From contig KZ538597.1 of NCBI GenBank assembly GCA_000934665.2, forward strand, positions 62,001 to 105,797: a stretch of DNA of 43,797 nucleotides, in the 5' to 3' direction. The notes beneath the pieces were generated by a model. That model saw only the letters and a list, made by a program, of their open reading frames with translations. It did not search any database and was not told where the DNA came from. The stretch comes from Catajapyx aquilonaris. Taxonomy: Eukaryota. The position numbers and the translations under genes are program-made. This document shows positions 1 to 43,797 of this stretch, one piece after another; positions within the stretch are counted from its first letter, which is position 1, and each line of letters opens with the position of its first letter.

Positions 1-695
1 ATGTGGTGAGGAAAGAGCGGAAGGCGATCCGCTCTCTCAGCCAGGAGACCTTGTCCCCGAAACACCCAAACTGGTTGCCTACCTGCGGGCCTCTTTTTTT
101 TCCTCTCCACCTCCCACCCTCCCACCCCCCCTAGTTCCAACCAACACTATAGTCGACCCCATTACCCAAAACTATTCTCATTTCCCTCTCCTCTCAGGTC
201 TCTCTTCACTCTTCCTTTCACTAAAGGTTGTTGCATAAGTGGTGCGCGCTCTTGCTCTCGAGGAGTGAATCGTTTCACTTTTTATTCTTCTTCTTCTTCT
301 TTAAACTCTTTGTTTCTTTTTTTTTATTGCAGCAGCAGCAGCAGCAGCCACGCACGGTTCGTCTGGCAACCCAACATGGCAACACTGTCTGAATTCCAAT
401 ACGGAACCACAAATTTTAAGCTACGGGGAAATCCGTGTGATTCAAACGCCCAAACAGGATTCAAGAAATGTTGCGGTGATAAATAATATCTGATCCCAGA
501 TATTTAAGCTATAGCTGTCTCTGCACAAAATAATAATTTGTATAATATAAATCAGAAAGTTTGTGTGCATGTCCGAGCTACCTAATTAACCCAACTTCCG
601 CACTATTGGGAGGCTGAAAGTTCGTACACCGATGTCTTATAAACTTCTTTCATTTTTCCATCCCCTGGGTGGTAAATTTTTTAAAAATTGGACGA

Positions 696-926
696 TATGG
701 ACGGTGTTATGCAATAATGAGTCAACCCACAGTTTTGAGGAAAAGGTATTTGAAGGTCATACCTGTGAAATTAATTCAGTATGTTCTTTTCGGTCATTTA
801 TGACATAAGTATTCAGATTTCACCAGCGTGATTTTAACTGAATGAGGTAGCTGGATCTTTTAGGCATATGTTCCTTTTATATGCCATTTTTGTGGGTTGA
901 CACATTATTGCGTAACACCGTCCATG
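696..926. mobile_element. MITE with 35-bp terminal inverted repeats
   Basis: ATGGACGGTGTTATGCAATAATGAGTCAACCCACA at the left; its reverse complement (2 mismatches) ends at 925. TA on the right flank. Confidence 0.75.
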
Positions 927-980
927 TAGGGCTTGCAACGAACCGGAACGTGCCGGAATGATTCGGGCACGATCTGATAT

Positions 981-1155
981 AGTCGGCCCAGCTTAACTTG
1001 CCATTGACGTCATCGTTTTGTTTACAAAGTCCTATAGTCAGAGGAAATCTTCCGAATGCACCTCACTGTTCCAGGGGTGCGTTCGGAAGATTTCCGCTGA
1101 CTAGGAATTGGTAAACAAAACGATGACGTCAATGGCAAGTTAGACTGAGCCAACT
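981..1155. repeat. 175-bp foldback (hairpin MITE-like)
   Basis: Two arms of about 83 bp, reverse-complementary with few mismatches, and a loop of about 10 nt. Confidence 0.9.
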
Positions 1156-3330
1156 TGTTCCGTATGATCCCGTTTGTTATCCAGTTTTCCGCTTTTCCAG
1201 GAGATTCTACATCCTATCCGAAAATTGAACCCAAATACACCGGACCTTTTTTAAAAAAAAGATAAAAATGACAATGAACCTTCAGGAACGCGTCTAACAG
1301 TTGCCAGGAGATGAGGAAAAACAACTCGCGCCCCTCAATGGGGTTCGGGATGGGGTTCATTTTACACAACGGTTCGGTTTTCCGACTTATTTATACACTT
1401 TTTGTGTCGGTGACCTCCCAGGAGCGGGGTCGTGGACTCTGGTGACGTCGCAAGGTCAGGGGCAGCTGCCTATGGGCAGAAAAGCAGAAAAACATCGCGA
1501 CGGGGGCAGCTGGTTTGAGTGTGGCACAACCCCTTCAAAAACACGGGGACTTATTTCGGAAAATTTTAGCCCGTCCGTTTTAGCTAAGGGTACTGCACAA
1601 AACAGCCAAAACTGACGGAAAAACAAGCCGTGGAAATATTTTTGACAAACAGCCATCCAGCTGGTGGTCTGTTTATGCCTAACTTACAGGAGAAAAATAA
1701 GTCGCACCTTGCTGGCCATCGGACCCAAAAGGGCGGGAAAAAAAATTGGGGAGGAAAGACTGATAAACAAGAGATAAATGGTCAGAGGCAATGACACCTA
1801 CTTCTTCAAATAATATCGTATCATTGCTGGACAGTTTGCGAAAATGTGCCACCTGTTCGATAGGATGGATTCGGCCAACAGTTACCAAGAAAAAAAGTGG
1901 CGGTATCTTGCGTCACTCTGGCTCCCGAAAAAGGAGAGAAGGAAGGGAGTGACACATACATAAAAATCCCGAAAAAAGGGCCAGGGGGTCAAGGCAAAAC
2001 TGGTGAAGAGAAATGGCGCGGCGCATCTAGACCCACTGACCCACTTCCCCTTTGGGCGTCGCGACGTAGGGCGTCGGTGGGGGGAGTAGGCAATGACGTC
2101 ATAGCACCAGAGAGAAGAGGGGGTGACCTTAATTCCCGGACCATTCCTATTGATTCCACCAAAAACGAGCAAACTTCTTTTTTTTTTACAAAATTTGCAA
2201 ACACCCCTGGAGGCGTTCGGTTGCAAAAAAAAATCGCGACGTATATTCGCGAATATTCCGGCAGGTTCGTCAACCGGGCCAGGGTGTTGACACCAGTGTC
2301 GGGAGAAGTTATGAATAGACTATAGCCAGATTACGGAGTGAATCTAGGAATTGGGCAGATATGTGACGTCACAGTGCGTAAAACTTGCGTAAGTTTTTCG
2401 CCAATACAAAAAAAAAGGCATCACCTTGGCCCTCTTCCTCCCCACTCCCCCATTCTTATGCCTGGACCTGGTTGGAAAAAAAAGGGGAAAGTTGTTGCCC
2501 GGTTGCCTGCACAACCCCCCCCCCCCTCCGCTAAACGCCCACCCACCCCTTTGCAAAAAATTGCGAAATGGGATCCCAAGCCAACTTCCAGGCTGGCCTT
2601 GACAGGGTTCGTTCTTCCTAAAGTTTTCTCAACCCGAAAGGGTTGAGACAAGGGGGTGGAGGAGGTGGAGGTGGAGGCACTCCCCCCCTCTTCCCCCAAC
2701 CTCCCTACTCCCCCACTTCACATATCACATATAAAAACGTGGCCTTTGCGCCGTGTATGTAGAGGGACGCCAAGGTCGCTCCACGGGAAGTCAAATACCT
2801 CGTCAGCCAAAAGCCCCTCCAAGGTTTCTTCTCTCTTCTTTTCTTTTTTGTATCCAACCAATTGGGCGCGTTGGTTTGGGAAGATGGAATTCTGAGGGAT
2901 TGGACAAGATGGCCGCGAGTCTATAGAGAGATGGCCGTGAAATGGACGCTGACCCTGCACTTGACCCCGGCAGAGGACACTTCCGACCCCAGGGGGAAAT
3001 GCACCGCGACGCCTGTTTCCCCCTCCCACTCATCCTGCCCGCTGCACAATTGCCAATTTTTTCGCAACCGACACTTCCAAGCGATAGCTGAACAGGAAAT
3101 GCTGGGTGGTACACTGCCCTCAGCTATATTGTTTGATATGTTCGTATTACCTTGTAATCAGCGCAGAAAACAAAAAAAAATGGCCATATTACATATTCAG
3201 CTCAGGCGGGTCATGAACTTAAGCACAAAGGTCACCTTGCCGGAGGTTGAACCCACGCCACGGGTCAAATCGGGTCGGGCCTCTGCTGGGATCGATCAAC
3301 TTTTCGCGAATGGAACCCTCTAAAAAGTGA

Positions 3331-3429
3331 GGGTGGAATATATTTTAGTCCCACTGCTAGTTCAGGCAAGTGTTGGCAAATGATACTGCTAAGTTAGCAG
3401 TAACTAGCAGTGGGACGAAAATTCCGCCC
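3331..3429. mobile_element. Short hairpin MITE, family A copy 1
   Basis: GGGTGGAAT..TTTTAGTCCCACTGCTAGTT ... AACTAGCAGTGGGACGAAAATTCCGCCC; homologous to 17804-17912. Confidence 0.75.
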
Positions 3430-4329
3430 GTTGTTTCCATATCTTCCACCAGGAGTCGTTGGATGTTGATAATGTTCACGTCCTTGCGGATTGTGACTTC
3501 AGTGTGTGCCAATAAAAATATTCATTTTTAGCAATTTTTCTGCTTACTTTCATGCAGTAAGAACAGACGTAAAATTATCGGCTATTGATATTGGAGGGGG
3601 AGTAGACTCATTCATTCAGATCCTGAGTTGTCAATGACCCACTCGAACCCTTATGTACTGTATATGAGGTCGAAGATTGAATCATTCGTTTTCCCCTGAG
3701 AGACCGCTTCCCCTAGTGTTCGAGAGAGTGTTTTCATCCAAGCTAATTATGGCAGCCAATATTTTCGTAATAACTGCCAAAATTCTATACACTCTAAGGA
3801 CTGATGCGAGGCACATAACCTAAAGCAGTAGCCAATGCTTCCAGAGCCACAAGGATAGGGTTGATTTGTACCATGTGAACAGCACGGGATCAGCCGATGT
3901 TAATTTCAAGCAATAACGCCAAAGGCTCAAAATAATCAAAATAAGCGACAGATGAACATCAGTGCTCTCCCAACACGATATCTTCGGCAACTCAAAATTC
4001 CTCAAGGATTGGATCAATTTAGTCTTCATTGTGTTAGGTGAATGCCAGACTAGTTTAATTATGTATTCTTCGGCAGATTAAGCTGCCAACCTTGATGTCC
4101 CGAGCATTTCTCGGAACTCAAATCTGACATATATAAAGCAGAAAGGTTGTTGGTATATGGATGCACGTCACGGCTATCACTTCCAGAGTGCTGAGAGTGC
4201 ACACTGACGTCTTACGTGCCGTAAATTTAGGAAAAAGTCCGAAACCCGCACTTGTTTGAGTCTTAAATACCCAAAATTTTGAATTTTTACATATGATATT
4301 TGGTGTCTCATCTTCGGAAATTGTGGCAC

Positions 4330-4344
4330 ATATTTCTTTTATTG

Positions 4345-4418
<74 letters not shown>

Positions 4419-4576
4419 TCATACCCCGTGCTCGAGCCTTAGGCTCCCTTAGGGGGGTGGATTACCACCATTGGATGGGAGCATGGGACCAGGGATAGGG
4501 AAGGAAGCGGCTGTGGCCTATTTTTACGGAAACTACCCCGGAATTGTCCTGGAGGGGACCATATATTTCTTTTATT
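4330..4576 (-). mobile_element. 5'-truncated SINE/non-LTR insertion with (AAT)n tail and 14-bp TSD
   Basis: ATATTTCTTTTATT at 4330-4343 and 4563-4576 flanks (ATT)n plus a body of about 140 bp. The body contains GGAAGGAAGCGGCTGTGGCCTA, which recalls a widespread insect SINE core. Confidence 0.75.
4341..4418. repeat. (ATT)n microsatellite
   Basis: About 25 trinucleotide units; directly visible. Confidence 0.97.
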
Positions 4577-6990
4577 TAATCAGTCACCGTGCGAAGAACG
4601 GGTCTCCTGCTAGTTCATTGTAAATCAAACCCTATTGGATGGATCAGAACCGGAAGCACTTTCTTCCCCAAAATGGCGTAGGAGAACAAGATGGCGTCTT
4701 CCATCCGGAAGTTGCTATGGAACTACCGTCTCTAAGGGCTAGCGATTCAACCCAGTAGCCCCCATTCCCAGCATCCCTTTCGTGTGAGAGGAGGAGGGGG
4801 CCTCTCACAGGAAATCCTCAGACACTCACCTCTTTCCCAACTCCTTTTTTATTTTTTTATTCCCCCCCCCCCCNCCCCACACCCTTCCCTCCCACCTTCC
4901 CCCACGCTCTTATGTGCTCCCTTGTTTCCTCCCGAGGAATAATATTTTTCACACAAAAAAACCTCGCGCCCCTGAAGGGCCAAGGTAAAGGGAAAGTCAC
5001 GCGACCATCTGGCAACGGCCTGTAAGCAGCCAAGGGAGGCGCACTGCACCTCGTACAAAAAAAGAGCCCGGTTTTAAGCCTAATTATCTCGGTCACTAGG
5101 CCTGACTACTGTGAGCCTGAAAGGTAGGATTCCTCCCAAATTTTTTTGTCTTGTGGGTGGGAAGGTGGTGGGCCAAAGATGGCGGGGTTTCGGGTTCTTC
5201 ACCTGGCAACCCCTCCGGGACGAGGTTGTTGCGCGCGCTCAAGGTTAGGGTTTCTGTGCAGTAACCCCGTTGCATGACGGGGGAGGCGAAACAGCTCGGG
5301 AATTAATTGTGAGAAGAGATCCCAACCAATTTCGAGTTCAAAGTGAAGGTTATTTCCAACCTCCACACCCTTGTCATATTTTAAAACTATTTCCAACTTA
5401 CACCCTCTCGCAATTTTTTTTAACTAATTCCCGCACCCATCTTGCAAAATCGCGTCCTACCTCGAAATCGGATGTAATTCCGGTGTTATATCTGCAATCT
5501 TTTTTTTTTTTTTACAGTAACCTTGGTGCAAAAATTTGAGCAAATTTTTTGAGGCCGTCGACCCACTTTTGTATCGCAAATAATAGGTATTGAAACCCTC
5601 GGGACCTTTTTATGCTCCATATGCGCAAGGTGCGATTGTTGCGCTCTCAGTACGTGCAGTGACGCAAATCAGCCAGCTGCGAAACACGTGCTATAACCAG
5701 CGACACGCAACACTATTCAAACAAGCAATGACTGCTGGATGGGGGGGGGGCCTCCCCTGGGGAAATTTTTTTGGCAAGAGTCCCAACTGTAACATCGATA
5801 GCAAATTCCGGGCCAAGCCGAAAATAAATTTCCTGCCAGAAGTGGACAATGGCCGTTCGCCCCCAACTTTAATGTCCCTTCGACTGTTGCAAAAAGAAAT
5901 TGAGAGGGAGAAAAAATATCCCCAGCCCAGCTCCTTTATTCCTCCCCCCCTCCCTTTGTTTTCTTCCTGTCAATATCCTGTAGGAAGGACGGCGAGTTTT
6001 TCCTGCTCACTCCGACTGCCGTTTGGCCTTCGCAGGTCATTCTTCCTGGAGAGGGCGTTGCATTATTGAAGGGGGCGAATAGGGGGGGGCGCATGCTGCT
6101 GGGCTCGCCGAAAAAATTGGGGAGGAGGAGCCATGATATGAACGTCATGAAGCCCAGCACTAAAGAGGAATGCGTCGCAAACTCCCGACGATAAATTTTT
6201 CAGGTTTGTACGCTGGCTGCCCGTCGTCCAGGGAATTATTGCCCATCCGATTGTGTGGTAACAATGCTGGGGAAATATTTGCACTGTTCTGTGCGTCAGT
6301 CGCGTGCGTGTGTAATTCAAACCGATGATGGATCAAAAACCCGGTCGAACCTGGGTCGGGGGGAAAGGCCGATGACAAGGTGACTGCCGTCAAAACCGCG
6401 GTCAAAACGGAGCAAATTTTGCGGGTTATCCTGGATGTTCAGGGCCAACCCACAGGCTGGTCAGATCGCAGGGTGGCCCACCTACCAGGATAACTATTTT
6501 AGGGCCGGTTACACGAACAGCAATTAGGAAAATCGGCTGTTCTTTCCTACGCGACGAAGTGGCGGGAGTCGGGGTAGAGGGCAGTTCAGAGGGCGCATCC
6601 GAATGAGTGGGTGTTTCTGTATGACTTTTTCGTACCTGCCGCTCCTGAAACCGTATTTTATCATTCCCTGTGCTGTGATCGACTTTTGTTTGTAGGAGGA
6701 AACAAGAGAACCCCGAGTAAACCCACACGAACACAAAGAGAACCCATCGAAACTCTAAGTATCATTTGTCCAATTCGGTGATAGAACTCTGGACCTCATA
6801 GGTGGAAGGCTGTGGCGATACTACTACACCACCTTGCCGACTGCGGCCAACGAACATTATTGTGGCTTTGCTATGGCAACTCAGAGGTTACATGCATTTA
6901 GACCACCCCGGTTCACCTACGATTCGGACGCCACCCCGATTTCCGCCACTTCGCCTCGTAGGAAAGCTCTTCCGCAAAATCGTCGATGAC

Positions 6991-7075
6991 GGCAATGCTG
7001 GTGTCGTACTGGCGGCGCTCTTTTGCCGCCAACAGCTCGTGGCGCCACCAGTACGCCCCGAAATGTCCAGTACTA
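6991..7075. mobile_element. Hairpin repeat, family B copy 1
   Basis: Its reverse complement shares CGTACTGGTGGCGCCACGA.CTGT.GGCGG with 25706-25832. Confidence 0.55.
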
Positions 7076-8074
7076 CATTACATGCACCTGGCTGATCACA
7101 GATGACCCAGGCTTGGTTTAGTTTGGTTGACTTGATTGAGCCAAAGCAACTATAGCTATCTGGCTATAATATTAGAAGATGCAAAGGTGGGGCAGATGGA
7201 GACAGAAACGAAGAGAAAAAAAGAAGAAGAGGAAAGACTGTATGTGACAAACAGAGGCTCAGACTCGAGCAGATTCTAGCCAATAGGCGCTATCGGGTTG
7301 ATTGGCCGATTGCAGGAATTGTTTGCGGAAACCGATGGTTTCTGCATTTTTCCGCCACTTCCGGTCTCCCAAACCGCGAAATAAAACTAAGAAAAAAAAA
7401 ATAGTCATGATCCGATCGCAGGAAGTTTGGTTGGGATGGTAAGGTGAGGAGGGGCGGGGGTTTCCAATTGACGTCATAAGGGGACGGTTCGATCTTTTAG
7501 GCCCCGAAATTTTCCAGGAAGCATTCGTGCTGGCCGCCCATCTCGGAAATGATTCGCGTGACCACTTGTCACACACACACACACACACCCATACATGTGA
7601 GGATGACTGAAAGGGTCATATTTTGGGCAATAAAACTCTAGGTTCCAAAAAACTTTTTAGTCGCACTTTGTGATGTAAAAATAGCGGTTGCTATGATAGA
7701 CGCTTTAGGGTTGAAGGGGGGAAAAAATAAGTCTATTTCTGTTGGGGGGGTGGAGTGGCCGGAAATTATAGCCGTTCGACCCGCTAACCCCTGCGCAGGC
7801 GACTCTTCTCAGCAGGGGGTCACCCCCACCACCTTCCGCACTAAAAATATCAGAACGGGGCGGGGGTTGGCCCCCACGGTCAGATTTAGCCAACCCCTCT
7901 TTGTGGTCAATAAGTTCGCAATTTGCTACAATGTTCGCCAGGTATACACACACACTTAAACAAAGAAAAAAACGCGGGGCTATTTTTGGTCCAAATTTCA
8001 CACGGTCCACTCTAGCTATTTTTAACAACTTCGCTAAATTTTTCATCTGGCGCAGTTGCATGGCTCGACTTATG

Positions 8075-8402
8075 TAACACAGTTGACTCCAGATATACCA
8101 GCCTCGGCTATAACAGACTTGAAATGCTGGTCCCGGCATACTTCCAAGCACAAAGTTTGTCGGCATGTATGTATGTCCGGGCTAACTAGCCCACTTCCTG
8201 AGTCCTGAGTGATTAAACTTGGCACACTGACATCTTATAAAAGAAATGTGCCGCAAATGAGACACCAAAACACAATTTTTCGTTTATTTGAACAAAAATT
8301 GTGTTTTGGTGTCTCATTTTATTTATCAATCAAGAGGCTATTTGGCTATAACAGACTTTTTTTCGGTCTCTCGAAGTGTTATATCTGGAGTCAACTGTGT
8401 TA
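8075..8402. mobile_element. Tc1/pogo-like MITE with an internal repeat fragment
   Basis: TIR TAACACAGTTGACTCCAGATATA at both ends. Direct repeat GGCTATAACAGACTT at 8106 and 8344. Internal hairpin at about 8255-8320. Confidence 0.75.
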
Positions 8403-11400
8403 GTTGAGCAGAATTTTTGGTGAATAAATTAATCTTTTCTTTCGCCAAGCTGGAATCCGGAAAGACTGTTGTTCCTGGATCCCAGTTTTTTTTCCCCCAA
8501 ATTATTTTTTACCCGGATGCAACGACCCCCCGGAACCTCCCCTGCTTGAAGACCCATAGTGGCGTCTCCAATTACCCCTCAGCATGCAGTGAGTCGCGAG
8601 CCTTGCGCGAGCCAGGGCCTTTTGTCTCTCTCTCAAACCAATATAGATCCGGCGATTTATTTTTAAAAGCGCAAGTTTTGATCCGGAGAGTGGAGAGGAT
8701 TTTAAAATACGACATTTGTGTCCGGAATTGAAATATGGCGCCGAGAATCCTGAGCGAGGTTGACAGTTTCTTCAGACGAGTCCTAATGGAACCAAAGAGC
8801 ATTAGTGTCGGAGGAAGGATGGAGTTTCAGTAAAAGAGACCGTCGTCGGTCGGTGGAAAAAAAAAAGGAGAGATAAATCAGGAGGATTTCGGTGGTCAAA
8901 TGGACAAGGGCCATCATGTGCTACCGGGACACTCGTTATGGGGGCGACAGAAACGCATAAGTGTGTTTACACTGGTGTTTTAGACTAGTGGCGACAAGCC
9001 TATTTCCGTCCAACATCACGAAGAGAATGGCTGCAAGTAACCATGAAAAGTACAAAATGTGTGGGTGCTTCTAAACATAGCGCCTTTATAATTCAACATA
9101 TGGACAGAAATAGACACACCCGCGCGATAATCCCCAGGAGGTTAACTCCCATTTACTTTTAACTAATGTGAGGTTAACAGGAATGCACTGTAACGACCGC
9201 CTACTTACATCCGGCATTAAATATTCCGCTATTTGTGACTCGAACTTGTACAGCTCGATTGTTAGTAACGTAAATAAAAATGTTGTTTTTGCATTATTTA
9301 ACGCTCCGGATAATAGCTCCAGATATAATTGAAAAGCTCCATTGTGGCCCAGGCTGTAACTCGCGTAACAAGTTGCAAATGACGGAACAAAAGCTACCGC
9401 ATGTCAATGTTTTCGCAGCTCATCCTGGGTTATAAACAGACTCCACATAAGTCCATAAAACGCTGTAACAATCTGGTCAAAATAATTTTGGTTCACAGCA
9501 GACATTTTTTTTGGACGTGTGGCAGACCATCTTTTAAACCCCCCACCAAAATGACATATCTGTTTTTGGGAGAATCACACGTGAGAAACTTCCGGAGCCA
9601 AATGTCATCTCCGGACACTTTTAAAGCGCGTGAAAGAAAAAGGCAGAAGCAGCTGTGGGGGGGAACGATACCAAAAATTTTTGTCTTTGGCGGGGAGGGA
9701 ATGGATGGCGGGGGGGGGCTGGAGGTCATAGGTCAAAGGCGGCAGTTGCCTAATGATGGATGCGACAAGGGTGGGGAGGGCATCACCTTCCACGGATTGA
9801 CACTCAGGGTGCCCGGACTAATTGCATGTCTCCAACACATGTGAGATTTGTTTACTATGGGACACTAAGGAAACCACCTGCCAAATATCGTCCCCATTCA
9901 CCAGTGCCTAGAAAGGTTGGTAAATATTACATGCCACGGTATTTACTGACCTTGGTGGCAACTTCCCTATTGCCGTTATCAGAATTTATCAAACACGGAA
10001 AATATACATCCAGACATTGCCCCCAATACGACGAGCAAATCGTTTCAAATTGGACAAACAAATTAAATAAATTGCCCACCCTAAATGATGTCACATGCTG
10101 GCAACCAGGTATTAAAATGCGACAAAAAATAATTAATACTGGTCCCGCAAACGCTTCACAAAAATTGAAATTTTGCATATATTGACATCACAGATCGTGT
10201 AATAATAAAATTAGCAAAAATACGTAAACTAATACGACGAGATGGGATTCACGAGTGGGGGAGTCACGAACCTTTTTTTGACCTCCACATGCATGCCACA
10301 TTTTTACTTTCCCAAATGGTGGCAAAGGTCGAGACCTGCCTTTAGGATGGGGGGACATTTTTCTTCCCTCAACCTTTTTCTCCCCCTTCATGCATTTTTG
10401 TGAGGAAGTTATCAGGGTCGCATGGAAGACACAAATTCCAATGCCCATCTTTTCTGTGCACACCGCCTGGGACACCACACAGAGGAAGTGACAAAAAAAG
10501 TGCTATATAGAATGTCACAGTTATAAGCAGTATAATCCATTCTATAAGTAGTTCAAATTTGGCGGAATCCTCGTGTCAACACGTATAGAAATGCAAAAAG
10601 AATTTTTTTCCCTGCATTTTGACTCCATGTGTGCAAACAAATCCGAGCAATCCTTTGCACTCTGGCTTGTGGAATAAATTTGCGCGCGTTTTGAGACTGG
10701 GATAATGTGTCCCCAGGCGTCCTCTAAAAGAAAGTGAGTGGCAGAGGCCATGCTCAGACATCACCCCTCGCAGTCTCACATACACAAGCCACACATGTGA
10801 CAAAAAAATAGGGAGAAAAGCAACCGAATCCGGCGCCAACTGTTCCTGTCGCACCAAATGTCTCGCCCTTTCACCCCCCCCCCTCATTTTTTTCGCNCCG
10901 GGTCACAAAAAGGAATTCATCTTCCTACATGTACTCTATGGCCTTCCCCTCATCATCTATGGAACCGCACTTACGGTACCACTTCCCGAGAAAAAATCTG
11001 CATTAAAAAAATAATAAAGTCGCAAATGTCCCATTTTTTTGTGTACTGTAACCCAATCTTGTGTGGTGTTCAATTAACTCATCTGCAATACCGGTTTATC
11101 CAGCCCTTTCATTGACTGAGAAGGAACTTAGTTAGTCTCTCAACTTGATGCTTAAACTACCGATATATCTGAAATATCACTTGGGAAGTTACGTTTCGTT
11201 TAAATACTCTGTAAATGTAATCCGGAATGAAAATTTGGATAAATAATAAAGTTGCTAATCCAATGGTCCAAGAGTAAGCTACAAAATTAATATCTCATAA
11301 TGAACATGTCACCTATATACGATCTTTCATAAACTCGGATTATTATTATTATTACTTTTTTAAAAAACATCGTCAACGTTTGCAAATCGCCAAAACATGC

Positions 11401-14400
11401 ATGGTTTCTGGACGATTGACTAGCCACTTTCAATGCCATTTAATTTCATTTACAAACAAAAATTTGCACAAAATTTACGTAACATTTTTCACCTAATAGA
11501 CGGCTTATTCTCTCCGTCGGATATTTGTCCAACCTGACAGTATGTATATCTCTCGCAGACCTGAAAGTGGCAGTAGTGTACAAACGGAGTCTGCGCCATC
11601 TATGCTTCAAGAATAGTACTACGTGGTAAATCGGCGGGCCATCTCATTCAAGTCGTTTGATTGTCACTGTCATACTGTTTATAGAATTTGGGGTTCACTA
11701 GTTCATTAATATTCTTCCCAATATTATTAACACTGCAAATTAATAACACGAGTGATTAAAGCGGATAAGACACTCAATGAGACATTGCATGACCACAGGA
11801 GGTGACAGGTGGATTTCACGTGGGCATCAAAGAGTCACAAGTGTCAAGCCTGACGTCACTAACGTCCAGTGTCGCATGCAGCGCTTATCATTATCGTAAC
11901 GCTGCATAATCTGAGTCGACCCAGCATTCGTGAGCACAAGATCCCCAAAAACAGAAGGAAGCGTAAACAGCCGCTTCCGCCACGATATTCTTCCTCTCAC
12001 AAAAAATGTGGTCGCCAGATGGCACCATGTCACCAAAAAGTGTTGGCAAAAAAAAAGTCCGACTATTTTTTTCTTCATTATTCCGGATGCCAATGGCTGG
12101 CATACGCCTGAGACTTTGCGCGTCGTTATCTCACCTTATTTACACTGTTCCCTCCAAGTGCCCGCAGTGATAATAAAGAGATAAGGAAGGCCTCCTGCGA
12201 GGGTTATGCTTTTCCGCTTAGGTCTTCTGTTATTGTTGCTTGATAAGGAGGGGGTCCAGCTGACGAGAGACGCAAGTCGGCTCAAAAGGACGGGTCATCC
12301 GAGCCCGTAATCGCGGATTACAGCAGTACCGGGTACGACACCGATAATAACACATTGTACTGAGGCGGACACACATGCGCAATTCCAGAGATAAGCTCAT
12401 AATACGCCATTTCCGCCAAGTTCAAGTGCGGACTGGGCCTTTTAACTCACTATTATTATCGCTGTTTAATCATATATTTGTCAATATTTGTCAGGTAATA
12501 TTTGAAACAATTATCGATCATTACAGCTACCGGTTATGATCAAACGAAAAGGAAAGTGTCGGAAAATATAATATTTAGTGAGATTGTTCGGTTAAGGTGT
12601 GGGCCTTATGGGACATAATTAATAAATAATAGTGACACTTTTCGTGACAATAATACATGAAAAAGTGCAATGCAATTTTTGTCTAATTACATCCCTAACT
12701 GAGAAAATCGCAACATTTTTTCAACTTTAAATGATCACGCATATAAATATTTTACATTAATATCTAATGGAAATTTTAAATGCCGCTTCATTTTTTTAAA
12801 TCGGCTTATAGGTAGTTCATATAAAGGTCGGAAATTATTTACTAAAGGCGTCTGCGTTGCAAACAAAGATGCTTTGGCATATATCATTGTTATCGTCAGA
12901 TAAATTGTTACAAACACCGGAAAAATCCAGGATGACGCAACTCGCCTTAAATAATGAAACGTCAACCACGCGGGCATTTAATTGGAAATCATAATTAATC
13001 AACGCCTTCGATAGTAGGTCGCTACACTGTAATAATTATAAATGGCTTAATTAATTACTGCTTACTACGATCTGTGGCGTTGCGAAAATTATCCAGTATT
13101 TAAACCTGCCCTAATGACATCTGCAATGGCCATTGTAGACTTCCCGCGAAAATACGCATCCGTCCTATTCATAGTGTCTACTGTTCCGAATATGAACTGT
13201 GATTAAACGAAGTGCAAAATTAAAAGACAGCAAAAAGAGAGAGACGACGGCACGAGGCGTTGATTGGTCAACACGTTACGTAACCCATTCTAAAAATTCA
13301 TTAACCCGGTCGAGCCTCATGAATTCGCAGTGTCCTGATTACGTAACTCCAAGTTCCCCGTATATGTATATTTATTGATATGCAGGACGTATATGATATA
13401 TAATGTGAGTGTTCTCTGACCTTGTCCGTGGATTTTTTGAAGGTCGAGTAGTCAAAGCGCATGCGCAAAAGGACACTGCACAAGGGGGGTTCATGACGTG
13501 GGTGCTTGCCCTGAACAAGCCGGCTATTGAACTTCCTATTACCCCCTCAAGGACATACAGACACAGCCAGTCGGGGGGGGGGGGGGNGGGGGGGGACAGG
13601 CTTGGAAATATTCAGACAAACTACCCACATTACCTTTCCACACACACACACACACCAACCACAAAAAAGTGCACCCCCTCAATTTGGCCACGTGCAAAAA
13701 AAAATGTTGCCAAATTTCTATCCGTAACCACACAAACCTATCCAGACGGAACAGATCTGCACATTAAAAAATCCAGACAGTTACATAACGCTTCAAAAGG
13801 TAACTACGCAGCTTTTTTAACCCACAAGGTTAATATTTTTTATTTTTTTCCAACTCGTCGAACCAGTCAAAGGTCGTCGAAAATGAAAGCTTCGGGCAGC
13901 TCAAACAAAAGTGAATTAGGCCTCTGTTTCGGCAAGAGTCTACACGTTGACCCCTTTTTGAGGGCCAGTGACGTCATTCCCACTCCTCACCCCCCCCCCC
14001 CCTCAACAACCTACTCCGTGACCCACTTCGCCCTCCCCCACCCACTATAAACCCACCCCTCTAACCCCCTCCCCAAAAATTGGGTCACAGCCCCAATTGA
14101 GCTCGAGTCAATAAGTGGATTCCTAGCCCGAAGGTAAGTGTCACAATCGGAGCTCGGGATTTTACACACACACAAAAAAAAATTTGAATCATTTTTCTGC
14201 GAGAATATATGCGCAAATTACTACTCAATTTGTAATGCAAAATTTGGGCGAATTCTCATATAGTTACTGCAACTTGGCCCAACACATTTTCAGGGGATCT
14301 GGCACGATGTTATCTCTGAGGAAGCGACTGATAAAACCGAGCTTAACTTTTTTAAGCCCCGGAATAAGAGTCTTAATTTCATTGCCTGGTTTGTTATCCT

Positions 14401-16708
14401 GGCCCCCGGTAATTAGCAGCTTGTTATCGCCAACTTTTTTTAAAACCCCTTTATTAAATTACATATCCCCCCAAGTACTTCTCGTCACATTAAAAAAAAA
14501 ACGTTCATAACATGTTTTCTTTGGTGTTGTATTTTAATAGTCGAACGATACGGTGCAATCGACATACGTAATTTTATCTGCAATTAACTTTCACTTTTTT
14601 TACACACAAAAAACGTGCGTATAATAATTACGCATTCCATTAAATTTGTAAACACGTGCACGTAATTCTCTTGCTATTGTTGCTCACGCATCTTTCTCGG
14701 TAATATAGATTTTTTTTTTAAATTGCAAAGTAACCGGCACATTCCTTCAGTGGCTTTTACTATTGAAAATATCAGTATTAATAATATTAGAATAGAGACA
14801 TCCCTTGAGGCCCTGGATTGCAATCAATTTTCACGAGCGAGGCAGTGAGAGTGACCCATTTCGACCCCTAATTGCCTAATAAGGTCTGCGATTGAACCTA
14901 TTTATTGCAGTGCTCTAATAGGATGTAACACATAATCGCAACCAGCAAACATTTTATATACGACATGAAATTGTTCTTTTTTTTTTGGTCGCAAATAGCG
15001 GAAATCCTCTCAAAAATTTTTTACCAAATATTTCCGCGGACTGTTGTCCACATGTTTCATGCGTTCTTCCACGGCTATTTCCTTCACTGCCTTATATATA
15101 CATATTTACTTTATCGTGTGCTCCACATTTTCTTCGCAATCTTTGGAATCGTCACCATTTCTCTCGTCAACTGATGGGAAGAAGGAATATAAAAATGGAG
15201 GCCAAGGGAATGCCGAATGGATATATAACAAAAAGGGGCGCCAAATCGATCGCCACGACAACTGACCCGCTTCCGTTTTCTGGGTCACGTGCTCAGTTCC
15301 AAATCACCCCCCACCTCCTCAAAAACACCCACCCCCACTTCCAAAAATAGGACGAAAGACAACCGATCCCGACACTATTTCTGAGTAGGTCACGACCCTG
15401 CCCCGCATATAATCTGTCTCCTCTTAAAAGATTGACCACTTTTAAACCCCCCCGTCCGCAGGTTACGACATCAAGTGTTGACGCCTCTGACGTCACTCGA
15501 TGGGGGGCCATTCAGATTGGGCATCACAGGGTGTATCAAAAGGATCTCTATTATATATATTATGTGCTGATGACGCGAATCATGGACAGTACATGTTTAC
15601 TTCTTGACTGTTGAAGGAAACATCTCGCAATACATATAAAACTATATATCGGACTGTCACAATGCACCAATTTATAATTAATGATTAATCACGTTATATG
15701 CGTCTATTAGCACTAAGCTGCTTATTTTTAATCAGTAACAGTCGATCTATAATATTTCTTAATAACAGAATTACAGGCCCTGAGAGGTCAACGGTTCTCT
15801 CTTTTTTCACCCCTAGTCTTTTAAAAATACTACGCAAAAATATAATATATTATAATAATATTATAATATATTATATATTATTATTAATAAAAAGATAATG
15901 TGAATAACCTGGTTACCGTTGGCTGCCCCTTTATGGGAATTAAGCCATGATGTAATGAATGAAAAAATGAATTCTTAATAAAAATATATAATATAAATAT
16001 CATTATGGTAACAAAATATATAACTAATATAAATATTATTACCATAATAAAATATATAACTAAGATAAATATTATTATGGTACTGTAATTAAAATGTATG
16101 ATATAATAAGGTAATGTAATAAGAATATGTACATTCCATCAGTAACACGGTTTATAATTCGCATTAAAATTAATTATCCAATTAAGAAAATATCGATAAG
16201 TATAGTCGGCTCTTTGGATTTTTTAAACATAACATTTCGCAAAAAAATCCTCGAAGCCTGTGGGTTCGAACAGTAATATAAATATACAAAATATGTAAAT
16301 AAGCTGATTAGTCATGATAATTTGATGACTAATCAGCTTATTCCTACTGTTGACACTACGGTTGACACTTCGGATTTTTTAAACATAACAGTTTTGCATC
16401 AAATTCCTGGAAGCTTCTCTGTTCAGCAGAAAGGGTGGAACTAACAGCATTTTGCAAAAAAAATCGCATTATTTTCCTGCCAATTTCCTGGACAGTTTTT
16501 GCGTAATTACGCGACCGTTTTGCGAACTCCCGCCATCTGTTCCCCACCGGAAGAATGAGTAGTTCAAAATTCCGACGCGAGAGGCGCCACTTGCTTGGTA
16601 GCCACCTACCGGAAGAAATTAAAACTACGAGCCGAGTAGGCGCGCGATTATTTGAAAAAAATAAATACTAATAATTTTTTTTGAAGTAAAAAATTGGGCG
16701 AAACTGAC

Positions 16709-16822
16709 CTTTCCCGGGGTTCGAAGAGGTCACCGCCGCTCGATTCCCTCTTGCGCCGTAAGGTAGCGCCACCGCCGTCGACGCCGTCGGTGGCGTCGGC
16801 GTCGTAGGCGCTGCTAGTTTCT
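16709..16822 (-). CDS. Eip74EF: E74A coding exon 4 (EKLAAPTTPTPPTAST...SSNPGK)
   Basis: Acceptor TTCCTTGGCTTGTCTCCTTCAG. The phase-1 join with exon 3 rebuilds NPLLA-EKL. Donor AAG|GTCAGT. No further E74 coding exon recognised in 1-16708. Confidence 0.85.
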
Positions 16823-17803
16823 CTGAAGGAGACAAGCCAAGGAAATAATAGTTAATTGCCATGCCAATAAAACCAACGTTTTAATTGAAACAAATGTTAG
16901 GCCCAGTGCAATGGTGATTACAACATAATTATTTTACTTGTTAAAAATATTGTTAATCCGCATGGCAAAATTTTCTCACACTTTTGACGGATAGGAAATT
17001 TTTAAAAAGGAAAGAATGTTGCACTCTAAATGCCTTGCAAATGACGGATGTCATAATTAAATGTGATAGAGTTTGTAATGTTGTGGACAAAAAGTCATTT
17101 TCTTGATATGAGGTTCAAGTTCATGAACTTTAAAATGTTGTTTTCTCTTGAGCAACATGTTCTGCAAGCATGATTCTGACTTGTTATGCACAAGCTAAAT
17201 GAACCTATCAATAATGTTATTTTCGCAATATTCATTTCTTGCCTCGTTTTTTCTCCCCGGGTGAGCAGTACGGTACTGAACTTTTGAAGCAAAATGGTAC
17301 TCGTTCCTTTTGTAGTTAGGATTACCAGGGATTACGAAATCACGATAATCTTTTACATAACTATCAGATATGTGAATAATCGTGGTTTTACACACTGTCT
17401 ATTTTGGACTTGTCTGAACCTAAATACCCCGTATCTAGCATTAAAATTAAAATTATTATTATTATATTTAAAAGGTCAAACTTGACTAGGCTCATCTCAT
17501 TCCAAAATTAATTTGTACAAAAGTCTTCTCATTTTCCCTTTGAACTAATGTTTCAAAATGTCCTTCTTGTCATAGGAAAATGTCCGGACTAATGTAAGTG
17601 CAAAACGTAATTTATTTCAGTCACCTCGCTAATCTTGACCTTCATGACTTTCCCAGACAACCATGTATAGGTCGCTCTCATTAAAAATACTTCCAATAAA
17701 TATGAAAACAAGTAAATAAGTTACTCAAGATTTGACATGCTTTCAAGAAACCAGACAAAAATCGTAAGTGTATATAAATCCCAATAATTTATGCATGCAC
17801 TTG

Positions 17804-17912
17804 GGGTGGAATTTTAGTCTCACTGCTAGTTACTGCTAACTTAGCAGTACCAGTGTAGTGCATTGGTACGGCTGAGTTAGCAGTAACTAGCAGTGAGAGG
17901 AAAATTCCACCC
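17804..17912. mobile_element. Short hairpin MITE, family A copy 2
   Basis: GGGTGGAATTTTAGTCTCACTGCTAGTTACTGCTAACTTAGC ... reverse complement ending AAAATTCCACCC. Confidence 0.8.
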
Positions 17913-19818
17913 TTGCTTTATGTTTTTAGTGAACTAAAATTCACTTTGTAAATTCGAACTATAAATATTGTTGACTTGTTACGATATTATTTTTGCATCA
18001 TACATTTTAGGTAGGGTAAATACGTATATCATCTCCCAATGCATTAAAATATTTGGGAATCCAATACAATCTCACACATGCAACTCTCGAAAAAGCATTC
18101 ATCATACTTTTGTTATAAAAATTTGGGGATACAATTCCATATGGGCATTTTTGCGATAGAGCGGACATGAAGGGAGGATTATTTTTTTCGTTGAATACGG
18201 CGCTTGATCACACCAATCGGATGATCAACATCTCTACTAAACAATGCCAACCAGTGTTGCTGTTCTTTGGCACCAGCTACTCATACGTTCAACTGTGCTC
18301 GCAGACAGCCTTTTGGTCTCTGGGGACACGCGAGGTTTTTGGCGCCTCTGTAAGCATTGCCATTCATTCTATCACTTCTCAAGCGTGGCTGTTGGATGCA
18401 GCTTGATGTCCTCTTTTGATTGATGTGCTTAAATTGTCGGAGGGTGATCTCTGTGTGCGTCAGTTTCAGTAACTAACGAGAGCATCCGAAAGCTTTGGTT
18501 CGTTACCAAAAATTACAAAAAATTCCAGTATGCACCCTATGCCAATGATTTGGAGCGTCAAACTTGCAAACCTCTGTGGGAGTCGTGCAATACAGCAGTG
18601 TGAAAAGATTCAGCCCAATACCATACCTTCATGTATTTATTTGGATGGTAACGAACCAAGGCATTTTCCTGCCGCCGAGCATGCTCCTTCCGATCTTGGC
18701 GCAGATAATAAGCAAATCCACGGCCAAAAATGCAGAAATTTTTATGTAATGGTTTTCAATGGTGATGATTTCAGATTCAATGTCAAAAATTCAAAATTTT
18801 AAATGGCAGATCCGATATGGCAGACAGCATATGCGAGAATTGGACAGGTATACAGTATTAGCATCAAAATTAGTTTACGGGGGACTTCAGAGGGCTCCGA
18901 TTTCAAATTCAATGTAAAAAGTTACAAATCAAAGTGGCGCGATGTGTTATCCGGATATGCCCTGATGCTGCCGCCGATTTTTTTCGGAGGAAGGCTGGAA
19001 GGGGGAGGGATACAGCTCCAGAGGGCCTGTACTCTTCAGTGGTTCTTATTTATGATGCTGAAAACAAGTTCTCACGAATCCCTCAGGTTATAAACTTTGG
19101 TTCGTTAACGTGTTTGTTCTTGCTTCTCTGGCACTATCGAATGATATATTTGTGTCACATTTGTGGAATAATTCAGCCCTCTGTACCTGGAACTCGATAA
19201 CATAATTCCCAAAGGTTTTCCACAGGCATGGAAAATCGCAATGAAAGTTTAAAAAAATCGTCCGAACCTTGGTTTGCTACTGCAAAAATGCCCATATTAT
19301 AATCAGAATATCATGAAAGTTTCCTAGAGAGTAGCACATGTTTTCCAATGACAAGTTAAAATAATCACAATATTTTTCTCACTCTTCCCAGCCTACCCAC
19401 ACTTGCATAATTATGTTGTGGGTTGCAGGCAGTTGTGCTTGGTTCTCAGCACTTAAATTCACCAAAGGCACCGCGCAACACTACCAGCTTATCCAATGAA
19501 ATCCTGACCAGTTTCGTCCGATTGCACTCATGCTCATTCCCTCCTTCTGTACGATCACGGAAGTGCATGCACAGACTAGAAAAAAGCAAACGTTGCCTTG
19601 CAACACCCAGCTGCACTGCTGCAGCCCATCCCCCCAAACAGAACACAGGATCATTATGACAGCATGTTGATTCACGGTGCCACCCATCTGGTGGACTTCT
19701 ACGACTATTATTCTTCTCGTATAATCTCATCCACCTATGATTTCTTCCAGCAGGCCCTCTTTTCAGTATGGACCTGCGCAATCTAGTATCAGCAGCTAAG
19801 CCATCTAATGCTGTATTA

Positions 19819-19969
19819 AGGCCATTTCACAAAAAGATTTTGCGGCAGCGGCAAGCGGCAAACGCGTGCCCCGCCAATTGTTATTAATTATTGGCAATAA
19901 TAAATATAAATAAGAAATATGCCGCAACGCGTGCCGTTTGCCGCGCGACATTTTTATGTGAAATGGCCT
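19819..19969. mobile_element. PIF/Harbinger (Tourist-like) MITE
   Basis: TIR AGGCCATTTCACA...TGTGAAATGGCCT, with TTA on both sides (19816-19818, 19970-19972). Confidence 0.85.
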
Positions 19970-20591
19970 TTACTCTGTATAAAGTAGTTTTGCTGTATAA
20001 TAATCAGTGATGACCAGATTTATCGTACTTATTATTATTTTGATAAGCTGCTGTATGTCAGTACAAAGCGGAGTCATTACAGTACTTCTATTTTACCTAC
20101 AAAAAATATGTCAAGTTTTAACACGGAGAATGAAAAAGAAGATGGTAGATCCTCACCATCTTTCCCCTCCATCAGCGTCTACCAGTCAAGAATTATTTGG
20201 CACTCACTTGTAAATTACTTGCCAACTTTCACAATAAAAGGGGCTTGACCTCCACATCAGGCCGCAACCATTACGTTGGTACCTCAAAAATCTTAGCCCA
20301 GAATTGATTTATCAATATTAATAGGTCAACAAAAATGTTTACAACATTTTACAGTAATTAATAATTATTTGGGCAATGTATCAGTATGGAACGATATCTA
20401 AAATTACTTTCCAGGCCCCCCCAATGTGGCATAGGTTGAGAACTGTTGGGCGAATGTCATTATTTGGTGATCTGTGTGGTTCCCGAATTTCATTGTACTT
20501 GGCACGTAAGTGAAGGAAAATCATTTTCTCAACATGAACAAATTCTACAACATACAGATTTTCCTGTATTAAAAGTACCTGCACTACATTA

Positions 20592-20765
20592 CACTGTGTT
20601 TCATAATTTAGCCCACATCCATTTCGGCTAAAATGTAATGGACACTTCTGCGTCAAGTTGGAACTTCTGATCTTGAGTGCATCTACCACATATGAGATGG
20701 CGAAAATAACCGAAAAGGAAACACGTCGGCCAATACGGAGGCGAGCTAAATTATGCAACACACTG
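20592..20765. mobile_element. Tc1/mariner-like MITE
   Basis: TA-CACTGTGTTTCATAATTTAGC ... GCTAAATTATGCAACACACTG-TA. Confidence 0.7.
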
Positions 20766-20846
20766 TATGTCCATTATGAACCATCGATAATCCCAATGGG
20801 TCTAACAGCGGAGTAGGACTGGGCCCAACAAGTACTCAACACCCAC

Positions 20847-20934
20847 CTGCCAGGAGTGGATTTGCCGCTGCAATAACTGGCTTCTTGACCTGAGCACAGT
20901 TCTGCAGTCCGGTTGACTCCAGATGGGTCACCTC
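20847..20934 (-). CDS. Eip74EF: E74A coding exon 3 (EVTHLESTGLQNCAQVKKPVIAAANPLLA)
   Basis: Acceptor TTGCCTTGCTTTTCAG, donor CAG|GTGGGT (phase 1). AAANPLL matches the recalled E74A motif AAANPLLVEKL. Confidence 0.9.
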
Positions 20935-21117
20935 CTGAAAAGCAAGGCAACAATCAGTCAACTGCTCCCAGTATAATTTACACCCAACATCTCCACAATG
21001 CATCAGAACCATCACTAATTACTTTGAATGCAGACATGGTGTAATTTAACAAGGGCAATTATTTTTGTACAAATTACACAGGCTTTCCATTTCTGACAGG
21101 ATTGTTTCTTTACATTA

Positions 21118-21418
21118 CAGTAGAACCCAAATTATCCGACTCCTCAGTTTATCCGAGATCCGACCGTCCCGCTCCAGCAATAAATGTATGTTTTCTCATC
21201 AAATACTGTAATGCAGGCCGGTAATGATTTGTTTTGTATTGCCGAAATTAAATTTTAAACAACAGTGTGCGTACGTAGAAGTTAAATTCCTCGAAAACCA
21301 CGACATTTAATGATTTTGTGTTTCATTGAAGTTTCCTTTGATCCTCAGATTATCTGACCTTTTCTGTTGTCCGACCATACCCCGGTCCCATGGGTAATGA
21401 ATAATCGTGGTTCTACTG
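21118..21418. mobile_element. pogo/Tigger-like MITE in an E74A intron
   Basis: TA-CAGTAGAACC ... GGTTCTACTG-TA, with subterminal TTATCCGA repeats. Confidence 0.8.
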
Positions 21419-21507
21419 TATTTTATAGGGGATATTGTTTCTTTACAAGATGTACAGAGAATTAGGGATAAACACAGCATGTGGCCGCAACGTCATCCTA
21501 TGCAAAC

Positions 21508-21714
21508 CTGTGCCATCTGCTGCATCTCCTGCGGGGTGACCATCCTCATCCTGGACTTCCTCCTCTTGTTTCCGTTCATCACCTTGGCCTCCTCCGGGCT
21601 GCAGCTGCTGTTTGGCATCCCCCCTTGCTGCCCACCCAGAAAAGGAGCGTCCGAGTCCATCTGGAGCGACATCACCACCCCGTCAGGCGAAGGCTTCAGA
21701 ACACGTCCCTGAAC
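21508..21714 (-). CDS. Eip74EF: E74A coding exon 2 (VQGRVLKPSP...QEMQQMAQ)
   Basis: Follows a 63-bp GT-AG intron (acceptor GTGTGTTTGCAG). 69 open codons, phase 0/0, donor CAG|GTTTGC; joins exons 1 and 3 in frame. Confidence 0.75.
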
Positions 21715-21777
21715 CTGCAAACACATTCACATTAGACGGACTCTTCACAACGCAAACCCAGTGGAACATTGGCGAAC

Positions 21778-22110
21778 CTTGTCGTCAAAGTCACTGAAGA
21801 AAGCATCCAGCTCAAAAGGGTCGCCCAGCTGCCGGAAGAGATCATCCTCAATGGAGGCGACCAACCCCCCGAGGTCGCCCTGGGTGAGCTCCTGCAGCTC
21901 CGGCCCTGTCTGCGGCTGCTGGCTCATCCTGGCCTGCATGGCCTGCATGGTGGTGGGTGGGCCCAGCAGAGGCGGACCAGGGCACCCCCCCTGCTGGTGC
22001 TGCTGCTGGGGACCCCCTCCACCCGCACCGCCACCTTGCTCCAGACACATGTCCACCATTTTCCCATCCGAGTCAGGGCACCAAAGCAGGTCGTCGTCAA
22101 TGAAGGGCAT
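21778..22110 (-). CDS. Eip74EF: Ecdysone-induced protein 74EF isoform A (ETS transcription factor), coding exon 1
   Basis: Starts MPFIDDDLLWCPDSDGKMVD, matching the recalled Drosophila E74A N-terminus MPFIDDALLWCPDNDG. Also has DDLFRQL..FELDAFFSDF, resembling DELFRSF..FEIESLLSDL. 111 codons, donor AAG|GTTCGC, phase 0. The exon itself starts at 22275 (acceptor TTTTGTCCATTTCCAG). Confidence 0.93.
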
Positions 22111-22403
22111 ATTAGCCAGAGTCCTCGGAAGGCCACTCTCTCCCCCTCCTCCTCCTGCTCCTCCTCCCCCAACTCCCCCCACGCCTCCTCCCTCCCCCAC
22201 TCCTTGGCCCACCGACCCTCCCAAAATCAAATCCAATCTCGAGTCTAGGTCACCGCCAACACTCTCACCATGTACCTGGAAATGGACAAAAAAAAGGTCA
22301 TCACTCGTCAACTAAAGCGCACAAGAAGACATGAAAATACAGAACGATTGCAATATTACATTTCGGTTGAAAATAAAACACGCACCGTGTAAATGCCACC
22401 TAA

Positions 22404-22416
22404 GGGTCAAAGGTCA
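22404..22416 (+). promoter_or_regulatory. DR1 nuclear-receptor element GGGTCA-A-AGGTCA
   Basis: Consensus DR1 about 130 bp from the acceptor of the first E74A coding exon. Function is inferred. Confidence 0.5.
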
Positions 22417-22469
22417 AGTCAGTTTCCTGACAAGAGTCCCCTAAATATATTTGTAATAAAACTAGCTAT

Positions 22470-22940
22470 TATAACCAAACCTGGACAAACAAACAAACTT
22501 TGCCTGGTATAATTGAGACCAGCTGCAGCTACTCTTAATTTGGCTGCTTTTATTTTACGATACATTTTACTTTATTATTTTCATTCTTCTATTATAAAAG
22601 GCAAAGTCTGTTTGTTTGCTGGACACACCAGGGTCGGTTTCTGTACAATACAATAGTATAAAAACCAGGTTGCCATGTTTGTTTGTTTGTCCAGCTTTCT
22701 GGTCTTTTAAGGTAATAGAGATCCATAATAAAAGGCACGGTTTGTTTGTTCGTTTGTTTGTCCAGGTTCGGTTACCACGGCAACTTGGGTCTCTTTTATG
22801 GTAAAAATTGATTAATCATGAAAGGCAAAGTTTGTTCGTTTGTTTGCTTGTCCAGATTTGGTTGCCATTGCTCCCCGGTCTCTTTATGGAAACCGATGGA
22901 AACCCAAACCTGGTCCAACAAACAAACAAACTGTGCATTT
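22470..22940. repeat. Cluster of direct and inverted GGCAAAGTTTGTTTGTTTGTCCAGGTT-type units
   Basis: About six related (GTTT)n-containing units; the outer two are inverted relative to the inner ones. Confidence 0.7.
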
Positions 22941-23318
22941 TTTATGATAACAAAGATTAATTCGTAAAAAAGATAAATACAGTTAGACACACACTGTTCC
23001 ACAAAAGTAGGCCTCTCTATCTCCCCCCCACTTATTAATTACCTTTTGAATCTGCCTCTGGGGCAGGGCGTCACTTTTAGAGCTCAAGTGACGCCTCTGC
23101 TCGCCCAATACGGGCTCAGGTCCTGCCCCGGGGCCAAATCGGCCCCGGGGCGACCGAAAATATGCCAGATAAAATTTGGTCCAATTAAGCCAGACGCCAT
23201 CTTTGATGCAGTAAGGTATGGGGGGGGGCAGGGGGGATTCAAACATGGCTGCCAATTTACGTGCCAATTTTAATTTGCATGCAAATTTTTGCGATTAATT
23301 ATGCTAATAACTACTCAC

Positions 23319-23386
23319 CTGGAAGTGTCTCGGTGTCGCTTCAGCTTGAACCAATTCATGAAAAATCCTTTTATTTCCGGACGGAC
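23319..23386 (-). other. Eip74EF: Internal 68-nt leader exon of E74A
   Basis: Minus strand: branch-like CTAAT, then TTCGTTCTTTCCTTGTGTACTTTGCAG acceptor, and a perfect CAG|GTGAGT donor. The E74A acceptor at 22276 lies about 1 kb downstream. Confidence 0.72.
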
Positions 23387-23612
23387 CTGCAAAGTACACA
23401 AGGAAAGAACGAAATTAGCGGTACGTCACCACATCGACATGACCAAATTGTGTGTACAGAAATTAATTGACAAGAATTTATGCAAATAATTGTGCGAAAA
23501 GCGCAACAGGTGCAGTCTGCCTGCACCAACATGGCGTCCTTTTCCACCTACTCTCCTAGAGTAGCTTCTTTTTTTTTTAAGTGTGTAATCCGTGGCCGCA
23601 GGCAGATCAAAG

Positions 23613-23783
23613 ATGGCGGCCTCCAGTAGAGAGCTGGACTTGACTTCTCCGGATTTCGATCCGTATAAAGCCCTGTACTCTTCGTCTGTGTCTGTTCCGG
23701 TCCAGTCGGCTCAATCCCTGGACAATCTGGACGCCTACGACGCCATCAGGAGAGGCGTCAGGGCCCCACAGCCATCAGAAAAG
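23613..23783 (+). CDS. LSM11: U7 snRNA-associated Sm-like protein LSm11, exon 1
   Basis: MAASSRELDLTSPDFDPYKALYS...DNLDAYD resembles the LSm11 N-terminus (LDVSSDSFDPLLALYA...NNVAEYE, FLASH-binding region). Good Kozak AAGATGG; donor AAG|GTCTGG. Confidence 0.92.
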
Positions 23784-23885
23784 GTCTGGCACCGTTTCTC
23801 ATGTTAAAGCAATGTGTTTTGAGCTGTGACGTCACTTTCGCCACTTCTTTTTTTTTTTTTTCCTTTCAATATTTCCCGCGCTCAG

Positions 23886-23943
23886 GAAAAGAAAGCGGAA
23901 GAACGACCTCAGACACTTCAGAGGGCCTTTTTGCCCCATCAAA
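23886..23943 (+). CDS. LSM11: LSm11 exon 2 (EKKAEERPQTLQRAFLPHQ)
   Basis: Long poly-T tract then CTCAG acceptor; donor A|GTGAGT, phase 1. Keeps the frame into exon 3. Confidence 0.85.
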
Positions 23944-24104
23944 GTGAGTTAATTGCTATTACTTAATCGCGATTAGAAAGACAGTGAGCTGACGATCATT
24001 AAATTATTACTCCACACACACAGAGTGATTATGCATTTTCCCTAGATTGAATGACATTTGGACTTGCGAATAGTATTGAAATCAAGTACATGTACATAAA
24101 TGGT

Positions 24105-24880
24105 AAAATAATAAACACATAATTAATTAAATAAATAATGCATAACTAATAAATAATAAGTAATATCAATAAATAAAACACTCAGTAAATTGTAGTAATA
24201 GCATAATAAAATAATAATTAGTATAAATGATAAAATATATAATAAAATAATTAGTCCAAATGATAAAATATATAATAAAATAATAATTAGTACAAATGAT
24301 AGAATATACAATAAAATAATAAATAGTTAATTATATATAAAATATATAATAAAATAAATAGTTAATTAATATAAAATATATAATACATAGTAAATAAATA
24401 ATAAATGGTAAATAAATCATAACCCTGTCATAACTAGTAAATGGTAAATAAATAATAAATAGCAAATAAATAATAAATGGTAACTAAATCATAAATAGTC
24501 AATAAATATGCTAATATGTAATAAATAATAAATCAAATAATACATTGCGCATTTTATATTTTCTGTATTTCATTATTACGTAGTTTATAAGTTGTTGCTT
24601 ATTTTGTAATTATTTTAGTGGCATTTTATTTATTTATTTTATGTTTATTTTTTCCTATTATTTTACTGATTTTAAATTTTATTATTTTTACCATTTTTTA
24701 AATTTAGTTCATATTTTGGGTTAGCTTGTGGCTCCCGTCATCGCTGACTACCCCTTACAGGGAAATGTCGTGATGGTGGTGATGATGATGATTTTGCTTA
24801 TTTTATTATTTCATTAGTTTCTATTAGTTTGGTTTTATTTGTTTTTATTTGTTTGGTTTTATTTATTTATTTATTTCACG
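24105..24880. repeat. AT-rich low-complexity tract in LSM11 intron 2
   Basis: Degenerate AATAAAT/ATAT repeats that switch to T-rich. A similar tract lies at about 15830-16130. Confidence 0.8.
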
Positions 24881-25705
24881 CAACGAGATGTAAGCCAATA
24901 CATTTTCTGATTATGATCAAAAATTAAAACGTCACACTGCATTGCATTTTCATGACAACAATGAAGCGTGATATTTAATTCATATCATTATACCAAAGTT
25001 GAGCGTTTCCTATTCTATCGATTCAATTAATATAATTTTTTAATTGGGAATTTGTATGTGATTTCTTTTTTGCAAGTTTTGGCTCAAATTTTGGTTCGTT
25101 TTGTCAGACACTTTTAATGCGGATAGGTAATATCCTGCAGGTTGTGCCACCCTCCAATGCGCGTGGTCATATACCAGCAGGATATTTACTTTAGCATGTG
25201 TAGTACATGAATGTGGTGTATACAGTAGTGCATGTCCACATGTAGCTGTTACTAGGAATTTGAAATCGTGGGTTACGTAAGCTCAAATTAATGGGGGGGA
25301 TATTCGATTATTGCTCGGTTCCAAGAATAATTTTAAACAAAAAATTAGCAACGCGTTAACTATGCATTGCGTTGCTCCAATGCGCGGCTTTTCTCTAATC
25401 GATGGTACAAAATTCCGCCGTTTGAGGTAAACACTCACTTTTACGTGAGGAACCAGCACCTTTTCTCTCTTAAAATGATCGATCTAACCGGAGACTTAAA
25501 CGACGGTTAACCCAACACTTAACTTAATGTTTTGTGCTGGTATTTACGGCCGGTTTCGCCGAGTAGGATGTATATTATAAATCCGAGTTTTCTTTCTGAA
25601 AATCCTAACTGTTGATTGTTGTCAGCAATGGTAAACCGAGGTTCAAAATTTTAACCAGGTTGGTGAAACCCGACCTTAATCCGATGTTTTCTCTCATTTT
25701 CGTTG

Positions 25706-25832
25706 TACAGTGCTGGGCATTAATGTTGTCGTACTGGTGGCGCCACGATCTGTAGGCGGAAAAATGCATCGATTCGCTCTTTTGACATCAACGGCTGTTG
25801 GCGCCACCTGTGCGACACCATTCAGCAATGTA
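25706..25832. mobile_element. Hairpin repeat, family B copy 2
   Basis: GTCGTACTGGTGGCGCCAC ... TGGCGCCACCTGTGCGAC imperfect inverted repeat; related to 6991-7075. Confidence 0.55.
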
Positions 25833-25920
25833 CTATGGGCGCCAAAAGAATTGACCGGTGTTGATGGGTATATAACGCCATATACCCATCAAATCCGGTC
25901 AATTCTTTTGGCGCCCATAG
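25833..25920. mobile_element. 88-bp hairpin MITE with TA TSD
   Basis: CTATGGGCGCCAAAAGAATTGACCGG..TTGATGGGTATAT and its reverse complement, 6-nt loop, TA on both flanks. Confidence 0.88.
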
Positions 25921-25972
25921 TAGGCTACAGTACAACCGAACATGATTTTTTTTATTATTATTGCATGGTCAG

Positions 25973-26085
25973 TGCCAATACACGTGCCCAGACGTGTCCT
26001 TCCGAACCTCCTGAGTCGCATGAAGAACTTCCAAGGTCCACTGGCTGCTTTATTCACATACGTGGAGCAAGGACGAAGACTAAGG
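25973..26085 (+). CDS. LSM11: LSm11 exon 3 (PIHVPRRVLPNLLSRMKNFQGPLAALFTYVEQGRRLR)
   Basis: Resembles LSm11 RNVLTRM...SPLGELHRCIREGVKV. Acceptor ...GGTCAG, donor AGG|GTCAGT. Confidence 0.9.
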
Positions 26086-26142
26086 GTCAGTACACTACTG
26101 GGTTGCACCATTCGCCGGTTAATTTTAACCGTCGGTATATAG

Positions 26143-26284
26143 GTGTGGACAAGAGACATGTGCGGCGTCAGAGGCGTGATGACGGCGACGCTCGTGGCGT
26201 TCGACAAGCACTGGAACCTGGCCATGATCGACGTCGACGAGTATTACGTCCGACGAAGAACTGGCGTCAAAGTTCCTGCCACTG
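26143..26284 (+). CDS. LSM11: LSm11 exon 4, Sm1 motif
   Basis: VWTRDMCGVRGVMTATLVAFDKHWNLAMIDVDEYY corresponds to Sm1 ([26 protein letters not shown]). Preceded by a 57-bp intron; donor CTG|GTACGA, phase 1. Confidence 0.93.
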
Positions 26285-27281
26285 GTACGACACTTCCATC
26301 GCCTGCTTTTGCCATATATCAACCCACGCAGTACAGTTATGTCACCTCCAGTGTAGTTACCGGACCTTGGTTTGTTTGGGCACCTTTTGACAGGAGAGGC
26401 CGAAATATGAAGGCCTGCTGCTGCTGTGTGTGTGCAGGCGAAGGCCAACCCTATTGGGTGGGTGGGTGGGGTGGAATAAAGGCCAACGTACTTGCCGCAT
26501 TGACCTCTGCCTGCCAGTGGGTCACGGTCACCACGCCCAGTTTCCCTTCCGAATTCTAACGCAATGTGCCCCACTCATTTGGCAACCCCGCCTTCTTTGG
26601 ACCGCGCTGCGCACTCGAAGGACAAGGCATTGATGACCACGCGTTATTTTTATAGTTATTTGTGAATGGGGACGTCCTGCGGGCATTGAGGATTCTGATA
26701 TTTGCAATACCTGCGGTTACTAAGTACAGATGAATGTTCGGGAGAAAAACATGTTAACCGCCATCAGTGGAGGCGAGCCTTTCAAATGTAGACAGTCGTA
26801 GAAATGAGTAAGGTAGCAGACCTGTCCAAGAGAGGCTATCCTCCCTCTTCACGACTAGTATGCAGAACCATAAAAATCGTCCTTATTTTTAAGTGAATTT
26901 TGGTCCTTTTTGTTTGCAGAAATGAGTATTAGTTGTCGAGCTGTGATCGATCAAAGATCACATTAATTATACGGTATCGTACTGCCCTCTGACGTCACTG
27001 CGGCTTAATCACTAGTGGTTCAGAGGCAGGAACGCACCCGAGCTACTTTGTTTTGTTTGCTTTTGTGCTCCTACCAATGGCATCGAACAACTTCCAGTAA
27101 ATGAGCGAATCAAACCGTCAGTCTGCTGACGTCATCTGCAATAGGCAGGCGTCGGAATGCGCTTTCTAGGCCACGCCCCCTTTTTCCCCCGCCAATTTGA
27201 AGGTAACTTTTAAACCCGGCGGCAATTTATTGATGAATGGCATTTTGGTGCTAAAAAGTGGTGGAATGCGTTTAGTTGAGC

Positions 27282-27566
27282 TATAGTAGGGGTAAGCTAA
27301 CTTATGGGTTTTGGGAGGTGGCTTGTATCCTTGGCAGCCATAATTAGCCCCGCCCCCTGCTGAGTTCTTTTTTTGTATGGAATTTAGAACGATTGGTGGG
27401 GAAATATGTAAACAAACTCATCTCATTCTTGAGGTTTTAGAACATAACGCCCATCTCATTTGAAATCGAATCCTGATTGGTCGACCGGTAAGGGGCGGGG
27501 CTAATTATGGTCGCCAAGGACACAAGCCACCTCCCAAAACCCATAAGTTAGCTTAACTCCACTATA
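27282..27566. mobile_element. MITE with about 75-bp TIRs in LSM11 intron 4
   Basis: TAAGCTAACTTATGGGTTTTGGGAGGTGGCTTGT..ATAATTAGCCCCGCCCC and its reverse complement; TA at the ends. Confidence 0.85.
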
Positions 27567-27768
27567 ATTGTGCAATTTACTAGTTTCCCAAATCCCAGAC
27601 CAAGGCTATAGGACCCCATTTGATCCTCTGTGGTACCTTACTCATTTCAGCAACTACATGTCAAGTACAGAGGCCAATTGCAGCCATCATTTTTGCTATT
27701 CTCGTCCTTTGTAACCTAGATTTGTGGATGACCCGTGACCCAGACCCCGTTTCTTTTTTTTTGTCCAG

Positions 27769-28064
27769 GCGATGAATTGGCCTCGTCCATGAGCCGGCTG
27801 AGATTGGACTCACACCTGCCCGACTCAGGGGTCAAACCTGACCAACCCTGGGCCCTTCTGCTGGCCGCCCCTGACCTGTCCCGCAGGCAGTCGTCCGAAA
27901 GTGGACAACACATGGGACCGTCCACTTCCACAGGTCGAATGACCCACCACACCACTGGGACGCCACTGGCCAGGACCCGGAAGTGGACGCTGGTCTCCAG
28001 GCACATGACCCAGGTCATGCTCAGGGGAGAGCAGGTGGCCATTGTCGCCCCCACCACCTCATGA
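27769..28064 (+). CDS. LSM11: LSm11 exon 5, long spacer plus Sm2 motif
   Basis: Acceptor TTTTTTTTTGTCCAG, phase-1 join. RHMTQVMLRGEQVAIV corresponds to Sm2 (RHINQIFIRGENVLLV). TGA at 28062-28064. Total CDS 780 nt, 259 aa. Confidence 0.92.
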
Positions 28065-28211
28065 CGCTGCCTACTGTTTGACTTTATTGTTTAGTTTGGC
28101 TGACAGCAACGTCCAGTTGCAGATACTGGACACCAGTTGTATTACACATCATGATCTACCAGTGCATGTCACAGGCACCCACAGAATCAGCGTGGCACCT
28201 TGTATGTGAAT

Positions 28212-28217
28212 AATAAA
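28212..28217 (+). terminator. Probable LSM11 polyadenylation signal AATAAA
   Basis: AATAAA about 150 nt after the stop, followed by T-rich sequence. A second AATAAA sits at 28322. Confidence 0.55.
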
Positions 28218-29671
28218 TTATTATACTTTTTCGTACCCACCTATTGGAAGTGGATTGCTCCTGGCACCAGCTGTGGAAGAGAGGGAAGCTTTATTAACTC
28301 CACGTTGTCGTGGCAGAGGTGAATAAACTCCCCTAACGCTCTGTTATCCAGCACATTTTAATGGTCTGTTAAGAGCCCTCAACATGCCTGCGAGTTAGGT
28401 ACCAAACACTAAGTGCTCTTACAATAGTATGGACCGCAAGAAATTACACTGCATGGCAATAATATTCATAGTGATAAAATATCAGACAAAAGTAACTATT
28501 GCTGTGAAAATACAAAAGTAATTGTCAGTGGTTATATCTGGGAAAATAACCACATTTTTAAGGGACTAGAGTTAACTACATGTTTCAGTAAACCAGTAGT
28601 AGTTCAAGAAATCCCAATGACACATTTCATAGTTTCCCAATGATGCGGTCATGATGCGGACCAACTTTACATGTCAACAAGGACTGTGCGCTTGTTCATA
28701 CCAAGGTAATAGCAATTTATTCAATCATACTTCAGCAGGCCTTGTGAAAATCACAATGAGTCGTAAGGTTACAATAACGAAAATTCTATTCTTCATATGA
28801 TTAGAGCGATTTTTTTTTCCTGTTTAAATTCTGTAATTTAATCAAAAGTGCCAACAATGGACTTCTGTTTCCACTTCATCCCATCAACTGTGGCGTAACA
28901 CTTGACACCACTTTTGGCAGGGTGAAACACTGGACAACAATGTAAAATTTTCCGGACAATAATCTGTCCCAAACCACCTGCGATTATATCCAATCAAAAT
29001 AGCCGGCTATTCATGCGGATGCAGATAGTGCAATTGAATGGTGGATCCAATTACAGTGTGTGCCCCGCTTTTTTCCCCCACCTCTATCTGTCTGGATGAA
29101 GCGAACAACAATTGCCCGCAACAATGCCAATTATGATCAGTATTGATTATAAACAGAGAGAGAGAGAGGAAGAAGGGAATGAATTTTTGTCCGAACCCAA
29201 CCCAAAAAAGCACAGGCCCATCTGGTGACCCACATAAAGGTCACCTACACCGGAAGTTGTGTATTTTTTCTCTCTCTCTCTGTTGTTACCTCCCCTCCCC
29301 CTCCTACCCTCCGCCTCCCCCTTTTTTGTGTCACTCAAAATGGGAAAGATAATCATTATTGTTCTCCAGCTCAATGGTGACAATAAGACTTATTGTCACC
29401 AGACACAAAATAAAGGTGATCTCTCGGTCATGCTTCAAATAGCAGACCTTTTTTTTATATTTTTATTATTCGAGCCGTATATTTCGGGACTATTAGCAAG
29501 GCCATATTTTTATCGATGATCCTAATACTATCTTTGAATACATAATTCAGTAGGCCTATAACACGTACGTGTTATATGTATAATTATAATTATGAATTGC
29601 GCCAATTGATTGCACCAGTTTTCTGCGATTTACCTGCACCTTAGTTACATTTATCCTCACCCTGACCTGTG

Positions 29672-30405
29672 TATAGTTGTTAACTATAGTTGAAGGCCTG
29701 CTTACTTGAAAGGTGATGTTGGCACCCCTGCTATAAAAGTGGCACGTTTATGACATGTCCGTCGTGGCAGGGGTGCCAATCTTATCCATTCAAGGGTAGG
29801 TCTTCAACTATAGTTTTTAAAATATATATCTACGAATATACCCATTGTTATTGCTATGGGTGTAGTTGCTAACTATAGTTGAAGTCCTGTTAGCTTGAAA
29901 GGTGATGTTGGCACCCCTGCTAAAAGTGGCACGTTCGTGGCAGGGGTGCCATTCTTATCCATTCAAGGGGAGGTCTTCAACTATAGTTTTTTTTAATGAT
30001 CTACGAATATACCCCCCTTTTATTGTTATGGGTGTAGTTGCTACTGTAGTTGAAGTCCTGTTAGCTTGAAAGGTAATGCTGGCATCCGTGCTGAAAGTGC
30101 CAGGTTTATGTCATGTGTACATTGTAGCAGGGGTGCCATTCTTATCCATTCAAGGTGGGGTCTTCAACTATAGTTTTTTTTTTAAATGATCTGCGAATAT
30201 ACCCCCATTTATTGTTATGGGTGTCGTTGCTACTGTAGTTGAAGTCCTGTTAGCTTGAAAGGTGATGTTGGCATCCCTGCTGAATAAGTGCCAGGTTTAT
30301 GTCATGTGTACATCGTAGCATGGGTGCCAATCTTATCCATTCAAGGGGGGTCTTCAACTATAGTAAAAGATGATATGTGAATACGGCCACTTTTATTGTT
30401 ATGGC
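29672..30405. repeat. Tandem array of four 170-190-bp units, each an internal hairpin
   Basis: Hairpins CTRTAGTTGAAG...CTTCAACTATAG at 29684-29813, 29873-29986, 30044-30173 and 30233-30363, separated by a conserved linker of about 58 bp. Confidence 0.92.
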
Positions 30406-30758
30406 AAGCTGTGTTGGCTACTATGTCATGGGTCATTCCAGGGTGTCCACAGTTGCCAGACGAATAATATTGTGTTTTTTTTCTAAAACATGGGCTTATG
30501 TATAAAACAGTCAGGTTTTTCCCCCCTCCCCCATACCTTTCTGACTGGGTAATGTGTTATGATAATAATAAAAGTGAGTGGGAAAATTTCTCCTAACTTT
30601 CTCCTGACATACTTCATCACCCCCACCCCCCTCTACCCCTCTCCTGTCCTTTTATTTTGTGTTTTTTTAATACTTCAGCGGGGGCCAACTTTCTCCAAGG
30701 GTCGCATTTTTCGGGTAATTGGTCCCGAAAACTCGCCCAATTTTCCACCTTGGCGCAC

Positions 30759-30761
<3 letters not shown>

Positions 30762-30794
<33 letters not shown>
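30762..30794. repeat. (CT)n microsatellite
   Basis: About 16 dinucleotide units. Confidence 0.95.
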
Positions 30795-30798
<4 letters not shown>

Positions 30799-31317
30799 GA
30801 TGGCGGCCATTTTGGATCGAGCCAAACCATGATTGTGACGGTCAACAGTGGGGACACACATACACTGGCATTGTTGTGTCCGCCATATCGCAAGGTGGAC
30901 GAGCACAAGTAGGCCTAGGTTGCATGCACCTTGGGTTCCGAAAATTCAATGCAAGAGAGATGCAGAGAAGGAAAAAATAAAATAAAAAAAGTTTTATTAT
31001 TTTGGAGGCTGGACCGCTAGAGGAGTGAGGGTCACGTGTGAAAGGGCCACGTGACCCTCATGCGCCCAAGGTGATATGCTCTGCTCAAGGTGACCTTACT
31101 CACCGCGCCACCCACTTTGGTGGTCACTCAGGTGACCTCCATGGTTGCCCAATTTCTATACCCTTGCCTCTTTTTTTTCCGATGCTGCTCATCGGCGGCC
31201 ATGAGCAAGACGAGGGGAGTTGAGGTGAGTCGCGTTTCAAAGGTATAACCAGTTATTATTAACCGTTCAAAAGTAACCGGTTGAAAATCGCCGTCAAGAA
31301 TAAATAAACAGTTTATT

Positions 31318-31707
31318 CAAACGTTACTAGTAGCAGCTGCGTCTTGAAATGTTACTAGGTATGTTACAGAGCCGTTTTGAAACGTTACTACTGCAGAGTT
31401 ACGTTAAAAAATCGTTGTTGGTTATAGCTACTCGCTATAGCTGCTACTAGTTAAAAGTCAAGTTATTCGGGCTGAAAATAGCTAGTAGAGTTACAGAACC
31501 TTTAGGCAACTCTCAATGAAACGTTACTCTAGTTGCAGCTGCATTGTGAAAAGTTACTAGTTACAGCTACTTTTTGAAACGTTACTGTAGAGTTACGTTT
31601 AAAAAATCGTTGTTGGTTATAGCTACTCACTATAGCCGTAGTTAAAAGCCAAGTTATTCGGGCTGAAAATAGCTAGTAAAGTTAGAGAACCTTTAGTTAA
31701 TTCTCAA
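31318..31707. repeat. Two tandem units of about 200 bp, rich in AAACGTTACT
   Basis: AGAGTTACGTT..AAAAAATCGTTGTTGGTTATAGCTACTC...AAGTTATTCGGGCTGAAAATAGCTAGTA is duplicated; abuts the gap. Confidence 0.8.
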
Positions 31708-31733
31708 TCCGTGTTGGGAGGGGGGGGGGTATG

Positions 31734-31900
31734 NNNNNNNNNNNNNNNNNNNNNNNNNNNNNNNNNNNNNNNNNNNNNNNNNNNNNNNNNNNNNNNNNNN
31801 NNNNNNNNNNNNNNNNNNNNNNNNNNNNNNNNNNNNNNNNNNNNNNNNNNNNNNNNNNNNNNNNNNNNNNNNNNNNNNNNNNNNNNNNNNNNNNNNNNNN
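31734..31900. other. Assembly gap (167 N) flanked by poly-G
   Basis: Run of N. Confidence 1.
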
Positions 31901-31920
31901 GGGGGGGGGGGGTGTCGCAG

Positions 31921-31976
31921 GTTACTTGACTATCATAAAAGGGGGATCGCGATCCGAAAATTATTGGGAACCACTG
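31921..31976 (-). mobile_element. hAT-like element terminus
   Basis: Minus strand begins CAGTGGTTCCCAA, typical of hAT/Charlie TIRs. The partner end is not seen and may be in the gap. Confidence 0.45.
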
Positions 31977-32890
31977 TCCTAATGGATCGTTAGGAGCCAC
32001 GTGTGCTAACGATCTGTTAGGTGCTATCGAATCGGTAATTTCGTTGGTGCAATCGGGCAAAACATTTTTGGAAGGTAATTAAGAAAAACGAATTTTTGTG
32101 GTAAAGTAAACAGGTGGGGGTGTCACCTCGCAAAATGTACCGTAACAAAAGTAACTTCCCTTAGAGATACTGTTTATTTGTAACTATAGCTATACTGGTA
32201 CTTATGCTGGTTTGCATAAAATATTGCTAATCAGTAATCACTATGAATTTATCCTGCATGAACAACACGGGATCATTGACCAATTGTTTACCAATTTTAT
32301 AGTACAACCGGCTATTACGAAATTAATTATTGTCAAGTTCCTCTTAGATTGACGAGTTACATTTGCAAAGTTACACTACTTGTACATGTGTAATTTTGAC
32401 AGTATGGCCGACTTACCAAGGGTTTCGGGCGATGGCGTCTCTCTATCGCGGCGCCTTCTGCGGCATGCGGCCGGCTGTAATCAACAATAGAAGAATTAAC
32501 TACATGAAGGGAGATATCCATGCAAATTAGTTCTCACTGTCAGCATAACTTTTGGATACACTAGACTCAAGAGGTGACCACATGTTTGCCCTTTGCTACG
32601 GCGACCTATCCATTGCCCCATTGGCTGAATCACACATATATGATCGAATATCAGAAATCATGAACAGTATATTGTCGCATATTCTGTTGGTAAAGTCCTA
32701 ATGTCATCATAAGCGAAAAGATATGAACACAGACAAACAGGTTGTCGACAATATGTATTTTTTGACGGGGGGATTGGGCCAGTGTGACTATGTGTGACAT
32801 AGGGTGGGGGGATTTCTCCAACCAATCAGAAACCGCATAAATTTTCCGGATATATTGGCATCTTGCTTCCCTGTGATAACCATTCATTAC

Positions 32891-33055
32891 CTTCTGCTCA
32901 TGACTGAGTGTTCATGTGGGATCGTTCACATGTGACATCACCAACACGTTATATTCCTTTGTGAAAAATTGGCAGTCCTGCTGTCGAAGAGCGCGAACTG
33001 TCAGGCACACTTCCGGTACAGTCGAGTTATTATTATGGCTCCGTTCACACACTGA
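32891..33055 (-). other. Candidate first (non-coding) exon/promoter of E74A
   Basis: Minus-strand Inr-like TCAGTG at 33055-33050, next to TGACGTCA and ETS-core motifs in a CpG-rich patch. Donor AAG|GTAATG at 32890. The link to E74 is inferred. Confidence 0.4.
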
Positions 33056-36000
33056 CGTCACGCCACTTCCGAGTCTCTCTTTCGCACGCACTTTTGCCTG
33101 CTGCTCCAACTCGCGGGCCCAGCTCCCTTCGCACTACACACACATCAAAACACACACATACGCTCAGTACACGCACGAAGGCCAAGTCGGACCAACTGCC
33201 GGAGATTCACCTTGCCCCCATTTGCCCACATGTGATGAGAGGGGACAGGGAGGGATAGGATATAGGAGGGGAGTGGGGGTGGCCAGGATAGGAGCGGCAC
33301 ATGATGAGTTGTGCTTTACATGCGAAATAAGTGTGTGAGAATAAAAGTTGATGAGAAATGTGGAGGGGGGGTGACCTCTAGTGTGATGGAAAAATAGTGA
33401 CGTCATCTGGTCGCACTTCCTGACACAAGGTTGTGACGTCACGAACTACAATGACAATTATTTTCACATGTTACGCACGTTTGATTGACAACAATATTGT
33501 TGCTTTTTTCCATATAAGTATGGCCATATTTTTAAAGGTGCTGCTAAACTGGCTGGAAATTTTCAGCAATTTATGAACGTTAATAGGTGCAAATACTTTT
33601 AAGTGCCATTTAAAAAATATGCATCTCAATAAACCCGACGTCATTCTTGTAATCAAATTTTAAAATGGCATGAAAAGTTCTATACTTTAAAAATATAGAC
33701 TAATATGTACTTCCGAATAGAGTCCGCGCATTTAAAATGTAGCACGTGCCATATATGCCCTTCCACTTCCAGTGAAATTATCAAAAATTTATGTATACTT
33801 TTGCACGTGCATAAATCGATGCGTTTGTGTATTTTCCTCAAATACTCCGCTATTCATCAGTAATGCAGATATTGAGCACCCGAAATTCGCGCGTGAAATT
33901 CCCACGGCCTACTGGGGAGGAAATTAAGTCATCGAACAGCGCCAAAATATTTCGCGATTTTTTTTTTCAAAGCGACGAAAAATTGGCAGCCTTGCAAAGT
34001 TACCTCCACACACAAAAAAAATGTCTCCGCCCGTTCGCACACACACAAAAAAAAACCATTTTCATTGTGCGCCCCCCCGTAAAAACAAAAATGGTGTAGG
34101 TTTTCGCTAATTAACCTCAAGTGAGTTCCGGTGCGCGTCTTCCGGTTTCGCCAAAGCTTCCGCCTTCCCATAATGCAACTCGACCTTGACTCGGAACAAA
34201 CAAAAAAAATAACCCTGTGTGCATCCACGCACATGTTGAATCACAGTTAGCCAAAATTTTCGCTAACATTGCCCAATGTTACATACTGTATTATGAAGTT
34301 GGAAAATATGCAAATTACAAAAGCTGGCTTGTTTTTAATTGGTTAATTTGTTGTCCTCGGGGGGTGTTATCTTGGGTTCCAATGTACCGTGCACCTATCT
34401 CTAGAGTTGCAGTTAAGACTCGCCTTGAACTTATCACTGCACTTATCAGACAATGTATAACAAACTGCAACCAATTCATAAGCTTGGCACTGTTCCGGAT
34501 TCATATTTTCATTATTTATATATGTATAGTTCAAAAGCCGACTCACCCTTCGCCCCCCATGTCATCTAATGTCACCAAACTGCAACCAATACTGTCACTT
34601 ATTCAGAGTGGCGTCATATCTCGCGCATTCCAGGAGTACCAACACAAATCATTCAATTGTTGCATTCTGGGTGCCATCGATTGTTGTTAACAGATATTAG
34701 TGATCAGGCCAACAGAATGATGTAGACAGTAAAGAAAACGTGACGTTTCCTGTCAGACACTGGACAAAAAAAAATTATTCCAGGGTTTTCCAGTTATTTG
34801 CACACCGCTTCCTGCCATATTTTTCTGCAAAACTTGCTAAAAATAGCAACAATGCCAATCTTACCCTACGCTGCGGTTATTAACTCTCGCTTTTCGCTGA
34901 TTTTTTTTTCTGCACAGTTGTTATCGGTGAAGGGGCCCGCAAAAAAATTGTGTAATCTCAAATGCAGATAGCAACTCAGGTGTTGCCAGATTTCAGCATG
35001 AGGCACTTTTTGAAACTTCAATTTTTGTGCAGTGTAATATTAGTTTCGAAGGGGTGTTCGGCTAGCTCTGAGGCAAAGGTTGAACGTTTGGATATTTCGT
35101 CCTCGGCTGGGGCAGAAGTGACCTTCGGCTCCCAGTCCGACCTTGGGACGCCGGCATTTTGTGTTTCGCACATTCACTTCCTCAAGGATTTCTCGTCCAA
35201 TCCGCTCGCGACCTTCCAGGCCTGCAAACCACTCTTCTGCTGCTGCTTTTGCTGACTGCCCCCCACCTACCCGACTTTCAACAACTCTCGGGTTACTTTA
35301 TTGAAACTCACTCGAGCACTATCCAAAACCCACAGAATATTATTCCGAAACAGGAAGACCACAATGGGCCAGACCAATATCAAAACATTTTCTCAACACT
35401 GATCAAATCTAATGGCGTCGCGACTCATATTTCTATCAAAAATTCTCCGAGAATCTAATGAGCAATTATTTTACAAACTATTACAGTTCCATCTTGCAGT
35501 TTTAATTGCAAGAAGGATGCTATTTACGATGCATTTTATCTGTATGAATTAATTTTTCGCCCAATATCCGATTGGTGGGTCTTTAAATTATTTATACAAC
35601 TACTGATATGTGATAACATAATGTAAATGCATGGTTTGAAAATCGGCAATAATATTCCGTATCTGTTGCGTAATGTGCGTGATAAGAGGCCGGTTACCTC
35701 GTGGGATAGAGCAGGATATGGACACTAAAAGTGAAAATCCTTTTGCACATACGAGTCACTACTAATTCGCGTAAGAGAATTAAAAAGAAAAAAAAAGGAT
35801 ACGATAGAAAACATGAATGGCCGAAAAGGTTATCGTTTGTGCACGGAACCCGGAAGGATCTTCCAGGCTACGTACTACGTCCTTTTTAATATATAGTTTT
35901 TTTTTCATTATTATATTATTTTTTTTGAATGAAAAGAAATGGTTAGTCCGAGGCCAATTTTGGACAATGCAAGAGCACATGTTCCAGGAAGAAAAACTTA

Positions 36001-36277
36001 CACGAGGAATACAAAACAAACGGAAAAAAAGGTCAAACCTTAGAGCGGAAAAAAAATTGTGAAAACCTTCCGGAAGACCTTCAATTGTCCACAAAAATTA
36101 AATTAAAAAATCACGGGGTTAACTCGAGTTTAACGAAGCACCACCAAGTGCAAGCCAGCCTTTTCAAGGAATTACGGAAGTGCAAAAAAAAATATTGTTT
36201 ATAATCCTACGTTTAAAATATTTCAACTGCCAACAACAGTCGACATTTTATAATAATTAGTTAACTATTTCATACCA

Positions 36278-36405
36278 CAGGGTGACCCAACAATCTGAAC
36301 ACATAGGTGATTTATTGTATTGTATTGTTGGCTGACAATTGGTACCCTGGCAACCAACAATATGTTATTATTTCACTTATGTGTCCAGACTTTTGGGTCA
36401 CCCTG
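36278..36405. mobile_element. Tc1-like MITE
   Basis: CAGGGTGACCCAACAATCTGAACACATAGGTGA ... TCACTTATGTGTCCAGACTTTTGGGTCACCCTG. Confidence 0.78.
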
Positions 36406-38730
36406 CTGTACAGTAGGTAATTATTTTAAAATGTCGAGAAATAGTCAATTTATACAGGCTACATGCGCATTAAAATCTCAGTACAAATTGTGGATTGTTT
36501 GTGGTTTGCAATTATTGCAGCAACCTTGGTGCTGCTTATAAAGTAAATAATAATCGCAATACCGAAGTGATGCGTGATCAAAAAAACATGTTTATATTTT
36601 TAGAGCCTGTGCTCGCTGAAAATTTCGCGTCATTTGTGAGCCTTGCGAATAACGAGGCGGAAAATTGCGGGGTTGTGATCAGGGCTCAAATTTTTGTGTG
36701 ATGGATATGGTTATTCGCGCAGATAGACCGTCACTGAAAAGCCTTGAGTCTAACAAAAAAAAAAAAAAAATGTTACACACATATCAGGGTGACGTCACTT
36801 CAAAGGTGTGTGGGGAAGGTCACGTGATATTCGCCCCCACACAGGTGTGGAAAGGCTAAATTTATCCCGATCTCTGTGCGCTTATCGCTCGGATTAAAAC
36901 CTCAAGAGTGCACAGTGCAGGTGGGGAGGGTGGGGAGGGTGGGGGAATAACAAACATACACATAACAAAAAAAAAGTGCAAATCTCGAGGTCGACGCGAT
37001 CACGGGCAACAACCCCGGGGATATGGCAACCTTGACGTCAAAATGTGTGTTGCAAACGGCCGTTTTATTTCCATATGGGCGACAGAAAAAAAAAAGTGGG
37101 GAAGGGATTGTTGCATAATTTTTTTTCGGGGGGGTACGTGAGGGGAATTGCCAAAAAAAAAGAGGCATCAGGGACGTGTCCTTAACCCTAGTGACCCATC
37201 ATGGAGAAGCCTGAAAATTCAATTTGCTCAAAACCGACCACACTCAATAGTTCTTAGTCGCCTTCGCATCTCCAACTTATCTAATTACACATAACCACTG
37301 ATATTCTACATGTTGATAAGCACACTGATTCGCAATTTTTCTGCAACCAAAATATTTGTTGCAAAAATGTCCGGACACTCATTTGCAACAGGTGTTTGAG
37401 TTTTTATTGTTCATGGCTAAATATACACCTTGTTATTTTCAAAACGTAAAAGTGTGTCGTATTCGTAATTACGCGATTTTTACGTAATTATAATGCACAA
37501 TATTTTTACCAAATATGTGTCATCCTTACAAACTGATCTGACTGGAATTTGCAAAAATGTTTACCTGGAATTTTCCACTGCTTGCATTTAAGGCCGGTCG
37601 TATATATATACTAACTGCAAGGATTTGTTATAGGCCTTGAGTTTATATTGCGAAAGTTTCACATTTTTATAAGCGATGGAAAACCTGCAATAAACTCCTT
37701 TTTTTAACGACGATGGTACAACTTGTCCCCAACGGTTAACGATGGAATATGTTTAAATCGCTCAGTTGATTAACAAGTACACATCCAAATGCAACTTTTT
37801 AAAAAGAATTTAATTTTTTTTTTTTTGCAATGAATGCGAAAGCAGTGTCTGTAAGTGCAAGTCGAATTTCTACCCGTGACATAAAGGCCGGCGCAGTAAT
37901 CTGATCAGAAACGGTTACGTGTTTCGATCTTGACCTAACCATAGGATGAGGAAGCTGATCCACGAGGAGAGGGTAGGGGGTAGGATAGGGAGGGATAGAG
38001 TGTGTGAGAGGGCGTTGTCCTTAAAGGAGTGAAATCCTGGCGGTTATGTCAAGATTGGGTAGTTCTTTGGGAAGGATTAAGACTTCCACTTTCTCCTCCT
38101 TCCTCCTTCATTCCGGTTTATCCCCACCACCACCACGAGACTTATCCTATATACTCGTTTTATTCCCATTGCCCGCAACCCCCACAATTTGAAAATGTAT
38201 GTTTCTAGGAAATCCGATGAATACACACACACACTGGTTGACTCTTACTGGCGGATTTCACTACAAGTATGCGTGCACGTGCTGGCCCAGCCCATACATG
38301 CCACTTCCACAGACAGAGAGACAAATGGTGTTTATTCGCCAGCATAATCCGCCGGCTTATTAAGGTCAGGCTGGTGTAACTGCGATGGAGATTAATATTT
38401 TTGGTTGGAAAAGACTGCTACTGCATTACCACAAATAGGATTATCTCCCATTATTATAAGCCAAGAATGTTTAATTTTCCTGTACGAATTATTCCTTATC
38501 ATCTCGTATTTCTCCGCACAACGCAGTGTTATTTTGCTACACATTATTGTGCTGTATTATATTTAGAGATAATATTTTCATTAGGTATCATGCTAACGAT
38601 TGGTCATAAATGCAATTTTCCTATAGGACCTAGCTAATGTGATGGTAATGATTAATTTTTTGGTCCATAATATTCATTTGGGAACCAATTTAGGCAACCA
38701 TTTGAAGGATCTTACATTAGTTGTATTATA

Positions 38731-38925
38731 CACGGTGTTTCAACTTTTTTGTCCGAATAGTTATCGGAAATATTGCACTAAGCTGCTACTTTGTAAGCAG
38801 TGTATGTCGCAGGGAATATTCCCCATTCCTCCGACAAACCGGTTGCAAGTCAATGCTTACAAAGTAGCAGCTTATAGTGCAATATTTCCGATAACTATTC
38901 GGACAAAAAAAGTTGAAACACCCTG
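38731..38925. mobile_element. Tc1/mariner-like MITE with about 70-bp TIRs and TA TSD
   Basis: TA-CACGGTGTTTCAACTTTTTTGTCCGAATAGTTATCGGAAATATTGCACTA... and a near-perfect reverse complement ending CACCCTG-TA. Confidence 0.9.
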
Positions 38926-39184
38926 TATGAGGCATTGAAATATATTTTACATTGCGCTGATGTCAATTAAAGTCCCGCGACCAGTTCGTATATTACAGAT
39001 AGGGTCTATAATCGGCTCAAATGCCTCCGAAGAAATTAATTAACATATAAATTACATTACAGAGATTCCAGTGTATTTTAGAATTCATTGATGCCAATTA
39101 AAATCCCATGTCCAAGTTCGTATTGCATATAATCGACTCAAATTGCCTCTAAATAAATATAATTAACAGATACATTGCATTATT

Positions 39185-39231
39185 GTCACCTTATTATTTG
39201 TGAGAAAAGCTTTTCTCACAAATGAGGTGAC
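39185..39231. repeat. Palindrome centred on AAGCTT
   Basis: GTCACCT..ATTTGTGAGAAAAGCTTTTCTCACAAAT.AGGTGAC. Confidence 0.8.
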
Positions 39232-42200
39232 CAATCTGCGAGTTAGTATATTCGCTATGAAAAATAACCGTTAAAATTAGTCATTATTCCGCACATCAAA
39301 TGTAAGTTATATACAAAAATAATATATACGAGTACTTACATAGACCATAATATATTTGCCTGATAATAGTTCAAAATGTCAGCGATCAAAGACCAGGTCA
39401 TTTCTATTTTTAGGCTACTTTTTCAGACCAAGTACGTTAGCATTCAACCTTTCGGTAGATTCATCATCTCGTTAGATTTTTCTATAATTATAAAAAAAAA
39501 CCGATCCGAGTTGGCGTGTAAGCCTGAGTTTTCCATTCCAAAGTCAACCACAACAAACAAAACATTGCGCAAGAGCCAGCAATTTTCTCACCCAATTCGG
39601 AGCAAAGGTGAATGCACCCCCCCCCCTTAATCTCCTCCCCCAGAGAGACCTCCCCGGAACTAAGGAGACTTGGAAAAACAAAAACGAGAGTCATAAGAGA
39701 GCACATCATGCAATGGAAATCGAGAGTACTTTTTTTTTCTTCTTCTTTCTTTCCACTATTCAACACACCCTAATAATTACATCAAGACGAACACGTAATA
39801 AAATGCGGAGCGATTTCACTTTTCCGCACACTTCGTTTCACCCCCCCCTTCCAACCCCCCTCTTCTCATATACATACATCAAAAACATGTTATCCCACTC
39901 GAGGAAACTGCACGTGACATAACTGACCTATCACTCGACCGCAATAACAAGTCTCACGAAAAAATACAGCCAAATAACACTTCGCTGAATTTTCATACAC
40001 ATGTGCAGATGTTTTCCATTGACGTTTTGCTAACTAGTGTATCATAGCAGGCACATGAATGCAAATTTAGCGAAACAATGTGTGCAAAATGTTGTATATA
40101 CAGTGGATTCACATGGGGTCGAAATATTCGGATGCAAAGGTACAATATTTGCATCCCCAAAATTATTTTTTCCACTCCAAACTCCAAAGTGAGCCATGGA
40201 GTGCAAAATTTTGCACTCCAGTTAGTCCTGTTTTTTTTTGACACGACTAAACCCAGTAATTAAATATTAAGCACTCGAAGTTTAAGCAATTTGCACTGCA
40301 GATGAAAGTCTGGAACGTGCAAACTTTGCACGTGGACATAAATATATTTTAAGATTCTATACCCCCCTGCAATCAGGCCAATATTACTGCATATTTATTA
40401 TTCGCCAGATATATTGCAAAAATTATATATGCATTCTGTCCTTGTAGAATTTTGCATATTTATTTCTCTCAATGACACGTCAATGCCTAGTACAATCGCA
40501 GTAAATATTCCGAATTGTCTATATTAAGTTCAGCGAATTAATATTGCAGCGGTAATTATTCATAACATTTTCAGAAGTCGTTTCCTCCCCAGCAGTAACC
40601 GATCATTATCAATTATTAATAGAAAGTACGTATGTAGGTAGCGGTAATCCGTGAACTATTACATCCAAAAAGTATTAGCCAGCAGGTCGAACTCAACAAA
40701 ATTTCGCACGCATATTATTTTATAATTGGCCCAAATTTGGCTGGGGGGGGGGGGGATCAAGGAAGCGTTGCCTTTTTGCCTTAAGAGGTTTTTCACCTCC
40801 CGTGCGAGAAAAGACAGCGAAAAAAAAAGGGTACGAGAATCACTTTCCCCTCAATTAATCCCCAAAAATGTTCATTACCGTAAAGACAGTTTTTGCTCAC
40901 CGGAGCAGGTGTACTTTTTGTTGTTGTTGCGCGTGACGTAATTACCCCGCCCAAACTTCCGCTTTTTCTTCCTTCCTTTTTACTTCCTTCCTTCCTTCCG
41001 CATCCGGACGATGAACCTAATTCCCAGCGGCCATTGCGCCCAGCACACGAATAATAACACACAAAAAAAAGAGAGAGAGACACAACCAAAAATCGTGTGA
41101 CGTCACAATTATTTTTTTCGCATTGCCTCCCACTCGATTGTTATCTCACATCCACGGCCACTTAGCTGGCAACAATGCGACTTTGGAGAGCCTTGTTCGT
41201 GGCGGTTTTTTCACTTGCAAATAACACGCTACGCTCTCTCTATCTGTATTATTTTGAGCGGATCTTTTTTTTGCACTTGAGGGTCGTATTCAACGAAATG
41301 TATGAATAAAATAATAGTCTAATGCTATTAAATGTACTGTAGCCGGATACCCGTTCTTCGCACGGGAATAATTATTGAAGAATTAATATGTTTAAAAAAA
41401 TAGCATAAGTTGCTATGGCAAAATAGGGCGGTATAGGTGAAGGGACAGTACAAATTGGACATACCGACAAACTTTGCCTGACCCTGTAGACTGTCGTATA
41501 TCAAAAAATGTACATATGTATATGAACAATATTTATTTTATTTGCCGTATTTATTTAATTACCCCCACGGTGGGGCAGGGCCCTCTTAGGCGTATACACA
41601 ATATAAAATTAATAGCACAATATAATCAAACGCAATATTAATGTCAAACTGGCATTAAAATGTGCAATTCCGATTTTTGTATAGTATTTAATAGACGTAG
41701 TACTTGTGTGGGAATTTCTTTCTTAAAAATAACAACCCCAAAAAAACGAATCTTGTTGGACATATTGCGCATATTAATGGGTAATAAACCGTGCAAATCC
41801 CATTTTTTGACGCATTAAATCGACGTAGAGTACTGGAAGGAATATTCTTTATTATAATAACCAAAACCGAACATGTTGGAAGGGGGCTGAAAACCACTTA
41901 GAAATAATTTAGAGAGTGTACATGTATTATTCAGTAATTCCATTTTTCAAAGATCATGTATGCATTAATTCACGTATATTTGGGCCATTACACTGCAGGA
42001 GTAATAAGGTAGGCTCTTGTTATTATTCAAGGAGTGTTAATACACGCGGAAACTGGGGAAAGTTTATTTGGGAAGGCAAAGTATAGGAGTCTGAGGGAGG
42101 AAAAACCAGTTTAAGGAGCATTTGCATGCAGAGGTTGGACTTAAAAACTTTCATTGCGCGGGTAAACAGAATAAAACCGGATGAAAACGGCTTGTGCTTT

Positions 42201-43797
42201 TTGGAGCTCATTGTCTACCGCGTCTCATAAATTGTCTCCTTAAAAAATTCATGTACACATTGCACAACTTTCACCGTGGTATGGGAGTTATGTAATTTTT
42301 TTTTTCTTCTTCGAGAATATTGTTGTGTGAAAGCTGCGCCTATTTTCTTATCACAAGTGTCATGAGCTTCCAGAGTAATAATGCATAATCCAAGCACGAG
42401 AGAAGAACATGCGTGCAATAATTGCGGCGCTGCAACGAGTACATTTTATATGCTGATGGAGGTTTTATGCTGAGGACATTAACTCCGTTGAATTTTAGGA
42501 AGACTGTTCTATGCTTCTGCATTATTAATTTTCTTCATCGAACCCTTGCACTTCTGGCCAAAACCATGCTTTTATTTATCAATAATTACAACATGGATAA
42601 TACATTACTGGATCACTTGTATTGGCATAATACATCTGGCATATTAAGTTATGTAAGTAACAGTCCTTTGCTGCATGACTAACATTTTCTGCTGTGCAAT
42701 CCCTTTGATATTGATGTACGATATTGACATTGCTAACAAAAAAAGCACGCTTTTTAACGCTCGAGGTTAATAACACTTTAGTTCACGACACTATAACTGT
42801 AGAGCAATTAATCACTAATTAGAAAGCTCGTAATAGTGACAGAATTTTTTAAAGGCATCGCAGATGTATACATTCCCTCGTCATGATCGTTGTTTCTCTT
42901 TAAAATTGATTACTGGGCTGTACAATCAAATATTTTCCCCCATTCCATTGTAGGACTCTGGACTACATAATACTCGTGCATAATCAAATATTTTCTCTTA
43001 ATACATGCTCTTACAATTGAGTCTAAATGTATTATTATTATTATTGTTGTTGTTGTTGTTAATGATGATGATGGCTAATGTACGAAAATTTTATGCAGCA
43101 CACATTCCTGTAATTGCATCTTTTACTGACTGTATGTGCCATTTTCATTATGTGATTACCTTCGTTGCATAACAGCTACCTTCGATTTTCCTTCGCAAAG
43201 TACAGGATATCTAAGAAAATAAGACTGTGCCTGCCTATTGTTCACCTCAGCAACCTCTAAAGTGAAGCAGCAACTGCAACTGAAAGTGGCTCTTTTCATT
43301 TATATAAACCGATTGCTGTGGGACGATGAATTTATATAACTTCTTCCCATCACCCTGATACCCGTAATAAAAGGCCGTATTATCCGGTGGCACTTCCGGA
43401 TTGACTCCCCCACGACATCCGAAAGTGTTTGGAGGCGCCTTTTTGATCAATATATAGCCGAGGCCTGTCATTTCATCATCATCACCCACCGAGTGACTAT
43501 TTCCAGACTGAACGTTTGATCCCCGATCCCAACCTCTGTGACCGCGTTTTGCCCATTTTTTCGCCAATTGTGCGTCAACCTCCCCCCCAAAAAAACCCTC
43601 TGGTTTTCCTCTCTCATCAGCAAACAATATATCCCAATGCCATGAAAAAAAACTGATATATAATAATAATGAGTCCATATTATTAGCCTATTGATTACAA
43701 TGCAACGTTTTTTTTGTTGTTTTTTTTGAAAATTCCCGCCGGTCGTCGCCTCGCGGTTTTGGTTGCTGGGGGTGGTTGCTGGGGTGAGGAAGGTGGG

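Follow-up and report, generated by a model that had tools for sequence, protein, structure and literature searches.

The window analysed here, a stretch of 43,797 nucleotides, holds a leader exon of E74A on its minus strand a short distance from the start codon of LSM11 on its plus strand, which raises the question of where E74A transcripts begin and whether they run antisense across LSM11. E74 counts among the textbook primary-response genes of the ecdysone cascade. LSM11, the U7 snRNP-specific Sm-like protein, has an essential part in processing replication-dependent histone mRNAs. Sequence comparisons show that the minus strand of the window contains the predicted 5' part of an arthropod E74 gene (Eip74EF, isoform A), and its plus strand a predicted whole LSM11 gene.

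The E74A and LSM11 genes

The E74A coding exons in the window are as follows (a slash marks each splice junction).

22275-21775, minus strand: E74A-specific first coding exon, acceptor ttccag/G, donor AAG/GTTCGC
21714-21508, minus strand: predicted next E74A coding exon from sequence and a frame check alone, in frame and stop-free, acceptor tttgcag/G, donor CAG/GTTTGC

The first coding exon consists of a 5' UTR part (22275-22111), an ATG at 22110-22108 and a coding part that continues to 21775, giving 112 codons (MPFIDDDLLWCPD...). A phmmer search of 1.8 billion representatives retrieved 61 relatives of this N-terminal exon at E ≤ 1e-3, and those that carry a name are E74/Eip74EF. The top matches are labelled E74-like factor or ecdysone-induced protein 74EF (Penaeus indicus), and further relatives include a Strigamia ETS protein and sequences of Ixodes, Tachypleus, Pycnogonum and Timema. 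An alignment of 10 sequences has 18 invariant columns, and the exon starts with the A-specific MPFIDD..LLWCPD, which marks isoform A. When three full-length E74A proteins were compared with the window by tblastn, they matched solely this first coding exon and no C-terminal ETS exon; the ETS exons must therefore lie beyond position 1. The phmmer relatives and the tblastn matches together bear out the original identification of the gene as E74A.

The opposite strand carries LSM11.

23613-28064, plus strand: LSM11 coding region, five exons, 780 nt, 259 codons, ATG at 23613, TGA at 28062-28064
23613-23783, 23886-23943, 25973-26085, 26143-26284 and 27769-28064, plus strand: LSM11 exons, placed by a frame and splice check
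about 28215 and about 28325, plus strand: poly(A)-signal-like AATAAA

Exon 4 contains Sm motif 1 of LSM11 and matches human LSm11 chains in PDB (E = 2.1e-7), with SmB next at E = 0.015 or weaker. Exon 1 alone aligns with residues 32 to 80 of human LSm11 at E = 0.05, and a four-species profile of this exon matches human LSm11 in PDB at E = 1.4e-7 (next best, E = 0.28). The extended N-terminus carries the conserved motif LD..S..FDP..AL, whose region we take to be the FLASH-binding region in human LSm11. Exon 5 had 0 matches in PDB at E ≤ 1 (phmmer), a Pfam scan of the ORFs containing exons 4 and 5 returned nothing at E ≤ 0.01, and the C-terminal ...RGEQVAIVA resembles Sm motif 2, as judged by eye alone. 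The human LSm11 matches of exon 4 and of the exon-1 profile confirm the proposed identity of LSM11, and the predicted head-to-head layout stands, with E74A exons on the minus strand and LSM11 on the plus strand.

A conserved leader exon with an upstream ORF

The nearest E74A exon to LSM11 is a leader exon.

23386-23319, minus strand: 68-nt E74A leader exon, flanked by ...ttctttccttgtgtactttgcag/G and CAG/GTGAGT
23318-22276, minus strand: intron between leader exon and coding exon, 1043 nt, repeat-rich

Splice sites were scored with a heuristic matrix of generic frequencies, not trained on this genome. On this scale the leader-exon donor reaches 12.2 bits, being one of only 2 donors of at least 12 bits in 87.6 kb (both strands). 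Its acceptor, at 7.5 bits, is among only eight in the window that score at least 7.4, a set to which the acceptors of the E74A coding exon (22275) and of the last LSM11 exon (27769) also belong. The leader exon is the only acceptor-donor pair so strong, with a spacing of 40 to 300 nt, in the whole window. A palindromic octamer, ATTTGCATGCAAAT, occurs at 23286-23273 within the 1043-nt intron.

Four related loci (L002, L003, L008 and L009) contain a homolog of the 68-nt exon, a 64-nt exon-like segment that precedes the ATG exon by about 1.5 kb. The alignment with L002 positions 4027 to 4073 scored 17, which none of 300 shuffles reached (maximum 15), and both sequences end at a donor. The two exon forms agree in acceptor, donor and position of the upstream ATG (nt 28 vs nt 24), with 40 of 63 aligned bases identical. 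Positional counterparts occur in L005, L010 and L011, where they are preceded by acceptor-like sites of 7.7, 8.4 and 3.6 bits, respectively, and followed by donors of 4.2 to 4.6 bits. A 3' splice site precedes every homologous copy found, with scores of 7.5, 8.4, 7.7, 5.8 and 3.6 bits across the lineages examined.

The upstream ORF (MNWFKLKRHRDTSR...) starts at exon nt 28, crosses the splice junction and stops in the next exon after 23 codons. Its predicted peptides are alike (MNWFKLKRHRDTS vs MFWIKFQKHRDIA), with HRD kept via three synonymous changes, and in the few sequences available the window and L002 share 6 of 13 residues. Other upstream-ORF starts are MNCF... in L011 and MNVF... in L010. 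Some database proteins (P0032) have a similar MNGF... start in frame with E74A. These alignments mark the 68-nt segment as an authentic and ancient leader exon of E74A with the start of a conserved predicted upstream ORF. The age and reality of the exon, that ORF and the recurrent linkage with LSM11 described below are new here.

The conserved 3' splice site at the start of the exon indicates that the exon is internal rather than first, in agreement with the original prediction, and E74A transcripts would therefore start further upstream. We infer use of the acceptor at 23386 from its sequence and conservation. A cDNA-like contig (L001) has an 801-codon E74A ORF and 97 nt of leader before its first upstream ATG, which fits an upstream exon of some length. 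The leader exon might alternatively be mostly a first exon, with the main E74A start just upstream of or within 23386-23440 and the acceptor serving rare distal or alternative-promoter transcripts or an unrelated upstream non-coding transcript. E74 generally uses alternative promoters, with A and B units in Drosophila (PMC4176353), and a TATA-like sequence lies beside the leader exon in L005 and L010. However, retention of the 3' splice site in every lineage examined argues for its regular use, and no Inr or TATA pattern is prominent by eye upstream of 23386 in the window. We consider such a start improbable.

The gap and the upstream exon

A single short interval separates the two genes.

23387-23612: gap between the leader-exon acceptor and the LSM11 ATG, 226 bp

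The predicted spacing is correct, with the LSM11 ATG at 23613, and the gap has to accommodate not only the LSM11 promoter and 5' UTR but also the E74A intron's branch point and polypyrimidine tract. Elements observed in the gap include ATTTGCAT at 23487-23480 (minus strand) and ATGGCGTC at 23531 (plus strand).

The synteny comparison proposed for this gene pair showed that the linkage recurs. LSM11 exon 1 occurs immediately upstream of E74A, in the opposite orientation, in 3 of 11 related contigs (tblastn E = 1e-5, 1.4e-5 and 0.025), and an exon-1 profile search recovered the same three loci at E = 1e-32 or lower, with LSM11 exon 2 (...FLPHQ) colinear with exon 1. The distance from the LSM11 ATG to the leader-exon splice site is 190 to 420 bp in the linked loci, and the gap lengths of the four lineages, including the window, are 226, 192, 199 and 417 bp (417 in L005 and about 190 in L010 and L011). 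The profile search did not find LSM11 exon 1 within 3 to 4 kb upstream in L002 and L003. Since these loci have the leader exon with no LSM11 exon 1 found in that range, its acceptor is independent of the presence of LSM11 there. A full-text literature search for E74 with LSM11, judged by titles and abstracts, returned nothing on the gene arrangement.

Three places are conceivable for the exon upstream of 23386: the gap, where its donor would be weak, the interior of LSM11, and the region beyond LSM11. As predicted, the gap has no strong minus-strand donor, the best scoring 4.4, 3.9 and 3.1 bits, and the best E74A-strand donors of the four gaps reach 4.4, 3.0, 2.1 (L005) and 4.5 bits. Because only weak donors occur in the gaps of all four lineages, the upstream exon most likely lies beyond the 5' end of LSM11. 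In that case the E74A pre-mRNA would be antisense to the LSM11 promoter and to the first LSM11 exons or more. We regard such an antisense overlap as an evenly balanced proposition.

The two genes may instead form a divergent pair with a bidirectional promoter, in which E74A starts with a very short first exon and a weak donor inside the 226-bp gap (e.g., AGA/GTAGGT at 23551 or GTG/GTGACG at 23429), a mini-intron leads into 23386 and LSM11 is a neighbour. The short conserved gap is typical of shared promoters; it stayed short in four lineages while neighbouring introns in the window reached 1 to 2 kb, and a control region shared by both directions would explain it no less well than nesting would. 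Since this genome does use weak donors, as at LSM11 exon 1 (4.4 bits), the gap may harbour a short first exon, and the counterpart leader exons of L005, L010 and L011 also end at weak donors. However, 4.5 bits is the highest score of a gap donor in the four lineages and 2.1 bits the highest in the 417 nt of L005, and L005 and L010 differ more in the gap than in any other stretch. Moreover, a first exon, an intron of at least 50 nt and the LSM11 promoter and 5' UTR would be squeezed into about 190 nt in L010 and L011, so the two 5' ends would overlap. The divergent arrangement is possible, although we doubt it.

Spliced-leader trans-splicing, which occurs in copepods and some other animals, would account for the conserved strong acceptor, the lack of a good donor upstream and the short fixed gap. 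The acceptor at 23386 would then be a trans-splice site and the pre-mRNA would begin in the gap as an outron, without an upstream cis exon. Polypyrimidine-AG sites also precede the LSM11 ATG, by 31 to 53 nt in the window and by 38 nt in L005, and the organism is poorly sampled, with no relative above about 48% overall identity. Against it, trans-splicing is known from only a few arthropod groups. L002, L003, L008 and L009 have the same exon and acceptor, and an Rfam search of the window gave 0 matches and so no SL RNA gene. By eye, the 5' end of L001 is also unlike the calanoid CopepodSL or the five SL-like sequences (PMC4664967, Table 1). This explanation appears very unlikely.

With regard to the favoured overlap, candidate features upstream of the gap are as follows.

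25631-25439, minus strand: weak candidate upstream E74A exon, inside LSM11 intron 2
33008-33441: promoter-like cluster with three TGACGTCA sites (33053, 33398 and 33434)
33008 and 33064, minus strand: two CGGAAGTG sites of the same cluster

An E74A start inside LSM11, giving partial overlap, is unlikely. The exon at 25631-25439 is a lead only: positions 25631-25601 match nt 3 to 33 of the L001 5' end at 25 of 31 bases, a score reached by 2 of 200 shuffles before correction for about seven comparisons. A TATA-like TTTATAATATA lies at about 25585 within it, and its donor AAA/GTGAGT at 25438 (8.9 bits) is the strongest on the minus strand between 23387 and 29633. The other loci have no counterpart of this candidate.

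An upstream exon beyond the LSM11 3' end, with full nesting of LSM11, can be entertained tentatively. The two donors named for it, GCG/GTGAGT at 31103 (9.0 bits) and AAG/GTAATG at 32890 (7.7 bits), do exist, but their role as upstream exons is unsupported and at chance level; they are unexceptional because the 20.4 kb from 23387 to 43797 contain 24 minus-strand donors of at least 7 bits (11 of at least 8 and 83 of at least 5). The TCAGTG reported as Inr-like at about 33053 is present as part of a TGACGTCAGTG site among the clustered CRE and ETS motifs. At 31734-31900 the sequence consists of 167 N, flanked on each side by homopolymer C runs. Strand-composition skew speaks against overlap: it is -0.030 (p = 0.004) in the known E74 intron, matching minus-strand transcription, whereas beyond 28.4 kb it is absent or opposite (28.4 to 33.4 kb, +0.035, not significant) or weak (33.4 to 43.8 kb, -0.022, not significant).

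Interference of ecdysone-driven antisense transcription with LSM11, coupling hormone to histone, is speculation. In its fullest form, E74A and LSM11 would be an ancient interlocked pair. An ecdysone-induced E74A transcript would begin beyond the LSM11 5' end in several arthropod lineages and be spliced into the conserved uORF exon adjoining the LSM11 promoter. Each hormone pulse would send polymerase antisense through that promoter, and a changed U7 snRNP supply would alter how the 3' ends of histone mRNAs are processed during moults. Linkage and spacing would have been kept by selection for this coupling. We find this reading highly doubtful, although a conserved physical interlock, if true, would give a specific and testable link between moulting hormone and the supply of histones in S phase. 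If the pair are mere divergent neighbours, the finding is ordinary. Even without an interlock, two results can help the annotation of arthropod E74 genes, namely the deeply conserved 64- to 68-nt leader exon with its predicted upstream ORF and the microsynteny of E74A and LSM11 in distant lineages. E74A has long been known to be translationally controlled via its leader, and both results agree with this.

Comparison with known systems

LSm11 and Eip74EF presumably lie on different chromosome arms in D. melanogaster. The locus resembles the E74A unit of D. melanogaster Eip74EF (Burtis et al. 1990; Bernardo et al. 2014, PMC4176353) in the A-specific N-terminus, a long 5' leader with upstream AUGs and a large intron after the A-specific exons, here at least 21 kb. 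Unlike that unit, the leader here would be split among at least three exons, the 68-nt middle one carrying the conserved upstream ORF, and LSM11 lies 226 bp from the 68-nt exon.

The putative upstream ORF resembles conserved-peptide upstream ORFs (CPuORFs) in that distant species have its start position and part of its predicted peptide (M-x-W/C/V-F/I ... H-R-D) in common, in the few sequences available. The dipteran CPuORF set of Hayden and Bosco 2008 (PMC2276209) does not mention E74, Eip74, ecdysone or CG32180.

If the upstream exon lies beyond 28.3 kb, LSM11 would be a small housekeeping gene antisense in an intron of a long regulatory gene, in keeping with the nested intronic genes of animals (Drosophila and vertebrates), which are mostly antisense to their hosts. 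Unlike nested genes generally, its promoter would abut the host 3' splice site at a conserved distance. The opposite strands, the 226-bp spacing and the linkage across distant lineages are shared with bidirectional-promoter pairs, whose starts lie less than 1 kb apart. However, at the nearest E74A exon a 3' splice site takes the place of a start site, and one partner, E74A, is a regulator induced by hormone and not a co-expressed housekeeping gene.

E74A and LSM11 in the window

The window is eukaryotic, arthropod-like DNA with four runs of N, three of them a single N and one of 167 N at 31734-31900. Two genes were recognised.

Gene features in the window
22275-21775, minus strand: E74A coding exon, acceptor ttccag|G at 22275 and donor AAG|GTTCGC at 21775
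23386-23319, minus strand: 68-nt E74A leader exon, preceded by a polypyrimidine tract and CAG and followed by CAG|GTGAGT
23613-23783, 23886-23943, 25973-26085, 26143-26284 and 27769-28064, plus strand: LSM11, five exons with a stop-free join of 259 codons

The E74A coding exon has its ATG at 22110 and contains 112 codons, starting MPFIDDDLLWCPD. With phmmer, 61 of 1.84 billion representatives matched at E<=1e-3, 6 of them at E<=1e-10. Matches that carry a name are Penaeus indicus proteins (E74-like factor or ecdysone-induced protein 74EF), and further matches are unnamed proteins from Timema, Pycnogonum, Strigamia (an ETS protein), Ixodes and Tachypleus. The best overall identity among the protein matches was about 48%, which indicates that the lineage is poorly sampled; a search for close relatives with LSM11 exon 5 returned none. 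Three full-length E74A proteins matched the window in the coding exon only, which places the ETS exons past position 1 and leaves no less than 21 kb of the window as E74 intron. Strand skew in this known E74 intron (-0.030, p=0.004) is consistent with minus-strand transcription, and the skew beyond LSM11 was not significant.

In searches against PDB, LSM11 exon 4 matched human LSm11 chains (E=2.1e-7), with SmB behind at 0.015, and exon 5 had no match. When searched alone, exon 1 matched the LSm11 N-terminus at E=0.05, and a four-species profile improved this to E=1.4e-7; a Pfam scan of the ORFs bearing LSM11 exons flagged nothing. We regard the identity of the predicted protein as secure on the strength of its N-terminal LSM11 motif together with Sm motif 1. 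Pfam scans revealed no credible domain in 90 ORFs of at least 85 aa across the window or in 113 shorter ones (48-84 aa) from 28.3-43.8 kb, and scans of the window for Rfam families and tRNA genes found none. No gene was recognised beyond LSM11 in 28.3-43.8 kb, which is weak evidence that this stretch lacks one.

Repeats comprising tandem units, several long palindromes and a minisatellite occur at 29668-30364, 981-1155, 17804-17912, 38728-38928 and 24106-24533. They include 189-bp tandem repeats (2.3-3 copies, 85-91% identical) and an AT-rich minisatellite within LSM11 intron 2, and none of the intra-window repeats touches 23300-23620 or 33000-33450. The CpG observed/expected ratio between 22000 and 34500 is a mosaic: it is 0.3-0.6 at 22-23 and 27.5-31 kb, and rises to about 1.0-1.4 at 24.5-27, 31-32.5 and 33.5-34 kb, which points to DNA methylation in the germline over some stretches.

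The leader exon and its linkage with LSM11

Splice sites were scored with a generic matrix, so that the scores are heuristic. The leader-exon donor scored 12.2 bits, and only two donors on both strands of the window reached 12 bits. Its acceptor scored 7.5 bits and was among eight in the window of at least 7.4 bits, which also include those of the E74A coding exon (22275) and the last LSM11 exon (27769). The leader exon is the sole acceptor-donor pair of that strength spaced 40-300 nt in 87.6 kb (both strands).

Metagenome contigs were scanned with an alignment of E74A N-termini, which yielded 11 loci. L001 is cDNA-like, with a single 801-codon ORF running from MPFIDD through the ETS domain and a 162-nt leader. 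Four mutually similar loci (L002, L003, L008 and L009) carry a 64-nt exon-like segment about 1.5 kb 5' of the ATG exon, with an acceptor of 5.8 bits and a donor of 12.6 bits. The best local alignment of the window's 68-mer in 5.7 kb of L002 fell at 4027-4073, terminating at the donor in both, with a score of 17 that none of 300 shuffles reached (mean, 10.8; maximum, 15); the two exons share 40 of 63 aligned bases. Positional counterparts in L010, L005 and L011 have acceptors of 8.4, 7.7 and 3.6 bits, respectively, and exons of 73-91 nt. A 3' splice site thus begins the leader exon in all copies that could be seen, which supports the original prediction that the exon is internal. Judged from these signals and homologues, the leader exon is both real and old.

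In three of the 11 loci (L010, E=1e-5; L005, 1.4e-5; L011, 0.025), the LSM11 exon-1 peptide of the window matched the strand opposite E74A, just 5' of that gene, and a four-peptide LSM11 profile found the same three loci only, at E<=1e-32. All three contain a colinear LSM11 exon 2 ending ...FLPHQ. Neither L002 nor L003 has LSM11 exon 1 within the 3-4 kb available 5' of the leader exon, and the remaining loci were too short to judge. The synteny proposed for checking recurs in three of the 11 metagenome contigs, and E74A and LSM11 form a conserved divergent or nested pair. A full-text literature search for E74 with LSM11, judged by title and abstract, returned nothing on the gene arrangement. 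In the second intron of LSM11, L010 (370-460) and L005 (298-400) share a block of about 90 nt that is 72-75% identical in 40-column windows, similar to nearby coding exons, with stop codons in every frame in L010. It had no Rfam match and no counterpart in the window or L011; it may represent a small RNA encoded in the intron, an enhancer or an upstream exon of E74A.

The 5' end of E74A relative to LSM11

A 3' splice site that is both strong and conserved calls for an exon upstream of the leader exon, and use of the leader exon mostly as a first exon is accordingly improbable. The leader-exon acceptor and the LSM11 ATG stand 226 bp apart in the window, against 192 bp in L010, 199 bp in L011 and 417 bp in L005. 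The gap had been described as free of strong minus-strand donors, which was borne out: in the window the three best sites on the E74A strand of the gap scored 4.4, 3.9 and 3.1 bits, and the best elsewhere 3.0 (L010), 2.1 (L005) and 4.5 bits (L011). Donors of 4.2-4.6 bits are apparently in use at LSM11 exon 1 and at the leader exons of L005, L010 and L011. An E74A first exon within the gap is a tentative alternative that we consider rather unlikely; a shared bidirectional control region predicts that the gap should still be short although neighbouring introns grew, as is seen, but no lineage has a good donor there. Alignment of the four gaps revealed no common promoter block. The octamer motif ATTTGCAT lies inside the gap at 23487-23480 (minus strand), and a palindromic double octamer, ATTTGCATGCAAAT, at 23286-23273 (minus strand), 33 nt into the intron past the leader exon.

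In L010 and L011 the available space is about 190 nt, and if it had to hold that exon, an intron, and the promoter and 5' UTR of LSM11, the 5' ends of the two genes would have to overlap. Because the gap is crowded and holds no good donor in any lineage, an upstream E74A exon that would sit beyond the start of LSM11 is favoured. Antisense overlap of LSM11 by E74A has about an even chance of being correct, and full nesting of LSM11, which forms part of that reading, is doubtful. Spliced-leader trans-splicing at 23386 would account for an acceptor without a donor, but the 5' end of L001 is unlike the copepod leaders published in Table 1 of PMC4664967 (compared by eye), and we regard trans-splicing as very improbable.

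On the LSM11 strand, donor-like sites occur 5' of the ATG in the window (23421, 6.4 bits; 23216, 8.6 bits), L010 (about 1371, 12.1 bits) and L005 (about 1511, 7.3 bits), and acceptor-like sites lie 31-53 nt ahead of the ATG. LSM11 may begin with an untranslated exon overlapping the region of the E74A leader exon, in which case the 5' ends of both genes would be interleaved. The donor-like motif AAG|GTGGG, conserved in L005 and L010, was rejected as an E74A donor, being an LSM11 polypyrimidine tract in reverse.

For an E74A exon beyond LSM11, the original prediction had named donors at 31103 and 32890. Both are present (9.0 and 7.7 bits), but they are not singled out among 24 minus-strand donors of at least 7 bits in 20.4 kb. 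The observation behind that prediction was confirmed and strengthened, and its interpretation found partial support, which includes the internal exon. The region 33008-33441 is promoter-like, with three TGACGTCA and two CGGAAGTG sites, but its weight is lessened by the 38-fold window-wide enrichment of TGACGTCA, a CRE palindrome found 17 times against 0.45 expected (0/100 shuffles reach 17), and the cluster has no assignable gene.

TGACGTCA sites in the window: 1005, 1124, 2094, 2364, 7469, 11851, 13969, 15488, 23827, 26990, 27127, 33053, 33398, 33434, 36790, 37033, 41098

The flanks differ between sites, so that they are not a single repeat family. CGGAAGTG occurs 8 times against 0.86 expected, and candidate readings of both excesses are a genome-wide habit and dense regulatory sites at the E74 locus. 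Two of the TGACGTCA sites fall in a promoter-like patch on the minus strand of LSM11 intron 4 (26990-27200), together with CCAAT boxes, a GC box and a donor, CGG|GTGCGT, at 27037. An adjoining pair of 75-nt inverted repeats (27282-27356 and 27492-27566, 92% identical) looks like a small transposon.

Within LSM11 intron 2, positions 25631-25601 of the window match nucleotides 3-33 of the L001 5' end when read on the E74A strand (25/31 identical), and AAA|GTGAGT at 25438, downstream of the match, is the strongest donor in that stretch. The score was reached by 2 of 200 shuffles; it fails correction for the approximately seven such comparisons made and has no counterpart elsewhere, and the match is kept as a lead only. 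A 21/21 match of L002 to 37827-37807 was rejected as a poly-A low-complexity run. The L001 leader contains no antisense LSM11 coding sequence and has no significant similarity to the upstream regions of L005, L010 and L011. The proposed coupling, in which ecdysone would act on histone mRNA processing via transcriptional interference, presupposes that LSM11 is nested, that hormone induction takes place in this species and that interference does occur.

An upstream ORF in the leader

Candidate uORF regions
Window 23319-23386 and 22275-22207, minus strand
L002 4010-4073
L010 1325-1397
L011 1560-1650

In the window's exon the upstream start codon lies at nt 28, and in that of L002 at nt 24; the predicted peptides begin MNWFKLKRHRDTSR... 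and MFWIKFQKHRDIAR..., respectively, with H-R-D retained via three synonymous changes. Both uORFs stop about 30 nt into the next exon, after 23 codons in the window and 25 in L002. Those of L010 and L011 start MNVF... and MNCF..., and some database proteins (P0032) start MNGF... in frame with MPFIDD. E74 is absent from the text of a paper on dipteran conserved-peptide upstream ORFs (PMC2276209), and the E74A leader exon, which by these comparisons appears to carry a conserved uORF, is a candidate for that class.
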